From a virus (lineage: Duplodnaviria; Caudoviricetes), in IMG/VR virus record IMGVR_UViG_3300027779_002131, positions 1 to 61,777 of that record: a DNA stretch of 61,777 nt. One strand, given 5' to 3'. The position numbers were made by a program, and so were the translations under genes. Under the pieces are notes generated by a model. That model did not search any database. It worked only from the letters and a program-made list of their open reading frames with translations, and had not been told where the DNA came from. This document shows positions 1 to 61,777 of this stretch, in pieces. How positions within the stretch are numbered: position 1 is the first letter of the stretch; every line of letters starts with the position of its first letter.

Positions 1-42
1 TTGAGTTAGTATCATTAAGATTATAAGTACAACCATTGTAAT

Positions 43-456
43 TTACTGTAGGCGATCTGCCTTCTTTTTGTCCCAATGTTCTATGGCTTCCTTGATGGAT
101 TCCTCTGCTAACACTGAGCAATGTAATTTAATAGGAGGTAGTTCTAATGCATCAGCAATATCTTTATCTTTAATAAGAGTTGCTTCTTCCATTGTTTTTC
201 CTTTAAGCATTTCTACAAACAGAGTCGAACTTGCAATAGCACTACCGCAACCATATGTTTTAAACTTTACATCTTCGATGACATCTGTATCAGGATTAAT
301 TTTTAGATCTAGTTTCATAACATCACCACATGCTGGAGCGCCAGTCATGCCAGTAGCAACGTTTGGATCAGTAGGATCAAACCTGCCTACGCCGTGAGCT
401 TTAGGATTATTAAGTACTTCCTTAAATCTATTAACTACTTTATCTGAGTATGCCAT
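43..456 (-). CDS. iscU: Fe-S cluster scaffold IscU
   Basis: GAPACGDVM, FKTYGCGSAIAS and LPPIKLHC motifs with the three Cys ligands. Confidence 0.96.
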   Translation of the reverse strand: MAYSDKVVNRFKEVLNNPKAHGVGRFDPTDPNVATGMTGAPACGDVMKLDLKINPDTDVIEDVKFKTYGCGSAIASSTLFVEMLKGKTMEEATLIKDKDIADALELPPIKLHCSVLAEESIKEAIEHWDKKKADRLQ

Positions 457-786
457 TTATTTTCCCTCTGGTTGGTGTGGAGCATCAACGTGTCCATCTA
501 GCTCGTCTTGAAGTTGATCTACTTCTTTTTGTAAATATTCAATGTTTAAATCTTGAACGGCATCATCTGGCAATGCTCCTAATTCACCCCTAGGCCATTT
601 AACTCTAAATTCTTCATTCATTTCAACAGAATCTTGCATTCTGATAACATCAAGTTCAAGTGTAGATATTTTTGCAGTAAGTGTAAAATATACACCTGCT
701 ATAGACAATATAACAGCAATAATACCTATTAGACTCTTGAGATCTAAGGTAATCGCTGTACCTTCGTTTAAAACTTGCTTATTCAT
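457..786 (-). CDS. Hypothetical membrane-anchored coiled-coil protein
   Basis: One hydrophobic helix (LIGIIAVILSIAGVYF) followed by coiled coil; TAAATA 5 nt before the ATG. Confidence 0.7.
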   Translation of the reverse strand: MNKQVLNEGTAITLDLKSLIGIIAVILSIAGVYFTLTAKISTLELDVIRMQDSVEMNEEFRVKWPRGELGALPDDAVQDLNIEYLQKEVDQLQDELDGHVDAPHQPEGK

Positions 787-791
787 AATAC

Positions 792-797
792 TATTTA
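792..797 (-). promoter_or_regulatory. T4-like late promoter (TAAATA-N5-ATG)
   Basis: TAAATA exactly 5 nt upstream of ATG 786. Confidence 0.65.
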
Positions 798-801
798 CCT
801 T

Positions 802-2073
802 TTAATGGGAATTCCATTGAATAGTACTGAAGTCAACGCCATCTTGATACATGTCCCATAATGGTGATAATTCCCTAAGTTGTTCAATAACATGTACCAT
901 TAAAGCGCCAACCTTATCAACTTCTTCTACTGTTGTATGGTGGCTAAAGCTAAAACGTATGCTACTATGGGCTAGTTCATCTGCTCTGCCTAGTGCTCTA
1001 AGTACATAACTAGGCTCTAAACTAGCACTTGTACATGCACTACCACTGCTTACAGCAACATTATCTAATGCCATAATCAAAGACTCACCCTCAACAAAGT
1101 TAAAACTTATGTTAAGTATGTTTGGTACTTTGTGATCTAGTGAACCATTAATGTATGTTTCCTCAATAGTAGTAAGTTTGTTTAACAATCTATCGTGTAA
1201 ACTTGCTATATATTTGTTACGTTCATCCATTTCAAGTTTAGCATACTTAAATGCTTCGCCCATGCCTACAATTTGATGTGTAGGTAATGTACCTGAACGC
1301 ATACCTCTTTCATGGCCGCCGCCATGCATTTGTCCTCTGATTCTTGCACGTGGCTTACGTCTAACATATAATGCACCAACTCCTTTAGGACCGTATGTTT
1401 TGTGTGCTGATAAACTCATTAAGTGTACAGGAAGCTCTGCTAAGTTAATAGCAATTTTACCTGTTGCTTGAGCGGCATCAACATGGAACATTATTTTCTT
1501 TTCAAAGCATAGTTTACCAATGTTTTCGATATCGTTAACAGTACCCATCTCATTGTTAATAAACATAATACTAACTAATATAGTATCATCTCTAATTTCT
1601 TTAGCGACCATGTCAGCAGTAACAATACCGTTTTCGTTTGGATCTAAGTAAGTTACTTCAAACCCATCTCTTTCTAATTCTCTGCACGGATCTAATACTG
1701 CTTTGTGTTCTATCTTACTTGTAATGATATGTTTACCATTAGTTTCATAAAACTGTGCGGCACCTTTAACAGCAAGGTTGTCGGCTTCTGTTGCACCACT
1801 TGTAAATATAATTTCTTTAGGATCAGCACCAATTAAGTCAGCAACATTTTTCCTTGCTTCTTCTACGGCATCATCTGCTGACCAACCAAAACTGTGACTC
1901 CTACTAGCTGGGTTACCAAACTCACCATCCTCAGACATAAATTTAACCATTGTTTCAACTACACGTTTATCACACGGGGTAGTTGATGCGTAATCCATAT
2001 AAATTCTGTTGGCAGACGGTGTTGCGTGAGTGTCAATCGTTGCTGTTATATCTCTGTGGCTTTTATGATCCAT
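802..2073 (-). CDS. iscS: Cysteine desulfurase IscS
   Basis: [19 protein letters not shown] (PLP lysine), SSGSACTS (catalytic Cys) and proteobacterial-type C-terminus SPLWDM. Confidence 0.97.
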
Positions 2074-2513
2074 TATGCAAAATCCTTTAACATTTTTTTA
2101 ATTTCTAGTGCGTGTTGTTCTTCTTGTCCAATCTGTCCTCTAGCATACTCTTCTAAGTAAACACTTGAGTCGTGTACTTCTTCTAATAGTAGTTTGTACA
2201 AACTAACTGCATGTAGTTCGTGTTCTAAACTTTCTTGTAGTATTGCTATTATACGATGATCATGTGTTTCGTTAATCTTTGCTATTACTTGACTAGGGTG
2301 TCCATCTAAGCCTGTAATAAGTTCGCCAGCCTGTAAGGCGTGAGCTAAACTCTCATTTGCTTGTTCTTGTAGAAATGCAACGATAGGAAGTCTGTAAGGT
2401 CCTGTAACCATAAGTGAACTGTGAGCATACCTAACAACTCCTGCCATCTCAAATTCCACAATATCATTAAGTATTTTGCATACTGTATTAGTTCTCAATT
2501 CCCTCATTTCCAT
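2073..2513 (-). CDS. Bacterioferritin/ferritin-like protein
   Basis: Ferroxidase pattern E..Y, ESLAH, E, EEQH; TAATG overlap with iscS. Confidence 0.85.
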
Positions 2514-3290
2514 TTATTCTCCGTCATAGTATTCGAGCCGTTCTATATCATCTTCTGATGTTTCTTCACCGTACTGTATCTCTATAATATGACATGGGTC
2601 CTCGCCCTTATTAACTATCTGATGCCATTCGTTAGCTCTAACAGTAAACACATCATCTGTGCTTAATAAGTGATAAACATTCTCATCACTATTACCTGTA
2701 CTATGTTTAACAAAACATGCACCTTTGCTTACAAACCAAATTTCACTACGTTTAAAGTGTCTTTGGTAACTTATACCTTTCCCTGGTTCAATTATAAGCT
2801 CTTTAACACGAACTACATCGTCTTGAAACAAGTCGCTAAACTCACCCCATACTCTGCGTTCGGTAGGATACTGCCATTCCTTGAGTATCCAACTACTGCT
2901 GTTAGCTTTATGTTCTCCGCCAACACCAAATACAAAATCTATCCCTTCAACAACCATTTCTGGAATGTTGTCTTTTGTACGGTCTCCACCATTACAAAAG
3001 ATTATTTCATTGCCTGGACTACTGTATGCCTTTTTAGCTTGTTCTAGTGCTACAATGCAACTTCCATCACTATCATCAAATGCCCAAACATTATCTACCA
3101 TGTCTAGTCTATCAATGATACATGATCTTTCTTCAAAAGACATAAAGGGCCTGCCTTTCTTTTTTATTAACCATTTATCGCTGTTCAATGCAACAACTAG
3201 TTTATCTCCTAGTCGAGCCGCTGATTCTAAATATGCAATATGACCAGAGTGTAGAGGGTCAAATCCACCACTGACAATAATGACTTTCAT
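2514..3290 (-). CDS. Cytidylyltransferase-like domain fused to a mannose-6-phosphate isomerase-type cupin
   Basis: SGGFDPLHSGH, NGGDR and ANSSS, then RVWG...SYQRHFKRSEIW...EIQYG. Confidence 0.88.
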   Translation of the reverse strand: MKVIIVSGGFDPLHSGHIAYLESAARLGDKLVVALNSDKWLIKKKGRPFMSFEERSCIIDRLDMVDNVWAFDDSDGSCIVALEQAKKAYSSPGNEIIFCNGGDRTKDNIPEMVVEGIDFVFGVGGEHKANSSSWILKEWQYPTERRVWGEFSDLFQDDVVRVKELIIEPGKGISYQRHFKRSEIWFVSKGACFVKHSTGNSDENVYHLLSTDDVFTVRANEWHQIVNKGEDPCHIIEIQYGEETSEDDIERLEYYDGE

Positions 3291-3295
3291 CTAGG

Positions 3296-3724
3296 CTAGT
3301 ATAAACCATTTGTTCTTAAATGTCTAGCAACTGCAGACTTCTGGTTTTCATACTTCCTTCGTTTCTTTTTCGATTTTAAATAACCAAATCCTGATATGGA
3401 TTGTAAAGGTACTTCACCAGAGAATATTTTCTTATTTTCTTCTCGTTGGGTTCTCTTTATAGCGGCATCTTTTTGACGCTTACGTTTTTGTGCAGGCTTC
3501 TCATAAAATTCACGCTTTGCTAACTCTTTCTGTCTATCAGCATTTTCTAAAATCTTTTTAAGTTTTCTTAATGCACCGTTAACATCACCATTTCTAACTT
3601 CAACAGTTGCACCTTTAAATTTATCTAAAAATGCTTCTTCTTTCCTGGCAAAAGGTTTTTTATTATTAAACGACTTTTTAAAGTTGTTTCCTGTGTTCTT
3701 TCCCCAATTGTTATTCTTGTTCAT
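3296..3724 (-). CDS. rpsU: Ribosomal protein bS21 with N- and C-terminal extensions
   Basis: VEVRNGDVNGALRKLKK...KREFYEKPAQKRKR core. Confidence 0.88.
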   Translation of the reverse strand: MNKNNNWGKNTGNNFKKSFNNKKPFARKEEAFLDKFKGATVEVRNGDVNGALRKLKKILENADRQKELAKREFYEKPAQKRKRQKDAAIKRTQREENKKIFSGEVPLQSISGFGYLKSKKKRRKYENQKSAVARHLRTNGLY

Positions 3725-4988
3725 TTAGGCCTCTATATATTCTATAGTTGTTATCAATCTCTGTTTGTCCGTTCTCATAATGTAGAATCGGAAAATTATT
3801 CGGTTCTACTGGATATTTATGAAATTGGATCTGTGTTACACCACTTTTCCTGAGTGCTGGTGCTCTAAACATGGTACTTAATAGGGTATTTTCTATTAAT
3901 GCTTTAAGTCCTCTAGCACCTAAGTCTGTCTTACTTGATATCCTTGCTATCTCATTTAAATACTCTGGTTCTATTAATAATTCAATATCGTCCATGTGCA
4001 ATAGCTCTTTATACTGCTCTACTAAGTTGTTTTCTACATCATCGAGAATTAATCTAAGTTCTGCTTCGCCTAATTTATCTAGTACTGCAATAACAGGCAC
4101 TCTACCTACTAGTTCTGGAATTAACCCATAATGTACAATATCTTGAGGAGTTGTTCTTCTAAGTATGTGGTTTCGGTCTGCTGTCGATATTAATTTAGAA
4201 CCAAATCCTATTTGTGTTTTCTTTGTTATATTCTTTGCAACAATTTTATCTAACCCTACAAATGCTCCGCCTAATATAAACAGCACATTAGCAGTATCAA
4301 ATTCAATATGTTCGTCACTATATTTAGCCGAGCCTGCTTTGCTGGATTTAATCTTCACTACAGTACCTTCTATTAGTCTTAATAGGGCCTGTTGCACTCC
4401 TTCTCCACTTACGTCGCGTGTAGAGGTGTTAGATTCGCCCTTACGGGCCTTCTTGTCAATTTCGTCTATGTATATAACACCCTTTTGTGCTGTTTCTATA
4501 TCCCAGTCAGCAATGCTCAACAGACGCTCTAAGACGCTCTCTACGTCTTCTCCAACGTATCCTGCTTCTGTTAGTGTAGTTGCATCAGCAATAGCAAATG
4601 GCACGCCTAATTTTTTTGCAAGAGTTTTAGCAAATAGTGTTTTACCTGTGCCAGTTGGACCAACTAGCAATACATTGGTTTTATCTATGTGGATAGCTGA
4701 TCCACCTAGTATTCGTTTATAGTGATTGTATGCACTGACTGCCAATAACTCTTTTGTATCAGAATGCCCTATTATGTGAAGATCTAAGAAATCTTTAATT
4801 TCTTGTGGACCTGGTAAATCGTCAAACGAAAGGGAAGTATCGGTAGCCGATAAAGTATTAACAACAATATCATAACTCAGCACTATACATTCATTACAAA
4901 TATATACAGATGGTCCAGCAATTAGTTTATCAACGTTGTCTCGGTTTTTCCCACAAAAACTACATTGTAGGTTTTTATTTTCTGCCAT
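3711..4988 (-). CDS. clpX: ClpX AAA+ unfoldase
   Basis: CSFC...CNEC zinc domain, GPTGTGKT, GYVGEDVE, IDEIDK, RDVSGEGVQQ and IGF loop. Confidence 0.97.
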   Translation of the reverse strand: MAENKNLQCSFCGKNRDNVDKLIAGPSVYICNECIVLSYDIVVNTLSATDTSLSFDDLPGPQEIKDFLDLHIIGHSDTKELLAVSAYNHYKRILGGSAIHIDKTNVLLVGPTGTGKTLFAKTLAKKLGVPFAIADATTLTEAGYVGEDVESVLERLLSIADWDIETAQKGVIYIDEIDKKARKGESNTSTRDVSGEGVQQALLRLIEGTVVKIKSSKAGSAKYSDEHIEFDTANVLFILGGAFVGLDKIVAKNITKKTQIGFGSKLISTADRNHILRRTTPQDIVHYGLIPELVGRVPVIAVLDKLGEAELRLILDDVENNLVEQYKELLHMDDIELLIEPEYLNEIARISSKTDLGARGLKALIENTLLSTMFRAPALRKSGVTQIQFHKYPVEPNNFPILHYENGQTEIDNNYRIYRGLNEQE

Positions 4989-5028
4989 ATAATATACGCA
5001 CCTTGTATTTTTTGCTCATGTCTATTAT

Positions 5029-5763
5029 TTACCTTCGCTTACCAGTGTACTTTTTGTTTGTCGGTGACGGTTCATCATTGGTTGGTAGTGGCATTGCCCA
5101 AAAGCCTATTTTTTTTCTAACTTCGTCTTCGGACGCTTTATTTAGCATGTTGAAGATTTGTTTCTCAGTTAAATCTTCTTTGTTCCATTCGCTTTGGGAT
5201 AACAGTCTTGATGCTTCGTGTAAATCTTTTGACGATTCTTTTTCAATAACTTCTGGCGGCCTTTCTACAAACTCAGTTACCGGTACTTCGACTATCTTTT
5301 CTATAATTCTTTCGGGTCCGGGGACTTCGACAATTCGCTCTGGCCCAGGGACTTGGACTTCTTTAGTAACCACGACTTCCTTCTCAATCTCGATCGGTTT
5401 CTCAACAATTTTTTCGACGACCTTTTCAATTTCAACCTCCTTAGTAACTATTATTTCTTTAATAACTTCAACTGGGATCTCAACCTCTACTTCTACTATC
5501 TTCTCAACTTTAACTTCTACTATTTTCTCAACCTCTACTATCTTCTCAACTTCAACCTCTACTATTATTTCTTTAGGTTTTTGCTGTAGAAGCCAATAAG
5601 TTGCGTCCAAGTCTTCTTTTAAAGTTACAATGTTCTTATTAAGTTTTATCTTTTCTTTTTTCCACTGCTCTATTTCGGCAAGTTTATCAACAAGCGTTTC
5701 CATTGTGCTTTGATATTTTGCATATAGTTCGTCGAACTTTTCTTTAACTTCTTGTTCGTTCAT
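5029..5763 (-). CDS. Hypothetical protein with VEKIVE/VPGPERI repeats
   Basis: Low-complexity V/E/K/I/P repeats after an N-terminal coiled coil. Confidence 0.75.
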   Translation of the reverse strand: MNEQEVKEKFDELYAKYQSTMETLVDKLAEIEQWKKEKIKLNKNIVTLKEDLDATYWLLQQKPKEIIVEVEVEKIVEVEKIVEVKVEKIVEVEVEIPVEVIKEIIVTKEVEIEKVVEKIVEKPIEIEKEVVVTKEVQVPGPERIVEVPGPERIIEKIVEVPVTEFVERPPEVIEKESSKDLHEASRLLSQSEWNKEDLTEKQIFNMLNKASEDEVRKKIGFWAMPLPTNDEPSPTNKKYTGKRR

Positions 5764-7234
5764 CGTCTAATTTTTTCTTAAGTTTTTTTTCAAGGACTTT
5801 AATTGCTCTAGGTGTTTTTATTGCATCCATGTTAATTTCTTTTTCTATCTCGACTGGTACTTCCTTTACTACTTCAACTTCTTTAATTACTTCTACTGTT
5901 TTAGGCTTTTTTGCTAGTTGCTTTTCTAAATCAGTTATTCTTTTTTTTTGATTTTTGTCGTCAGGGGTGGCAATAGATGTTGCCATCTGTTTATAAGTAT
6001 CTATTATGTCGTCTTCGGAAGGATTAATTATTTCATCAACAAAATGTGGCTTCGGACCTGTGTCTTCTAGATTAATACCAAATCTTAGGAGTGTTTGGTT
6101 GGCGGCTATAAGTAGCATGATTGCTAATGGATCAAATACAACAACAAGCAATATAATAAATAATCTAATTGCTTGATCTAATACTTGTTCATCACTTGCA
6201 CCGTATACAAGTTCAGCAACATATTTAATAGGACCTATTTCTTTTTCTAAATCCCTTACAACTTGTTGGGCTACAAATCTTTCGTCTTTAATTACAACTA
6301 TACCATCATAAATTGTATCAATTTCTGTGTTGTAATCATCTATCTTTAGTATAGCGTCATCCTGGTTTGCACTACTGCTATCACGCAGTTTGTTAATTTC
6401 TTCGTTTGCATCGTCTATAGTAGTCTGTGCTTGAGCCCTATACCTATTTATGTTTGTTTGTTGCGAGTTTATATCAGTTTGGGAAAGTAAACGTAAACTA
6501 TTTTTCTCGTCTGCAATAGCATCACGTTCTGCTTTTTGTTCTTGCCTTACTTCGTTTGCTTTAGCAACATTGTCTACTACTTCTATTTCGGCACTTCTAA
6601 ATAATCCGCCTGCGTCTGTTTCTGTTGTAGTAGTGCCTTGATCGGCATAACTGTTTACAATGCTGTCCAACGGTATTAGTTTATCATCTTGTGATTTGAG
6701 GTCAATGACTAGTTGATCTCTGATGCTTCGGATTTGTACTTGAGCGTAATCAATATCGCCTTGTACTCTTTCCCATGCACCGTCTCTAATTAGTATTTGC
6801 TGTTGTATGCTTGAGCTAACGTCTAAGCCACCGCCAGTTTGTAAACTAGCAATACGGTCTTCAAGTATACCTATTTTATTTTCTTCTCTTAACACTTGAC
6901 TGTCTAGTCTTTCTACAATAGCAAATGCATCTGAACTGCTACCTGATACTTCTTGGTGTGCTTTACTTAGATAACCAAATATTCCTATGCTGGTTATAAG
7001 CATTAAAAAAATCACAGCAATGCTCAAGTAAGTTTTTACCAGTATAGAAGTTTCTTTCCAGTATCTGTATAACCAACTAACAGTTACAAGTTTGCCTACT
7101 TCAAGTGTTCCTGCCATTATAGCAATAGATAACGCCGCTCCTTGAAAGAACGTCATAAGGCCCACTATACTAAACCATGCGGCAACACCTGCAATGGCTA
7201 AAGCGGTAAACAATGTTAATAGTCCGAATAGCAT
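5744..7234 (-). CDS. Membrane protein with long coiled coil
   Basis: Three N-terminal hydrophobic helices, coiled coil, GPIKYVAE...FDPLAI helix; start moved to 7234 by TAAATA-N5-ATG. Confidence 0.75.
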   Translation of the reverse strand: MLFGLLTLFTALAIAGVAAWFSIVGLMTFFQGAALSIAIMAGTLEVGKLVTVSWLYRYWKETSILVKTYLSIAVIFLMLITSIGIFGYLSKAHQEVSGSSSDAFAIVERLDSQVLREENKIGILEDRIASLQTGGGLDVSSSIQQQILIRDGAWERVQGDIDYAQVQIRSIRDQLVIDLKSQDDKLIPLDSIVNSYADQGTTTTETDAGGLFRSAEIEVVDNVAKANEVRQEQKAERDAIADEKNSLRLLSQTDINSQQTNINRYRAQAQTTIDDANEEINKLRDSSSANQDDAILKIDDYNTEIDTIYDGIVVIKDERFVAQQVVRDLEKEIGPIKYVAELVYGASDEQVLDQAIRLFIILLVVVFDPLAIMLLIAANQTLLRFGINLEDTGPKPHFVDEIINPSEDDIIDTYKQMATSIATPDDKNQKKRITDLEKQLAKKPKTVEVIKEVEVVKEVPVEIEKEINMDAIKTPRAIKVLEKKLKKKLDDERTRS

Positions 7235-7239
7235 ATACA

Positions 7240-7297
7240 TATTTATCGTTTCTTGTAGCCACAAGTCGTTAGAAATAGGATGGGCATCCTATAAATA
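7240..7297. promoter_or_regulatory. Back-to-back divergent late promoters
   Basis: TAAATA at 7240-7245 (-) and TATAAATA at 7290-7297 (+), each 5 nt from an ATG (7234 and 7303). Confidence 0.7.
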
Positions 7298-7302
7298 TGG
7301 GT

Positions 7303-8478
7303 ATGATATACTTAGAAAAGATTTCTACAGAAAGGTCACAAACATACAGCAAACTAAAATATTCATTTAGCGATGCAATGGATCACCCTGGATTAATAGG
7401 TATTTTTTATAATAATCCAGAGTTCGGTGATGAGATTAAAAAACAATGTGATGAAGCAGGCATCGGTTTTGGAAAAATGTTTGGTGCAGATGGTGTAACC
7501 ATTGATGCATTATCAACACTGATGGTAAAAGATTTGTCAAACTATTGGTTTGAGATAAATGCTTATGACTTTATGCAATTAGAATTAAAGCAACGTGAAA
7601 ATTTAATTGACACTTATAATATTATTGTCTATGATTATATCGATGGCGGTTACCATGTAGAGTTATACTTGCCTCTGCATTATTTAAATGACAAAAGGAT
7701 ACTAAACGCCAGTGGTGCATTTGATAAATTTGGAAACGACACATTATGTATACCAGTATTCCCACTTATAACTTATAGTGAAACTGTGAGAACAGGAAAT
7801 GTTGTACCTGAGAGTGTAATAGATTTACCTAAAGACAAACGTTGTTTCTTCCCCAACCATAAACCTAGACCAGGCAGACTGCAAACACTAGCAAGACTGG
7901 CTGAGTTAGATCTACTAGATGAACATTGTGATTGGAGTTTAACAGTAAACTTTGATGAGGACGGACAACTTGGCGATTACTTTAAAAGTCCTAACGTAGG
8001 ACTAGGTAGATATGGACATTCACTTGAACAATCAGAGTCTGTTAAAGACTTTGTAAAGAAATACAAATCAGCTTTACCTAAAGTTCTACCAAACAGCACA
8101 ATAGAATTATTTAAAGATTGTATACCTTTAAACAAACGTTACGCTGGAAAGTACACATGGAAGTTTGCATGTGAAACATATCCGCATATCAAGTTTAACA
8201 CAGAAAAAACTTTTAAAGGAATGATGGCTGGTATACCTGTTTTAACTATTGGTCCTAAGAATTTAAACAAAGGATTAGTTGACGCAGGCTATATAATGGA
8301 ATACACAGAGCTTTACGATCACTTAGAATTTGGTGATGAACGCATTGAAGCAGTAATTGATATTATGGTTTCGAAACAACCTAATATAGAAGCAGTAAGA
8401 CACAATTATAAGTTATCACATGATGTAAAATTCTTAGCAAGTCTCATAGTAAACCCTCTCAAGGAAAAACTGACATAA
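7303..8478 (+). CDS. Hypothetical protein, possible glycosyltransferase-like fold
   Basis: C-terminal CETY...TEKTFK...GIPVLTIG resembles the GT10-like TEK motif. Confidence 0.5.
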   Translation: MIYLEKISTERSQTYSKLKYSFSDAMDHPGLIGIFYNNPEFGDEIKKQCDEAGIGFGKMFGADGVTIDALSTLMVKDLSNYWFEINAYDFMQLELKQRENLIDTYNIIVYDYIDGGYHVELYLPLHYLNDKRILNASGAFDKFGNDTLCIPVFPLITYSETVRTGNVVPESVIDLPKDKRCFFPNHKPRPGRLQTLARLAELDLLDEHCDWSLTVNFDEDGQLGDYFKSPNVGLGRYGHSLEQSESVKDFVKKYKSALPKVLPNSTIELFKDCIPLNKRYAGKYTWKFACETYPHIKFNTEKTFKGMMAGIPVLTIGPKNLNKGLVDAGYIMEYTELYDHLEFGDERIEAVIDIMVSKQPNIEAVRHNYKLSHDVKFLASLIVNPLKEKLT

Positions 8479-8508
8479 AAAAGCCCTACTCGTCAGTAAG
8501 GCTTTCTT
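8477..8508. terminator. Probable bidirectional intrinsic terminator
   Basis: AAAGCC-C-TACT-cgtc-AGTA-A-GGCTTT stem with T-tracts on both strands, between convergent units. Confidence 0.7.
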
Positions 8509-8598
8509 CATTCAACACTTGTTATTTTCTCATTGTTTTTCTCTCTTTAGTATGACAGCATTCATTCGTCAACATGGTCACTGTCGGGACCATTAAAC

Positions 8599-8675
8599 TG
8601 GGGTGAACGACGGGGTTCGAACCCGCGACCTCCGAAACCACAATCCGGGGCTCTACCAACTGAGCTACGTCCACC
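8599..8675 (-). tRNA. tRNA-His(GUG)
   Basis: Cloverleaf with G-1, GTG anticodon, TTCGAA T-loop and encoded CCA. Confidence 0.96.
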
Positions 8676-8677
8676 AT

Positions 8678-8752
8678 TGGCGGTCTGTAAGGGAATCGAA
8701 CCCTTATATCAGGATAGACAATCCCGCATAATAACCATTATATTAACAGACC
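8678..8752 (-). tRNA. tRNA-Asp(GUC)
   Basis: GGTCTGT/ACAGACC acceptor stem, GTC anticodon and encoded CCA. Confidence 0.93.
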
Positions 8753-8760
8753 ATTGAATC

Positions 8761-8835
8761 TGGTACTCCCTGGGAGAGTCGAACTCCCGTTGCCGAGATG
8801 AAAACCCGGTGTCCTAACCACTAGACGAAGGGAGC
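8761..8835 (-). tRNA. tRNA-Glu(UUC)
   Basis: Cloverleaf with TTC anticodon and encoded CCA. Confidence 0.95.
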
Positions 8836-8841
8836 AAGTAA

Positions 8842-9100
8842 GATAGATACGGTACACTTGAGGACTTTACTAGGTGTGGTTTTGATTCTACTCTATTCAC
8901 TTTTATCCTACCTCGTTTACGAAATACCACTCGGGTATCTATCACATGCTACTCTCATGCACTATTTTGACAGTCCAAGTGCGGTTGACTGATTACATTC
9001 TACTCTGATCGGTTTATAGACATTGATCAGTAGTCTAGCAATTTGTTTTTGTTGTTTAAAGTCTGTACAAAACTAGCGTCAGAACGCAAAAATCAGACTA
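8842..9100 (-). ncRNA. Candidate structured ncRNA between queD and the tRNA cluster
   Basis: No ORF in the track; several helices, an H-type pseudoknot and three AGAGUAG repeats. Confidence 0.5.
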
Positions 9101-9109
9101 TAGAAACTA

Positions 9110-9601
9110 TTATGGGTGTGGAATAAATCTCGTTTTTACATGATCATTAAGTTCTACGGTAGCACTATTATGTTCATGCTCCCTAACTGTAACTTTCTGT
9201 ACCCAACACCTTTTACCATATTGTTCTTCAATGATGTCTTGAGCTTTATCAAACACTAGTTCTGCAAATCTTTCACATCCTACTGCTGGTACTACTCTAA
9301 TATCAATTAAGCCTTTAGCTTGTAACATTTCAATTGTTTCCATTTCTGGATCATCTTCTGCTACTAAGTAAGTATGATCAAACATTAGTTTTAACCATTC
9401 TTTAAGTGGCTTTAGTCCACCAAAGTCTACTACCCAATTTCTGTCATCCAATCCTTCACTGCCGAATTGTAACTCAAATTGTAATGCATAACCGTGTATT
9501 AAGTTGCAATGACTATCTGCTCGCCATTGCCTAAATGCACAACTATGTCCAGTAGAATGACTGTAAGTCTTCCCACTATAAAATCTCTTATTCATTAACA
9601 T
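9110..9601 (-). CDS. queD: 6-carboxy-tetrahydropterin synthase (QueD/PTPS family)
   Basis: HCNLIHGY, VVDFGGLK, FDH, CERFAE and REHEHNSA. Confidence 0.9.
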   Translation of the reverse strand: MLMNKRFYSGKTYSHSTGHSCAFRQWRADSHCNLIHGYALQFELQFGSEGLDDRNWVVDFGGLKPLKEWLKLMFDHTYLVAEDDPEMETIEMLQAKGLIDIRVVPAVGCERFAELVFDKAQDIIEEQYGKRCWVQKVTVREHEHNSATVELNDHVKTRFIPHP

Positions 9602-9621
9602 ACCTCGACTGTTTAAAATTT

Positions 9622-9650
9622 ATTATACAGCCTATTTAGGCATTAGTCAA
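9622..9650 (-). promoter_or_regulatory. Sigma70-type promoter with embedded TAAATA
   Basis: TTGACT-N17-TATAAT upstream of queD and the tRNAs. Confidence 0.75.
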
Positions 9651-9671
9651 CCTGAATTTAAGTTTTATTGG

Positions 9672-9878
9672 TTATTTTTGATGTTTAGGCAGTTTTGTTT
9701 CTATAAACCATTCGTGGACTCTTTTTGCTGGGTTATATTTCTTTAATCTTAACTTTCTATTCTCTTGAGTAAGAGTTTTAGTTTTAACTGCTGTGTAATG
9801 ATAAGTGTGAGAATCTCTTTTCTCACCTTCTGGAATTAGATATACTGTTACGTTTTTTTTACTGCTTTTTGTTGCCAT
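9672..9878 (-). CDS. rpmG: Ribosomal protein bL33, zinc-free form
   Basis: YHYTAVK...KLRLKKYNPAKRVHEWFIETK; no cysteines. Confidence 0.85.
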   Translation of the reverse strand: MATKSSKKNVTVYLIPEGEKRDSHTYHYTAVKTKTLTQENRKLRLKKYNPAKRVHEWFIETKLPKHQK

Positions 9879-9933
9879 GTCTCTGTTTGTTTGTGAACTA
9901 GCCCAACTGGGTTGGGCATCACTCGATTAAAAA

Positions 9934-10398
9934 TTAGTCTTCTAAGCCTGCATCTTCTCTGCTTATATCAACTACACTTTCAGAAATAAGTTTACTTCTG
10001 TTAGCCATATGTTTCATTTGAACTTCTTCCTTACTTCCACCAAAGTATGCTACTGCATGACCGGTTTCAATAAGAACATCTGTTGCTGGTTTCATTTCAC
10101 CGTTCCACTCAACATCAAAGTCGCCTAGTATTCTACCAAACTTACCTTTCATGTCTTCGCCGTTCTTGCTGACCTGAGTTTTTAAAATTGCTGTCTCTCC
10201 TAGTAATGATATTAGTTTTGCTTTAGCGGCTTTCCCGAAGACTTTCTCTACAGGATCGCTTGTTCTAGATTCAGGTGTATCAATTCCCATCATTCTAACT
10301 CTTTCGTCTCGAAGCCAAACTCCGAATCCTAAATCGATGTCTACATCAACGGTATCACCATCAACCACTCTTGCTATATTTACTCTATACTCATACAT
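9934..10398 (-). CDS. Thermonuclease (SNase-like)
   Basis: RVVDGDT, VRMMGIDTPE and KFGRILG; GGAG SD before the ATG at 10398. Confidence 0.9.
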   Translation of the reverse strand: MYEYRVNIARVVDGDTVDVDIDLGFGVWLRDERVRMMGIDTPESRTSDPVEKVFGKAAKAKLISLLGETAILKTQVSKNGEDMKGKFGRILGDFDVEWNGEMKPATDVLIETGHAVAYFGGSKEEVQMKHMANRSKLISESVVDISREDAGLED

Positions 10399-10474
10399 AC
10401 CTACTACTCCTACGTTATTGTGTGTATTAAGTATGTATTTATCGTATGTATGCAAAAGTTATATCCGTAACTTT

Positions 10475-11089
10475 TTAAAAAACTTCTCCCATCTTATGAA
10501 AAACATGATTCTCAATGTAAGCAACTTTTTGGTATGCCGTTGCCCAATGAGGATCTGCTAATTTGTCGTTGTAATAATGTGTGGCTTCGTAAGTGTTATC
10601 AAATATGTCATGCTTTAGTAAGGATGATGCAACAGTTAAACTTTCTTCCCAAGCCACCATGTTACCTTTTATGATTTTGCCTTCTGCTGTTTTTAAAACA
10701 ATAGTATCAGACTTCCCGTCACAGAACCAACTAAATTGACACTTGTGCCTTCTTGGAACCATTTTGCCTTTCCAGTTTTCTTTATAACTTGCTTGATACA
10801 CAACTCCGCAAATAGTATTTGGATAGTTTTTATGATTAACTCTATTTAAAGTAACATTGCCTACTGCAAACTTACCATTAACAGATTCGCCACGTGCTTC
10901 GTGATATATGTTTGTTGCAAGACAAATCATTTGGTCTGTGTCTACAACTTTTGCTACAGGTTCTGCTTTTACTTCCTTAACTGCTTCAACGTTAGGCTTT
11001 GATATTGGCTCTTTTGTTTCATTATCAAAAAGACTAATAACAACAGCAATAGCAAGACCAACGTAACAAACTCTAATAAATGTAGTCAT
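10475..11089 (-). CDS. SleB-family cell wall hydrolase with membrane anchor
   Basis: CLATNIYHEARGE, VTLNRV, CQFSW, ATHYY and HVF. Confidence 0.93.
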   Translation of the reverse strand: MTTFIRVCYVGLAIAVVISLFDNETKEPISKPNVEAVKEVKAEPVAKVVDTDQMICLATNIYHEARGESVNGKFAVGNVTLNRVNHKNYPNTICGVVYQASYKENWKGKMVPRRHKCQFSWFCDGKSDTIVLKTAEGKIIKGNMVAWEESLTVASSLLKHDIFDNTYEATHYYNDKLADPHWATAYQKVAYIENHVFHKMGEVF

Positions 11090-11118
11090 CCGTATATACC
11101 TCTAGTTTAAACTAGTAA

Positions 11119-11406
11119 TTAAACTAGTTTTATGTCAGTAGTATTCTGTTGGTATGACTTCGCTATGGCGTCATCTGTCGTTGTGTATGCAACCACTGTA
11201 GTTTTATTTATTGAAATTGTGTTACTTTGAGATGTCATCATCCAAGGTATAATTCCTAATCCATCTTGGCCGTGTGCAACTGTTCTTACTTTAGTGATAT
11301 TCAACAGCACGTCATCATCGCTTTCAAACCTAGCAACTAGCTCTTCTCCGCTATTAAGTTTAACTGTAATGATCGAACCTTCTTTGATTGGTTTGTTAAG
11401 TAACAT
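11119..11406 (-). CDS. Sm-like-fold phage protein
   Basis: ITVKLNSGEELVARF...PWM pattern of T4-like Sm-like proteins. Confidence 0.6.
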   Translation of the reverse strand: MLLNKPIKEGSIITVKLNSGEELVARFESDDDVLLNITKVRTVAHGQDGLGIIPWMMTSQSNTISINKTTVVAYTTTDDAIAKSYQQNTTDIKLV

Positions 11407-11434
11407 ATAGAGTCCTAATTTTGTTATTTGTACT

Positions 11435-11462
11435 ATTATATACTGTTTTAATTAGTTGTCAA
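11435..11462 (-). promoter_or_regulatory. Sigma70-type promoter
   Basis: TTGACA-N16-TATAAT. Confidence 0.75.
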
Positions 11463-11526
11463 CCGTAAAATTGGCTAAAAAAAGGGTATTTCTTAGGATA
11501 AAATTCATATTTTCGTAAATATTAGT

Positions 11527-11618
11527 ATGGACAGACTTAATTCAGTCTAACAAAAATGATATCGCCTCCCTCTTAGAATAGGCTACATAGTACAAAGAGT
11601 ACTGCAATATCTGTCCAC
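11527..11618 (+). ncRNA. Candidate ~92-nt late-expressed structured RNA
   Basis: Starts 5 nt after TAAATA (11516-11521); five nested helices closed by TGGACA/TGTCCA. Confidence 0.55.
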
Positions 11619-11650
11619 GTTTTGATAGAGTTATGCGGCGCCGCAATGCT

Positions 11651-12409
11651 TTATAAAAATAAAGTTTCTTCTACAATTGGAATTTTGTTGTTAGACAAAT
11701 TTTCCATCAAGGATAATCTATCCGTACTCCCACGACTGCCATGCACATGTACAGCACAAGATTGATTTAAATCTATTTGATTAAAATTCTTATTCATTAA
11801 CGTGCCTTGAGAAGTTCTAGGATCGTGTAATAACTGATAAGCAAGTTCTGTATTATAAACATCATCAGGTGCCACTTCTTGGCTCCACATCATTGCATTG
11901 TAAATAATTTGTTCGCAATCCCAACGGTCCGGATTCCAATTCTCAACCATCTCAATACCTAAATCCCAAACTGTTTGACTCATATCTTTTGGATAGTATC
12001 TTATTCCACAATTGAAATAGTACTTGAATTCTATATTGTAATGTTCGCATGTAACTGATGTTGGGTCAGTTAAGTTGTACATACGAAATATATTATCAGT
12101 AGTAAAGTAATTAGTAGGTTGTGTAAAAACAACATCTAAATCAGCATACAGAACATTATTGCCTTTTTGCCACAGTTCGTAAATCTCATAGAAGTTTTTT
12201 TTGAATACATCTCTGATGTTATCAGCTTCTCCTCTAAACACTTTGATTTCGTTTAAGTTCTCTACGTTTTTAAGTGCCGAAGCAGTAGCAATTTTTTCCA
12301 TAGCATTATAATTAGCAACAAGGTTGGGCTCGTCACTTCGATCATTGAACCACTTAGTGTGGTCAGTAATTGTATAATTTTTAAAAACTAGAAAGTTTTT
12401 ATCACTCAT
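11651..12409 (-). CDS. Putative glycosyltransferase (GT-A fold)
   Basis: VLYADLDVV, FNCG, EQ..YN and HVHG. Confidence 0.65.
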   Translation of the reverse strand: MSDKNFLVFKNYTITDHTKWFNDRSDEPNLVANYNAMEKIATASALKNVENLNEIKVFRGEADNIRDVFKKNFYEIYELWQKGNNVLYADLDVVFTQPTNYFTTDNIFRMYNLTDPTSVTCEHYNIEFKYYFNCGIRYYPKDMSQTVWDLGIEMVENWNPDRWDCEQIIYNAMMWSQEVAPDDVYNTELAYQLLHDPRTSQGTLMNKNFNQIDLNQSCAVHVHGSRGSTDRLSLMENLSNNKIPIVEETLFL

Positions 12410-13055
12410 TGTCTTTGTGGATCCAAACATATGAACTTAAATCATCATCTGCAATTATATAACCTTGTTCGGTCATAAATTCTGCAACGTTATCGTCTTC
12501 CATTACTTTAACGTCAACAAATATAGTAGGCTTCCACTTTTTAATAGTTGCTACTGCACCTAATAAAACTTCAAGTTCGTAACCTTCAACAGATATCTTA
12601 ATAAAGTCTATACTTAGCGGCTTTTTAATCGCTACATCTAATAGTTTGTCTTTAATCATATTATCTAAACAATATTGTGTTGTTTGTTCGTCACAGATCC
12701 AATCTGCTGTAGAAGTTAATGTAGAGTTTGATTTTACACGATCTATTTCTAGTATTACGTTGTTCTCATTACCTAAACCACAACCATGTATCTCTAATCT
12801 AGCTTCGTTTTCGACTGTGTTTATTTCTAAACACTTAATAAAGTCTTCACAAGGTTCTATTGCAATAACCCTTGTAAACTCGCCAAGCAATCTTGTTGTC
12901 CAAAAGCCAACATGGGCACCAACGTCTATTGCAACGCTTTTGTCCTTGAAAAATGGTTTTGCCATTTCATATTCTTCTAGCTTATACGCTGGTTTAGTTG
13001 TTAAGTAAGTATCACCAGTTGGTATATAGAAGTTAGTATTTTTTATCTTTTTCAT
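12402..13055 (-). CDS. FkbM-family methyltransferase
   Basis: IDVGAHVG, AIEP, IDFIKISVEGYELEVL and WKPTIF. Confidence 0.88.
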   Translation of the reverse strand: MKKIKNTNFYIPTGDTYLTTKPAYKLEEYEMAKPFFKDKSVAIDVGAHVGFWTTRLLGEFTRVIAIEPCEDFIKCLEINTVENEARLEIHGCGLGNENNVILEIDRVKSNSTLTSTADWICDEQTTQYCLDNMIKDKLLDVAIKKPLSIDFIKISVEGYELEVLLGAVATIKKWKPTIFVDVKVMEDDNVAEFMTEQGYIIADDDLSSYVWIHKDNE

Positions 13056-13116
13056 AATGTTTGCCTCTACCATTATTTATTAGTGTCTATGGCGTGGTTA
13101 TACAATTGTTGGCTCG

Positions 13117-13392
13117 CTAAATATTTTTATTTAAAAGTCCTAAAGTTGTTGAAATAGTAGCGTTTGGATCTGGATCTGGTCCAAAAGATTTTGCATCTAG
13201 CACAGGCTTAATTAATGCACCCATCATATGTATCATTGATCTACTTAATTCTTCGGTGGTATCGCCATAAGGAACTATGCCCTCTTCTGTCATGCTATGA
13301 GGGTTTTCGTTATCATCATAATACACTTCGTGTATCTGAAAGAACTCTTCTTCTTCGTAAACATGCTTAATCACTCGATAATTCCAGCTCAT
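13117..13392 (-). CDS. Hypothetical protein
   Basis: MSWNYRV...IHEVYYD; GGAG SD. Confidence 0.7.
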   Translation of the reverse strand: MSWNYRVIKHVYEEEEFFQIHEVYYDDNENPHSMTEEGIVPYGDTTEELSRSMIHMMGALIKPVLDAKSFGPDPDPNATISTTLGLLNKNI

Positions 13393-13416
13393 GTTATGTA
13401 TCTCCATAAAAACTAT

Positions 13417-13444
13417 ATTATACAGCATATTAAATTAATGTCAA
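13417..13444 (-). promoter_or_regulatory. Sigma70-type promoter
   Basis: TTGACA-N16-TATAAT. Confidence 0.75.
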
Positions 13445-13506
13445 TCTCTTAATTTAGATAAATATGTTTAGTGAAACAAACTTTTACATTTACCCGGGGA
13501 TAACAA

Positions 13507-14112
13507 ATGGCTACAGTAAAAAAATATAATTTAGCAGGCTTAAATGCAAATGTTGAATTAGGCAAGCAAGGGTCGTATATAACCGGCACTTCAAGTGAAA
13601 TTGGCTTTTATGCTAATGGCGGAGCATTACAGAAATTAAAAATTGCAGACGCAACAGTATCCACTGAAGCTATTACTAAAGCTCAGTTAGACGCAGTAGC
13701 GGCAGATTTAGTACAACATGTTACTGTTGACTTTGAATATGACAGCGGAACAACTAACGTTGCAACTATAAGTGCAGGTTCAAGAATTATATCAGTAACA
13801 GTTGATATTCCGACTGCCTGGACAGCATCAAACAATACTGCTACTTATGTGGAAGTTGGTGATTCAGGTAACATTGCTAGATTTATTAGAGCCGGTGATG
13901 CAGACATACTTAAAGTAGGTCAATATCACTCTCAGTTCCAATATGAGTACGGTAGTTCAACTGCTATATCTTTAAAAGTTACTCCAGGAACTGCAAGTGC
14001 AGGCACAGGTACATTAAGTATTGTGTTAGCAAGTGATTCTGTAACTGTTACAGATTACGGTTCAATTAACGCGGCTCAAAATAGTAACAGCGATTTAGGT
14101 AACATTGCCTAA
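13507..14112 (+). CDS. Putative virion structural protein
   Basis: G/S/T/A-rich and beta-rich; ATAAATA upstream and a G-rich SD. Confidence 0.55.
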   Translation: MATVKKYNLAGLNANVELGKQGSYITGTSSEIGFYANGGALQKLKIADATVSTEAITKAQLDAVAADLVQHVTVDFEYDSGTTNVATISAGSRIISVTVDIPTAWTASNNTATYVEVGDSGNIARFIRAGDADILKVGQYHSQFQYEYGSSTAISLKVTPGTASAGTGTLSIVLASDSVTVTDYGSINAAQNSNSDLGNIA

Positions 14113-14123
14113 ACCGGTTCCTT

Positions 14124-15368
14124 ATGAGAATTGCAGAACTTAAGATAGCAAAGGCTTCTAGCCCAAGACCGAAAATAGTAAAACCCAATAGGGGTGGTTC
14201 TTCGAAGCACCCTATGAGGGGAAAACTTGTCGGCGAAGATATTAAACCATTAGACGAAGTTGCATTTTTGGCACCTGCAGTATGGTCAGCGGCTAGAGTT
14301 GCCGCTCCTTGGTTAATTAAACAAGGATGGAGACTTGTTAAAGGTACAACTAAAGTAGCAGTAAAAAATCCAAAAACAGCAATAGCAGTAGGCACCGGCG
14401 TTGCTTACAAAGATGAGCTTGCGGCTGTGGCAGAATTTTTAAAAGGTATAGGCGAAACTGTTGAACCTGTTATTAAATATGTAAAACAATACGGCTTACC
14501 TATATTGGCAGTAGTTGCATTATTGTACGGCGGTAAAAAAATAGTTGACATGGTTAAAAACGAAGACCCCGAAACAGTTAACGAAGGCGAAGAACGTAAC
14601 GACATCACAAAACTAATGATTCCTCATATAAGAGAATATTTAGAAAGTAAAGGACCGGGTTCTTTTATTAGTATGGAAGACCTAGAAAGTAATTTATATG
14701 ACTTTGCTCGCGATTTAACACATAATGATTTAAAAAGTCCACAACATTTAAGAGACTTTATGAGTAACCCAGGCGACGAAGCAAGTTCGGCCGTAGGTGA
14801 ATTAATATCAGGAATGTATCCTCCGGAGTTCGAAGACTATATTACTACTGAAAGTGTTAATAATAATTTGTTCCACATCAGCGTAAATGGTCGCATTGTG
14901 ATGCCAAATGTCACTAAAGATAAAATAAATTCATATAAAACAATACTCAAACAAAAATACCCAGATGGGAAGGTTGACTCACAGCCAGTGACTAAGAAAA
15001 CTCAAGAAGGTAATAAACCTCAGAAGCCAAAACCTTATAACACAAAAAGAAATCCTGTTGCAAAGAACATTGAAAAGTTCAATAGACCTGTAACACATCA
15101 GGATAAGAAAAAAGAACTCAAAAAGAAAGGGCCGTCTATTGATTTAGACGAAGCACCTTTTGTAGTAAGTGGCGGTGAATCAATTAAAATCGCTGTAAAT
15201 AAAACCGAAGATTGGTTAAGAGACAAATTCTCAGATGGTAAATCTTATCACACAAACATTGACGCTTTACAGGAACTAGGTAATTTAGTTGGATATACAG
15301 TGGAACCACGCGGTTCTAAAAGCGTTACATTCAATAAGTTTTTTACACAGACAGACGAACATTCATAA
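14124..15368 (+). CDS. Modular hypothetical protein, candidate internal head protein
   Basis: MRIAEL start; segments bounded by LVGE, LDE, VNE, TQE and LDE. Confidence 0.6.
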   Translation: MRIAELKIAKASSPRPKIVKPNRGGSSKHPMRGKLVGEDIKPLDEVAFLAPAVWSAARVAAPWLIKQGWRLVKGTTKVAVKNPKTAIAVGTGVAYKDELAAVAEFLKGIGETVEPVIKYVKQYGLPILAVVALLYGGKKIVDMVKNEDPETVNEGEERNDITKLMIPHIREYLESKGPGSFISMEDLESNLYDFARDLTHNDLKSPQHLRDFMSNPGDEASSAVGELISGMYPPEFEDYITTESVNNNLFHISVNGRIVMPNVTKDKINSYKTILKQKYPDGKVDSQPVTKKTQEGNKPQKPKPYNTKRNPVAKNIEKFNRPVTHQDKKKELKKKGPSIDLDEAPFVVSGGESIKIAVNKTEDWLRDKFSDGKSYHTNIDALQELGNLVGYTVEPRGSKSVTFNKFFTQTDEHS

Positions 15369-15410
15369 ACCATTGGTGTAAAACCAAATAAATAATAAAG
15401 GAGTGCAATC

Positions 15411-15596
15411 ATGAATTATTTAAAATTAGCAAAAGGCTGGATCACATCCAGACTAGCAGAAAGAACATCTTGGGACGGCGGAGTTATTATAGGTATTAGT
15501 TTACTTGTTATGGTAGCCAGTCCAATGATTAAGTTTGCGGCATGGGGCGGCCTCGCCTACGGTGCGTGGACATTGTACAAGGAAGAAACTAAATAG
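15411..15596 (+). CDS. Small two-TM membrane protein
   Basis: AAGGAG SD and two hydrophobic segments. Confidence 0.75.
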   Translation: MNYLKLAKGWITSRLAERTSWDGGVIIGISLLVMVASPMIKFAAWGGLAYGAWTLYKEETK

Positions 15597-15624
15597 TTTT
15601 TTCCCTTCTTTGATAAATACTACT

Positions 15625-16635
15625 ATGAACTTAAAAGAGATAGTAGATAGTAGTATTTTATCAGAGACCCCCGAAGACGAAGCCTTACTTCAAAAGGCCG
15701 AAACGGCGAGAGATCAAGCTCGTGCGACAACAAAAGGCATCAAATGGGACGATACTGCTATTGATATTATGTCAGCAGTAGGATCTATTGCTGATGATTT
15801 AAGTGTCGAGGAAGTAACAAAAGAATTAGAGTACTTAGAAAATGCTGTATTCCAAGCAAAAAATGAATTGGAATCTGCTATATACGGTTTAGAAGAACCA
15901 TTTGACGACTTGATTAGAACATTACAAAACAGAATTGATGATGAAGAGATGGATCGTCAAGATGCAGAGTACGATGCAAGAAACAGTGAGTCAGTAGAAG
16001 AAAGTGAGCCAACTATGTTAAATCCTACCAGCGCCGCAGTTAGAAATACTAAAGTAATTAACGTAGTTACCAAAAGTAATACAACTAACGAACGCAAAGT
16101 TGCAAAACTATTAAGAAATGTGTTAGTTAACGAAGATGCAAAACTAGACGTATACGAACTATTTTCGTTGTTACAAAGTGAGAAGCCAGAACTAGTAGAA
16201 GTATTTAAATCTGTTGCATTAACAACTTACGATGTACAACTAGATGAAGGTAACGGAAGAATTAGAAAAGGTCTTGGTATTGGAGCATTAATTATGTCAT
16301 TGTTAGGTATTAACGCATTGGCTCCTACAGCCAAAGACGGCGAACTCGGCAAGGCTTTACATGCTCACGTTCAACAAGGTGGCGAAGATTCAGACTTAGC
16401 ACAACATTATTACAAGGCTTTAGATGTATATGCAGATGCAGGTGGCCAAAGAACATTAATAAACTTAAATATCAAGTTTAATCCAAACTTCAAAACTAAC
16501 AGAGTAAGTTATGATCCTAACAGACAAGATGTGGAAGACTTCTTAAGGAAACAAGCAAAATTACCAGAACCTGCCGCTTCATCTAAAAAAGTTGAATCTC
16601 GCCAAATGAAGGAACCTTGGTGGAGCAAGAACTAG
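15625..16635 (+). CDS. Modular acidic hypothetical protein
   Basis: Start reassigned to MNLKEI by TAAATA(15614-15619)-N5-ATG. Confidence 0.7.
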   Translation: MNLKEIVDSSILSETPEDEALLQKAETARDQARATTKGIKWDDTAIDIMSAVGSIADDLSVEEVTKELEYLENAVFQAKNELESAIYGLEEPFDDLIRTLQNRIDDEEMDRQDAEYDARNSESVEESEPTMLNPTSAAVRNTKVINVVTKSNTTNERKVAKLLRNVLVNEDAKLDVYELFSLLQSEKPELVEVFKSVALTTYDVQLDEGNGRIRKGLGIGALIMSLLGINALAPTAKDGELGKALHAHVQQGGEDSDLAQHYYKALDVYADAGGQRTLINLNIKFNPNFKTNRVSYDPNRQDVEDFLRKQAKLPEPAASSKKVESRQMKEPWWSKN

Positions 16636-16841
16636 TACTAGACAATGACTATCACGGCAAGTTCGATACAATTTGCTACATTAAAGTTTTAGGAGATGGC
16701 TGGAAATTTAAATACAATTTAAAAGCTCCATTCTCAGTTAGAACAAATGAACAAATGATGGTACCGGCAGGATGCAAGTTCTCATTAATTAAGTGTCGTC
16801 CAGGTTCAGATCTACCTATCAAAATAACAAAAACCTTATAA
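16617..16841 (+). CDS. Small hypothetical protein, possibly cupin-like
   Basis: Fills the gap in a + strand run; beta-rich. Confidence 0.5.
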   Translation: MVEQELVLDNDYHGKFDTICYIKVLGDGWKFKYNLKAPFSVRTNEQMMVPAGCKFSLIKCRPGSDLPIKITKTL

Positions 16842-16849
16842 ATACAAAC

Positions 16850-17377
16850 ATGGAACCCCATGTAACTAAATTAGACTTTTCAATAGACCCAGAACGTTTA
16901 CATACTGAACTAGATAATTTATTAAGTGATGTTGGATTTTCAAATCCTAATCAATTAACACTAACAAGTGTGCTCGGTAATAACAACTGGGAAGAAAGTA
17001 CAGGCAAAATAAAAAATCTAAAGTTTCCAGAAAAAGCATACTGTGAACTTAACGCCCGCCTCCATGATACTATATTTGATGAGATTATTTCACACTTCCC
17101 AGGATATACACGTTGGAGACTGCTAAAATTATCATCGCATAGTAATTACAGCATCCATTCAGACAGCGATAACGGTAAGAAGAACATACGAGTACATATT
17201 CCTGTAATAACTAATCCAGACGCATACTTAATGTTTTTTAATGAAAGAACAGAACCAAAGATGCATCATTTAGAAGTAGGTAATGCATACCAAGTTAATA
17301 CAACAGGATTGCATAGTGCAATTAACTTTGGTTGGCAAGACAGATATCACATAGTTGGAGTAAAATACGAGGGATAA
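16850..17377 (+). CDS. 2OG-Fe(II) oxygenase, Asp/Asn beta-hydroxylase-like
   Basis: HSD...RVHIP...HSAINFG..DRYH; TATAAATA-N5-ATG. Confidence 0.85.
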   Translation: MEPHVTKLDFSIDPERLHTELDNLLSDVGFSNPNQLTLTSVLGNNNWEESTGKIKNLKFPEKAYCELNARLHDTIFDEIISHFPGYTRWRLLKLSSHSNYSIHSDSDNGKKNIRVHIPVITNPDAYLMFFNERTEPKMHHLEVGNAYQVNTTGLHSAINFGWQDRYHIVGVKYEG

Positions 17378-17378
17378 T

Positions 17379-17921
17379 ATGAAAATAGCAATAACAGGTC
17401 ACAGTAAAGGTATAGGCAAAGCATTGTATGATAACCTTTCTATAGAGCATGACGTAGAAGGCTTTAGCAGGACTAACGGTTTTAATATTGCCACTGATAC
17501 TGATATGATTATACGAGCAGTAAAGAAATCAGATGTATTCGTTAATAACGCATTCCACGGAATGGCTCAAATGATAATACTTAATAAACTTTGGGAACTA
17601 TGGAAATATGATGAGACTAAAACTATTGTAAACATTGTCAGTCTAAGCAAGTATCCAGGACTTAGCAGTAACGAAACTGGCTACTCAGCATTAAAGGCCG
17701 CACTATATCACCAAGCATTCTTATTAATGTTTTCAGACAGAGAACGCAGATGCAGAATGATTAATGTAAACCCAGGATATGTTAAAACAGCAATGACGTC
17801 TCATGTAAAAGATAATGTTAATATGCTTACACCTGAAGAATGTGCAGAACCTATTGCTTATGCTATTAATCTGCCACAACACGTGGAGATAGGCGAACTT
17901 AGTCTTTGGCGGCCTTTCTGA
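17379..17921 (+). CDS. Short-chain dehydrogenase/reductase
   Basis: ITGHSKGIG, FVNNA, YSALK and NVNPG. Confidence 0.9.
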   Translation: MKIAITGHSKGIGKALYDNLSIEHDVEGFSRTNGFNIATDTDMIIRAVKKSDVFVNNAFHGMAQMIILNKLWELWKYDETKTIVNIVSLSKYPGLSSNETGYSALKAALYHQAFLLMFSDRERRCRMINVNPGYVKTAMTSHVKDNVNMLTPEECAEPIAYAINLPQHVEIGELSLWRPF

Positions 17922-17932
17922 TAAATACTAAT

Positions 17933-20635
17933 ATGAAAACAGTTGTTTTATATCCAGGAAGATTTCAACCAATGCTACCGCACCATGCGGAAGTGTACCG
18001 GCACTTACAGTCTGAATTTCCTGATGCAGAAGTACACATTGTTACAGCAGATAAAGTTGAAGCAGGCAGGTCACCATTTACTGCTGATGAAAAACGTCAG
18101 ATTATGATGCAACAACATGGTATTCCTGAGGATAGGATTATCATTAATAATCAATTATATAACTGGAAAGCATACGAAAATACATTTGACTTGTCTAATA
18201 CTAAACTAATTTTTGCTGTAGGCGGTAAGGATATGGAAGGGAATCCTAGATTTAGTTTCAAACCAAAGAAGGATGGCTCAGCAAGTTACTTACAAATGAT
18301 AAATACAACTAGCGACCATGCATTACCAGGCGATCAAAGAGGTTATGTATACTCTGCACCAACTATAGGTGATGAGAATGAAGCCGCAAGTGCAAGTGCA
18401 TTTAGGCAGGCTTTATTAACTGCACCAGACTTAGATAGTGCTAAAGATGTATTTACTAAGACAATGGGAGAGTTTAATCAAGGTATTTTTGATTTGGTAT
18501 ATGATAAAATTACAGGTAATATTATGAAAGAATCATTAGAAACATTAAAGAAATTAGCAGGCTTGCTCGACGAAGCTCCAGTTAACTTTGCACCAGGCAA
18601 AGGGAATATGGACTACGAACCAGGAGTTAGCTCAAAAGATCAGAAAAATGCGGCCGAAAGACCTGAGAAGGCGGCATCAAGCAATCCAAACTCTGTAGGA
18701 TTTACAGATATTGGACCAGAAGATATGATTAGTGTTGATACCGGTAAGCCAATTAATAGCAAACAAAGAGCTAAAAGCATGGCTAACCAGTTTCCAGATG
18801 GTGCTGACATAAATGACCCAGCAGTTAAGAAAGAACAATTTTTAAAAGTACTAGCACGTTCACCAGGTTATGTATTAGGTGAGATTAATGCTAGATTAGC
18901 CAACGATGACGAAGGCTTTGCCGCAAGTGACAGATTAAGTAATATTATTGATAGGTTACCAGAAGATGGAGTAATGGGATTAGGCGACGAAGATCGCAAA
19001 TGGACATTATCATTAGTAAACAATGCAATCAACAACATGGTATTACACAAGAAAGACCCAGACTTGGATAACTTTGATGATGAACCACATGAATTTCAAG
19101 CTGGCATAGATTCATTAGATAATGAAGAGCCAGAAATGGTCAGTTTAGATGACCCAGAGTATGATTCACAGCCAGATGATGATGAATTAGAAATGGAAGA
19201 AACTAACGATCTCAATGACCTGAGACAAATGGCTGGCTTAGAAAGACAAGAAGTTAGCGAAGGTGGCGAGTGTTACCACTGTGATGGAACAGGAGTACAC
19301 CAAGATGAAGATGGTGAAAACTATGACTGTGAAAAATGTAATGGTTCAGGTTATGTTGGAGCTAGTGACGATGATCAAGATGAACCAGGACAAGATGAAA
19401 TCGATGCTCACGCAGAACCCGTATACAAAAAATATATTAACAACGACCAAGACGAATCATTAGATCTTTCTTCAGTTGTTGAATCTATTATAGGTGAAAA
19501 AAGAATAGACGAATTAAATTTTAGTAAGATAAAAAACTTAATAATGCAAAAAGTAGCATCTAAGTTTGGAAAAGGTGAGCATGACACTATTGAAAAAAGA
19601 ATAACAACATCTTACAAGAATGCAGGCGAAGGCGAATACGATTCATACATTACAGTAGATGGTGAAAAAACATATGGTCCTTTCAGTGGTATTGAAGATT
19701 TTGCAAACGCTATGACAAAGATATCTAATTCATTAATAATGAATAAAGACACCAGCAAGTTTAGCCATAAGGTCCTTAAACCTCTTGATCCTGAGACTGG
19801 CCACGCTTTTCAAGATCCAAAATTTCAACAGAGTGTACGAGATTTAGGGTCCAAATTAAATAAAGCAGATGTAGATGCTTTACCAGTTAAAAAAGAAAGT
19901 GCGCCAGAACAACAAAACTCTGAGATGAGTGATGAAGAATTACATGCATACGTTGGACAAAAAGAAGAAGATTTGGTGCAGGATATGATATATCACTTTG
20001 CTCCAGATTATGTTGGCAAAGATAACTTTGAAGAAAGGTACGAAAGGTACAGAGAAGAAGTATTACTGCCGGCGGCACAGGATGTAAGTGCAGAGAAAAA
20101 TGCAGATGACATGGCTGGCACAGACTATGACAGTGATGACTTTGTAGACAATTACAATATGGTAGGTGATGATGAAATTAACCAAGAAGAGTCCTTAGAC
20201 GAGCTGGATTCGACCCCACAAGATCCGGACGGTAACGGTTACGACGCAGAAGACGCCGCTAGATGGAAGTTAACAGATACTCATAGTGGCAAAGAATACA
20301 GAGCAGGCTCTATATTAACTATGGTACATCCTCCTGCAACAATACTTGCTATTATACCACCAACTGCTTCTACCGAAGGCGCTATATCAACTAGCAACCG
20401 TACTATCAGTAGAAGAGAGTATGAAGCATTAGGATTGAAGATGTCTCAATCAAGACAACGTCCAAGTCAAGGTGAACTAGCATTACCAAAACCGGACCCG
20501 CATCAACCAAACTTACCAGGAATGGCGGGCGTCGTTAAAAAGCTAGAACCTGAGACAACTGAAGGATTAGATTTAGCAATTGATAACGCTCTAGCAGAAA
20601 CAGTAGCAGAGCTTAGAAAACTAGCAGGATTATAA
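17933..20635 (+). CDS. Large modular protein: cytidylyltransferase-like N-terminus, DnaJ-type zinc finger and LxxLAGL repeats
   Basis: YPGRFQPMLPHH; CYHCDGTG...CEKCNGSG; TAAATA-N5-ATG. Confidence 0.75.
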   Translation: MKTVVLYPGRFQPMLPHHAEVYRHLQSEFPDAEVHIVTADKVEAGRSPFTADEKRQIMMQQHGIPEDRIIINNQLYNWKAYENTFDLSNTKLIFAVGGKDMEGNPRFSFKPKKDGSASYLQMINTTSDHALPGDQRGYVYSAPTIGDENEAASASAFRQALLTAPDLDSAKDVFTKTMGEFNQGIFDLVYDKITGNIMKESLETLKKLAGLLDEAPVNFAPGKGNMDYEPGVSSKDQKNAAERPEKAASSNPNSVGFTDIGPEDMISVDTGKPINSKQRAKSMANQFPDGADINDPAVKKEQFLKVLARSPGYVLGEINARLANDDEGFAASDRLSNIIDRLPEDGVMGLGDEDRKWTLSLVNNAINNMVLHKKDPDLDNFDDEPHEFQAGIDSLDNEEPEMVSLDDPEYDSQPDDDELEMEETNDLNDLRQMAGLERQEVSEGGECYHCDGTGVHQDEDGENYDCEKCNGSGYVGASDDDQDEPGQDEIDAHAEPVYKKYINNDQDESLDLSSVVESIIGEKRIDELNFSKIKNLIMQKVASKFGKGEHDTIEKRITTSYKNAGEGEYDSYITVDGEKTYGPFSGIEDFANAMTKISNSLIMNKDTSKFSHKVLKPLDPETGHAFQDPKFQQSVRDLGSKLNKADVDALPVKKESAPEQQNSEMSDEELHAYVGQKEEDLVQDMIYHFAPDYVGKDNFEERYERYREEVLLPAAQDVSAEKNADDMAGTDYDSDDFVDNYNMVGDDEINQEESLDELDSTPQDPDGNGYDAEDAARWKLTDTHSGKEYRAGSILTMVHPPATILAIIPPTASTEGAISTSNRTISRREYEALGLKMSQSRQRPSQGELALPKPDPHQPNLPGMAGVVKKLEPETTEGLDLAIDNALAETVAELRKLAGL

Positions 20636-20636
20636 A

Positions 20637-21095
20637 ATGAACGAAATAGAAAAACTACAACAGTTAGCTGGTATTAAGCCTACAAAGTTAGTTAATAAGC
20701 CGACTATTATAGAGCAACCTCGTTCAACTACATTACTTGATTCATACGATGTTGATAACTCAGCAATTGATGAAAGAGATGCTGGTGATAGCGATAACGA
20801 AAAACTAGCAGTAGGACATGTTGATAACGAAAGAGACATGATCAAAAGAAACTTATTTGAAATGGGTAAATACTGTGTAGAACTATATAAAATGTTAGAC
20901 GAACTTCCAGATTCTGACTTCCCACATTGGTGGCAGGCTAAAATTGTTAAAGCACAAACTTATATTGGCGATTGCAAACATTACTTAGAAAACAGTTTAG
21001 AAGTACCAGCAGGTGATGATATGACTGGAGATGGTTCACAAGGTAGTGTTGACGTAGTTGACGATGATGACTTAGATCCAAGTGGTGTTAGTTAA
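20637..21095 (+). CDS. Hypothetical acidic protein
   Basis: KLQQLAGI N-terminus; WWQAKI...HYLE. Confidence 0.7.
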   Translation: MNEIEKLQQLAGIKPTKLVNKPTIIEQPRSTTLLDSYDVDNSAIDERDAGDSDNEKLAVGHVDNERDMIKRNLFEMGKYCVELYKMLDELPDSDFPHWWQAKIVKAQTYIGDCKHYLENSLEVPAGDDMTGDGSQGSVDVVDDDDLDPSGVS

Positions 21096-21937
21096 TCTTT
21101 TTTATTAAGAACTAACTCACTTCCGTATTCAGCCCAAAACTTCCCAGCCCTTGGACCACCGTTACCTGTACCATCTGATTCCCCAGGTATTTTAACCCAA
21201 AGAAACGCATCACATTTATCTATATCTGTATCACAAGTAGGCGGAATGCCTAATGCTCTTCCCGGAGGATTACACCAGTCGTTTCCATAGGGTCCGTTGC
21301 CATTACGACTAGTATCGATAACAAAACGCTTGTTAGACGTGTTCTCTGTAAGTCTAAGAGCCCATTTAACACTCTCTTCCGTACTTCTAAAGTTACTTAC
21401 ATTAACACTAAATCCACGTACATGCTTATTAGTAACAGAGTTAATTAACTTGCCTGCAACATCAGGTTCCAGCCAATTGCTGTGGCCTATATCAACATAA
21501 ACAATAGCATTACTATGTGTTGTTAGTACTTCGAGACCGTGTTTCATGAGCTTAATACGAAACTCTCTATCTTCTTTGTCCATTAAAGTGCTATGAGGTA
21601 ATGCATCAGGCTCAAATATAACTATAGGACTATGTTCCCCAATCCCGTTACAGAACTGAAATAAGAAATCTATATAATCTTCTTCACCACTTGCACCACC
21701 TTTACTGTAATGCCCCATATCTCGTGAAGGCAAATTGTATATAACAAATACAGGTAGTTGTGGTAAGGATCTTGTTAGTAAACGATTTATACCTTTGTGT
21801 AGATCTTTGCAACCTTTACCGTTACGTTCGCCATACCAAAAAGAAACAGGATGTTCAAATATCTTGCTTACTGCCGGGAACTGTATCTTGTGGTTTTTAA
21901 CCCTGTCAAAGTTATTAACAAAGAACGGATATTCCAT
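21092..21937 (-). CDS. Glycoside hydrolase family 6 (cellulase-type)
   Basis: YNLPSRD, FEPDAL, DIGHSNWL, NVSNF, IDTSRNG, WCNPPG and LWVKIPGESDG. Confidence 0.93.
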   Translation of the reverse strand: MEYPFFVNNFDRVKNHKIQFPAVSKIFEHPVSFWYGERNGKGCKDLHKGINRLLTRSLPQLPVFVIYNLPSRDMGHYSKGGASGEEDYIDFLFQFCNGIGEHSPIVIFEPDALPHSTLMDKEDREFRIKLMKHGLEVLTTHSNAIVYVDIGHSNWLEPDVAGKLINSVTNKHVRGFSVNVSNFRSTEESVKWALRLTENTSNKRFVIDTSRNGNGPYGNDWCNPPGRALGIPPTCDTDIDKCDAFLWVKIPGESDGTGNGGPRAGKFWAEYGSELVLNKKD

Positions 21938-21944
21938 ACGCTAC

Positions 21945-22250
21945 CTACTCGAACATAGGTGCTAGTTCATTGTTTTGGTGCATCTCTGTAATAATATCAC
22001 ATCCACCAACTAACTCTCCCTTAACAAACAGTTGCGGGAATGTAGGCCAATCACTAACACTAGGAAGTGTTGCTCTAATTTCAGGGTCTGCTAATATATC
22101 TACATAACTAAATGGCTTGCCGACTTCTATAAGTGCTTGTACTACTTTAGCACTAAAGCCACATTCTGGTTTATGAGGTGTGCCTTTCATGAATAATATT
22201 GCATCACTTGTACTGATCATTTCGTTTATTTGTTCTACTGTTTTTGTCAT
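21945..22250 (-). CDS. grxD: Monothiol glutaredoxin (Grx4)
   Basis: LFMKGTP..P.CGFS, WPTFPQL and GGCD. Confidence 0.95.
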   Translation of the reverse strand: MTKTVEQINEMISTSDAILFMKGTPHKPECGFSAKVVQALIEVGKPFSYVDILADPEIRATLPSVSDWPTFPQLFVKGELVGGCDIITEMHQNNELAPMFE

Positions 22251-22765
22251 TTTTGCATCTTCATTATTTGTTTAACTCGCTTTTCACGTTTCTTCATTGC
22301 TCTTTGCAATTTCATATCACTTGCATATTCTAAAAATAATTTACCTTCTAAGTGATCGAATTCGTGTTGAAAACATTGTGCGTCTGTACCGTCTAGCTCT
22401 AATGTGTGTTCTTTTTGAAAGCAGTCCTGAAACTTAACAACGCATGTTGCCGGTCTTGTTACCATAAAAAATAGTAATGGAAACGTTAAACAACCTTCTT
22501 CTTGACAAATTGTTTCTTCAGATTGAGAAATAATCTCAGGATTATAAACTCCCATGTCGCCAATTGTTCTATGATTCATTACAAACATTCTGTAACTAGC
22601 ACCTAATTGTGGAGCCGCTAGTCCTATGCCAAACCTATCTTTCATAAGTTGTAACATTTCTGTTTGTCTATCATGCCAAACTACATCAGTCGCACTAAAA
22701 GGATCTATATCTGATCTAATGTGTAACGATTGATGGTTTGGTTCGACTAACATAATGTTTTCCAT
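22247..22765 (-). CDS. def: Peptide deformylase
   Basis: GIGLAAPQ, EGCLT and QHEFDHL; TAAATA-N5-ATG. Confidence 0.95.
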   Translation of the reverse strand: MENIMLVEPNHQSLHIRSDIDPFSATDVVWHDRQTEMLQLMKDRFGIGLAAPQLGASYRMFVMNHRTIGDMGVYNPEIISQSEETICQEEGCLTFPLLFFMVTRPATCVVKFQDCFQKEHTLELDGTDAQCFQHEFDHLEGKLFLEYASDMKLQRAMKKREKRVKQIMKMQK

Positions 22766-22773
22766 ACTACTAT

Positions 22774-23085
22774 TTATTTGATGTGTTTACAATTGCCTCT
22801 AAACGTGAATCCAGGACATGAACATTTTCCGTCATCAATAGTATATACTTTACCATTTGAACCTTGTACTGTAACAACACCAGCCGCAAGTCCTTCTTCT
22901 CGTTCACCGAGTTTAACGAACTTACGTCTGCTCTTGCTAAACTGCTTTAAAGGATTCTTAAATGTTTTTAAGTCGCCTACTAGCGGTTTATATGCTACTA
23001 ACTGTCCAGCACCGTTAACATGATAAATGCCATTACTAACAGAATAATTTCCCCAATCAGTTACTTCTTGTAATATATCGATCAT
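22774..23085 (-). CDS. SWIM zinc-finger protein
   Basis: CSCPGF...CKH. Confidence 0.75.
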   Translation of the reverse strand: MIDILQEVTDWGNYSVSNGIYHVNGAGQLVAYKPLVGDLKTFKNPLKQFSKSRRKFVKLGEREEGLAAGVVTVQGSNGKVYTIDDGKCSCPGFTFRGNCKHIK

Positions 23086-23387
23086 ACTAAACCTACTAAA
23101 CCCCGCACAATTGATTGTGCTAATACAGTGACAATAACAGCATTAAGCATAATTAATGCCCTGTCTTTCCAAAGTAAGCCAACTGTGAGCCAGCCCATTG
23201 TTCCTACTAAACTAAACCATACATCAATCATATGGTATTCTATGCCGGCGCTTCTTGCCACTACAGCTATTAATATGAAGGCACTTGCACACCATTTAAC
23301 ATACCAACTTAAATCTTGCTTTGGTGTTGCCGATTTATAGATTCGTTTACTATTTTCTAATTCCTTAGGATCAAATTGTTTGCTCAT
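23082..23387 (-). CDS. Small three-TM membrane protein
   Basis: WYVKW...W..G.LWKDRALIMLN. Confidence 0.75.
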   Translation of the reverse strand: MSKQFDPKELENSKRIYKSATPKQDLSWYVKWCASAFILIAVVARSAGIEYHMIDVWFSLVGTMGWLTVGLLWKDRALIMLNAVIVTVLAQSIVRGLVGLV

Positions 23388-23893
23388 TACTTTACATCCA
23401 TAATTTGTGCTCTTGCTCTTGCTTTAAGTGAAGGGTCTGCTTTATCCAACAAGCTCAAAGTGTGCAACTTCTCAATTTTGTATGTTTTCCAAAACCTAGG
23501 ATCTTGTACAGATATGTCTGAACTGTTATGAATTAAATCAGCAACCTTAACAGTTTGTGCTCCAGCTGGACCTTTAGCATTGTGCTCAGCATCTAATTGC
23601 TTTCTGTGTGCTCTGTTGCCATCTTCTAAAACAGAGATGTCTGTTAAAAAATAAACAAGCTCTGCAACATCAGGTCCAAACTCTTTAGTAATCTCATCAA
23701 TTGTTACTTCAGTATCTTCAACAACATCATGCAATATAGCCGCCACTACCATTTCTTCAGTATGATCAACTGATTCAACAATCTCTGATACTGCGATAGG
23801 ATGAGTGATATACGGAGAACCACAGTACTTTCGTACTTGGCTTCCGTGTGCCTCAGTGGCAAATAGTATTGCTCTTTCTTTCATGTTATGCAA
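23387..23893 (-). CDS. Small alarmone (ppGpp) hydrolase, SpoT/Mesh1-type HD domain
   Basis: AH..Q.RK..G.PYITHP, LHDVVEDT and KVADLIHN. Confidence 0.88.
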   Translation of the reverse strand: MHNMKERAILFATEAHGSQVRKYCGSPYITHPIAVSEIVESVDHTEEMVVAAILHDVVEDTEVTIDEITKEFGPDVAELVYFLTDISVLEDGNRAHRKQLDAEHNAKGPAGAQTVKVADLIHNSSDISVQDPRFWKTYKIEKLHTLSLLDKADPSLKARARAQIMDVK

Positions 23894-24359
23894 CTTCTAA
23901 ATTATTTATTTGAATTTGTGCAAAGCCCATACCATCTACAATGTTGAACTCGCCAGTTGAAGTGTCTTCAACAATGTCACCAACTGATAGTGAATGCATG
24001 TCTCTATATTCACTCACTTCTTTAGTCTTCTTGTTTAAGTAAGTCTTCATCTTAAAGCCACTAACGAAAGCATCAAACGTTTCGTCTGTGTCTGTGTCTT
24101 CGTTGTAGTAGTAACCATTTAGGATTTTGAATACTTCTTCTAATTCGCTATTAACTGGACCTTCAAAGTTAGCAACTTCACATACCTTAGTGTAATGCTC
24201 AAACATATCAGTAGTAAATCCTTCTGAACCTTTATGCATTACTTCCATATGAGCATTGTACTCTGGGTACTTTTCAGAAGTCTTTGTGTGTCCGCCTTCT
24301 GGACCGTTAACAAAGTTGTATACTTCTTCGCTTAGTTTGATTTGGTAAATGTTGTACAT
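23886..24359 (-). CDS. YodL-like domain protein
   Basis: YNIYQI...LEEVF...HSLSVGDIV. Confidence 0.7.
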   Translation of the reverse strand: MYNIYQIKLSEEVYNFVNGPEGGHTKTSEKYPEYNAHMEVMHKGSEGFTTDMFEHYTKVCEVANFEGPVNSELEEVFKILNGYYYNEDTDTDETFDAFVSGFKMKTYLNKKTKEVSEYRDMHSLSVGDIVEDTSTGEFNIVDGMGFAQIQINNLEVA

Positions 24360-24390
24360 AAATTGCCTTCTTTATTTAATTTATACAACT

Positions 24391-24418
24391 ATTATAGCAA
24401 ATATTGGCAATTTGTCAA
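24391..24418 (-). promoter_or_regulatory. Sigma70-type promoter
   Basis: TTGACA-N16-TATAAT. Confidence 0.78.
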
Positions 24419-24458
24419 CCGTTTTCGTAAGGTGTAGACCGTTGATTTTAGTAGGTTT

Positions 24459-25205
24459 TTAAGATTTCTTAACGGTTTTTTGGCTCGGAACTAGCATTTC
24501 TGCCCATTTTATCATGAAATAATAGGTGCCATCTAGTAATCCAAACCTAGCATCACCTGGATTCCAGTGATGATTTGCATGGTATAATTCACCCATCCAA
24601 GGTATAGCAAGTAGTGAACTATTGCGTGGCTTTAATTCTGTTGAGTGCCCTACTAAATTAAGTCCTACTTGGTAAAGATACGATATAGAAATTAGAGATA
24701 CCATTACTTGCCAACTTAAAAAGTATGATACAATCACTTGTAAAGTAATTGCTGTTTCCCAATAGTATTTGGTTTGTTTAGCATATAACCTATCTCTAAG
24801 CATCCAACGAGGTATGTGTCTTATTGGCGGCACTTTGTTAAACACACAGAAGTTATCCCATATACTATGCATATGACCATGAGGGTCGCCTTCTTTATCT
24901 GTGTGAACGTGATGAGATAAATGTACAGCCGCCCAACCCATTGCAGGTTGATTAAGTAATGCTGTGGTACTGCCTAATAAGAATACTTCTAACCATCTAG
25001 GCATTTTCCAACTTCTATGAGAACAATACCTATGTAAGAAGCCAGAAGTAGTAAAACCTGTAAATATTGTAGCACCTACAAATAGTGTTAACCACTCTGT
25101 AAGTGTGAAGTGGAAAACTGTAAAGTATGCAAACAGTAAACTTGCTATCATAAAAATAGTAGTGTGTATCTTACCGTTTTGTTTTCCAAATAGTTTAAAA
25201 AGCAT
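24459..25205 (-). CDS. Membrane fatty-acid desaturase (delta-9-like)
   Basis: His boxes HRYCSH, HLSHH..TD..GDPH and HANHH. Confidence 0.92.
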   Translation of the reverse strand: MLFKLFGKQNGKIHTTIFMIASLLFAYFTVFHFTLTEWLTLFVGATIFTGFTTSGFLHRYCSHRSWKMPRWLEVFLLGSTTALLNQPAMGWAAVHLSHHVHTDKEGDPHGHMHSIWDNFCVFNKVPPIRHIPRWMLRDRLYAKQTKYYWETAITLQVIVSYFLSWQVMVSLISISYLYQVGLNLVGHSTELKPRNSSLLAIPWMGELYHANHHWNPGDARFGLLDGTYYFMIKWAEMLVPSQKTVKKS

Positions 25206-25385
25206 TTATTTTACCTTGATAAATTCAATAAGCCCTTCAGCTGTCTCCTTGTATTTCAAAAAACCTCGTTGCATTAATGCATCAATAGTGTTCTCAGAAC
25301 CTGTCCTGACACCACTTTTAAATCCAAAATACAAACCTATCAATGTTCCTATTATGTAAGGAAGTATTATTATATATGGTTCCAT
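25206..25385 (-). CDS. 59-aa membrane protein missing from the ORF track
   Basis: MEPYIIILPYIIGTLIGLYFGFKSG...; GAGG SD; abuts the desaturase. Confidence 0.7.
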   Translation of the reverse strand: MEPYIIILPYIIGTLIGLYFGFKSGVRTGSENTIDALMQRGFLKYKETAEGLIEFIKVK

Positions 25386-25437
25386 GTATAACCTCTCAAC
25401 TTTAAAAAGTATATTGTATTACTACTTATCATTATTT

Positions 25438-25764
25438 TCAATCTCCAAAGAATGTCGATGGAGCTTTTATTTGCTTAATCTTCTTCCACCACTTGCCTAA
25501 TATGTGTCCCCAAGTTGCCGAAGTGTACTTTTCTTTCAGTGTAATATAGTAAGTATCTGTGGCTGGCAATATAATAGTTTCACCTGCTTTGCCTTCAGTT
25601 CCTTCGTACACAGAGTCTGTTCTAAATTCTATTTTCTTACCGCCGTGGTTGAAATGTAATATAAGCATACCGTCTCTGCCTTCTAATGCATTTATGTTTT
25701 CATATACTTCTAGCATTGCAAAGTCTTCTGCTATCTGATTTATTTTATCAGTGTATTGGCTCAT
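25438..25764 (-). CDS. Hypothetical protein
   Basis: GGAG SD before MSQYTD; ATGA overlap. Confidence 0.65.
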   Translation of the reverse strand: MSQYTDKINQIAEDFAMLEVYENINALEGRDGMLILHFNHGGKKIEFRTDSVYEGTEGKAGETIILPATDTYYITLKEKYTSATWGHILGKWWKKIKQIKAPSTFFGD

Positions 25765-25916
25765 GATATTTCTCCCATGGCTAACCAATCTCTGTAGGAT
25801 AATGGGTCATTTGTGGTGATACGATACTTGTTGTATTCTTCCTTTTTAATTCTTGATGCTTCCATGGTCTTGACCCATTCATCGGAGTTCTTTCTCCATT
25901 GCTCCGAATTATTCAT
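25761..25916 (-). CDS. Small hypothetical protein
   Basis: MNNSEQW...; tightly packed. Confidence 0.55.
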   Translation of the reverse strand: MNNSEQWRKNSDEWVKTMEASRIKKEEYNKYRITTNDPLSYRDWLAMGEIS

Positions 25917-25920
25917 TGAC

Positions 25921-26457
25921 TTATTGTAATATGTTAAAGTGCTTGTATGATTGTTGTACACAGACTGCTTGGTAGTAAGCATCAGCATCTGCACTATGTA
26001 AGTTTTGCTGAATTGCTTTACGTGGATCTGATGGCATCATATTGAATACTGTTCTACAATCCATTATTTGCCAAAATGCCCAACCTTTGTGATATTTAAA
26101 CTGAGTAAACAAGTTCTCTAAAATAACCATATCAAACTGAGGACCTTGACACCAAATTTTATCACAACCAACTAGATACTTGTTTAATTGTGCCGCAAAG
26201 TCACTTAACGGTATCCTGTCCTCATCTGAAAATGCTTCGTCTTGGATATGTTGAGGCTGTTTTGCCCACCATTCTAATGTACTTTCTAGTACACTACGTC
26301 CATCTTCAGTCTGTACGTCTACTGTAGGGCGCCACAGTTGCTTTGTGTGAGGTTCTATACTGTTATACGGATCAAACTTAACTGCACCTACTGAGAGTAT
26401 AACAGCATCAGGCTCTGTGCCTAATGTCTCGATGTCAATCATTGCATGTGTAGCCAT
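25921..26457 (-). CDS. DEDDh 3'-5' exonuclease
   Basis: MIDIETLG, FD..IL and HSADADA..QA. Confidence 0.88.
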   Translation of the reverse strand: MATHAMIDIETLGTEPDAVILSVGAVKFDPYNSIEPHTKQLWRPTVDVQTEDGRSVLESTLEWWAKQPQHIQDEAFSDEDRIPLSDFAAQLNKYLVGCDKIWCQGPQFDMVILENLFTQFKYHKGWAFWQIMDCRTVFNMMPSDPRKAIQQNLHSADADAYYQAVCVQQSYKHFNILQ

Positions 26458-26480
26458 ACGGATACTCCTATAAAAAGTAT

Positions 26481-26508
26481 ATTATACAGGCTTTACAGCA
26501 TTTGTCAA
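26481..26508 (-). promoter_or_regulatory. Sigma70-type promoter
   Basis: TTGACA-N16-TATAAT. Confidence 0.75.
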
Positions 26509-27155
26509 GTATTATTTGTTATCTGTCTTGCTAGGATTTTAGTGAATGCTTTATGTGACTGGATGCCAGCATGTCCATCTGGTGTTCTGTCTGTAGGCTT
26601 CCATGTTAACAACTTTATATTGTCGTTCCAAAAGGGTTTTATCATGATTGTATCCGGTATTACAGCATGTATAACTTGTATAACACCTATACTTTTTAGA
26701 TAAAAGTCTGCGTGAGATATAAACAAGTTCATAATTATATCAGCATCGATAGGATCATATACATGCTCAAAGTATGCTTTACTTATATCGTTATCTAGCC
26801 AACTAGCTACTGCTGTTGTATGTTCTGTATAGAATCGACCTGACACATGTTCTGCTATGCGCCACTTATCTGTAGTAGAAGGATCTTCTTGAGGAGTGTT
26901 AATAATACAAGTTCGTTGAGCTGACGACCACATTATTGTTACAATATCACCTTTGTTTATTTTAGATTGTAAAATAGTGTTCCAAATTTGTTTATTGCTG
27001 GAACCAGGTGATCCTAGATTTAATGTACTACATTTAAAAGAGTTTGCTAATAGTTGTGGATATGCAAATAAACTTGGTGCCGGGTTTCTATTGCTATTGC
27101 AATCTTCCATTCCAGTACCATAAGTGTAACTGTCACCGAATGACAATATTCGCAT
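26505..27155 (-). CDS. SGNH/GDSL-like hydrolase
   Basis: FGDSYTYG, NLGSPGSSN and DGH. Confidence 0.8.
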   Translation of the reverse strand: MRILSFGDSYTYGTGMEDCNSNRNPAPSLFAYPQLLANSFKCSTLNLGSPGSSNKQIWNTILQSKINKGDIVTIMWSSAQRTCIINTPQEDPSTTDKWRIAEHVSGRFYTEHTTAVASWLDNDISKAYFEHVYDPIDADIIMNLFISHADFYLKSIGVIQVIHAVIPDTIMIKPFWNDNIKLLTWKPTDRTPDGHAGIQSHKAFTKILARQITNNT

Positions 27156-28039
27156 TATAACTCTAGAACTACATCATCGGGAATAACATCGGCGCCTGCG
27201 TCTAATTGTCCGGCACCTTTAACACCGTCTGGGAATATCATTTTTTCAAACGGATCTTGCGTACCTGCTTGTACATTATCCCACCAGTCTGAATGTTGTC
27301 CTATTTTGTCCAGATACCATGCAATTTTGTATGCAGTTCTAACTCTAGAATTTTGCATGTCTGCATGTCCAAAGTCTGCCGGATCCGATGGATTACCTTC
27401 TGAGTATGACCTAGCCTTGAATGTTTCATCATCGTTGTTACCTGTTAAGTCTGCACGATCATGTAGAAAGTTAATATCAATTCTTTCAAATATATCTAAC
27501 ATGTAAGCAACATGGCTTAACCAAGCATCATTCTGAGAATTCATACTTAAATGATCCATTAATCTAAACCAATCCATTGGAATAATAGGAAGTATAGCAT
27601 AAGGATGTCCTGCATGATTATCATGTGGAGCAAACAATTTGAATTGACCATTTTTGCTTTCAATTTGGTCGTCCCAACCTTGTGTTTCCATTAGTGCATC
27701 ATCATTCCAAAAGAATAACCATTGCCCTGTAGCAGATGAAGCCAGTGTGTTTACATATACATGCAACTTTGAATAACCTAGTGGTTCAAAAATATTTGCT
27801 CTACATTCAACACCTTGCTCTTGCAAGTAAGGAGCAATCTCTTGTTCAATAAAAGGTCGTACTTCTTCGTCATCGTCATCGAGTCCTAATAAAATTTCTA
27901 TTCTAGTTGGATCATTTGCATGACTAATTAGACTTTCTAAACTCTTCTTTAATAGATCAGTTCTTCCTCTAGTAGGTAGTAACACTGATATAACAGTTTT
28001 GTCTATCTTGCTATGAATCTCTTTTACTTCTTCAGCCAT
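27155..28039 (-). CDS. GT2-family glycosyltransferase
   Basis: ISVLLPTRGR, LDDDD and WNDD. Confidence 0.85.
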   Translation of the reverse strand: MAEEVKEIHSKIDKTVISVLLPTRGRTDLLKKSLESLISHANDPTRIEILLGLDDDDEEVRPFIEQEIAPYLQEQGVECRANIFEPLGYSKLHVYVNTLASSATGQWLFFWNDDALMETQGWDDQIESKNGQFKLFAPHDNHAGHPYAILPIIPMDWFRLMDHLSMNSQNDAWLSHVAYMLDIFERIDINFLHDRADLTGNNDDETFKARSYSEGNPSDPADFGHADMQNSRVRTAYKIAWYLDKIGQHSDWWDNVQAGTQDPFEKMIFPDGVKGAGQLDAGADVIPDDVVLEL

Positions 28040-28920
28040 TATACAGGATCTCCAGTTAATAATTTTCTAATGTTGCCACGGAACGTATAATGTCCAATAT
28101 GATTAAGTGCAGTTCTTGGATCTAACCAAACCTCGCCACCCATTTTTTGCCAACGTCTACAAAATGTGTAGTCTTCTGACAAGTAACGTCTAGTGTCTGG
28201 ATCAATCATTGTATCAAACAATGCATACATGTATTGCTCAAACTTCTGGTCTACATTAATGTCGTTTGCATAACTTAACTCGGTATGCTTGTCAAACATC
28301 TGCTGAATAACATCTTTCTTAATACACATAAAGCCTGTTCCAGCGTCTTTAAGTTTAACTAAATTGTCTTGTATTTGCACTTGCGGAGTTTTGTTGCCTT
28401 TCTCATCTTTTATAAAGTCAAAGTTTACAACATAGTTCGAACTATGCCCTTCAATTGTTTGTGATGTTTCATCTAGGTTTGCCCTTGCGGCGCCAATAAT
28501 ACTTTCCCAATTAACTGCTTTCTTAGGATAAGCACCAACTATAACAGGCTTATCGTATGCAACCATTCTTAACATATCTTCAGGTTCAAATTCAATATCA
28601 GCATCTACAAAAAATAAATGTGTAGCATCTTTATTTTCCATAAAGAAACTAACCAGTGTATTTCTGCCTCTAGTTATTAAACTCTCGTTTGCTAGTGTAC
28701 TAATGGTGTATGGTATATCGTACTTGTTACACATTATAGCAAGTTTCATCATACTTCTAAAGTATGGTTCGCCAAGTTGCCCACCATAACAAGGTGTTGC
28801 AATAAAGATATGCTTTTTCCTAAGAAGACCTACTGGTATCTCAATTTTTTGATCTAACAGTTTGTGCATTACTTCGTCTGTTGCTTCTTGTGGTTGTTTA
28901 TGTGTCTTCTTATTTGCCAT
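28039..28920 (-). CDS. GT-A fold glycosyltransferase
   Basis: IATPCYGG, RGRN, FVDADI, GTGFM and SEDY.FC. Confidence 0.85.
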   Translation of the reverse strand: MANKKTHKQPQEATDEVMHKLLDQKIEIPVGLLRKKHIFIATPCYGGQLGEPYFRSMMKLAIMCNKYDIPYTISTLANESLITRGRNTLVSFFMENKDATHLFFVDADIEFEPEDMLRMVAYDKPVIVGAYPKKAVNWESIIGAARANLDETSQTIEGHSSNYVVNFDFIKDEKGNKTPQVQIQDNLVKLKDAGTGFMCIKKDVIQQMFDKHTELSYANDINVDQKFEQYMYALFDTMIDPDTRRYLSEDYTFCRRWQKMGGEVWLDPRTALNHIGHYTFRGNIRKLLTGDPV

Positions 28921-28984
28921 ATTTATTATTGAATACCTTAATGTAATTGTTAATTGTATTTACGCTTCGGTTGTCGCATATCTG

Positions 28985-29662
28985 CTATATTCTGGTATCT
29001 AGATCACTATAAACGATTGTTGCAAATCGTTCATTAGCCGCAGGGCCAGGGTGGACATCATCATGAGCAAGATCGTTTTTAAAATCCCAGCCTTCTAATG
29101 TATACGAAAGAAATTCTATGTTGTTATTTGTGCAAAGTTGTGCTATAGCAAGTTTATTTTTTTGATAGTTTAAGTCATTATTTATTTTATTTCTAATCCA
29201 TGCATTGTACATGCTGTATAATCTTTTATCAATAACTCCTGTGTTGTTAATAGTTAGTTGTCCTTGCACTCTTTGGAAGAGGTCAGACTTTAATATCTCA
29301 AGTCTGCCTGGAGGCGGTTGTAAATAAACTACATACTTTGGCTTTAGCTCTGGTATCCAATATGAAGCAAATCTAAAACATGTGTCAGGACTACCTGCTG
29401 GCTTAGATAAATTAGCAACGGTAAGATTTCCTTTTTCAGCAAGTCTATAAGGCCAAGTTTTATCCTGATCAACACCAATACCGAATGTAATACTACATCC
29501 TAATGTTATTAAGTCAATATTTTCAAAGTCTTTGCCTCTAAACCCGGCGCTGTTTATTTTATACTGCACTAGTCCTGTTCTATCATTACCAATTTTTTCT
29601 TGTTCAGTTGATGCAAGATAAGGATAACAAGAATAGTTTACTAACGGTGAGTCTGGCTTCAT
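28985..29662 (-). CDS. SGNH-like hydrolase
   Basis: NSAGFRG, LGCSITFG and DDVHPG; start reassigned to avoid tRNA-Ala. Confidence 0.78.
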   Translation of the reverse strand: MKPDSPLVNYSCYPYLASTEQEKIGNDRTGLVQYKINSAGFRGKDFENIDLITLGCSITFGIGVDQDKTWPYRLAEKGNLTVANLSKPAGSPDTCFRFASYWIPELKPKYVVYLQPPPGRLEILKSDLFQRVQGQLTINNTGVIDKRLYSMYNAWIRNKINNDLNYQKNKLAIAQLCTNNNIEFLSYTLEGWDFKNDLAHDDVHPGPAANERFATIVYSDLDTRI

Positions 29663-29682
29663 ATAATATCTCAAATAGTACC

Positions 29683-29758
29683 TGGTGGAGCTGATAGGGA
29701 TCGAACCTACGACATCCACGTTGCAAACGTGGCGCTCTCCCAACTGAGCTACAGCCCC
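29683..29758 (-). tRNA. tRNA-Ala(UGC)
   Basis: GGGGCTG acceptor with G3:U70, TGC anticodon and encoded CCA. Confidence 0.96.
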
Positions 29759-29765
29759 CAAATTG

Positions 29766-29841
29766 TGGAGCTCGGAATAGGATTCGAACCTACGACCTGT
29801 TGATTACAAATCAACTGCTCTGCCAACTGAGCTATCCGAGC
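29766..29841 (-). tRNA. tRNA-Thr(UGU)
   Basis: Cloverleaf with TGT anticodon and encoded CCA. Confidence 0.96.
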
Positions 29842-29907
29842 CTATACATCTTTCTTCTTTTTATTTATAGTTTAGCAGTTACACGAGTGGTAACTTTTTG
29901 GATAGTT

Positions 29908-30075
29908 TTATCTTTCGCCGAATGGCTTTTTAGATACAAATTCATTTAACCGTTCTGCTTCTCTAAGAACTTCGTCAGTGGTTGGCATATCTTCTGGATT
30001 CTTTGCTTTAGCTTGTAATATTTCTTTTGCTTCTTTTACTAAATCTAACCTAATTTCATAAGGGGTTTTTGACAT
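29908..30075 (-). CDS. Small hypothetical protein
   Basis: MSKTPYEIRLDL...FVS; AAGGA SD. Confidence 0.7.
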   Translation of the reverse strand: MSKTPYEIRLDLVKEAKEILQAKAKNPEDMPTTDEVLREAERLNEFVSKKPFGER

Positions 30076-30213
30076 TTTTAAATCCTTTGATAATGTAATA
30101 TTATATACCAATATTTATCATGGTGTTCATAAAAAGTTATGTATAGCTTTAAGTTGCGGATAAATACAGTTGCTTAAGAAATTAATTTTAAGTGTTAAAT
30201 TTAATATATTATC

Positions 30214-30441
30214 ATGCCAGTAAAATTCAAACCAAGTGGACGTAAATGGATCAAAGATCCAGTAACAGGAAGGTCATCAAGTAGGTCGGTTCACGAACAT
30301 TTCTATATAAAGAATCAATCAAAAGAAACATTAATTGAAGCTATAAATGATCATAATATAAAGCCTAAAGCCAAACAAAAATGTCGTAACGAATTAGTCA
30401 GACGTGGTGTTAAATTAAATTGGGTTTCTAAATTAGATTAA
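30214..30441 (+). CDS. Small basic hypothetical protein
   Basis: ATAAATA upstream; NELVRRG. Confidence 0.65.
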   Translation: MPVKFKPSGRKWIKDPVTGRSSSRSVHEHFYIKNQSKETLIEAINDHNIKPKAKQKCRNELVRRGVKLNWVSKLD

Positions 30442-30830
30442 TTCCAGTACTTGTCGTACAACACATACTCTAAATAGTAAGCTTCATTCTCTGATTCAGA
30501 CAGGTGGGCAACCGTTTGCTTTGTATACTTTTTTCTGATATGCTGTTTAACATGTACTAGTTCATGTGCTAAAGTAACTAGCACTTCTTTATACGGTGCT
30601 ACTTCGTATACACCATTAATTTCTAGTCCTTTTGCTAACTCTACAATAATATTGCTAGAGTCGCCATAACATCCTCCGTGACTATTATCGCTAAGTCTTT
30701 TTGTTATACGAACTTCAACATCAATGTCACGTTTTAACCTACCTTTAAAGAAATGATGCAAGCAGTCTACACAATATTGCTCTACTTTCTTTTTATTTGC
30801 TATCTGCCCTGTTATGTAAATGTGAATCAT
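30438..30830 (-). CDS. HExxH metallopeptidase-like protein
   Basis: LAHELVHVKQ...E.EAY. Confidence 0.78.
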   Translation of the reverse strand: MIHIYITGQIANKKKVEQYCVDCLHHFFKGRLKRDIDVEVRITKRLSDNSHGGCYGDSSNIIVELAKGLEINGVYEVAPYKEVLVTLAHELVHVKQHIRKKYTKQTVAHLSESENEAYYLEYVLYDKYWN

Positions 30831-31942
30831 TACCAGTCAAATTGATAAATGTTACAGGCTTTAGGTTCAACTTCTCTAACACTATTAAGTATTATATCTT
30901 CTAACTCAGTCGGGTCAATGCCTTCAAATTTAGTTAACCTACTAATTTTAGATGCTTTTGCACTAGGCGATCTTCCTTGATCTAGTACACTAGGATTGTA
31001 CCAAGTTGATTCTCTTGCTACATTATACAATGGTATTCTGTAACGTTCATCAAATTCATCGTAATTGCCAGTTTGTGATGCTAAGTGGAATTTTAAGTTT
31101 TCGAATCCTGTGCGTTTTGAAATAGGAAATATGTAATCAAATTCTTCAAAAGACTTGTAATACATTTGTTTGTATACTTCTACATTAGTTTTTACACCAG
31201 TAGTAACTTCTATTACTTTACCAAATGATTCAATAGCGTACTTGTTTTGATAATACCCAGCATATAAAATTTCTGGTGTTAGCAAAAATGGATCTTTAAT
31301 AATATGTATGCCATGTTCTTGTTCTAGTATTGTAAAAGGAGCACTAAAGTTAAAGTAAAAAGTTGGAGATGCCCAACCTATACCGTCCTGAGGAGAGCCA
31401 TCTTCATTTAGATAATGTTTTCTACTTAGAAAAACATTGTTAAAGTCTGCCGAAACTGCTACAGTAGGTGCTTCTCCACCTAACATTAATATTCTATCGT
31501 TAAATTTAGACTTTTTAATTGCGGCAAGTTGTACAGAAATCTGAGGACTCATTGTTCTATAACGTCTAGTATATTCATTTAGATTGTTTTCTAAATGATC
31601 CTTTGCGTCTATGTCTTCAAAATGCAAGTCTAGATCTATTAGCTCTGCAAACTGTGTAGCAGTTAGTACATCATCTGCATTTATTACATTGCCATCCCAA
31701 AGAAATCTAAAGCATACTGCATTAACATCCTTACAGAAGTGTTTAGCCAAGTTTGCAGTGAATTGACTGTCTAATCCTCCACTTAAACAAACAGTAACAC
31801 CTTCTAATGTACTCAATTGTTCTTTAAACAAATTCATTAAGTTTGGTTCACTTGGTTTAGTAAGTATTAGTTTGCTGGTTCCAGCTTCATAATCTAACTC
31901 AAGTGTTGTTGTGTTGCCTATCGATAGTAATGTATTGTCCAT
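30830..31942 (-). CDS. N-type ATP pyrophosphatase (asparagine synthetase/QueC-like)
   Basis: VCLSGGLDS PP-loop, LMLGGE and KRTGFE. Confidence 0.7.
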   Translation of the reverse strand: MDNTLLSIGNTTTLELDYEAGTSKLILTKPSEPNLMNLFKEQLSTLEGVTVCLSGGLDSQFTANLAKHFCKDVNAVCFRFLWDGNVINADDVLTATQFAELIDLDLHFEDIDAKDHLENNLNEYTRRYRTMSPQISVQLAAIKKSKFNDRILMLGGEAPTVAVSADFNNVFLSRKHYLNEDGSPQDGIGWASPTFYFNFSAPFTILEQEHGIHIIKDPFLLTPEILYAGYYQNKYAIESFGKVIEVTTGVKTNVEVYKQMYYKSFEEFDYIFPISKRTGFENLKFHLASQTGNYDEFDERYRIPLYNVARESTWYNPSVLDQGRSPSAKASKISRLTKFEGIDPTELEDIILNSVREVEPKACNIYQFDW

Positions 31943-32021
31943 TAAAGGTTCTCTATTCAAACGTTTATGATAAATACTTAGTATAAATTGGATCAACCAA
32001 ATACTATTATTGGAGTAAAAC

Positions 32022-33578
32022 ATGGCAAGATACTTAGTGAGCATAAACGCCGCAGATGATACCGCGGCTCAGAGTGCTATTACAACCGCAGGTGCCTCAG
32101 TCGAAGCAACGTTAGGATTTACCTTAACATACGAGATTGAAGCCACTGAAGCACAGAAAGATGCTATCTCTGGTCTAACCGCTAGTCAGTTAGCAACAGA
32201 AACAGTTTCCGCCACTGTACAAGCAGGGGCAACATTTTCTAGAACACATTTGGACACTATTGTTCATTCATCTGGAAATAACGCCTGGAATCCAGCAAGA
32301 ACTGGAACAGGGAAATTTGTCTACTTAGTGGACACAGGTATTAATAACCTACACAACGAGTTCGTAGGTGGTACAATACAAAATTTATGGTCAGCATTTG
32401 CAGATGATGATGATGTATCAACTTACGGTGATGCTGGAGGTCACGGAACTGCTGTTGCTTCAATGATTATTGGAACAAACATTGGTAGTGCCAAAGATGC
32501 ATATTTACAGAACGTTAAACTGTTTAATACAAACGGTGGTAATGTAACAGTTGGTGAAATTATAAATTCATTAAGTGCATGTTTAGTTCATCATAAAGCA
32601 AATACTCAAACAGATGTTAAAGCAGTATGCTTACCTTGGACTATTCCAGCTAACGCATTCGTTGATGCTAAAATATTAGAAATGAACGCTTCTAATATGG
32701 TTGTTGTAGCCGCGGCAGGTAACGATGGGGTCGATGTAAATACTAAGTCACCAGCAGGCGTTAACGAGATTATAACAGTAGGTTCATTCAACTCGGACGA
32801 GCAAGTAACATCATTTACTAACGCACCTCATAGTAGTTCAAACAGTTTTGTTAACTACGGTGCTGAACTTGATATATTTGCATTAGGAGTAGGGATTGAT
32901 ATAGCAGATAAAGACAATGTATCGAACTACTTAACAGGAACTGGTACAAGTCTATCAGCAGGTTTAGTTGCAGGCGTTGTTACACATTATGTTCAACGAG
33001 ATCCTGCATTAACATCAAGTCAAATTAAAGAACAAATGTTAGCTTCAGGTCACGCAACAGGTATATTTAACTTAACATTTGATGACTCAGATGCAAGTAT
33101 TGATTATTCTTCTGTTTATAAATCAGCACTTACAACTAAGAACGTTGACGCTAGAGTATTAACAACAGTAACATCAGGTAGAATTGTTAATGTTAAACAT
33201 GGCGTGGCGGCAAGCACACTTGACTTAGGATTAAACGCATCAGCAACAGACGTTAAGATACTAGACTTTGCTCCGTTACCACCTTGGGTAACAATCGACA
33301 TAGCAACAGGTATTATAACTATTGATACAACTGATGCTAGTACATGTCCTTCCTCAAGAGCTCCAGGTATTTACTTGTTTGCTATAAGAGGTAGTGTAGT
33401 AGAAAGTGGTGGTTCTAATAAAGCAACAATGGTAGAAGAGTTCTCAATTGGATTATACACAACTAACGTTAGTGAATTAGACATCGATGGTGATCCAAGT
33501 TCATTCTATTACGATACAGATGATTCATCGTATGACGAAGTTGTTAACTATACTTCAGCATTGTCTTCCAAACCGTAA
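32022..33578 (+). CDS. Subtilisin-like S8 peptidase with prodomain and C-terminal Ig-like region
   Basis: VDTG, HGT, AAGN and GTS catalytic motifs. Confidence 0.92.
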   Translation: MARYLVSINAADDTAAQSAITTAGASVEATLGFTLTYEIEATEAQKDAISGLTASQLATETVSATVQAGATFSRTHLDTIVHSSGNNAWNPARTGTGKFVYLVDTGINNLHNEFVGGTIQNLWSAFADDDDVSTYGDAGGHGTAVASMIIGTNIGSAKDAYLQNVKLFNTNGGNVTVGEIINSLSACLVHHKANTQTDVKAVCLPWTIPANAFVDAKILEMNASNMVVVAAAGNDGVDVNTKSPAGVNEIITVGSFNSDEQVTSFTNAPHSSSNSFVNYGAELDIFALGVGIDIADKDNVSNYLTGTGTSLSAGLVAGVVTHYVQRDPALTSSQIKEQMLASGHATGIFNLTFDDSDASIDYSSVYKSALTTKNVDARVLTTVTSGRIVNVKHGVAASTLDLGLNASATDVKILDFAPLPPWVTIDIATGIITIDTTDASTCPSSRAPGIYLFAIRGSVVESGGSNKATMVEEFSIGLYTTNVSELDIDGDPSSFYYDTDDSSYDEVVNYTSALSSKP

Positions 33579-33593
33579 TAAGTTTTAAGTAAC

Positions 33594-33632
33594 AAAAACC
33601 GTGCTAAATATAAACAATAGCACGGTTTTTTT
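33594..33632 (+). terminator. Terminator hairpin containing a TAAATA late promoter
   Basis: 13-bp stem AAAAACCGTGCTA/TAGCACGGTTTTT with T-tract. Confidence 0.7.
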
Positions 33633-34673
33633 ATGATTATAGATCCAACAACACACAGCACAATATACAATCCATTAAGTTCGCAAGGACAATGGGCTCA
33701 ACATCGCTTCGGAAAACGAGACTACCCAAACTTAACACTAGACTTAGAAACTGTACTACACAGCTTAGACAGTATCTCAGAAGGCTTCTTTGTATTTGAT
33801 CGCCCTATATATTTAAAAAGTACATATGGTGATGCAGGATTATGGAAAGATGTTACTCGTTTATCCAAACTAGTAGGTGGTATGCTTACTGTATCTACTT
33901 ATGGAATGTTAGACGCTAAAGTTATTAAAACAATAAAACATCACCAAGCAATGATTCATGTGTTTTGTGATGGGTTTGAAGATGACTGCGGTAAAGTGTT
34001 TTTAGGTGCTGAATGGGAATCTATTGCAAACTTACTTAGTATTGCTAACTCGAATGCAATGGTAGAGTTTTTTGTGTTTGAACATAACAAACATCAGATA
34101 CCTTACATTATAACGTTTTGTGCTCAACGAAATGTTAAGATTAAATTTACGCCTGGCATTAGTAACGACAATATAGGCTCATGTGTTATTGACCATGACA
34201 GTAATTGGTTGTATGATGTTTTGCCTGTTGAGCTAGAAACAGAAATGTTAGATGCTGATTACGATGCCGCATTGCTTAGAGAGATTAAAGACAAATACAG
34301 CAATGTTAAGCCTGTTCAGTTAAAAAGACATTTAGAAAACTATAACAGTTTACGAACATTTATAGTCAACAAGAAAGGAAGAGGACTACTACAATTGCCA
34401 ATGATTAGCCAACTAATACCGCATAATCAATTACAAAAGTTTGATAATCCAGTTAAAGATGATATACATATTACGCCAACAGGACATGTTACTGAAAACG
34501 CAGAAGAGTACCATATGTTCTTAAATATGGTTAGTTCTGATTGGGAAATGACTAATAAAACCGTTTCTAAGATTAATCATTTAGATGAGTACGGATTAAA
34601 AACATTGTACTATGCACAAAAGTTTAATAAGGAATTTTTAAAATCTAGAAAAGTACAATCGTACTTCAATTAA
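33633..34673 (+). CDS. Radical-SAM-like protein lacking CxxxCxxC
   Basis: YGD, STYG, CDG and FFVFEHNKHQI resemble phage radical SAM enzymes, but there is no Cys triad. Confidence 0.5.
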   Translation: MIIDPTTHSTIYNPLSSQGQWAQHRFGKRDYPNLTLDLETVLHSLDSISEGFFVFDRPIYLKSTYGDAGLWKDVTRLSKLVGGMLTVSTYGMLDAKVIKTIKHHQAMIHVFCDGFEDDCGKVFLGAEWESIANLLSIANSNAMVEFFVFEHNKHQIPYIITFCAQRNVKIKFTPGISNDNIGSCVIDHDSNWLYDVLPVELETEMLDADYDAALLREIKDKYSNVKPVQLKRHLENYNSLRTFIVNKKGRGLLQLPMISQLIPHNQLQKFDNPVKDDIHITPTGHVTENAEEYHMFLNMVSSDWEMTNKTVSKINHLDEYGLKTLYYAQKFNKEFLKSRKVQSYFN

Positions 34674-34763
34674 GATAAATAGTTTATATAAGAATATAAC
34701 ATAAGGTTATATTAGTATCAGAGCATTCGCTCGTAATTGATACGCAATCCAAAGGAAAAACAC

Positions 34764-36074
34764 ATGTACAAGTATATAGCCGTGGCTCTTTTAGCCACTG
34801 TGTCTGCATCAGCGTGGGCGACAGATTATGTCACAGGCGTTGCTGATATTATTAATAACAATTGTGTAGTATGTCATAGAGCAGGTGGCATAGGACCAAT
34901 GAGTTTTGAAACGTATGACCAAGTTAGACCATGGGCGCCACTAATGGCTATTAAAGTAATGAAAAGAGAAATGCCACCTTATGCGTATGATCACGGTGTT
35001 GGTATACAAAAGTTACAAGGCGACTGGCGCCTATCCCAAGAAGATATTGATACTTTTGTTGAATGGGTAGACACTGGATCAATGTATGGCAATACAGAAA
35101 TTGTAGTACAGCCTGTAGTATTTCCAAATGATAATGAATGGAGTTTTGCACAGGACTTCGGTGAACCTGACCTTATAATTGCATCAACTCCTATAGATAT
35201 TCCTGCCGAAGGGGCGGATCTTTGGCATAAACATTATGTGCCTGCCGGCAACGAAGTTCCTAGATGTATTAAAGCAGTTCAAGTTAAGCCACGTGGAGAT
35301 GCTAAGGCCGTAGTGCATCACGCTAATAGTTCTGTATTCTTAACAAACGAAGGAACTGGAGAGTTAGAACGTTATGGACAGTTAACTGAATATGCTATGG
35401 GCAAGTGGGGTGAGATTCCAGGCGATGGTGTGTGCCGTACACTTCCAGCAGACTCACAAATTCTCTGGGACATTCATATGTATCCAGGAGGGGTTGGAGC
35501 AACAGCACAAGGACTAGCAGTTAAAGATAATATAGTAGAGATTGGACTATGGTTCCATGAAGTAGGATATGAGGACAAGAGTTACAATCAAGACTTAGCA
35601 CTATACCCTTTGCGAGATGGTTATGAGAATGGTCACTTAATTATACCTCCTAATGGTTATGCAATGACACAAGGGTTTAAGTCTTTTGACCATCCAGTGC
35701 GTATAGACAGTTTCCAACCACACGGACACTTGCGGATGAATGCCGCCAGCTTAGAGATATTTTATCCTGAAAGCGGACGTACAGAAAAGATAGGACAAGT
35801 ATCTAACTGGAGTGCAACTTGGCACCACAGCCATTTGTTTGATACTTCAGTAGCACCACTAGTTCCTGCAGGTGCAGTACTAGTTATGAAACAATGGTAT
35901 GACAATACTGCTGATAATCCAAACAACCCTGATTCAGATATGTGGGTAGTAGATGGCAGTAGGACTGGAGATGAGATGTCTCATTTTTGGATAGCCGTTA
36001 CACACTTAGATGATAAAGGCTATAATAAATTAAAGGAAGAACGAAATGAAAAAGTTAATATTGCTAGTAAGTAG
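34764..36074 (+). CDS. Exported c-type cytochrome fused to a copper type II (PHM/DBH-like) monooxygenase
   Basis: Signal peptide ending AWA; CVVCH and MPP; HH, H, HGH and EM copper ligands; AAGGA SD. Confidence 0.85.
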   Translation: MYKYIAVALLATVSASAWATDYVTGVADIINNNCVVCHRAGGIGPMSFETYDQVRPWAPLMAIKVMKREMPPYAYDHGVGIQKLQGDWRLSQEDIDTFVEWVDTGSMYGNTEIVVQPVVFPNDNEWSFAQDFGEPDLIIASTPIDIPAEGADLWHKHYVPAGNEVPRCIKAVQVKPRGDAKAVVHHANSSVFLTNEGTGELERYGQLTEYAMGKWGEIPGDGVCRTLPADSQILWDIHMYPGGVGATAQGLAVKDNIVEIGLWFHEVGYEDKSYNQDLALYPLRDGYENGHLIIPPNGYAMTQGFKSFDHPVRIDSFQPHGHLRMNAASLEIFYPESGRTEKIGQVSNWSATWHHSHLFDTSVAPLVPAGAVLVMKQWYDNTADNPNNPDSDMWVVDGSRTGDEMSHFWIAVTHLDDKGYNKLKEERNEKVNIASK

Positions 36075-37284
36075 TTTAATAACGTCTTTTGCTAGTGCTC
36101 ATGATGATATAGATATAGACTACGCTGAAAATGTAGCACCTATATTTGTAGAACAATGTCAGGCTTGTCACAGAGAAAATGGTATAGGACCATGGGCAAT
36201 GACTGATTATAGAATGCTACAAGCATTCGCTCCTGCAATCAAAGAAGCTATTGAGTCAAGGCGAATGCCGCCAGGACAGATAGATCCTAAGTATGTAGAT
36301 CGCATTATAAATCATAGGACATTAAGTCATACAGAAATGGAAACTATTGTAAAGTGGATTGATGCAGGAACTCCTGTAGAAGGTAATAGAGATCCGCTAA
36401 CAGAAACAGTATACTCAACTTCAGCGTGGGTACATGGTGAACCCGATATGATCATTGATGTTCCGGCGCAAGAGATCCCAGCAATTGGAAGTCTTGGCCC
36501 TAATGCAATACCTTATCGTTACCTTGCTGTAGACTCAGGACTAACAGAAGATCGTTGGTTGCGTGGCTCAGAGTTTCTACCTTCGGAGCCAACTGTTATG
36601 CATCACATGTTAAATTCAATTAGTGTTCCTGGACAGCGAAATGGTAACATCCTTGGTACACAAGGCGGTGGCCAAGAAGAAATGAACTATGCAGGTATTA
36701 GTGCGTATGTCCCAGGAGGAACACCTGACTTTTATGATGAGAACACTGGTGGTTTACTACGAGCAGGTAGTACTATAAACTTACAGTTACACTACACACC
36801 AGATGGTACTGCAAGAACAGACAATGCGAGGATTGGATTATACTTTCATGATGAGGGTGTAGTACCACAAGAAAGAATGGCAGGAGATTGTGCTTGTATA
36901 TTTCCTAACACTTGGACACCAATTCCGCCATACGATCCTAACTTTGTGCAGACAGCAGAAGTTGTACTAAAGAAGGATGTCAACTTGCATACATTCTTGC
37001 CACACATGCATTTCCGTGGAAAGAGTATGAAAGCAACAGCATACTACCCAGATGGAGAAGTAGAGGAGTTAATTAATATTCCTAACTATGAATATGCTTG
37101 GCAACTTTCGTATACGTGGAGAGAGCCTAAGTACTTGCCTGAAGGAACTCGGTTGTTTGTAGAAGGAGCATTTGATAATTCTGCAGAAAATAAGATGAAT
37201 CCTGATCCAAGCAGAGAAGTACCGTGGGGACAAATGTCAGAGGATGAAATGTTCTTTGGTGCATTTACTTGGAAAAATATTTAA
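36046..37284 (+). CDS. Second exported cytochrome c / copper type II monooxygenase
   Basis: Signal peptide ending ASA; CQACH and MPP; HH, LHY, HMH and EM. Confidence 0.87.
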   Translation: MKKLILLVSSLITSFASAHDDIDIDYAENVAPIFVEQCQACHRENGIGPWAMTDYRMLQAFAPAIKEAIESRRMPPGQIDPKYVDRIINHRTLSHTEMETIVKWIDAGTPVEGNRDPLTETVYSTSAWVHGEPDMIIDVPAQEIPAIGSLGPNAIPYRYLAVDSGLTEDRWLRGSEFLPSEPTVMHHMLNSISVPGQRNGNILGTQGGGQEEMNYAGISAYVPGGTPDFYDENTGGLLRAGSTINLQLHYTPDGTARTDNARIGLYFHDEGVVPQERMAGDCACIFPNTWTPIPPYDPNFVQTAEVVLKKDVNLHTFLPHMHFRGKSMKATAYYPDGEVEELINIPNYEYAWQLSYTWREPKYLPEGTRLFVEGAFDNSAENKMNPDPSREVPWGQMSEDEMFFGAFTWKNI

Positions 37285-37295
37285 GGAGACATAAT

Positions 37296-37385
37296 ATGTT
37301 GCAAATAATTACAGCAGTCAGTTGGGCAATAATAGTAACATACGTTGCAGTAAAATTGCCGTTTCTAATTATAATGCTTGTGTAA
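37296..37385 (+). CDS. 29-aa hydrophobic microprotein
   Basis: AAGGAG SD; MLQIITAVSWAIIVTYVAVKLPFLIIMLV. Confidence 0.6.
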   Translation: MLQIITAVSWAIIVTYVAVKLPFLIIMLV

Positions 37386-37397
37386 GAGGAAGTAGTA

Positions 37398-37568
37398 ATG
37401 AGAATAATCGGTATCCCTAAAGTGATAATCGATCTGGCATTTGAGTTATTCACTAGTGTGCTTATAGTGTTTCTATGTTTTATAATTGTATCTTGCGTTA
37501 TAGTATTAATTATAAATGTATACGACGATTATCGCACACTATGGAAAAATAGGAAAAGAAGAAAATGA
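37398..37568 (+). CDS. 56-aa single-TM protein with basic tail
   Basis: GAGGA SD; TM helix then WKNRKRRK. Confidence 0.6.
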   Translation: MRIIGIPKVIIDLAFELFTSVLIVFLCFIIVSCVIVLIINVYDDYRTLWKNRKRRK

Positions 37569-37681
37569 TAGTCCAGGGCTATGTGTTTATGGGCATTCTG
37601 GTATTTATTAACATTGCATGTTATGTAATGATTGATGCGTATTTCGAAGGTCATCCAGCCTTTACAGATGATGAAACATAA
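37565..37681 (+). CDS. 38-aa single-TM microprotein
   Basis: ATGA overlap with the previous ORF; MIVQGYVFMGILVFINIACYVMID... Confidence 0.6.
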   Translation: MIVQGYVFMGILVFINIACYVMIDAYFEGHPAFTDDET

Positions 37682-37829
37682 ACACTTTGCTGTTACATGT
37701 CTATTGTTATTAACTCTAATAATGTGTAGTACTGTTGATAAAGATAGTCAATACTCTTTTACTGAATATCATTTCGAAGATACTATTCCAGAAGAAAGAT
37801 GTACAGATGCAACTATTATTTGTCTCTAA
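37668..37829 (+). CDS. Small exported or lipoprotein-like protein
   Basis: Basic N-terminus, hydrophobic stretch ending in Cys, acidic tail. Confidence 0.5.
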   Translation: MMKHKHFAVTCLLLLTLIMCSTVDKDSQYSFTEYHFEDTIPEERCTDATIICL

Positions 37830-37856
37830 AAATATAGTTCGAAAGGAGGACACACA

Positions 37857-38045
37857 ATGATTAAAATAACTACATTAGTATTAATATTACTATTAACAGG
37901 ATGTAATAGCACATTTACATTTCGCTTTGCAACGAGCGACTCTCAATTTGATTACATGCCAGATCCATTAACGTGGGATAGAAATATACGAGATTGTAGA
38001 AGTGAGCCACAATGTAATGCGGCAGATTTGTTTAATAGATTTTAA
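37857..38045 (+). CDS. Small lipoprotein
   Basis: AGGAGG SD and LTGC lipobox. Confidence 0.75.
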   Translation: MIKITTLVLILLLTGCNSTFTFRFATSDSQFDYMPDPLTWDRNIRDCRSEPQCNAADLFNRF

Positions 38046-38323
38046 AGACCTACTTTAACAGTAATAGCACCAAGGGTAACAGGATGCAAACATGATCCTG
38101 TACTCTGCTTGTTCATTGTAACCGGCTTGCTCATTGCAAATACTGTTTTACTGCATGTTGGTAGTAAAACTATTGCCGCGGCATGTTTATTCTCACCATG
38201 CGTTGCTATTGTATCATTGGCTGTACTAACAATTGAAGCTTCAGCAAACACCGTAGGTGCGCCTGGACCAGTGATTGCGCCTGGGCCTACTAACGATGTA
38301 CCTACTTTTCCTATTCCGAACAT
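38042..38323 (-). CDS. PAAR-like tail spike tip protein (T4 gp5.4-like)
   Basis: G.PTVF / SKTVF / GAITVKVG repeats with H..H and CxH zinc ligands. Confidence 0.8.
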   Translation of the reverse strand: MFGIGKVGTSLVGPGAITGPGAPTVFAEASIVSTANDTIATHGENKHAAAIVLLPTCSKTVFAMSKPVTMNKQSTGSCLHPVTLGAITVKVGL

Positions 38324-38328
38324 AACAA

Positions 38329-38643
38329 TTATTTATCTTCTTTAATATCTGCTTCTGCTTCTGCTTCAGATTCAAGCATAGCGTTGTAGTCCTTATTAGT
38401 GTTCTCTAACGTTGGTAACACACAAAGAATGGTGTTGAGTTGCATAGTTACTATTTCTGCTTTAGCAGTTAGTACAAACGGTCCTAGCACTACGTCTGGG
38501 CCATTAATTAATACTGACCTTGGGTTTTGAATTGTAATGCAATCATCTTCTATATTAATAAGTTTACCAATAAACTCATCATTAGTAATACTTCTAACTG
38601 TAACTGTTTCTGATAGTTGATCTTCTAATATTGTAGTAAACAT
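38329..38643 (-). CDS. Second Sm-like-fold protein
   Basis: VTVRSITNDEFIGKL...I.IQNP; resembles 11119-11406. Confidence 0.55.
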   Translation of the reverse strand: MFTTILEDQLSETVTVRSITNDEFIGKLINIEDDCITIQNPRSVLINGPDVVLGPFVLTAKAEIVTMQLNTILCVLPTLENTNKDYNAMLESEAEAEADIKEDK

Positions 38644-38885
38644 TATATTGTACCTAGTTTGTTTGTGTCTATCAGTGCTTTAAATTCTGTAAAGCCACCA
38701 ATTTTTTCGCCATCGACAATTATTTGAGGGAATGTTCTTGCAGTTGGGAAGATTTCCATTAGGTCTTCTCTAATAAAATCTTCATCTAACATTTTGTATG
38801 TTAGTTCGTACCCTTCCCTTTCTGCCAATGCTTTTGCCTGTGTGCAAAAAGGACATTGTGGTTTGCTATAAATTTCTACTATCAT
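38643..38885 (-). CDS. Dithiol glutaredoxin
   Basis: CPFC, TFPQI and IGGF. Confidence 0.93.
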   Translation of the reverse strand: MIVEIYSKPQCPFCTQAKALAEREGYELTYKMLDEDFIREDLMEIFPTARTFPQIIVDGEKIGGFTEFKALIDTNKLGTI

Positions 38886-40012
38886 TATAAACTAAATCCT
38901 TTAAATGTGTCTTCGGTTACATCTTGCTTAGTACCACCAGTAATGTAACTACTAATTTCTGTTTCTTGTGGTGCTACTTGTACCTCACTACCACTAATCC
39001 ATTTTTGTGTCCACGGTAACGGGCTAGTTGCACTAGAAGTGTAAGGACAATTAAGTCCAACAGCTCTCATACGTTTGGCGCCAATCCACTCAACATAATT
39101 TTTAAGTAGTTCAGCGTTTAACCCGATCATACTACCATCTTTAAACAAGTAATCAGCCCAAGCCTTTTCTTGTTGTATGGCTTCCATAAACATCTCTACA
39201 CATGCACCATCAGTTTCTTTTGCAATTTTGGCAAAATCTTTGTCGTCTGTTTTTAACAGTTTCAACATCTGCTGGGTACTTGCTAAGTGAACGTTCTCAT
39301 CTCTAGCAATAAGTTTAATAATCTTTGCATTACCTTCCATCTTCTTAAGTTCTGCAAAGGCCCAACTACATGCAAATGATACATAAAAACGTACACCTTC
39401 AAGTATATTTACACTCATTAGGCATAACCATAGCTTCTTTTTGATCGAATATAAGTCAACTATAACTTTTTTGCCATTAACGGTATGTGTACCAACGCCT
39501 AACATCTTATAATAACCAATGTCTTCTATGAGGTCATCATAGTAACGACTAATAGTATCAGAACATGCTACAATCTCTCTCATATTCAACATGTTGTCAA
39601 ATACTACACTTGGATCAGAATAAATATTGCGTATAATATGTGTATAACTTCTACTGTGGATTGTTTCTGAAAATGCCCATGTTTCAATCCAAGTTTCTAA
39701 CTCTGGCAAACTTACTATAGGTAGCAATGCTAAATTAGGCGAACGGCCTTGTACACTATCTAAGATAATTTGTCTTTTTAAATTGCTAGTAAAAATGTGT
39801 TGTTCGTGTTCTGTTAGATCTCTAAAGTCTTTTGTGTCTTTAGTGATGTCTACTTCTTCGGGTCGCCAAAAGAAACCTAACTGCTTTTCTGTTAGCTTAT
39901 CAAATTGTCTATATTTTAATACATCGAATCGCTGGACATTTACTCCGCCTGATGCATCTAAAAACATACTACTCTTAGTATTGTCTTTAGGCTTGGTATT
40001 AAAGACGCTCAT
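38885..40012 (-). CDS. nrdB: Ribonucleotide reductase class Ia beta subunit
   Basis: FFWRPEE, ETIHSRSY, EGVRFY, DENVH and VAPQETE. Confidence 0.98.
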   Translation of the reverse strand: MSVFNTKPKDNTKSSMFLDASGGVNVQRFDVLKYRQFDKLTEKQLGFFWRPEEVDITKDTKDFRDLTEHEQHIFTSNLKRQIILDSVQGRSPNLALLPIVSLPELETWIETWAFSETIHSRSYTHIIRNIYSDPSVVFDNMLNMREIVACSDTISRYYDDLIEDIGYYKMLGVGTHTVNGKKVIVDLYSIKKKLWLCLMSVNILEGVRFYVSFACSWAFAELKKMEGNAKIIKLIARDENVHLASTQQMLKLLKTDDKDFAKIAKETDGACVEMFMEAIQQEKAWADYLFKDGSMIGLNAELLKNYVEWIGAKRMRAVGLNCPYTSSATSPLPWTQKWISGSEVQVAPQETEISSYITGGTKQDVTEDTFKGFSL

Positions 40013-40023
40013 TAACTCTTTCC

Positions 40024-42333
40024 TTAAATTTTACAACTATCGCAATCGTCATCATCTACTGAGGTAACAAAGTTTGCTTCAACTGACTTACGCGATTCTT
40101 CTTTATCAATATCTATCTCGCCTTGGCCGTCGTGTGTGTTATTATAGTACAACTGCTTTCCGCCATACTTATAAAACATGATAATATGCTGTAGTAGTAC
40201 ACTCATCGGAATTTTTTCATCCTCAAAATGTTCTGGGTTATATGATGTATTCACAGAGATACCTTGATCGATATACTTCTGTAAAACTGCCATTATTTTT
40301 AAGTAACCTTCGGGACTTTTCTGATCCCAAAGTAGGTCATACTTATTTTTTAATTTTGCATACTGAGGTACTACTTGTTTTAGTACACCATGCTTACTTT
40401 GTTTAATACTTACAAAACTACGTGGTGGTTCAATACCGTTAGTGCTATTGCTAATTTGTGCAGATGTTTCTGCTGGCATTAGTGCCATTAGTGTCGAATT
40501 ACGAATACCAGAGAACTTTAGTTGTGCTCTTAGTCCTTTCCAATCCATTCTTTCTTTGTGTTTAACTAACTCGTCAACATCTTTCTTGTATGTTTGATTA
40601 GGTGTTATGCCGTCTCCGTACTTTGTTTCATTTGTACCAGGACATGCACCTTTCTCAACTGCCAAGTCTGCACTTGCTTTAATTAAGTAGTAACTCCATG
40701 CTTCTGCAAATTCATCAACTAATTCTAAGTTAGGGTCTTGGTAATTAGTATCATTTTTTGCTAACCAAAATGCAAAGTTAATAATACCAACACCTAAAGG
40801 ACGCCTTTTATATGTGGCTATCTCTGCCGCCAGTACTGGGTACTTTTGGTAGTCTAGCAACGCATCTAAGCCCCTTACAGCAAGTTCGCAAGGCTTAGCA
40901 AAGTCTTGTGGGGTCTTTATTCTTCCCCAGTTAATTGCTGACAATGTACACAATGCAATCTCGCCTTCTTCGTCATTAATTGTTGTTAACGGCTTAGTTG
41001 GTAGATTAATTTCTGTACATAAGTTAGACTGTCTAATAGGTGCTACATCTTCTTTGAACGATCCATGTGTGTTTGCATGGTCAACATTCATTAAGTATAT
41101 TCTACCTGTATCTTTTCTTTCTGTTGCAAATGCACTGAATAAGTCAATTGCTTTAATAGTTTTCTTACGCAACCGTGTATTACGTTCTGCTGTTTCGTAT
41201 AACTCTTGAAACTTTTCTTGGTTATTAAAGAATGCATCATATAATCCAGGAACATCAGGTGGTGAGAACAAAGTAATGTTTCCACCAGATAGTAATCTCT
41301 CATACATTAATTTGTTAAACTGTACACCATAGTCCATGTGTCTAACACGGTTTTCTTCTGTACCTTTGTTATTTTTGAGGACAAGCATGTCTTCAATTTC
41401 TAAATGCCATAAAGGATAATATAGTGTAGCCGCTCCGCCTCTTACTCCACCTTGTGAGCATGATTTAACTGCTGATTGAAATAATTTAAAGAAGGGGATA
41501 ACGCCTGTGTGAGTTGCATCTCCATTCCTAATAGGCGAACCTATTGCTCTAATACTACCTGCACCTATGCCTATGCCTGCCTTCTGGCTTACATACTTTA
41601 CTACGGCGCTTGTAGTTGCGTTAATGCTGTCTAAACTGTCACCTGTTTCAATGAGTACACATGAGCTAAACTGTCGCTGTGGTGTTCTAACACCTGCCAT
41701 TACTGGCGTAGGTAAACTAATGTAATGCGTACTGATTGCATCATAGTAATCTTTAACAGTTTGTAGTCTTGTTTCTTCTGGATATGCACTAAACAATGTT
41801 GCAGAAATCAGCATGTAAGCAACCTGTGGGGTTTCAAATATCTCCCCCGTATTACGATTTTGTACCAGGTATTTCCCTCTAAACTGTTCCATTGCGGCAT
41901 ACGTTAAACTTTCGTCACGCTCGTGTACAATGTAGTCACTTAGTTCGTCGATTTCGTCTTTAGTGTATAGTTCTAATATTTCTGCATCATAAAACCCTCT
42001 GTTAATATTATCCTGAATAATATCACACAAACAAGGTGGTGTAAATGTACCGTACACTTGCTTACGCAAATGATAGTTAATAAGTCTACCAGCAACAAAC
42101 TGATAGTTAGGGGTTTCTTCTGTGATTAAATCTGCGGCACTTTTGATTAGTGTTTCTTGTATTTCAGCACTAGTAATGCCAGTATAGAATTGGATGTGGC
42201 TCTTAATCTCAACTTCTGATTCACTAACGCCTGTAATATCTGCACAGGCGTGGAACACGACTTTATGCAGTTTGTCAAGTTCTAGCGGTTCTTTTCTACC
42301 GTCTCTCTTGCTAATTAAAATTTCTTTTGACAT
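40024..42333 (-). CDS. nrdA: Ribonucleotide reductase class Ia alpha subunit
   Basis: ATP cone, QFSSC, SNLCTE, YY and C-terminal CDSC. Confidence 0.98.
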   Translation of the reverse strand: MSKEILISKRDGRKEPLELDKLHKVVFHACADITGVSESEVEIKSHIQFYTGITSAEIQETLIKSAADLITEETPNYQFVAGRLINYHLRKQVYGTFTPPCLCDIIQDNINRGFYDAEILELYTKDEIDELSDYIVHERDESLTYAAMEQFRGKYLVQNRNTGEIFETPQVAYMLISATLFSAYPEETRLQTVKDYYDAISTHYISLPTPVMAGVRTPQRQFSSCVLIETGDSLDSINATTSAVVKYVSQKAGIGIGAGSIRAIGSPIRNGDATHTGVIPFFKLFQSAVKSCSQGGVRGGAATLYYPLWHLEIEDMLVLKNNKGTEENRVRHMDYGVQFNKLMYERLLSGGNITLFSPPDVPGLYDAFFNNQEKFQELYETAERNTRLRKKTIKAIDLFSAFATERKDTGRIYLMNVDHANTHGSFKEDVAPIRQSNLCTEINLPTKPLTTINDEEGEIALCTLSAINWGRIKTPQDFAKPCELAVRGLDALLDYQKYPVLAAEIATYKRRPLGVGIINFAFWLAKNDTNYQDPNLELVDEFAEAWSYYLIKASADLAVEKGACPGTNETKYGDGITPNQTYKKDVDELVKHKERMDWKGLRAQLKFSGIRNSTLMALMPAETSAQISNSTNGIEPPRSFVSIKQSKHGVLKQVVPQYAKLKNKYDLLWDQKSPEGYLKIMAVLQKYIDQGISVNTSYNPEHFEDEKIPMSVLLQHIIMFYKYGGKQLYYNNTHDGQGEIDIDKEESRKSVEANFVTSVDDDDCDSCKI

Positions 42334-42372
42334 TCATGTTCCTGTGTGTGAATTAGTTTTATGCTAAATGTT

Positions 42373-42401
42373 ATTATACATGTTACTATTTAGTTTGTCA
42401 A
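42373..42401 (-). promoter_or_regulatory. Sigma70-type promoter with embedded TAAATA, upstream of nrdA
   Basis: TTGACA-N17-TATAAT. Confidence 0.75.
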
Positions 42402-42835
42402 GCATAAAGTTTATCTAGTGTTATTATACTTTTATTGAACGTAACAGAATTGTCTCTAACATATTCTTCGGAGTGGGTTTCGCCTGCAATAAAATTAAAA
42501 AACTTACCATCTACTTCAAATATGGCTCCTTCTGCTCCTGTTATGTGATTACTTATCATTTCAAATGGTACAGAATTTGACTTTATGAAGCCCAAGTTCT
42601 GTAAGGTAGATGCTATAACAATTGACAAGCCTGTAGTACAGAATAAGCCGTCTTTAACTATATCAAAGACGTTAGGCCAATCCCGGGGATTATAATAATC
42701 AAGGTGTCGTTGCTTAGTTTTAACACTCTTAAACCCTAACGCAACATCTAAAAGAGTGCCGTCTTCTGGGAAGTCATTTCTAAAGGTACGCCATGCACGA
42801 AGTCTGGCATCGCCGTCCTGGGTATTTGTAAACAT
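42398..42835 (-). CDS. Hypothetical protein
   Basis: RLRAWR.FR...WP motif; packed behind the virion gene. Confidence 0.7.
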   Translation of the reverse strand: MFTNTQDGDARLRAWRTFRNDFPEDGTLLDVALGFKSVKTKQRHLDYYNPRDWPNVFDIVKDGLFCTTGLSIVIASTLQNLGFIKSNSVPFEMISNHITGAEGAIFEVDGKFFNFIAGETHSEEYVRDNSVTFNKSIITLDKLYA

Positions 42836-42845
42836 AAATTCCTAT

Positions 42846-45800
42846 TTAACTGAGTGCGGACCAACGATCTTGGACATATTTAAGTTTTAGTTGTACACCT
42901 ACATTATGCGTAATATTAGTGCTAGATTCTGCTTCTAACTGATTATTAACTAAGTATATACTTACAAGTCCTGCCGCATTCATTTGGGCTCTGAACTTAG
43001 GCTCAACTAATTGGTTAACATGAGTAGTAATTTCAGAATGACTTGAGAATGAATCATTAAAAATAACAGCGTTTGCAGTATCGGCAAATTCTTTTCTGCC
43101 TGCAATAGTCCATACACCTGTTCTAATGTACTTATTTGCTGATGCTAATGTTGATTCTTGCATACTATAATCTACTTTGTATACGTTGTATGTACTTCCA
43201 GTATCAAATGATGCAACAAGTCTTGCTGAACTTAAATCACTAGAAGAAACTCCGCCCGATCCTGGTATACCGTTATCGCCTGGTAACAAAATAATCTGCT
43301 CCATGCTGTTATAACTAGTAATTTTATTACCAAATGATGCGGCTTCTCTTGTAGAAATCTCAATATTGTTTTTAAGATTAACTAAACCTCTTGAACCTTT
43401 GTTAGTATCAAGTAGTTTGTCGTATAAACTTGTTCCGTATATTCTGTTAGTAATATCATTAAATATGCCAGCTTCTTCTCTACTACCAAATGTTATTTCA
43501 TTGAATGTGTTATCAATTGCTAAACTATATTGTGTAGAAATGTTAGTACTTTTAGGACTTAGTGTTGCATAAGTTGTACTATCACCTGGGAATACGTTAC
43601 TGAATAAGTTAACATCTCTGCTATTAACTGTTGTGTTCAGCCAAGTTTCAAATTTTGCTTTAACTGTATTGTTTGCTCTATCGTAAAACTTATCGGTTAA
43701 ACCTAGCACAGACAATGTTGCAGTTGTTTTATCTTCAAACAATGTAAATTCTAAACCACCTGTGCTTACTGAAGCGTATGCTGGTCTCTGTGAAATGTAA
43801 ACAGCATTTAATACTTTGTCTGTTTGGGGTATCCAATTAAGTTGTGGATAAATTTGTACGTTTGCGCCAGCAATTGGTACAAGGTTTTTATTAACTGTAG
43901 TAATAGCACTAGCAACTGTTGTGTTTGCTGACAAGTCTATTCCTAATACAGGTACTGCTTTAAATGATGTTGAACCAAAAGACAATGCTGACCTAGGCTC
44001 AATACCAACGCCAGATGCAGAAATTAATCCACCTGCGCCTGATTCTGTTAGCAGTTGTGCCGCTGTTGCCATATTAGCTACAAGGTTTTCTACATAAAAA
44101 GTATCAGTAGTTATATCAGCCGCTGTACTCTTAATATCGTAATTTACACCAGTAACTAGCACCGTAGGACCTGTTGCTCTAACAATTGAAGTTCCTGTGC
44201 TAATACTATGTGCTTCTGATATTACTTGTATTGTTTTGTTTACATCTGCTGAAGCACTACCGTGGTTTACATACTTAATACCGCCTGCGGCAATATTTGC
44301 TGTAAATGTTACGTTTGAATTACCTGATAATATATCATTTGTGTTAACTCTAATTGTAAAATGACTTTTGGCTTTAGATGCAACAACTTTAAACAATGTA
44401 TCATGTAGTTGACATGCACCTGCATCGCCTAAGTTATCAATAATACGAACATAGTCATTAACTTTAACTTCATTTGTTTTTAATGTTGCATCGTAAATTC
44501 TAATAACGCATGTAGTTGGGGTAGCATTTGTAAATCCGTTACCTGGGTATGCTGAATCAACTTCAACATTTGCACCTGCTGACCTTGATACTGTGTAAGG
44601 TAATGCTGGCATAGAAATAGTAATAGCTGAGCCGCCAATTCCTGATACAGGAAACTTAGCTCTACTTAGATATTCATTTTCGTTACCTGTTGTTCCTACT
44701 AGCATTACATCAGAATACTTGTACACACCTGCCGTGGCTGTTGTTTGGAACTTGCCTGCATCTGATGAAGAACTAAATGTAATAACATAGCTTTCTCCAT
44801 CATTGGAAGATATAACACTAGTTAACGCTGATGTCTCATCTTCTCTAGCAACATATAGTTTACCTAGTGTTAAGCCTGTTGTTGCTGTTATGTTAGCACC
44901 ATCGGCTGTACTTGTTATATGAATCATATCCATACCAACGTAGCCAACGCCAGTTGATTTACTTATTTGAATATTCTCTTTCTTAAATTGCTTGTAAGTA
45001 GGTAATAGTCCAGAATCCCATAATGTAGTATTCTGATAAAAACTTTGTAAAGGAACATGTGGAGAAATGTTACCTTTGTGTGATCCTGATTCTACACCTG
45101 CTATTGCTGAAATAACATTTGCATTTGAATAGTATGTAAGTGCGACCGAATCGTTTACAGATGGTATAGTTCTCATTGTTAAAGTATGAGAGCCTACACT
45201 TGAAATATTGCTACCGTCTATTGCAAAATCAACATTTGCTCCAGGGGTAAATGTTGTACTTGTAGATTCTCCAGACTGTTTAATAGAATTTTTAACTACT
45301 GTCACATCTTGTGAATGGAATGCTACATCAGTAAACATATTTTTTTGATGTTTAGGTACAAACGATACTGCTGTACCACTTGCTAATTCTGATATTGATT
45401 GGTCAATAGTAATAACATAGTAATTATTTGAAGAATGTTTTGCAACTGTATTAACTTTTGGTCTTGTTCCTGCATAACCTGAGATAATAATTTCATCGTG
45501 TACTCTAATATTACCAGTGGTATCGAGACCACCTACTATAGTCACTTGTATTTCAAAACTTCCTGCTGTTTTTGTTGCACTTAATGTTGATGCTATTGTG
45601 GCTGTAGATATTGGAGAGAAAACAGGGTAAGAAGAATCAGAGAAAGCACTTGCGACTACACCTGATAAAATACTTCTAGCATCTGTTGGTTGCCAGCTTT
45701 TAACTTTACTAATAGCATCAAACTCACCTTCAACAAAACGTACACAAGGAACGTTAAATGCAATAATGTTATTGTTAGCAATACTTGCCACATGAGATTT

Positions 45801-45998
45801 TGCACTTAAAGTATTTTCATAGTAACTTACACTATGATAATCTGATGTTGCTGGGTTAGTAGGATCACCACCAATATAGAGCTGTCTACTGTCTGTAGCC
45901 AGTCCAATTTCTCCAGGCCGTAACGGCTGAGGAAGATCTTGCTTAAGACCCCTGCGGTGTTGTATTCTCGATACTATTGTTTTGTCGTTATCTGCCAC
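42846..45998 (-). CDS. Large virion/tail protein
   Basis: SRIQHRRG..DLP..L.PGEIGLATD...LYIG tail-attachment-type N-terminus; S/T/G-rich; GTG start with AAGGAG. Confidence 0.8.
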   Translation of the reverse strand: MADNDKTIVSRIQHRRGLKQDLPQPLRPGEIGLATDSRQLYIGGDPTNPATSDYHSVSYYENTLSAKSHVASIANNNIIAFNVPCVRFVEGEFDAISKVKSWQPTDARSILSGVVASAFSDSSYPVFSPISTATIASTLSATKTAGSFEIQVTIVGGLDTTGNIRVHDEIIISGYAGTRPKVNTVAKHSSNNYYVITIDQSISELASGTAVSFVPKHQKNMFTDVAFHSQDVTVVKNSIKQSGESTSTTFTPGANVDFAIDGSNISSVGSHTLTMRTIPSVNDSVALTYYSNANVISAIAGVESGSHKGNISPHVPLQSFYQNTTLWDSGLLPTYKQFKKENIQISKSTGVGYVGMDMIHITSTADGANITATTGLTLGKLYVAREDETSALTSVISSNDGESYVITFSSSSDAGKFQTTATAGVYKYSDVMLVGTTGNENEYLSRAKFPVSGIGGSAITISMPALPYTVSRSAGANVEVDSAYPGNGFTNATPTTCVIRIYDATLKTNEVKVNDYVRIIDNLGDAGACQLHDTLFKVVASKAKSHFTIRVNTNDILSGNSNVTFTANIAAGGIKYVNHGSASADVNKTIQVISEAHSISTGTSIVRATGPTVLVTGVNYDIKSTAADITTDTFYVENLVANMATAAQLLTESGAGGLISASGVGIEPRSALSFGSTSFKAVPVLGIDLSANTTVASAITTVNKNLVPIAGANVQIYPQLNWIPQTDKVLNAVYISQRPAYASVSTGGLEFTLFEDKTTATLSVLGLTDKFYDRANNTVKAKFETWLNTTVNSRDVNLFSNVFPGDSTTYATLSPKSTNISTQYSLAIDNTFNEITFGSREEAGIFNDITNRIYGTSLYDKLLDTNKGSRGLVNLKNNIEISTREAASFGNKITSYNSMEQIILLPGDNGIPGSGGVSSSDLSSARLVASFDTGSTYNVYKVDYSMQESTLASANKYIRTGVWTIAGRKEFADTANAVIFNDSFSSHSEITTHVNQLVEPKFRAQMNAAGLVSIYLVNNQLEAESSTNITHNVGVQLKLKYVQDRWSALS

Positions 45999-46041
45999 TG
46001 TTAATGTCTCCTTACTTAACAGTATTTATCACATCTAGCAA

Positions 46042-46716
46042 CTATGCTTTATTATAATAGTCTGCTAATCGTGAGGCCCACTTGTGGCAGTACTCTTCGA
46101 ATTCGTCGCCTTCGATAATAAAGTCAGCATATTTGCCTTCTCTATCAACCATTAATATAGCAACTTGTTTAATATTTGTGTCAAACATCTCGTTATGTGC
46201 TAATGCGTATGCACAACCTTGCATAAAGTAATCGTCGATCCACTCACGCTTTTTAATTTTTTTAGAAGTTTTAAAGTCAATAATGCTCTCTACACCATTA
46301 AACATACCAACTGCATCACTTGTACCTGCATATAATCCTTTAGCAAGTAAGGCTACTTCTACTCCCCAAACTTCATTAACTTGGGATAAACCTTTATTAA
46401 CCATTTCATCTAGCATGGTTCTAGCTAGTATACTGATATGGTTGTTGCCTTTAATCTCATAGTCTTCAAGTAAAACATACTTCTCTAAGGCATTATGTAC
46501 TTTAGTACCAAGTCCTGCGGCTTCTTTGCTAATACGGTTAGCTTCTGCATCACCGACACGTTTGCGCCAGTTGATTAATGCTGTTTTGTCGCCAGTCTCA
46601 GATAGGACTGTAGTTACACTAGGAACAGGAACATTGTCGTCCCCTGTGTATTGTCGTTGTCCTGATTTTGCTGTTACTCTTTTGAGAGTTGGGTAAGTAA
46701 ATTTTTCTACAAGCAT
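46042..46716 (-). CDS. PD-(D/E)xK exonuclease
   Basis: PSVTTVL, GT.VH, AGTSD, IDFKTS and Q..AY. Confidence 0.9.
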   Translation of the reverse strand: MLVEKFTYPTLKRVTAKSGQRQYTGDDNVPVPSVTTVLSETGDKTALINWRKRVGDAEANRISKEAAGLGTKVHNALEKYVLLEDYEIKGNNHISILARTMLDEMVNKGLSQVNEVWGVEVALLAKGLYAGTSDAVGMFNGVESIIDFKTSKKIKKREWIDDYFMQGCAYALAHNEMFDTNIKQVAILMVDREGKYADFIIEGDEFEEYCHKWASRLADYYNKA

Positions 46717-46743
46717 TGAATATACCTTTATTGAATAACAACC

Positions 46744-46771
46744 ATTATAGCATGATTATTGTGTTTGTCAA
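46744..46771 (-). promoter_or_regulatory. Sigma70-type promoter
   Basis: TTGACA-N16-TATAAT. Confidence 0.75.
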
Positions 46772-46783
46772 CCTTTTTACACT

Positions 46784-47575
46784 CTATTTGGGTTTGTAGT
46801 AATATGGATTTAATCCATCTGTTTTAAACAATATGTATTCTGCGATACGTTTATGAGCCTCTTTATTTGGATGGCATTCATTAGGTGCAATGTAATCATA
46901 CTGCCCTATTGTACTTATAATTTCCTCATTAGGTATTAGTGTTGTATCTATGCCGCCGTCTGGGAAAACATTATCTCCAAATATGTGTTGTAGCATATTT
47001 GTATGTGCTGGAGAAATCCATTTGCTATCTGGTACAATGTTTACTTCAGGAACAAGATTCATTCCTGTCCACAATGGTATAATCTTAAGTTTAATATAAT
47101 TTGCTTTGCACAAACAATATATAGAATTTAAAATCATATTAGCATCAAAGTCTGCAAACTCTGGTAAGTTTTTTGATTTTTGAAAGTCTAACAGTTTTCC
47201 TCTAGAATATTGCTTAATACCTTGGAAGTGATGTCTCTTATAATTATAGTCAATGCCAAAGCCTCTAGTTGATGCTGTTGTTTGTAAGAAAAAAGTATAT
47301 TCGTTTTTGTCATTAAACTTGTTATTAGCAAACCAATTACACATCTCAAAGTATGCAAATTCGTAACTGCCGCCAGCAATACCAAAGTTTTGATAAGTCG
47401 CACCTCTGTGCTTTGATACTAATGCAGGATATGAATCGATTGGGTTTTGGGTGTTGTCTCTAAAATTAGGGAAACCAGTTTTAGTGAATGTTCTAATTTC
47501 AGATGAAGATAAGTTACTTGGGAGTTCGCTACCGATAGTCCAACTATCTCCGAACCATATGTCAATACGTTCCAT
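46784..47575 (-). CDS. SGNH-like hydrolase
   Basis: FGDSWTIG, NFGIAGGS and HPN; TAAATA-N5-ATG start. Confidence 0.78.
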   Translation of the reverse strand: MERIDIWFGDSWTIGSELPSNLSSSEIRTFTKTGFPNFRDNTQNPIDSYPALVSKHRGATYQNFGIAGGSYEFAYFEMCNWFANNKFNDKNEYTFFLQTTASTRGFGIDYNYKRHHFQGIKQYSRGKLLDFQKSKNLPEFADFDANMILNSIYCLCKANYIKLKIIPLWTGMNLVPEVNIVPDSKWISPAHTNMLQHIFGDNVFPDGGIDTTLIPNEEIISTIGQYDYIAPNECHPNKEAHKRIAEYILFKTDGLNPYYYKPK

Positions 47576-47592
47576 ACGCATATTTATAGTAA

Positions 47593-48210
47593 TTAAATGT
47601 TAGAGGTTATGAATCCTGACAGATATTCTGCAAAACTTTCATGTGTTCTAGGACCAAAATGCCCATCTGCAACTGAATCCAAATAAAAATCTACTAAACT
47701 TTCAGTGATATAGGGAATATTTGTCCAGTCAAATATGTATTGATCTATAAACTCTTTTTGTTGTGTCCATACACCTGGAATATTAATGCATACACCATAG
47801 TTGCTAGTAACATAAGAATTTGCAATGGCTATGTTTGTTTTTGCGTCATACAAAGATTTTTCTTCTGTCCAATATTTTGTATAATATTGAACAATATGAT
47901 TATCTTCTGATGAACTACAAAAAGTAGATAAGTCATTTTCACTATTTCTCATTTTACCTACTCTGCTTGGCTCTGGCCATAATACGCACACAATATCATC
48001 TTTTTGAATCTTTGTCTCTAGTATGCGACTTGCAGTATCACAAATAGATGTGCCACCAAATCCTAAGTTTTGATATTGTGAATTTAAACGATTTGCTGTT
48101 AAAGTTGGGAAAGTTTCTTTTGAATATGTACCAAAACTTGCAGTATGGTCTAAGCCTGAAAGGCCGTTTCCTTGAACAAAACTGTCACCAAAGAAAAAAA
48201 GTTTCTTCAC
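47593..48210 (-). CDS. SGNH-like hydrolase
   Basis: FGDSFVQG, NLGFGG and DGHFG. Confidence 0.8.
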   Translation of the reverse strand: MKKLFFFGDSFVQGNGLSGLDHTASFGTYSKETFPTLTANRLNSQYQNLGFGGTSICDTASRILETKIQKDDIVCVLWPEPSRVGKMRNSENDLSTFCSSSEDNHIVQYYTKYWTEEKSLYDAKTNIAIANSYVTSNYGVCINIPGVWTQQKEFIDQYIFDWTNIPYITESLVDFYLDSVADGHFGPRTHESFAEYLSGFITSNI

Positions 48211-48215
48211 TGGAT

Positions 48216-48536
48216 TTACCAGCTTATATTCCAGGTAATAGTATCTGTGCTTACTAAGTTTTGAGCTACTTTAACTCCGTACCCTAAGTCTTTAAAATAC
48301 TTAGAAACGTATGTAACTTGATCTTTTTTAGTAGCGTCTGTTGTGATATTAAAGTATGCCTTATAGTATGTGTTACTATTAGTCATTGTAGTACCAGTTG
48401 AAACATTTGCGTATAAAACGCCAGAATCAACATTAGCCAGTACGGCAGTTTCAATACTGCGTACCTCTGAATGAATTACTGAGTTGTTTCGTGTATCTTT
48501 ACGGGCAGTTGCCGCATTAGAAAATATAGTTGCCAT
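48216..48536 (-). CDS. Hypothetical protein, probably virion-associated
   Basis: FKDLGY...WNISW; translationally coupled. Confidence 0.65.
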   Translation of the reverse strand: MATIFSNAATARKDTRNNSVIHSEVRSIETAVLANVDSGVLYANVSTGTTMTNSNTYYKAYFNITTDATKKDQVTYVSKYFKDLGYGVKVAQNLVSTDTITWNISW

Positions 48537-48883
48537 TATAAATCTGCCTTAATGTCTTTCATGGCTTGATTGCCAGCCATTTGTCCAACGTCAACTGTGT
48601 CTTCTGGGTCTGTGTCTATATCTGACGGTAAATCGCCATTTGCTCTAATTGTATCAGCATCAACACTACTAGCATAACCACTATCGTTAATGGCTTTAAC
48701 TAATGTTCCTGTATTCAATACAAGACCAGTGTTTGCTTCTAATTCTGCTTTAAATGTTTCAGTAGGAATATCTTCTGGACCTTCGTCGTCAGCAATGTAT
48801 CTACTAAGCAAGTCCTGAACTGCTATAATTAGTTCGTTTCCGGCTCCTGAATTTTCAGAACCTGTTACTTCTGAAATGAGCAT
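48536..48883 (-). CDS. Acidic hypothetical protein
   Basis: MLISEV start motif. Confidence 0.65.
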   Translation of the reverse strand: MLISEVTGSENSGAGNELIIAVQDLLSRYIADDEGPEDIPTETFKAELEANTGLVLNTGTLVKAINDSGYASSVDADTIRANGDLPSDIDTDPEDTVDVGQMAGNQAMKDIKADL

Positions 48884-48886
48884 TAT

Positions 48887-50185
48887 TTAAACCTCTGCTC
48901 TACCTAATGGCTCTTCTGCCGGTCCTGCCATAGCTGGAATATTATCTGCAACTGGCTCATCCATGCCCATGTCATCTAGTCCTGGTGAACCCATGTCACC
49001 GCCTAAATCTGCGCCTAAATCACTTGTGTCACCTAATCCGCCTACCATTTCACCACCTGTTAATCCAGTAATTGCTAAATCTAATCCACCTTTAAGTGCT
49101 TTACAAGCCTCTAAGTGGGCTGATAGTAATTGTGAAGTGCTGTCTGCAAACGATTGAGCAGTATCGGCACCCATTTCAGTTCTCATAGAATCTGAAATTG
49201 CTGGTATATCTTCATTTACCATTCTGCCAATTCTTTCTACTTGATCTTGGATATCGTCAGCTAACGCTCTAACAGCCATAACAACTTCTGCTTCTTCAAC
49301 ATTAACTTCTTCGTTAATCATTTCGTCTATTATATCATCAAACATGCTTTTCTCACTTTCTTGTATTTCTTCGTCACTAGTATCACCAGTTACACTATAA
49401 ACCGTTCCATCAACTTCAAAAGAATCTTTGCCTTGGGCAATAGCATCTTTTCTAGCACCTGTAAATTTGTTTTGCTCTGCAATTTGCTTACCAAACATTT
49501 GTATACCTGTTTGGACGGACTCTACTTCTAGTCCATTTAGGAAACCTACAATAGAGTCTCTGCTCTTTCCAGATACTTCTGAAAAAGTTTTTAACTTTTC
49601 TTCTATTGCGTTATAATTTTCCATTGTCTCAAGCTCAATACCAACTTCTTTAGCAAGTTCACTTAAAAGTCTTGCACTCATATCAGTTTCTGGTAAACCA
49701 AGTTCTGCTTCAATTGACTCATGTGGTTCACCACATGATTCTTCGAACTTGCCAATTGCTGACATAACCATTGTTTCAGTAACAGAGTCATCATAACAAT
49801 GAGTCTGGTCTGCACGAACTTCATTCATACATTGACTTCTTGCTTCTTCAGACGTGTAACCTGAATTACACAATTCCGTAATACGTTCATCAATTTTTGC
49901 CGCTAACGCTTTGTAGCCTGGGCTGGACTCGTAATACCCCTCAACAATCATTGTCTCTGAAAGATCTCTTAGGCTTAGATATTTTGCATAATCTGGCTCT
50001 AGTTGAAACTTCTTGTTACTTCCTCTAATTTTGAATAGTGCCTTTTTGGCTGTCTCGTTAATTTTCATTAACTTTTCGAGGTTGACTGTTCCTGGATTGA
50101 TTTTTAAACCAAATTGTTCAGTTAGCATTTTATTTAATTTAGCTATCTTACTTGTTGGTGTTTGATTAAATTCATTCAAAAACAT
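48887..50185 (-). CDS. Acidic helical protein, possible prohead core/scaffold
   Basis: MFLNEF start, many hydrophobic-x-E sites and a G/D/M/P-rich tail. Confidence 0.5.
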   Translation of the reverse strand: MFLNEFNQTPTSKIAKLNKMLTEQFGLKINPGTVNLEKLMKINETAKKALFKIRGSNKKFQLEPDYAKYLSLRDLSETMIVEGYYESSPGYKALAAKIDERITELCNSGYTSEEARSQCMNEVRADQTHCYDDSVTETMVMSAIGKFEESCGEPHESIEAELGLPETDMSARLLSELAKEVGIELETMENYNAIEEKLKTFSEVSGKSRDSIVGFLNGLEVESVQTGIQMFGKQIAEQNKFTGARKDAIAQGKDSFEVDGTVYSVTGDTSDEEIQESEKSMFDDIIDEMINEEVNVEEAEVVMAVRALADDIQDQVERIGRMVNEDIPAISDSMRTEMGADTAQSFADSTSQLLSAHLEACKALKGGLDLAITGLTGGEMVGGLGDTSDLGADLGGDMGSPGLDDMGMDEPVADNIPAMAGPAEEPLGRAEV

Positions 50186-50239
50186 AGTGATTTCCTAGTT
50201 ATAGTTAGTTCTTACACTTATTTATCATAATCGAAAGAT

Positions 50240-50695
50240 TTACAATTGATGTTTAAGTTCTTCCGATACAGATCTTAATTTAATAAGGGTTTCGTGTAGT
50301 CTAACAAATGCAACATCACGCATAAAGTCTTTATCAGTTACTTTTATAGTGTGTTTATGGAATATTGACTCAGTAAATAAATCAGCATACCTATCTAATA
50401 ATCGCTGTGTTCTGATCATTTGCATCTCACTAATATCGTATGATGCCTTGGGGTTAGTAGATGCGTTTAGACGTACACACAGCGTCTGTGCTGTATTCTT
50501 TTGCAGTATATGTGTAAGTACCACCTTTTTCTTTAAAGCCTCTGTTACATTGAAGTAATTGCCAGCCACAGTTTTAGTAACAACAAATACACCTCTTTTA
50601 GCGACCTTACCTGCTAAGGTATCCAACTGTCCTGCTAGGTGTGTTTTTTGTTGTTTGTTATACTTCTGTTTTTTGTGGGTATATTTTGTAGCCAA
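50240..50695 (-). CDS. Hypothetical basic protein
   Basis: Packed ORF with GGAAGG upstream. Confidence 0.65.
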   Translation of the reverse strand: MATKYTHKKQKYNKQQKTHLAGQLDTLAGKVAKRGVFVVTKTVAGNYFNVTEALKKKVVLTHILQKNTAQTLCVRLNASTNPKASYDISEMQMIRTQRLLDRYADLFTESIFHKHTIKVTDKDFMRDVAFVRLHETLIKLRSVSEELKHQL

Positions 50696-50882
50696 CTTTT
50701 CCTTCCTTTGTAGTTACTTTACGAATGACGTTTTGCTTATACATTTCTTCTACCATATGCAAAGTGTACTCGTCTAATGTATTTATATCTAAAAATTTGG
50801 TTAGGTCGATTTTGTTGAATAGGTCTGACTGAGATCTTGAGATAAAACTTAGATGTCCGTCTTTACATTTAACTGCTTTCAT
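50658..50882 (-). CDS. Small hypothetical protein
   Basis: TAATG coupling to the upstream gene. Confidence 0.6.
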   Translation of the reverse strand: MKAVKCKDGHLSFISRSQSDLFNKIDLTKFLDINTLDEYTLHMVEEMYKQNVIRKVTTKEGKVGYKIYPQKTEV

Positions 50883-51178
50883 TATGGACTCACTATCTCA
50901 AAGTCGTCTTCTGCTCTACTACTAGCACTTCTACCACCATGTTGTACAGCGGCTTTAGTTTTAGCACTATGCTGATCCATAGCGGTTACTTTATAAGTTT
51001 TGCCTGTAGGCGTATGCTTAACTTTATAGTTTTGGGATTGTTCGTTTGTTTTTCTTTTTGATTTTTTGCTCTTTGCAAAAACACTTGGATTAGGTCTTTT
51101 TTGCATGCCGCCCATTGGTTGGGCAACAATGGCAATACCACCGGAAGTTGTTTCATTAATTATATCATTTATTAACAT
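50882..51178 (-). CDS. Small two-module basic protein
   Basis: MLINDIINE start; TAAATA-N5-ATG. Confidence 0.7.
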   Translation of the reverse strand: MLINDIINETTSGGIAIVAQPMGGMQKRPNPSVFAKSKKSKRKTNEQSQNYKVKHTPTGKTYKVTAMDQHSAKTKAAVQHGGRSASSRAEDDFEIVSP

Positions 51179-51186
51179 AGTAGTAT

Positions 51187-53331
51187 TTACCTTAATTGGT
51201 TTTTAATTTTGTTGTAAGCAGGTTCTCGTATTACCCATTCGCCATTTTTAATGCTGAATCCCATAATTTTTAAATCAGCATTAGAATATGATCCTGACAA
51301 ATGTAAGTTCTTAAACCATATTAGTTTACCCCAGTTGCCTTTATCTGGAGCCTTCATTGGATTCTTACTGCGTTGCATAGGCGGACTTGGACGTTCTTGT
51401 CTTTCAATATCTAAATTCTTAAAGTAGCCTTCTTCAAAAGGACTAAGACGTTCCACAGCGGACCATGGTCCCCAATGTTTATGTTTCCTAACCATTTCAG
51501 CAAACGTTTTATAATCATATTTTTTTATATTTGTAGGATCTGCAATGCCATAATAAATAATTTTATCGCCGTTTGTTATTTTATTAATGTTAGAACCGTG
51601 ATTGTCTGATACATCGTTTACTTTTGCACCATCTTCTATCCAAGCATGTCCATAAGTATTACCTTGTTGTCCACCTATTCTAGGAGTTATATCTGCATGT
51701 ACTAACTTTGCTGTTTTATTACCTGCTCTAGCAAGTTCCATAAATTCTCTTCCAGATGCTTCGTAGCAATTCCCATCATTTCCTTCATATACACTTGCAC
51801 CAAAGTCTACTTTAGTTTTTTTCTTTTTCTTTTTCTTTTTAGGTTTGCTGTAAGTTGATAACGTTCCCATTCCCATAGTATCAGCGGCAACAAATCCACT
51901 GCCTGTGCCTGCTTCGCCACCGCCACCAGATGCTCCACCAGATGCTCCGCCGCCTGATCCATTACCGGCTCCGCCTCCACCACCAGTTCCTGCACCAGCG
52001 CCTGAACCTGCACCACCGCCGCCGTCTTCCGGGACAGTTCCTCTATAAGGTATTGTAAAATGTTTAAAAAGTGCTAATGCATCTTCTTTATACCTAATTA
52101 CACCAGCTAATCTTAATTGTATAATATATTCTTTAATTTCAGCAACTGTAGTTAGTTTGCCTGCATCTATTTCAGCTTGTATAATATCTTTTGCACTCTC
52201 TTGTTCTTTATCCATTTTACTAAGTACTTTGTTGTCTTCTTTAACATTGCTATCTGGTAAAAACTTTAATAGTAGTGTGCTACTGTTAGTTTTACTAAGT
52301 TGAAATTGGCTTTGGTTACTGTATTTTGCTGGATGTTTTTGGGTCACAGGTGCATAGTCATGGTATAACTCGCCTGCTTGGTCTAGCGGAATATTCTTTT
52401 TTGTTTGTTGGTCGTATGCTACAACTTTAGCTGGATAACGTTTTATTAAACTTGTCCACATGTGCTTGGCACTAGGTGTTTGCGTAAAATCTGAGTATAT
52501 TGGTAATTTTTTCCATGCACTAAAGGCTATATACAGTTTTATTGCTTTGCCTTGTCCTTGAATACTGGAGTCTAGTCCTACACCTTTAACCTTAACGCCA
52601 TCTTCAAACTGCCCTAATTTTAAGAAGCCTAATATATTTTTATCTTTAGTAGGTCCTGTTGCAGGTCCAGTATTTGCACGAAACCATGCCTTTATTTTTT
52701 CCCTGAAAGTTTTTGGAGGTTCTACTACGTTATCCTTTGCATAAAATATATAAATATCTCGGTTAGGCATAACATACACTTCAGTTTGTGATTGTATAGT
52801 AGGTATAGGTCCTAATGGTGTACCTGGTCTATAATCTTTTTCAGGATCCCAATCGTACTTAGGGGTTGAGTCTTGCGTTGCTTGTTTATATGCAGTATTA
52901 GGATTTGGATCATACGAGTCTGCAGGTTGATTAATAACTTCGCTAACTGGTGTGTTACTTACTTCGCCTGGAAACTGTTGCATTAAGTCCTCAATACTAG
53001 CATCAATAACTATTGCATCCACCATATGCATATCTAACATCCTTGCGGCATCGTATCGATGATGTCCATTAACTAAGTAACCGTTCTTGTCTACTATAAA
53101 AGGCTTGTCTATGCTATGATAGTCTTTTGCAACTTTTTGAGCAAGTCCTGGTACTCGTTGAGATTGTACCGGTTTAATTACAGCCAACGGAATTGTTTTT
53201 CTAACATATTTTATACCAGAAGCCTGTATGTCTGGTTCTTTAAGTTGGGGTAAAAGATTTCGGTCAAAGTGTTTATCACTTATATTATTCGGTAGTGTAG
53301 ATAGTACTGCTTCGTATATTGACATTTTCAT
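51187..53331 (-). CDS. Polyvalent protein: ParB/Srx-like, GNAT-like, Gly-rich and transglutaminase-like modules
   Basis: NGHHRY; QGQGKA...SD..QT..A..MW; GNCY...HAWIE...D. Confidence 0.72.
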   Translation of the reverse strand: MKMSIYEAVLSTLPNNISDKHFDRNLLPQLKEPDIQASGIKYVRKTIPLAVIKPVQSQRVPGLAQKVAKDYHSIDKPFIVDKNGYLVNGHHRYDAARMLDMHMVDAIVIDASIEDLMQQFPGEVSNTPVSEVINQPADSYDPNPNTAYKQATQDSTPKYDWDPEKDYRPGTPLGPIPTIQSQTEVYVMPNRDIYIFYAKDNVVEPPKTFREKIKAWFRANTGPATGPTKDKNILGFLKLGQFEDGVKVKGVGLDSSIQGQGKAIKLYIAFSAWKKLPIYSDFTQTPSAKHMWTSLIKRYPAKVVAYDQQTKKNIPLDQAGELYHDYAPVTQKHPAKYSNQSQFQLSKTNSSTLLLKFLPDSNVKEDNKVLSKMDKEQESAKDIIQAEIDAGKLTTVAEIKEYIIQLRLAGVIRYKEDALALFKHFTIPYRGTVPEDGGGGAGSGAGAGTGGGGGAGNGSGGGASGGASGGGGEAGTGSGFVAADTMGMGTLSTYSKPKKKKKKKKTKVDFGASVYEGNDGNCYEASGREFMELARAGNKTAKLVHADITPRIGGQQGNTYGHAWIEDGAKVNDVSDNHGSNINKITNGDKIIYYGIADPTNIKKYDYKTFAEMVRKHKHWGPWSAVERLSPFEEGYFKNLDIERQERPSPPMQRSKNPMKAPDKGNWGKLIWFKNLHLSGSYSNADLKIMGFSIKNGEWVIREPAYNKIKNQLR

Positions 53332-53432
53332 GGTCTTATCCATTTACCGTTTCTAAATACCGCAACTTCACCTTTATTACAAAGTGTGTATTCTCCTTCT
53401 ACAGGATGTTGAGGCTCTTTAACTTTTATCAT
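53328..53432 (-). CDS. 34-aa microprotein missing from the ORF track
   Basis: MIKVKEPQHPVEGEYTLCNKGEVAVFRNGKWIRP; ATGA overlaps on both sides. Confidence 0.6.
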   Translation of the reverse strand: MIKVKEPQHPVEGEYTLCNKGEVAVFRNGKWIRP

Positions 53433-56400
53433 AATTGTTTTAATACATTTTTGTTCAATTTCATTTTTGCATAGCCTTTAACTATACTTCTAATATCATG
53501 CTTGTCGCCGTAAGCCGCTCTAGCGGCTCTAAAATCTCTAATCATCGATGGATCTGGTATGCAAACATACGCAGTCATTTGTGCTTTAAGATCGCCTGTT
53601 AAGATAGGACTTGCTAACACTAGTCGTAACTTTCTAATTGTGTCGTTGTTAGGTACTGCGCCTTCTTGTACACTTTCAACTTTCTTACGCATACTTGATC
53701 CTCTTACTTTTAATAAGTCTACTAAACCTTTTTCTTTTTCAATGTAGTTCCTAATGTAGCCTTTACTGTTCTGATACATTCTAACTGATAAGAATTCTTT
53801 GCCTGTAATTTTGTTAAAAATAGTAATCTTAGGATGTTTTGCAGTTTCAATCATCCTTGCTTCTAAGTCAACTTTATCTTTGTCCATCATTCTATCTAAC
53901 TTTTTAAAGTCTAACACATAGTAGCCGCCTGCTTTTAAATCTGTAAACTGTACTAACTTGACTCTATCGTCATTCAGTGTAGCAAAGAACTTAATTGCAT
54001 CTAATAATTTTACTAGAAAGTTTTTTTCGTTTTCTTCACTAGTTAACTGTGAACTTAATTGTTTTGTTGCTTCAGTGTATGCAATTCTGTAACCTTGCTC
54101 AACTGAATCAGCAGTAATAAATTGATCTTCAATTGGTGTTAAGTCAACATTAAATCTATCCCACATTTCTTTTAATATACTATAACGTACAGTTAATGGT
54201 TCTTTTTGCTTGCCGCCACCTACTTGACCCATTTGTTTTGTACTACCAACTTTAACACTCATATCAAAGTGTTGCAATGTTTTTTCTGGGCCGCCATCTA
54301 AACTGTGGGTTAAGAATACATCTACTTTAGTATCTGTTTCTCCGGTTACACCGTCAGCAATAACTTTTACTGTATCTACTTTACCATTTGCTTGGAAATA
54401 ATTTGTGTACCTTTCTAAATTATCATTGACATACTCTGCAACACCAGTTGTTATTTGTTGCATCACACCCCACTTCTTAGGATCTATAAAGTCCATGTAA
54501 GTATCGTGTTTTAAATTAAGTGTTAGTGTAAAGTAATCTGCTATAGGATTATCTACTTCTTGTGCTGTAAGTGTTAGCTCATGCCAGCCACCCTTGTCTG
54601 GGGCATCTTTAGGTAATCGTTTAATTACATTTTCTATATCTAGTGATGTTACTGGTGCACTTGGACGTACTAATAAACGTGCAAATGTGCCACAGCCTAA
54701 TATGCCTTCTGCTACTTCACCTTTGTTTGAGACTTTAACAGGAGCGTCACCATCTGCATCTGCTGTTCTGGCTCCAAAATCTGCTGTTTTTTCTAAAGCC
54801 GAGTAGGCTATTATTTCGCCATCTGCTGTTCTCAGTTTTGAAGGTAACTGTGAAGCATTCTCGGCATTGTAAAATGCATCAGCCATTTCTGGGTCTAGTA
54901 CAATCTTGCCTGTGAATCCTGCTAAGTCAAATTCAGCACCTGCACTTAATTTGTCAGCAAATGCTTGTATTCTTGCAGGTGTTTTTAATTCTGCTCTGCC
55001 TAAGTCTCTTTCAAACATTTTAATATGTATATTATTAATTTTGCTAGAGTCTATTTTCTCTAGCATAAGTAGTTGTTCTTCTAGTGTTTTAGCTTCTAGT
55101 TTTTCAAAAGTAGTTGACTCTATTCCAAATGGTGGTCTTTCTTGTACCCGGCCTCTAAGAGGTTCACCCTGCTCAACGCCTGGCGCATCCACGCTATGGG
55201 TAGTGGTATTGTAGGTGTTTCCATTTTTTACTACTTCTATTGCTTTTGCTAATGTGTAAGGACCATCGCGTGTTAATCCGGCAAGTAATGCCGATAGTAG
55301 AACGTTTTGATCAACTCCCTTTGTGTTTGTCATGTTTAAAAACTTAACTAGCATCATCGTCGGGCCTTCAAAGTATCTCGATATACCATCCCTCATCATG
55401 GAATCAAAAGATGGAAACTTAGTTCTAATGTTCTGTATTAGATCTTCATCGTCTGGAAAAAATGTAGAGTCTTCTTTGGATAACTTTTTAACAATATCTG
55501 GATTGTTCATTCGCCATACATTTGCACTAGTTGGTTCAAATGGTTCTCCGCCTGGACCGTTAATTACTGATCGAGGTAACAGAGGTTCTAAGTTGTAAGG
55601 TTCTACTCCTTCTCTACCGTCACCATTTTCTATAACTTCGATGCCTAGTTTCCGGAATGCGTCTTTATTTACTTTTTTTATTTTCCTGAACCCATCATTA
55701 TTAAAGTTGTCAAATTCATAACCGTAAATCATATTCCATTTATTGAGAATCTTATCAGCTGATTTATTTCGCCACTGGCGTTCATCACGTCGTAGAGCAA
55801 TTGCTCGACTGGTTCGATCAGATTCTGCTGAAAATATTTTGGAGGCTTCGAGAGCTATATAATAATATGCCCAAGGTACGTTAAACACTTTTTGAGATTC
55901 ACTATGATACATACTGCTACCAAAGAAAAACTGACTATAAAAAGCTCTTGATTCTTCATCTGTTATAGGTTCATCTCTGTTTATTTTTCCAGTCATTTGC
56001 GCCATGTCACCTAATAACTGTTCAGTTACATATAGATCTCCACCATATGCGTATGTAGTTATAGTTGCCGGTGCATCGCCTATATATTTACTTGTAAACT
56101 CTTCACCTCTTTTATGTTGAGTGAGCTTGTTATCAATATCATCTTTTTGACTATTAAATCCCATCTGTTGTGATATTTTATCTAAGTTAGTCATCCAGGT
56201 TGCAATAGCATCTGTTCGTGGTTTTATTATTTTTTGAATAGCTTTGGATTTATTATAAAAATCTTTATCTTGTCCTAGTCGATTATAGTAAGCCGACAAT
56301 GAATCATTAATATAGCGTACTACACTAGCACTTATCTGATCTACTGGATTATCGTCAAAAGGGCCTGGTATATAATTAGTGCCTCTCAATGCTTCTATAT

Positions 56401-59347
56401 TGCTTTTTGTTCTTTGCATGTCATCTTTTGTTATAATGAAATACAGTTCTGGACGGGTTTGGCCATATTCAGTATCTTTTAACTCAGGGAATAGGTCTTC
56501 CAACCTATCACCGTATGAATTTGCTTGCTTATCTCCTACTGTTTTTAAAAGCTGTTCTGTAGAATTTGCTAGTAATTTAACGCTGTTTATATACAGCTCT
56601 GGATTAGTGCCGTTTAATTTATTTAATGCCAGTATCCGGGTTCTTAAGTTATCTGTTAAGCTAGACGTTGCATGGTCGGCATATGATTCTCTTTCTCTTC
56701 TGCTATCAAATTTCTTAGATACTGGATGTTCCCATTTATCATAAGTCGTTAATTTTTTAGTTAACTTATCTAACGCTTCGTCTTGTATTGGGCCTCCAGG
56801 AAGTGGCCATTGCAACTCGTTTCGAAGACGTCTGCCAAATTGGCCCCATGGTATCCCACTATTGCCCATGCCACTATCACCTGACATTGTTTTAAATAAT
56901 TCTGCTACACTATTACTAGTTTGATTTGACGCAGATGCTATTAAGTCAACTGCTTCAGAGTCTTTCCATAAGATGGTTGTATTAAAACCATTCCATATGC
57001 CAACTAAAATTTCGTTTACCTGAGGATGTGTTAACCAGCTTGGGTCATTTACTACGGTTTTCTTAAATAATCTGTCTATGCCATTTTTAACTCTTTCAAA
57101 TGTTGTTTCTTGAGTATGATTAACTTGATCGTTCTGGGAATACCCAATACCGCGGACATTACCAAACGTTTTATTAATTGTTGTTGACAGTGAGTCGTAA
57201 GATAATTTAAACTGTGGTAATGATTTTCTTAACACACCAATTGCTTTTGCATTAACTGGTTCTCTGTTAAGGTTTTGATTTAAATCGTAACCTGCTTGTT
57301 GTAAGGCTTTAACATAATTTATTTGTGCTGTTTCAAGATCCTCTTTTTCGTGGTGCTCATTATATCCATCTAGGAATTTAAATGCCGCATTTATATTTTC
57401 AATACTGTCAATATAATTCTCTTTACTAAAGAATCCTTTTAATACATCAATAAGAGGGTCTTCATAAGTAAATCTGTCTTTAACTCTATCTTCTATGTCT
57501 TTGCCAATTGTGCCAACATTGTTAATCAATTTAAACAATGCTTTAATATAATCAGCATTATGTAACTCATCACTATATGCCGCATTAAGTGTTTCTGCAT
57601 AACGTACTACTGACTTAACTACAGTTGGGAAATCTTGATGGTAATCATTTCCGCCACCTATTCTAAATTCTACTAAGTTATGGCCTGATTCACTGTCTTG
57701 CTGATCTTTAAAGTTAATTGAAGTAAATTTATCTTGACTTATGCCAGTTATTAAAATATCTTCTATGTCTTTGATTGTTTTTATATTACTAGGATCTGCT
57801 TTAAGCTCACTTGCTTTCTTTTGTAATCGTTGGTATTGTGACTTAGCATAACTATTGTTTTCTCTGCCAAACGTACTTAATAAGTACTTGTCACCAAGCA
57901 ATACAGCAAGTTTTACTCTGTTAACTTCTGCAAAACCGGAAATGCCATTTTGTTCGCCGTTCCAACTCATAGTAACATGTAAGCCTGTTGACCTATTAGT
58001 ATCAACGTTTCGATCAGCAAGTAGTTCAAACAGCGACTTCATTTCTTCGAGCATGTCTCTTGGACTATTGTACACCGGAGAAATAATCTCTGCACCTAGG
58101 CCGTCTGATTCAATACTGCTATCGTCTTCAACTCTCCAGTAACTATTGTTTATACCGCCGGAATGATATTCTCCTGTTTCTACATCGTTATATTTTGAGT
58201 TGTTATATGCCCAATTAGATACTTCATCGCCAATTTCTTCTAAGCCGCCATCACTCGCTAAGAAAACATCAAAGTCGCTTAACATCGAGCTGGGAGAACC
58301 ATAGTGGTCATGTATCCAATCATACATAGTGTGATTTTGCAATGCTTGATCAAACGCTTCGTCCATGACTTCGCCGCTGTCTCTTGCTTCTTGTTCGAGA
58401 TATTCAATAAGTTCGTCTTCGTATTCTTCTTCGACAACTTCTCGTAACCAATTCATGTACTCGTAGCCATCTTCTATTCTGCTTTTGTACTCTGCTGGAT
58501 TTTGATTTTTAAAATCTTCTTTGTATCTATCAACTGCTTCTGACGTTGGGCCGCCATTTGAATCAATAAATTGTTCGATGTAGTTTTCATCTTCTTTACG
58601 TTCGGCTACTAACTCTTGTATGAGTTCGCCTTCATATTCATATATTTTATCTTCTCTGAGCCATTCATGGTATCCTTCTGTCATTCTTTCAGTATAACGC
58701 TCTCCATACTCGTTGTCTACTCTTTCTTCGATTTCGGACCAGTCTAGGTCATCAATATCGTCTGATGAGGAGCCGTTATACCCTTCCCAGGACGTCTCTG
58801 CTTCGAATCCGCATTTAATGTATGCATCTAACGCCCGTGTAACTGTATGCTTTTGGTTAAAATTAATTTCAAACAACTGCTCTGTACTTTGCTCACGTAA
58901 TTGATTTTTACGAGCTAAACGTTTGATTCTTTTGTTAGCTGAATTTGATTTTGATTGATCGTCATTTTTTATTTTTTTAAGTGCGTCGTGGCTAATATCT
59001 TCATCAACCATTACTTCTACTTCTGGATCATATAATTCATATTTTCCATCTGGTAATTCAACAACAACCTGATCTGGGTTTGGTGTTGAACCTATCATAC
59101 TATGTACTTTGCCAGCAACTTCGCCATTCTCGTCTTTAAATTCTGTTCCGTTTTCTAAGCCTTTTGCTGGTACAGGCTTAATAGGTTTTGAAAGATCTGC
59201 TAACGACGGAGTTGTAGTTGGACTACTTGATTGTGCTGTTGATGGGGAGGGTTTATTAGCACCATAAGAAGCTCCACCAGTAGACATACCATACTCATTT
59301 AGGCGTTTTACTAATGATTGTAATGTTTGCACATCCTTAAATTTCAT
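53429..59347 (-). CDS. 1972-aa polyvalent protein with amidoligase-like and nuclease-like domains
   Basis: CGFEAE, DSSI, EIISP, STGLHV, SIN and VEFR; later KGEVAEG...KVD...SVK. Confidence 0.72.
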   Translation of the reverse strand: MKFKDVQTLQSLVKRLNEYGMSTGGASYGANKPSPSTAQSSSPTTTPSLADLSKPIKPVPAKGLENGTEFKDENGEVAGKVHSMIGSTPNPDQVVVELPDGKYELYDPEVEVMVDEDISHDALKKIKNDDQSKSNSANKRIKRLARKNQLREQSTEQLFEINFNQKHTVTRALDAYIKCGFEAETSWEGYNGSSSDDIDDLDWSEIEERVDNEYGERYTERMTEGYHEWLREDKIYEYEGELIQELVAERKEDENYIEQFIDSNGGPTSEAVDRYKEDFKNQNPAEYKSRIEDGYEYMNWLREVVEEEYEDELIEYLEQEARDSGEVMDEAFDQALQNHTMYDWIHDHYGSPSSMLSDFDVFLASDGGLEEIGDEVSNWAYNNSKYNDVETGEYHSGGINNSYWRVEDDSSIESDGLGAEIISPVYNSPRDMLEEMKSLFELLADRNVDTNRSTGLHVTMSWNGEQNGISGFAEVNRVKLAVLLGDKYLLSTFGRENNSYAKSQYQRLQKKASELKADPSNIKTIKDIEDILITGISQDKFTSINFKDQQDSESGHNLVEFRIGGGNDYHQDFPTVVKSVVRYAETLNAAYSDELHNADYIKALFKLINNVGTIGKDIEDRVKDRFTYEDPLIDVLKGFFSKENYIDSIENINAAFKFLDGYNEHHEKEDLETAQINYVKALQQAGYDLNQNLNREPVNAKAIGVLRKSLPQFKLSYDSLSTTINKTFGNVRGIGYSQNDQVNHTQETTFERVKNGIDRLFKKTVVNDPSWLTHPQVNEILVGIWNGFNTTILWKDSEAVDLIASASNQTSNSVAELFKTMSGDSGMGNSGIPWGQFGRRLRNELQWPLPGGPIQDEALDKLTKKLTTYDKWEHPVSKKFDSRRERESYADHATSSLTDNLRTRILALNKLNGTNPELYINSVKLLANSTEQLLKTVGDKQANSYGDRLEDLFPELKDTEYGQTRPELYFIITKDDMQRTKSNIEALRGTNYIPGPFDDNPVDQISASVVRYINDSLSAYYNRLGQDKDFYNKSKAIQKIIKPRTDAIATWMTNLDKISQQMGFNSQKDDIDNKLTQHKRGEEFTSKYIGDAPATITTYAYGGDLYVTEQLLGDMAQMTGKINRDEPITDEESRAFYSQFFFGSSMYHSESQKVFNVPWAYYYIALEASKIFSAESDRTSRAIALRRDERQWRNKSADKILNKWNMIYGYEFDNFNNDGFRKIKKVNKDAFRKLGIEVIENGDGREGVEPYNLEPLLPRSVINGPGGEPFEPTSANVWRMNNPDIVKKLSKEDSTFFPDDEDLIQNIRTKFPSFDSMMRDGISRYFEGPTMMLVKFLNMTNTKGVDQNVLLSALLAGLTRDGPYTLAKAIEVVKNGNTYNTTTHSVDAPGVEQGEPLRGRVQERPPFGIESTTFEKLEAKTLEEQLLMLEKIDSSKINNIHIKMFERDLGRAELKTPARIQAFADKLSAGAEFDLAGFTGKIVLDPEMADAFYNAENASQLPSKLRTADGEIIAYSALEKTADFGARTADADGDAPVKVSNKGEVAEGILGCGTFARLLVRPSAPVTSLDIENVIKRLPKDAPDKGGWHELTLTAQEVDNPIADYFTLTLNLKHDTYMDFIDPKKWGVMQQITTGVAEYVNDNLERYTNYFQANGKVDTVKVIADGVTGETDTKVDVFLTHSLDGGPEKTLQHFDMSVKVGSTKQMGQVGGGKQKEPLTVRYSILKEMWDRFNVDLTPIEDQFITADSVEQGYRIAYTEATKQLSSQLTSEENEKNFLVKLLDAIKFFATLNDDRVKLVQFTDLKAGGYYVLDFKKLDRMMDKDKVDLEARMIETAKHPKITIFNKITGKEFLSVRMYQNSKGYIRNYIEKEKGLVDLLKVRGSSMRKKVESVQEGAVPNNDTIRKLRLVLASPILTGDLKAQMTAYVCIPDPSMIRDFRAARAAYGDKHDIRSIVKGYAKMKLNKNVLKQL

Positions 59348-59348
59348 A

Positions 59349-59651
59349 TTACTTGCGTCTCTTAAATCTAGTTGCTTTATTTAATGATGCTACCCTACGA
59401 CTAATCGGATTATACTTTTTAGACCTGCCGGCTTTACGAGTAATTCTCTTACCCATTCTTGCTTTTGTTTTTTTCAGTGTTAAACGTTTCTTGAAGTCAA
59501 TTGGGGCACCGCATTGTGCCGCAGTTGCTACTACTCTGCCTTTACGTCTGCCTGAAGTACATCTAACAGCTCGTTTAACTGACTTGCCCATTTTACGCCA
59601 TACCATTCTGGCTTCAAACAACTCAGTATCTGTAAATTCACTGATTATCAT
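59349..59651 (-). CDS. Very basic small protein with acidic N-terminal pro-segment
   Basis: MIISEFTDTELFE followed by an R/K-rich body. Confidence 0.75.
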   Translation of the reverse strand: MIISEFTDTELFEARMVWRKMGKSVKRAVRCTSGRRKGRVVATAAQCGAPIDFKKRLTLKKTKARMGKRITRKAGRSKKYNPISRRVASLNKATRFKRRK

Positions 59652-59902
59652 AACATTGTTCCTACCAATGTACCAATTGTTGCTAATAATGTAGTAATTG
59701 TTATGCCAACTATAGCAACGATCCAGCCTTCTAATTTATCTAGTCTAGCTTTAGTATCTTCTTTAAACTCCCTAAGTTCAGCAGTAATACTCTCAATTCT
59801 AAGCATATCAGCAATAATATGTGCTTCTACTCCACCTTCTTGAATATACTGCTCTGGTTGTGGTGATTCTTTAGTTTCAACTTTAACTTTTTTTCTAACC
59901 AT
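59648..59902 (-). CDS. Small coiled-coil protein with C-terminal TM helix
   Basis: RLDKLEGW followed by a hydrophobic tail. Confidence 0.7.
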   Translation of the reverse strand: MVRKKVKVETKESPQPEQYIQEGGVEAHIIADMLRIESITAELREFKEDTKARLDKLEGWIVAIVGITITTLLATIGTLVGTML

Positions 59903-59911
59903 TGTTTATCT

Positions 59912-60316
59912 CTATAATAAGTCTTGTTTAGTAAATTCCATATTTACTGTACTGTCAGTATCAATAGTTCCACCATTTAATACTATACCGTTTAGCTCGT
60001 CTGTTAGTGTAGTAATTGTGTGTACGCCTTCTCGTTCAAATGCAAATTTAAAAATCCAACCTGCTCCAGTCATAGTCGGTGCTCCATAGTTTTCTAAAAC
60101 TAATGCCCCGACGCCACTTATGGCTACAGGGTTATTCATAACTACAGGCATTGCTCTCAAACTAATAACTTGTACTATACTTTCAAAATCTTTTTGTGTG
60201 TTGTCGCTAAAATCACCTGTTCTAGTAATATCTAACGAAGTGAACAAAGTATAAAATTCAATATTACCAGATAATACTTCCTGGTTATTCATTGCTCCGC
60301 TTCTTGTTAACGCCAT
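59912..60316 (-). CDS. Hypothetical protein, probably virion-associated
   Basis: GGAG SD and ATAAATA upstream. Confidence 0.65.
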   Translation of the reverse strand: MALTRSGAMNNQEVLSGNIEFYTLFTSLDITRTGDFSDNTQKDFESIVQVISLRAMPVVMNNPVAISGVGALVLENYGAPTMTGAGWIFKFAFEREGVHTITTLTDELNGIVLNGGTIDTDSTVNMEFTKQDLL

Positions 60317-60389
60317 GTGTGTCTCCATAGCAAGACATTAATGTACTTGCTTACACTATTTATCAGTTTTTATAATATTGATTTACAGT

Positions 60390-61454
60390 CTAGAAAGGGG
60401 TGTCTTTAGATCTTGTAGACTGGGGAGTGTCTACTTCGTGCTTTGGTAAGGACTTGTTTGCTAATGCTCGTTGCACAAAACCCTTCCTAATATGTTGGAA
60501 GTCATGCATTACTTCTTTTTTGCTTCGTTTATTAACAAAGTCACCAAACCAAGTACCTAATATTTCTATAAAGATTTGTATAATGTCGTTATGTATGTGT
60601 AACCCTTTATCTCTATAGTCAGTAAAGTATTCTTGTATCATTTCATACAAAGGAAAGTAATTTGCAGGATCAGTTTCTTCAACAGCAACTCTAATACTAG
60701 CTTTTGCTACCATTGATAATGCCATTGGCGGGTGGTCTGATGGCCAACTTTGACTTGCAAACCCAAAAGGACTTAGTATAAACAATACATCTTTACAAAT
60801 ATACTTGTGGATTAGCCTTAATACTTCTTTGTGTGATTCAACTACTTCTGCATGGGATAGTCTACGAATAATATGTCGGTTTGGATCTAGGTATGCTTTT
60901 GGTGGTGCGGCAAATAAGTCTTGCCCTGTTACTGTGTCGTGATAAATGTCTGTTGTTCCGCTAAACAATACAACTTTATTAAAGTCTATCATCTTTTCTA
61001 GCAAGAATCCTCTATGTCGTTTGCTTAAATTAAACTGCTTTGGCGTATAGTCTGGCCAAATGTCGCCTTTTTCTGTGAGACTGGCTTCTTCGAACAACCA
61101 TTTTAAATGCATTGCTAGTGTTTTCATATTAAAAATGCCTTGGCCGTAACGGAATACTCTGTTAGTCGTCCAATGTTTCATTTCAAATATTTTTGCAAAG
61201 TCTTGCACTATACAACTGCCTACCCATAATACTGTGTCGTCTTGTTCAAAGAAGTCTGTATTAAACGAGTGAAACCATTCGTAGTTAAAGAATTCGTGGT
61301 GCTTTTCAAAGCCTGGTGTTGAGGTAGTTATAAGTTTACCTGGTCTAGCATTAGCAACTTCCATAGGTATTTTAAAGTTGCCGAACACAGATTCAGTTGC
61401 ACCCATTTCTAGAATGTGATCGTTAATTATTAATGAGTCGTTAAAGAGTGGCAT
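60390..61454 (-). CDS. GSCFA-like (SGNH-related) protein
   Basis: VGSC, LSP, K..IR.A, YFPLYE and H; TAAATA-N5-ATG. Confidence 0.7.
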   Translation of the reverse strand: MPLFNDSLIINDHILEMGATESVFGNFKIPMEVANARPGKLITTSTPGFEKHHEFFNYEWFHSFNTDFFEQDDTVLWVGSCIVQDFAKIFEMKHWTTNRVFRYGQGIFNMKTLAMHLKWLFEEASLTEKGDIWPDYTPKQFNLSKRHRGFLLEKMIDFNKVVLFSGTTDIYHDTVTGQDLFAAPPKAYLDPNRHIIRRLSHAEVVESHKEVLRLIHKYICKDVLFILSPFGFASQSWPSDHPPMALSMVAKASIRVAVEETDPANYFPLYEMIQEYFTDYRDKGLHIHNDIIQIFIEILGTWFGDFVNKRSKKEVMHDFQHIRKGFVQRALANKSLPKHEVDTPQSTRSKDTPF

Positions 61455-61481
61455 ACTCTTATTTATAGATTTTGGAAAAGA

Positions 61482-61777
61482 CTACTTAACCTTGTTGGCG
61501 GCCGCCTTGCCTGTTTGAACTCTATCTCTGACAAAGTTTGACACTCCGTCTATATCAATACCACCAACTTTTTCTCCGCTGGAGTTCTTTCTGCTAGTTT
61601 TGTCTTTTATGGTTGCTTTTATTGTGTTTATTTCATCTCTAACTGCATTCATTCCAGGTATAAGATCTAAAAGACTGCCCGCCTGTGAGCCTGGAAAAGG
61701 ATCTTTATTTTTACCTTTGTTGAAATCCGGTGCGCCTGGCTTTAGTCTGCCACGGGCCACCATGTCGCTTTGGGCAG
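61482..61777 (-). CDS. Hypothetical protein, probably truncated by the window edge
   Basis: The frame stays open to the window end. Confidence 0.55.
   Translation of the reverse strand, partial: AQSDMVARGRLKPGAPDFNKGKNKDPFPGSQAGSLLDLIPGMNAVRDEINTIKATIKDKTSRKNSSGEKVGGIDIDGVSNFVRDRVQTGKAAANKVK

Follow-up and report, generated by a model that had tools for sequence, protein, structure and literature searches.

What fills the gap of about 270 bases that separates a queD-like gene from a tRNA-Glu gene in a 61.8-kb fragment of a large uncultured phage? The initial annotation of this fragment (61,777 nucleotides, hereafter the window) drew the gap, on the minus strand, as one RNA of about 260 nt with nested closing helices, a pseudoknot and three copies of the word AGAGUAG. 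We analysed 274 nt of the gap together with related loci from uncultured phages. All of the strings paired in the drawing, and all three AGAGUAG copies (8888, 8949 and 9000), lie where it placed them, and the observation is partly confirmed: it is real in its parts and wrong as an overall drawing. Judged by compensatory changes in homologues, the gap is a row of four separately conserved small RNA folds, here termed T, PK-A, PK-B and M, and not one long RNA.

Genomic setting of the gap

The window has a CheckV completeness of 20% and encodes a ribonucleotide reductase and a ClpX-like ATPase; no close isolate of its phage was found. The queD-like ORF is the upstream neighbour of the RNA array and lies outside the array itself, which is followed by a run of tRNA genes (Table 1) and, beyond the run, by a convergent ORF at 7297-8478. 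The tRNA-Glu gene starts 6 nt past the 9-bp helix P1 that closes the last module, M, or 3 nt past the extended form of P1. Among the 80 IMG/VR loci with QueD relatives, L029 alone has tRNAs after queD.

A second tRNA pair is located in the window at 29683-29841. The apparent gap upstream of this pair is taken by a conserved 67-aa ORF, and no RNA modules were found there.

In 50,697 GenBank phage records, blastn found nothing that matches the 274-nt gap at E up to 1. Rfam 15 returned tRNAs only, both in the region 8000-10000 of the window at E up to 10 and, at the gathering score, in the whole window and six related loci; for short stretches searched at E up to 10 (M with the module X described below; the minimal form of M), it gave no RNA family beyond tRNAs. 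Neither ARAGORN nor the Rfam tRNA clan detected a tRNA-like element in 8836-9109.

Table 1. Features of the RNA array and its neighbours, in order of transcription; helix strands are separated by a slash, 5' strand first.
Feature	Positions	Strand	Sequence	Evidence or remark
queD-like ORF, 163 aa	9110..9601	(-)		6-pyruvoyl-tetrahydropterin synthase family; Pfam PF01242 (PTPS), E 8e-17
Module T, two-tier hairpin	9060..9099	(-)		covariation in outer stem
T outer stem	9094-9099 / 9060-9065	(-)	AGUCUG / CAGACU	
T inner stem	9084-9087 / 9076-9079	(-)	GCGU / ACGC	U-rich internal loop between the stems
Linker	9038-9059	(-)	UUAAACAACAAA	conserved; directly after T
Module PK-A, H-type pseudoknot	9005-9037; with AGAGUAG tail 9000..9037	(-)		covariation
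PK-A stem 1	9033-9037 / 9017-9021	(-)	UAGAC / GUCUA	
PK-A stem 2	9025-9030 / 9005-9010	(-)	CUGAUC / GAUCAG	
PK-A tail word	9000-9006	(-)	AGAGUAG	3' of PK-A
Module PK-B, H-type pseudoknot	8959-8991; with tail 8949..8991	(-)		covariation
PK-B stem 1	8987-8991 / 8971-8975	(-)	CAGUC / GACUG	
PK-B stem 2	8978-8982 / 8959-8963	(-)	GCACU / AGUGC	
PK-B loop L3		(-)	UCAAAAU	
PK-B tail		(-)	AUGAGAGUAG	bears AGAGUAG at 8949-8955
Module M, stalked core motif	8842..8943	(-)		covariance model R1, 86.2 bits
M helix P1	8935-8943 / 8842-8850	(-)	GAUAGAUAC / GUAUCUAUC	8/8 pairs compensatory
M 5' bulge	8929-8934	(-)	CCGAGU	
M helix P1b	8925-8928 / 8851-8854	(-)	GGUA / UACC	3/5 modelled pairs compensatory
M conserved internal loop	8915-8924 / 8855-8859	(-)	UUUCGUAAAC / AAGUG	
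M helix P2	8911-8914 / 8860-8863	(-)	GAGG / CCUC	
M variable hairpin P3	8872-8909	(-)		AGAGUAG in loop, 8888-8894
tRNA-Glu(UUC)	8761..8835	(-)		ARAGORN; Rfam tRNA, 59.2 bits
tRNA-Asp(GUC)	8678-8752	(-)		ARAGORN; Rfam
tRNA-His(GUG)	8599-8674	(-)		ARAGORN; Rfam; tRNA run spans 8599..8752 beyond tRNA-Glu

Four small folds in place of one RNA

The whole 274 nt folds with a z-score of +0.82 for the minus and +0.33 for the plus strand, no better than dinucleotide shuffles, and the M copy of the window folded alone has z = 0.00. The scores of single homologues are -1.2 (L082) and -1.0 (L093), and those with longer stalks (L083, L088 and L097) reach -2.0 to -4.4. Folding no better than shuffles is one of the outcomes that the initial annotation itself named as refuting its proposal, and it applies to the region as a whole; a match to a known family, another such outcome, was not found. 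The decision falls to covariation.

Homologues of 8944-9109 were sought by blastn against all collected loci, and every piece was matched elsewhere. Compensatory changes were found in the helices of every one of the four modules, which, together with the absence of an Rfam match, supports the general proposal of an undescribed, conserved, structured RNA beside a phage tRNA cluster. The proposal of a single RNA with nested closing helices fails on the same comparison: in other phages, the four pieces occur apart, in changed order and sometimes between two tRNAs. Its 5' closing helix, UAGUCU/AGACUA, was rejected. The two strands are taken by the outer stem of T and by stem 1 of PK-A, both better-supported pairings, and relatives that bear T have no AGACUA downstream. 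The pairing CUGAUC/GAUCAG is conserved as drawn, not as a simple hairpin but as stem 2 of a second H-type pseudoknot, PK-A. The domain of about 100 nt closed by a 9-bp helix corresponds to module M.

Module M: structure and covariation

M consists of a stalk (P1), a 5' bulge, a short helix P1b, a conserved internal loop, a helix P2 and a variable insert. The P1 stalk is usually 7-22 bp long in the family, and its sequences are unrelated between lineages. In 93 unique sequences each of the eight modelled P1 pairs has changes in both partners, and the share of paired cells is 98.8%; the covariation score was reached by none of 500 shuffles, and sliding the partner strand by 1-3 columns reduces pairing to 39-56%. 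The same is seen between the window and L029, where three double changes (GAUAGAUAC/GUAUCUAUC versus GUGAGAUAU/AUAUCUCAC) leave the 9-bp helix intact around a common 19-mer.

P1b is a 4-bp helix that seemed invariant among members selected with the exact seed and covaries when the seed is relaxed: three of its pairs are compensatory, and 41 distinct rows are 100% paired. The forms observed are GGUA/UACY, GACU/AGUC, GGCA/UGCU, GGUC/GACY, GAUC/GAUU, AGGA/UCCU and GGGU/ACCU. P2 (3-4 bp) is GGG/CCC in the family, and the window copy alone has a double change from G-C to A-U.

The 5' bulge has the 6-nt consensus N-C-G-N-R-U, and the internal loop reads UUUCGUAAAY opposite NNN-GUG. About 30 core bases in the bulge and the internal loop, set between covarying helices, hardly vary, although part of this apparent invariance is forced by the exact seeds that were used to collect members. 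In the variant L325/L327, C28 is replaced by G together with a replacement of G97 by C, both positions being otherwise invariant; this double change points to a C28:G97 pair inside the internal loop.

The insert defines several classes among the first 93 variants: a 5-nt loop in 9, a 30-nt insert in 23, a short hairpin followed by UGUAAAUU in about 20, and a longer P3 hairpin with the loop AGAGUAG, AGUGUAG, AGAGAAG or AGAUUAG in about 40, including the window. The minimal form of M is 58-76 nt long.

Three other interpretations of the core were considered and discarded. A D-arm-like hairpin CGAG/UUCG, suggested by RNAalifold, is contradicted by position 18, which varies among A, U and G opposite a fixed partner, and P1b covaries instead. 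A tertiary pairing of the bulge CG with the loop CG does not agree with the change of C28 to G, which is compensated at G97 and not in the bulge. A coding origin is not consistent with more than 14 consecutive invariant bases, lacking a third-base pattern, between totally different stalks.

Distribution of M

The 19-mer core of M was found in 23 IMG/VR loci, and scans of IMG/VR with relaxed seeds yielded 87 stretches and 52 stretches with further loci. A metagenome scan with a 20-mer added at least 120 stretches; covariance model R1 matched 79 of the first 80 metagenome loci. A search with the 3' half of M gave 45 loci, of which 20 have no 5' half and are mostly chance matches in a folE-like coding stretch. 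In total, the family comprises at least 205 instances and at least 114 unique elements in uncultured phage contigs. Among 185,579 prokaryote genomes (one per species), the 20-mer has a single match, on a 4.4-kb MAG contig. M is the sole R1 match in the window and is likewise present as one copy in each other locus. By its covariation and by the database searches, M is a real, uncatalogued RNA family; it is the largest of the four folds and is present in over a hundred uncultured marine phages.

Modules T, PK-A and PK-B

Module T has 10 unique variants (11 in an nhmmer search), nine of which, without L093, were aligned. Five of the six outer-stem pairs show compensatory changes, and 92.6% of cells are paired in the nine aligned variants. 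The inner stem stays complementary across variants by inspection, with no formal count (GCGU/ACGC, CCACG/CGUGG, GGG/CCC and CCCGGG/CCCGGG). The covarying outer stem encloses the whole module, which is not a feature of a terminator.

The two pseudoknots share the same layout. PK-A has eight unique variants with 96.3% of cells paired; one position of stem 2 is unpaired in three of the eight. Its compensatory pairs are A-U in five variants and G-C in three in stem 1, and G-C in seven and A-U in one in stem 2. PK-B, the pseudoknot of the initial annotation, has 13 unique variants in which both stems are fully paired (130/130 cells) with one compensatory pair each: G-C in 10 and C-G in three in stem 1, and C-G in 12 and U-A in one in stem 2. 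In both pseudoknots, each covarying pair is represented by one or a few lineages, so that the covariation support for PK-B is modest, clean as it appears in the aligned sequences.

The AGAGUAG word

The initial annotation pointed out three AGAGUAG copies in the gap. In the window as a whole AGAGTAG occurs 8 times against 8.3 expected, and the mean number of distinct 7-mers that appear three times within 125 nt is 4.8 in dinucleotide-shuffled windows. As such triples are common in shuffles, the triple is not significant alone. What holds is that the word recurs at equivalent sites in homologues: the fold is followed by an AG(A/U)G(U/A)AG-like word in 8/8 PK-A and 13/13 PK-B variants, and one is found in the P3 loop of the 117-122-nt class of M. 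In these alignments the AGAGUAG-like word is conserved in position relative to the predicted folds.

A broader role of the word as a tRNA-leader signal was also considered. Of 150 unique contexts comprising the 60 nt before a tRNA, 18 contain AGWGWAG versus about 3 expected; the distances to tRNA starts are scattered and the enrichment is explained by the modules themselves, and this candidate was rejected.

The T4 RNA rnaC contains GAGUAG twice, the same hexamer as the core of AGAGUAG, which is a lead only.

Modularity and genomic context

The order T-PKA-PKB-M-tGlu-tAsp-tHis of the window is unique among the 114 unique M elements. The most common arrangement is M alone, flanked by protein genes and with neither a tRNA nor another module within about 650 nt (46 elements), followed by M-X-tGlu (25), M-tGlu (18) and M-X-tGlu-tAsp-tVal (4). 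Here X is a module of about 100 nt that was mapped in relatives and is absent from the window. Other loci show the modules reshuffled among the tRNAs: PKA-M-tGlu-PKB-tAsp (L146), M-T-PKB-tGlu (L123), M-X-tGlu-PKA-PKB-tAsp-tVal (L219), M-tGlu-tVal-PKB-tAsp (L242), M-tGlu-T (L231) and T-PKA-M-tGlu (L300). From the separate occurrence and varied order, we conclude that the pieces are independent and are strung together with tRNAs. The gene for tRNA-Glu(UUC) is downstream of M in 64 of the 114 unique elements, and no tRNA on the strand opposite to the modules is listed around them. Modules and tRNAs are often separated by 1-8 nt, and the modules of the window are 3-13 nt apart.

No fixed protein partner emerged for M. 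The most common upstream ORF, of about 79 aa, is present in 41 of the 64 elements with an upstream ORF (41-44 unique loci) and has no Pfam or PHROG match; the upstream ORFs fall into at least nine unrelated clusters, and a fixed partner was therefore rejected. Downstream of M we observed tRNA-Glu, X, T, PK-B, an endolysin-like hydrolase, phrog_11903 and at least four unrelated families of small ORFs.

Presence in RNA libraries

Parts of the region 8400-9700 are contained in 24 public runs, 22 of them recorded as RNA. Four RNA-library contigs from four studies match the window with 0 mismatches (8800-9081, 8741-8997, 8852-9078 and 8859-9009), and pieces of queD also occur in RNA-library contigs. 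This evidence consists of assembled contigs without strand, ends or level, and DNA carry-over is possible. The contigs starting at 8800 and 8741 run from the modules into tRNA-Glu and thus represent either unprocessed precursor or DNA. Contig ends lie at 9078-9081 and at 8852-8859, but contigs cannot show RNA ends.

Possible roles of the modules

With moderate confidence, we favour the explanation that the RNA modules are co-transcribed with tRNAs, freed or end-protected by tRNA processing, and display a common word to a trans-acting factor. In the window, T, PK-A, PK-B and M would belong to the precursor transcript of the tRNA-Glu/Asp/His run. RNase P, cutting at the 5' ends of the tRNAs, and trimming at their 3' ends would then release the modules or let them stay as structured termini, and the freed modules could persist as small stable RNAs, as in the T4 tRNA cluster. 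Location of modules within 1-8 nt of tRNA ends fits release by tRNA processing, as far as architecture can suggest it. The single-stranded AG(A/U)G(U/A)AG after PK-A, after PK-B and in the loop of M could serve as a common recognition site for one trans-acting factor, either a protein or a complementary RNA. M might also be able to work without tRNAs: with 46 of the 114 variants having no tRNA nearby, the activity of its core is probably independent of tRNA-Glu.

Many of these tRNA-less copies are followed, at a distance of about 20 nt, by a ribosome-binding site and start codon, an arrangement that would fit a cis-acting role better than tRNA processing. M, and perhaps T, could accordingly be read as an expression element at the boundary of gene blocks, namely a terminator, an attenuator or a leader that binds a ligand or a protein; we regard this as a rather unlikely alternative to the tRNA-processing explanation, though the strongest of those considered. 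It would account for the aptamer-like architecture of M, with covarying helices around a nearly invariant loop and bulge, and for its placement, as an ORF of at least 50 codons ends between -12 and +11 nt from the first P1 pair in 65 of 93 unique elements. In one group, M is followed by a U-run, a ribosome-binding site and an ATG 32-35 nt after P1b. A U-rich tail (at least five U in 8 nt, within 12 nt after P1) is present in 52 of 113 unique elements (46%) versus 14% of random 12-mers from the same loci. T likewise has a GC hairpin followed by GUUUUGU or GGUUUG; its relatives have GC stems of 5-6 bp and then GGUUUG. Against a cis-acting element, the genes that follow M are heterogeneous and none is metabolic, and about 20 variants have only 2-8 nt between the end of P1 and a tRNA, too little to accommodate an expression platform. 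The terminator scan flagged neither M nor T in the window, where the inner stem of T is only 4 bp, and the position of T is not fixed, being upstream of M in the window and downstream of it in L123.

We also considered that M represents a new class of catalytic or factor-binding RNA, either a ribozyme that cuts transcripts at gene/tRNA borders or the anchor of a family of tRNA-operon decoys. This wider proposal seems to us unlikely. In its decoy version PK-A, PK-B and M (and X) would each present AG(A/U)G(U/A)AG and so capture one RNA-binding factor of the host or phage during infection. The narrower idea, that M is a new class of small self-cleaving ribozyme which cuts the polycistronic transcript at gene/tRNA boundaries, we consider quite improbable. 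The small size of the minimal form, about 30 nearly invariant bases in the bulge and internal loop between covarying helices, and the location in phage intergenic DNA without a fixed gene partner and often beside tRNAs would all suit it, and HDV-like theta ribozymes of gut phages reportedly adjoin tRNAs as well. No Rfam ribozyme was matched, however, even by minimal M at E up to 10. The RNA-library contigs X2 and X3 pass through M unbroken, a weak objection given that contigs do not show ends.

A function of the conserved pieces as DNA, for example with inverted repeats that form a recombination, replication or packaging signal, is scarcely plausible. It could explain the single M copy per contig and the form of P1, an inverted repeat that varies in sequence and encloses a constant core. 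The G-U pairs in P1 and P1b speak against it, as they would be A-C mismatches on the other strand; examples are position 1 of P1b, which is G-U in 52/93 sequences, and U25-G99, present in 93/93. M is moreover always oriented with the flanking genes and tRNAs; the G-U pairs and this constant orientation fit an RNA of the minus (tRNA) strand. Pseudoknots need single strands, and RNA libraries from four studies contain the region.

Finally, we give next to no credence to a chance pattern in an AT-rich spacer, which the whole-region z-scores, the expected frequency of 7-mer triples and the unconserved 5' closing helix might suggest; it is contradicted for the four modules by homologues of every sub-piece with compensatory changes in other contigs, and stands only for the drawing of a single nested 260-nt RNA.

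A minimal M of 58 nt with its nearly invariant core is easy to synthesise and can be assayed for cleavage, for binding of ligands or proteins and for RNase P processing, and the common AGAGUAG-like word is a concrete handle for pull-downs. Should the modules prove to be decoys or processing devices, this would account in part for the retention of tRNA operons by phages. Should they merely be stabilising spacers, the extreme conservation of the M core would still call for an explanation.

Comparison with known systems

Phage tRNA clusters have been known since T4 to bear additional stable RNAs, and what these do is still an open question fifty years later. The T4 species 1 and 2 RNAs (rnaC and rnaD) arise from the T4 tRNA cluster by tRNA-type processing; their stability is given in a GenBank note. 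Like the modules of the window, they are small RNAs with no assigned function that lie on the tRNA strand and abut a phage tRNA gene, rnaD starting 1 nt after tRNA-Arg and rnaC 6 nt after rnaD. They differ in that they follow the tRNAs, whereas the window modules precede them, and in that rnaC ends, by inspection, in a tRNA-like T-arm, which M, PK-A and PK-B do not have. No homology of M to rnaC or rnaD was detected with model R1 run with filters off on 70.5-72.7 kb of T4, the best hit (7.0 bits, E 0.5) being elsewhere than these genes. The gap modules appear to be new RNA families of a known, still unexplained kind.

By inspection, PK-B also resembles the preQ1-I riboswitch, a small H-type pseudoknot with an A-rich third loop along stem 1. 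This assignment was rejected: there is no Rfam preQ1 match at E up to 10, and PK-B is downstream of queD and not in a que leader. In L146, L161, L181, L219 and L242 it lies between tRNA genes with no que gene beside it.

A motif catalogue built on IMG/VR in 2023 describes 8,495 motifs with covariation support, which are 29-151 nt long (mean 67 nt) and in some cases tRNA-like or next to genes (PMC10690425). It shares its data source with our analysis and, as its article describes them, its motifs are objects of the same kind as M, T, PK-A and PK-B. The catalogue may already list one or more of the four; no motif upstream of tRNA-Glu was seen in main-text passages of the article, as distinct from the catalogue.

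The GOLLD and ROOL RNAs, as characterised in a recent preprint, are likewise structured phage or prophage RNAs without an assigned function, rich in pseudoknots and often near tRNA islands (bioRxiv 10.1101/2024.12.08.627333). They are 500-800 nt or more in length and form multimeric cages, whereas the window modules are 40-120 nt long, and the Rfam models of GOLLD and ROOL have no match in the window. GOLLD and ROOL demonstrate that such phage RNAs can be elaborate; new here are small and sharply conserved RNA modules that occur in mix-and-match combinations in abundant uncultured marine phages.

Conserved neighbors of motif M

The stalked RNA motif M, which in the window lies ahead of tRNA-Glu, has recurrent neighbors on both sides (Table). 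On the upstream side it is adjoined in 41–44 unique loci by a family of ~78-aa ORFs, and the first bases of P1, the closing stalk of the motif, form the stop codon of these ORFs. Comparison of the family with Pfam and PHROG gave no match. The window has M with no copy of this ORF directly upstream; the upstream gene there is queD.

A further structured element, termed module X, is located between M and tRNA-Glu in 30 of the 114 unique M loci and has no copy in the window. Its sequence order is AAUAGGGG..CUCGGG.AAGGGACAGG, followed by a 7-bp stem and then by ..CCAUCCCUCCA. The stem covaries, the observed pairs being GGUUCAC/GUGAACC, GGUCCAC/GUGGACC, GGUUUGC/GCAAACC and GGGUAGC/GCUACCC. No match to module X was found in Rfam at E-values up to 10.

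Features identified in the compared loci and in the window
Feature	Location	Strand	Description
~78-aa ORF family	L208:2482-2718; 40+ further loci		directly upstream of M
Module X	L096:7628-7730; also L136, L140 and others		conserved structured element, ~100 nt
M variant	L326:6953-7019		5' bulge AA-U, missing the C-G that is constant elsewhere
Conserved 67-aa ORF	window 29908-30111	-	immediately precedes the second tRNA pair
7-mer clusters	window 5380-5556, 19300-19392, 23084-23211, 54757-54823		at least 3 copies per 125 nt
T4 rnaC (species 1 RNA)	L267:2909-3047		two GAGUAG copies

Variant and probably coincidental matches to M

The lowest score of M, 45 bits, belongs to the L326 variant, whose inner helix P1b contains a G-U. 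The 3' half of M also has an exact 16-base match within a conserved coding stretch of many phage contigs (L107, L108, L110 and others), where the match reads in frame as F-P-K-C. From reading its sequence, and not from a family search, we take this coding stretch to be GTP cyclohydrolase I (folE); the identity with M is judged to be due to chance.

Module T in RNA libraries and other features of the window

Contigs assembled from RNA libraries of two studies (X3, X5) match the two-tier hairpin module T over window 9049-9102 with 5 differences, and on either flank they pass into unrelated sequence. The sequence on one flank resembles a tRNA read in reverse; T-like modules therefore adjoin tRNAs in further phages from the sampled sites of these libraries. 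The second tRNA pair of the window (Thr and Ala, 29683-29841) is preceded by a 67-aa ORF that is syntenic in several related contigs. The four clusters of 7-mers are apparently short tandem or periodic repeats within coding regions.

Comparison with phage T4

The GAGUAG of T4 rnaC is the same hexamer as the core of AGAGUAG, the 7-mer found three times in the gap between queD and tRNA-Glu of the window. Its occurrence in both could be a coincidence; in rnaC, one of the copies pairs with CUACU downstream.

Follow-up and report, generated by a model that had tools for sequence, protein, structure and literature searches.

A candidate auxiliary cassette encoding two predicted haem-copper monooxygenases in an uncultured large marine phage

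Introduction

In animals, two-copper enzymes of the DBH/PHM type make noradrenaline and amidated hormones, and the HxH+Met site of PHM and DBH activates O2 for attack on a C-H bond. PHM, the catalytic core of PAM (PDB 3MLL, 1PHM, 1SDW and 1OPM), acts as a monomer and holds the C-terminal carboxylate of its peptide substrate with residues that we take to be Arg240, Asn316 and Tyr318. DBH (PDB 4ZEL), whose relatives include tyramine β-monooxygenase and MOXD1, has an additional N-terminal domain, DOMON, in front of the copper core and uses ascorbate as its reductant. The three-subunit periplasmic flavoprotein-cytochrome c dehydrogenases (gluconate 2-dehydrogenase/fructose dehydrogenase type) have a three-haem cytochrome subunit. 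Large aquatic phages that encode amoC carry part of a host copper-dependent oxidation system (bioRxiv 10.64898/2026.06.18.733297). They resemble the phage analyzed here in holding an auxiliary gene from a host copper oxidation system, but the membrane-bound CuMMO family, of which amoC is a member, has an unrelated fold, whereas the present cassette is predicted to encode complete soluble enzymes with an electron-entry domain of their own.

Here we analyze a stretch of 61,777 nt, referred to as the window, from IMG/VR virus record IMGVR_UViG_3300027779_002131. The original prediction, made from the nucleotide sequence, described an operon for two exported haem-c/dicopper monooxygenases followed by five micro membrane proteins, and knew of no phage role for such a system; our search of the literature likewise found no described role and no study of the cassette or family.

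Results

Genes A and B are predicted haem-copper monooxygenases

Open reading frames, a family alignment and structural models bear out the predicted pair of overlapping paralogues with signal peptides, a haem motif and six PHM/DBH-type ligands (Table 1). Gene A has AAGGA 9 nt upstream of its start, while the ATG of gene B lies inside the 3' end of A, in a 29-nt overlap, and is preceded by AAGGAAG. The products are 30% identical, and both have signal-peptide-like N-termini (...ASAWA and ...SFASA, respectively, assessed by eye), followed by CxxCH, MPP, and then HH, H, HxH and M. Invariant or near-invariant columns in the 97-row family alignment are C38, C41, H42, M74, P75, P76, H186, H187, H249, H320, H322 and M402 (B numbering). 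Ligand loss was not seen among phage homologues: these 12 positions of the haem and copper sites are retained by 104-105 of 105, and the HxH+Met site is complete in all 105 viral homologues. The dN/dS values of A (0.08-0.18) and B (0.07-0.13), about 0.1, indicate purifying selection.

Table 1. Features of the cassette, in window coordinates
Feature	Position	Strand	Remarks
Accessory cassette	34674..38041	+	Complete block missing from sister phages; synteny with seven sister contigs
Gene A	34764..36074	+	Cytochrome c domain and PHM/DBH-fold two-copper monooxygenase core, predicted exported; 436 aa from ATG
Gene B	36046..37284	+	Paralogue of A with the same predicted architecture, 412 aa; translationally coupled to A
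29-aa ORF	37296..37385	+	Single-pass hydrophobic peptide; AAGGAGA upstream
56-aa ORF	37398..37568	+	Membrane peptide, basic C-terminus; kept in L304-L306
38-aa ORF	37565..37681	+	Single-pass peptide; ATGA overlap; phage-only family
53-aa ORF	37668..37829	+	Putative, open frame only; hydrophobic N-terminus, atypical lipobox (LIMC)
62-aa ORF	37857..38045	+	Lipoprotein, LLTGC lipobox; phage-only family

Foldseek searches with the model of A (pLDDT 89.1) returned DBH (4ZEL, E 1.7e-12) and PHM (1SDW, E 1.1e-11) at the top, and those with the model of B (pLDDT 89.8) returned PHM (3MLL, E 4.3e-13, TM by target 0.60) and DBH (4ZEL). The best PDB matches of both models were PHM and DBH only, at E values of 4e-13 to 1e-11, with the next folds at E values of at least 2e-5. 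DBH was also the best match of the family sequence profile (E 8.7e-8, against 2.5e-4 for PHM), in which HH, H, HxH and DEM align with the known ligands. Pfam matches were sub-threshold: Cu2_monoox_C scored 16.4 on B against a cut-off of 23 and did not match A, for which only cytochrome models were returned, and the cytochrome models scored 17-19 against cut-offs of 21-27. Judged from sequence and models, A and B are exported proteins in which a one-haem c-type cytochrome domain is joined to a PHM/DBH-type dicopper core.

Like PHM, both proteins are predicted to have a two-domain β-sandwich, and their six copper ligands occur in identical order in the sequence-profile alignment. They differ from PHM in their N-terminal c-type haem domain, in being predicted periplasmic proteins of bacteria and phages, in failing to reach the Pfam cut-off and in having no PAL partner. 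An extra N-terminal domain before the copper core is shared with DBH, but in the phage proteins this domain is of the CxxCH cytochrome c type, and a dimerization domain is lacking. The positions of PHM residues Arg240, Asn316 and Tyr318 are occupied by Leu/Gln, Phe/His and Ala/Trp. Because these substrate anchors are absent, the chemistry of PHM cannot simply be transferred, and Gly-extended peptides, which had been proposed as a substrate, are unlikely.

The genes lie in an accessory cassette of a phage genome

The DNA of the window is that of a phage. It contains five tRNA genes, nrdAB, a PAAR-like gene, an Mtd_N tail-fibre domain and a virion-protein match, and the carrier is a large, uncultured phage of marine origin that has tail-type structural genes. 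In seven sister contigs (L384-L390) both flanks are syntenic and the block that holds A and B is missing from all seven; in each, the end of the PAAR-like gene comes 2-8 nt after a homologue (77-79% identical) of the 346-aa gene, with nothing between. Since the sisters keep the flanking genes yet have none of the block, we regard it as a single accessory insertion of 3.4 kb, located between two convergent core genes. The window's cassette includes both B and the lipoprotein gene, plus further micro-ORFs, and homologous cassettes are located among T4-type core genes.

We considered whether the block could be bacterial DNA misjoined onto a phage contig. Gene A is 64-72% identical to marine gammaproteobacterial chromosomal genes (Pseudohongiellaceae, SAR86-labelled and others), and at the left junction (approximately 34706-34723) none of the listed independent records bridges with 31 nt on both sides; a 50-nt exact search across this junction matched no other viral contig. 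However, an independent DNA run has a 3,243-nt contig that bridges the right junction and, with three differences, spans B, the micro-ORFs, PAAR, grx and nrdB; depth stays uniform over the region. The GC3 of A (0.29) and B (0.27) matches that of the flanking phage genes (0.23-0.28), and their total GC (41.6% and 40.8%) is about 11 points below the median of the bacterial A genes (52%). The phylogenetic placement of A and B in clades composed almost wholly of viral contigs, the phage-only families among the small genes and the T4-type surroundings of homologous cassettes also argue against a misjoin, which we reject as scarcely credible. The stretch is present at a share of at least 0.5 in 12 runs from nine coded studies, one of which is marked as a possible source of this DNA.

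Two metatranscriptome libraries from two studies contain contigs 100% identical to parts of A (34706-35034 and 35410-35788) and B (36651-36830), and neither covers 34006-34673, which is covered by both DNA runs. As far as such contigs can tell, expression is not lacking, although they may represent carried-over DNA and cannot demonstrate a transcript.

Small ORFs behind gene B

All five predicted small ORFs (29, 56, 38, 53 and 62 aa) exist as open frames. Of these, two attain 60 aa, the default length cut-off of the ORF-listing tool: the 62-aa ORF and, if extended to a TTG start and thus 65 aa long, the 53-aa ORF. Conserved homologues support the 29-, 56-, 38- and 62-aa ORFs as genes; the 53-aa ORF has no homologue in the loci searched. 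The 29-aa ORF lies directly 3' of B in all three closest relatives (L304-L306), at 76-83% identity and with a pairwise dN/dS of 0.35-1.6 over only 29 codons; no homologue was found outside these three. The 56-aa ORF is 67-89% identical in the same relatives (dN/dS 0.24-0.57), with one weak relative adjoining A in L047/L282 and a weak PHROG match (E 0.0076). For the 53-aa ORF, no homologue was detected at E ≤ 0.01 in 80 B-seeded metagenome loci, and its 65-aa form had no match at E ≤ 1e-3 among 155 viral and cellular loci seeded with A; two strain differences within it (37796 and 37802) are at third codon positions.

The 38- and 62-aa families occur only in phages, and purifying selection acts on both. 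HMM searches found the 38-aa family, with its invariant C-terminal M..YFEGH.AF motif, in 23 of the 80 viral loci seeded with A and in none of 155 cellular loci; it is also present in 20 of 80 B-seeded metagenome loci, and its median dN/dS is 0.23 (33 pairs). The lipoprotein family was found in 43 of the 80 viral and again none of the 155 cellular loci, with a median dN/dS of 0.39 (213 pairs). Its members share two invariant cysteines in N.R.CRS.P.C....LF (invariant columns C16, N43, C47, R48, C53 and F59), and the window's copy scores 17.2 bits with Pfam LPAM_1, below the cut-off of 20.

Among 59 phage A loci with adequate flanks, B is found in 26, the lipoprotein in 31 and both in 2, so that A lies beside one or the other in every case (20/20 after dereplication); the viral loci are not independent samples, and neighbour maps, judged by eye, suggest approximately ten gene contexts. 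The lipoprotein gene lies at most 124 nt from the A/B block, on either side, in 31 of 33 cases, and in some lineages its start codon inside the 3' end of A is the one that B uses elsewhere. A pqqA-like peptide gene is present in 17 of the 80 phage loci seeded with A and in 12 of the 80 seeded with B, just downstream of B where loci were compared by eye; it is missing from the window. A phage lysozyme gene adjoins A in 28 loci.

These patterns bear on whether the small ORFs belong with the enzymes, as originally predicted, or are ordinary phage membrane proteins and lipoproteins, for instance for superinfection exclusion or lysis control, that share a hypervariable slot with them. Of 67 lipoprotein-seeded viral loci, 28 have neither A nor B within 4 kb, and the neighbours there are T4-type core genes (gp23 and gp19/UvsY/UvsW, or gp46/SegE and a baseplate gene). 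The lipoprotein is present and A absent in two phage records of 79-85% completeness, and the 38-aa peptide also occurs in T4-like phages without A. Within this phage population the lipoprotein is a clean presence/absence polymorphism: a DNA contig from run X4 joins 37826 to 38043, removing exactly this gene. Even the closest relatives differ in their set of small ORFs, and the lysozyme neighbour fits the same explanation. Against it stand the constant company of phage A with B or the lipoprotein, the tight spacing of the lipoprotein across what appear to be several unrelated contexts, its use of B's start position, and the absence of a spanin partner or a holin-endolysin set from the window's cassette. 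We take an unrelated function to be a serious possibility, somewhat short of an even chance. The lipoprotein is in any case not an obligate subunit, because it occurs without A and a natural variant has lost the gene, and a helper role is weakened by the occurrence of both phage-only families without A.

The original prediction further made A and B a periplasmic heterodimeric oxygenase; in a strict form of this reading, the dimer would be obligatory and the small proteins its membrane subunits. B never occurs without A, which lies upstream in all 52 B-seeded loci with an upstream flank and overlaps B in 27; the two genes are translationally coupled, both are under purifying selection, and one insertion contains them and all the small ORFs. 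However, phage A is without B in 31 of 59 loci, bacterial operons with tandem arrays of one to five A copies contain no B-type gene, PHM is active as a monomer, and the lipoprotein is missing from a natural variant and present in phages without A, as described above. An obligatory heterodimer is thus not supported, and we consider it unlikely.

Relatives of A and B in bacteria

In the A tree, 30 of 32 viral rows form one clade (support 87) inside the A genes of Pseudohongiellaceae, and within an 18-row all-viral clade (99) the window's A takes the basal position. The window's B belongs to a 14-row clade (12 viral rows, the window and one 7-kb MAG contig; 100) nested in a 49-row set that contains 36 bacterial rows; none of the contigs that bear its relatives at 75-94% identity is longer than 126,572 nt. 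In bacteria, most relatives of B have an AhpC-TSA/ResA-like thioredoxin-fold domain at the N-terminus. Gene A was probably captured from Pseudohongiellaceae-like gammaproteobacteria, and gene B probably descends from thioredoxin-domain-fused relatives of the same bacteria, that domain having since been lost.

Upstream of bacterial A is a gene for a 319-aa exported protein (57 of 65 loci), and downstream, in 22 of 63 loci, are genes for a Gluconate_2-dh3 small subunit (E 2e-17) and a GMC FAD oxidoreductase (E 1e-19). This operon end recalls gluconate 2-dehydrogenase, but the place of the three-haem subunit is taken by the one to five haem-copper proteins, which by analogy may receive the electrons of the dehydrogenase. 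The phage cassette differs in having no dehydrogenase gene.

Alternatively, A and B might not be hydroxylases at all: they could act in the periplasm as electron sinks or as redox-protective enzymes, passing electrons from cytochrome c to O2 or peroxide, and serve the phage in managing oxidative stress or redox balance in the infected cell. The thioredoxin-fold domain of the B relatives, the unrecognizable substrate-anchoring residues and the lack of a dehydrogenase partner in the phage are consistent with such a role. The fully conserved HxH+Met site argues against it, as do the diverged tandem arrays of A beside a GMC dehydrogenase, which resemble a catabolic substrate family, and the best matches of the thioredoxin-fold domain are cytochrome-maturation reductases (ResA, CcmG) and not peroxiredoxins alone. 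We regard a role of this kind as quite improbable.

Discussion

We lean, by a little, towards reading the locus as a mobile, host-derived cassette of two haem-copper monooxygenases with an auxiliary metabolic role. We infer that the haem domain accepts single electrons from periplasmic donors, either soluble cytochromes c of the host or flavoprotein or quinoprotein dehydrogenases; that a fused haem replaces the ascorbate of the animal enzymes as the point of electron entry is plausible. Electrons would pass to the two coppers, O2 would be bound at the HxH+Met copper, and the substrate hydroxylated at a C-H bond would be a small periplasmic compound, probably other than a glycine-ended peptide. 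The original prediction named the host respiratory chain as the donor; the cellular operon points at least as much to a dedicated periplasmic flavoprotein dehydrogenase, with the limit that the GMC dehydrogenase is found in a minority of bacterial loci and is missing from the phage cassette. Because bacterial A often precedes this dehydrogenase and its small subunit, the two may form an electron-recycling pair, in which the hydroxylase makes an alcohol and the GMC dehydrogenase feeds back the electrons that it gains by oxidizing this alcohol.

The small genes behind B would encode tiny exported or membrane proteins that are helpers at most, in maturation, copper delivery or anchoring. Their two phage-only families would be phage inventions that often travel with A and are not obligatory subunits. 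During infection, A and B may add to, or sustain, a periplasmic oxidative step in the host's use of organic matter, and the cassette would then act as an auxiliary metabolic gene set of the phage.

The cassette is a single insertion in phage DNA

The cassette (34674-38041) carries A and B, two overlapping paralogous genes for exported proteins in which a haem-c domain is joined to a two-copper core of the type found in peptidylglycine alpha-hydroxylating monooxygenase (PHM) and dopamine beta-hydroxylase (DBH), together with five small ORFs. CheckV places the completeness of the record at ~20%. It contains five tRNA genes, nrdA/nrdB, a glutaredoxin-like ORF, a PAAR-like gene, an Mtd_N tail-fibre domain, a virion-protein match, and IscS.

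Features of the window, with one bacterial paralogue for comparison
Feature	Coordinates	Strand	Description
A	34764-36074	+	436 aa from ATG behind AAGGA
B	36046-37284	+	412 aa; ATG in 3' end of A, behind AAGGAAG
29-aa ORF	37296-37385	+	open frame
56-aa ORF	37398-37568	+	open frame
38-aa ORF	37565-37681	+	open frame
53-aa ORF	37668-37829	+	open frame
62-aa lipoprotein ORF	37857-38045	+	open frame, lipobox LLTGC
518-aa subtilase	32022-33578	+	upstream of and outside the cassette; Peptidase_S8 E 5e-23; PHROG 'protease' E 6e-34
IscS-type cysteine desulfurase	802-2073	-	Aminotran_5 E 6e-86
AAA/ClpX-like ATPase	3711-4988	-	
tRNA genes	8599-8835, 29683-29841		five: His, Asp, Glu, Ala, Thr
Divergent thioredoxin-fused paralogue	L087:4627-6360	-	example from bacterial loci L083-L157

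When the 346-aa gene preceding A was used as the query, seven viral contigs (L384-L390) were found that show synteny with the window to either side of the cassette, at 47-94% amino-acid identity across more than twelve genes. Each of them has the PAAR-like gene only a few bases behind the 346-aa gene and lacks 34674-38041 entirely. No copy of the cassette was present elsewhere in the five sister records searched, which are fragments of 11-19% completeness. This empty-site comparison identifies the block as one insertion. The cassette also has several properties of an auxiliary gene set: it is embedded in phage DNA and flanked to the left and right by phage genes, its nearest non-viral relatives in the trees are cellular metabolic genes, and sister phages dispense with it.

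The composition of the cassette is consistent with the phage. GC3 is 0.29 for A, 0.27 for B, and 0.23-0.28 for the flanking genes; total GC is 41.6% for A and 40.8% for B, and bacterial A genes have a median of 52%. A nearly identical stretch is found in marine metagenomes, with a share of at least 0.5 in 12 runs of 9 coded studies (one a possible source), and a 3,243-nt contig from an independent run, with three differences, spans B, the micro-ORFs, PAAR, grx, and nrdB. Contigs from all four runs break at the left junction (near 34706-34723), no listed record bridges it, and an exact 50-nt search across it gave 0 matches among viral contigs; this junction therefore rests on the window's own assembly, even depth, and synteny. 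Misassembly of bacterial host DNA into a phage contig, one of the outcomes that would have refuted the original prediction, can be rejected given the even depth, the phage-like GC3, and the right side bridged in the independent run.

A promoter and terminator scan of 31800-38500 gave no excess over shuffled sequence (28 versus 24.6 and 3 versus 3.5, respectively), and thus no operon boundary was drawn from it. The only repeats found at the cassette ends were a 16-nt inverted pair, 88% complementary, that brackets the cassette (34637-34652 and 38031-38046), and TTAAG/TTAAAG at the two joints with the empty site of the sister phages; they may be chance occurrences in AT-rich DNA. The subtilase gene is conserved in sister phages and is the best-covered part in both RNA libraries discussed below. 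In related cassette-carrying phages an IscA-like Fe-S assembly gene adjoins the cassette.

A and B are probable haem-fused copper monooxygenases

A and B overlap by 29 nt, and their proteins are 30% identical. Both begin with a signal-peptide-like N-terminus, as judged by eye, and continue with the motifs CxxCH, MPP, HH, H, HxH, and M in that order. AlphaFold models built on family alignments had pLDDT values of 89.1 (A) and 89.8 (B) and display the two-domain beta-sandwich catalytic core of the PHM/DBH family. The top 20+ PDB matches of both models were all PHM or DBH (probability 1.00, TM by target ~0.6), led by 3mll (E 4.3e-13) and then 4zel for B, and by 4zel (E 1.7e-12) and 1sdw (E 1.1e-11) for A; unrelated folds came next, at E of at least 2e-5. 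A profile of short family members also matched DBH (8.7e-8) and PHM (2.5e-4) at the sequence level, and the alignment places the family motifs VHH, HY, PHxH, and DEM opposite the known copper ligands of DBH and PHM.

In an alignment of 97 rows, the columns that are invariant, or nearly so, are those of the haem and copper sites. The CuH ligands H186, H187, and H249 (B numbering), which lie opposite VHH and HY of DBH and PHM, are invariant in the 97 rows and kept in 105/105 viral homologues; the CuM ligands H320, H322, and M402, opposite HTH and DEM of PHM, are likewise present in 105/105. C38, C41, H42, and M74-P75-P76 are nearly invariant and provide the CxxCH motif and distal methionine of an exported class I c-type cytochrome, with export judged by eye. 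Loss of ligands in phage homologues, which would have spoken against the original prediction, was looked for and not seen: the 12 haem and copper positions are intact in 104-105 of the 105 viral homologues, the sole exception being a gap.

General-purpose models fall short of these proteins. Pfam Cytochrome_CBB3 and Cytochrom_C score 17-19 bits on A and B (cut-offs 21-27), B reaches 16.4 bits on Cu2_monoox_C against a gathering cut-off of 23, and A matches neither copper model. A and B are distant relatives of Cu2_monooxygen and Cu2_monoox_C, not members as Pfam bounds the family. PHROGs holds no family for either protein, NCBIfam gave nothing meaningful, and searches with B returned zero matches in 50,697 GenBank phage records (tblastn) and zero among PDB sequences (phmmer, B alone). 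The family is very large: a B search collected 11,480 cluster representatives at E<=1e-3, of which 1,574 reach E<=1e-30. The majority of the best-scoring relatives are ~580 aa long and have an additional N-terminal AhpC-TSA/ResA-like thioredoxin-fold domain. PHM and DBH are textbook animal enzymes. Within the part of the literature covered by our full-text search, we found neither a studied bacterial or viral member of the PHM/DBH type nor a publication on haem-fused PHM-like proteins of bacteria or phages.

We regard the identity of A and B as haem-fused two-copper monooxygenases as highly probable. The domain fusion suggests that the haem takes the place of ascorbate, as originally proposed. 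Gly-extended peptides, which the original prediction named among the compounds to assay, fare less well. The residues that anchor the glycine carboxylate of peptidyl-glycine in PHM, which we take to be Arg240, Asn316, and Tyr318, are absent: B and A have FLPHMH/FQPHGH and DEMFFGAF/DEMSHFWI, respectively, versus YRVHTH and DEMCNLY in PHM. Because these anchors are not conserved, a Gly-extended peptide is, as judged from the alignment, an unlikely substrate.

In phages A occurs with B or with a small lipoprotein

A scan of IMG/VR for relatives of A found 247 stretches, of which 80 were kept. Reading the neighbour maps by eye, we distinguished roughly ten gene neighbourhoods, among them T4-type contexts with gp23, gp19, UvsY, UvsW, gp46/gp47, a SegE homing endonuclease, and baseplate genes. 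Of the A-seeded loci, 59 had adequate flanks; these are related samples and not independent events. In them, A occurs with the lipoprotein in 31 (8/20 when dereplicated), with B in 26 (11/20), with both in 2 (1/20), and alone in 0 (0/20). A B-seeded metagenome scan gave 541 relatives, of which 80 were kept; A lies upstream of B in 52/52 of these loci that have an upstream flank, and the two overlap in 27. In several lineages the lipoprotein starts at the start codon inside the 3' end of A that is used elsewhere by B, and the first residues are alike. The original prediction envisaged a heterodimeric oxygenase. An obligatory A-B heterodimer is not supported by this distribution, given the many phage loci that pair A with the lipoprotein and have no B. 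A structure prediction of the A+B complex scored 0.00, under the mark, and counts neither for nor against binding.

A pqqA-like peptide gene, positioned just downstream of B where loci were compared by eye against B coordinates, was present in 17/80 A-seeded, 12/80 B-seeded, and 3/67 lipoprotein-seeded phage loci and in 0/155 cellular loci. The window has no PF08042 match at E<=10, and a scan for the E-x-x-x-Y core motif of PqqA was also empty. At L036, L042, L049, L061, L064, and L081 a B-type gene is apparently split into a 104-112-aa cytochrome c (Pfam Cytochrom_C E 5.5e-8) followed by pieces of ~233 and ~316 aa; the pieces match B residues 115-412 at 58%.

Two further observations bear on location. 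In T4-like contigs (L014-L017, L245-L255) a SegE-type GIY-YIG homing endonuclease gene (E 4e-32) lies directly upstream of the cassette slot, which is situated between gp46/gp47-like and baseplate genes and, depending on the contig, holds A plus the lipoprotein or just the lipoprotein. The cassette may move by way of this endonuclease. In the three closest relatives of the cassette (L304-L306; B 94-96% identical), the 29- and 56-aa peptides directly follow B and are themselves followed by other small lipoproteins. The flanks of these three differ from those of the window on both sides, so that the genomic position of the cassette varies even between close relatives.

The small ORFs of the insertion are phage genes, one of them putative

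The 62-aa protein has a signal peptide and a lipobox cysteine. This residue, C16, is invariant in 15 rows, and N43, C47, R48, C53, and F59 are also invariant in the family; Pfam LPAM_1 scores 17.2 bits against a cut-off of 20. An HMM of the family detected it in 43/80 A-seeded viral loci and 0/155 cellular loci, and its median dN/dS is 0.39 (213 pairs). The 38-aa peptide family has an invariant M..FE.H.AF motif, occurs in 23/80 viral and 0/155 cellular loci, and has a median dN/dS of 0.23 (33 pairs). The 53-aa ORF, a putative gene, had no homologue in the loci searched for it.

A lipoprotein-seeded scan gave 67 viral loci. A is adjacent in 39, whereas neither A nor B lies within 4 kb in the other 28, some of which have the 38-aa peptide beside the lipoprotein; two records with the lipoprotein and without A are 79-85% complete. 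A natural variant of the cassette was found in a contig from one DNA sequencing run (X4), which joins 37826 to 38043 and so lacks the lipoprotein gene and nothing else, the missing piece reaching from the 53-aa ORF's stop codon to that of the lipoprotein. Family spread, selection, lipoprotein-only loci, and this deletion together indicate that the small proteins are real phage genes of the insertion but not obligatory subunits. The view that the micro-ORFs are part of the system thus holds in so far as they share the insertion, and gives way where it would make them indispensable. They may assist A, for instance in loading copper or haem or in anchoring, or may just occupy one variable slot with it. 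That they are unrelated passengers is a serious rival explanation, favoured by the lipoprotein-only loci and the deletion and opposed by the finding that phage A is never without B or the lipoprotein; we give it a little less than an even chance.

We also considered a spanin or lysis set and rejected it: none of the cassette's ORFs has a periplasmic domain that would suit it as the partner, no endolysin is present, and the lipoprotein is dispensable in the natural variant. The best PDB match of the lipoprotein profile, the phage T5 lytic conversion lipoprotein (E 0.27), covers the signal peptide only and is not significant. ESM Atlas searches with the two small families returned only generic 'lipoprotein' or unnamed clusters. 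An Rz1 look-alike of the lipoprotein scored 0.89, and no score exceeded 0.83 for the 38-aa peptide; these are leads only.

Origin and bacterial context of A and B

Of the candidates scored, 2,686 are related to A at E<=0.001. Chromosomal genes 64-72% identical to A occur in Pseudohongiella, Pseudohongiellaceae, SAR86-labelled, and other genomes of marine gammaproteobacteria; the A proteins P0001 and P0002 are 97% and 87% identical. An 86-row tree groups 30/32 viral A rows in a single clade (support 87) within Pseudohongiellaceae genes, with the window A as the deepest branch of an 18-row all-viral clade (support 99); the 'viral' rows L005 and L082 group with bacterial genes. Close relatives of B (75-94% identical) are all on contigs of at most 126,572 nt, and the best chromosomal relatives are 46-52% identical and have the thioredoxin-fold domain. 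A 281-row FastTree places B in a 14-row clade (12 viral rows, one MAG contig, and the window; support 100) inside a 49-row set with 36 bacterial rows, FastTree support values being less trustworthy than those of the A tree. In pairwise comparisons, A genes have dN/dS values of 0.08-0.18 and B genes of 0.07-0.13. This haem-fused family has been captured by, is intact in, and is spread over many marine phage lineages, T4-like phages included. A 6,996-nt contig in a Pseudomonadales MAG bin (L158) carries a B gene that is 75% identical to that of the window and falls with the viral clade in the tree. The contig is probably phage DNA that ended up in the bin of its host, and it is a possible link to that host.

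In 71 bacterial loci, A occurs in same-strand arrays of 1-5 copies. Directly upstream, in 57/65 loci with enough flank, is a gene for a 319-aa exported protein with no Pfam or PDB sequence match; kinship of the phage 346-aa gene to this partner was rejected (BLASTP E ~1). Directly downstream, in 22/63 loci, are a Gluconate_2-dh3 small subunit and a GMC FAD oxidoreductase. In known three-subunit flavoprotein dehydrogenases the partner subunit is a three-haem cytochrome c, whereas the bacterial A operon has haem-copper proteins in that place. The flavoprotein may be able to feed the fused haem of A, in which case hydroxylase and dehydrogenase could recycle electrons. This operon context is the best lead on the function of A. 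Divergent to the operon is a thioredoxin-fused paralogue with RxN in place of HxH in 45-46 rows and with HH, H, and Met kept. Because of this replacement the paralogue is not the ancestor of phage B; possibly it is a relative with one copper or without catalytic function.

Expression

Contigs that are 100% identical and lie on the S8 protease gene, A, B, PAAR, nrdA, and nrdB are present in two metatranscriptome libraries, which come from two studies. Those on A span 34706-35034 and 35410-35788, and that on B 36651-36830; uncovered parts of the cassette are not evidence of silence. The libraries are empty on 34006-34673, a region covered by both DNA runs. As such contigs can neither show a transcript nor exclude DNA carry-over, they are a hint of cassette expression, not proof.

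Proposed function and implications

Our preferred reading, which we hold somewhat more likely than not, is that the cassette is a host-derived auxiliary set of two haem-fed copper monooxygenases. These enzymes would hydroxylate a small periplasmic substrate, with electrons entering through the fused haem from host cytochromes or dehydrogenases. The same haem and copper sites might instead serve an oxidase or redox protection, which we think improbable. We attach a similarly low probability to a wider proposal, in which the cassette would give ocean phages a self-contained and horizontally mobile system of periplasmic C-H hydroxylation for rewiring the oxidation of dissolved organic matter by infected gammaproteobacteria. 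Here the hydroxylase would yield an alcohol, and a host flavoprotein or PQQ dehydrogenase would return electrons through the fused haem, a loop like the one proposed between methane monooxygenase and methanol dehydrogenase. The two-cysteine, phage-invented lipoprotein or, alternatively, B would be an obligatory maturation or docking partner of A, which would account for A never being alone in phages.

The new elements from this window are the empty-site proof, the rule that A comes with B or the lipoprotein, the position of B always after A, the lipoprotein-only phages, the deletion variant, the GMC dehydrogenase context, and the missing PHM substrate anchors. The constant company of A, the empty-site sisters, and the natural lipoprotein-deletion variant make the question of a helper protein directly testable. 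Haem-fed, ascorbate-independent copper hydroxylases would, if confirmed, be of interest to biocatalysis. If the enzymes hydroxylate components of marine dissolved organic matter, infecting phages would intervene directly in one step of carbon turnover in the ocean.
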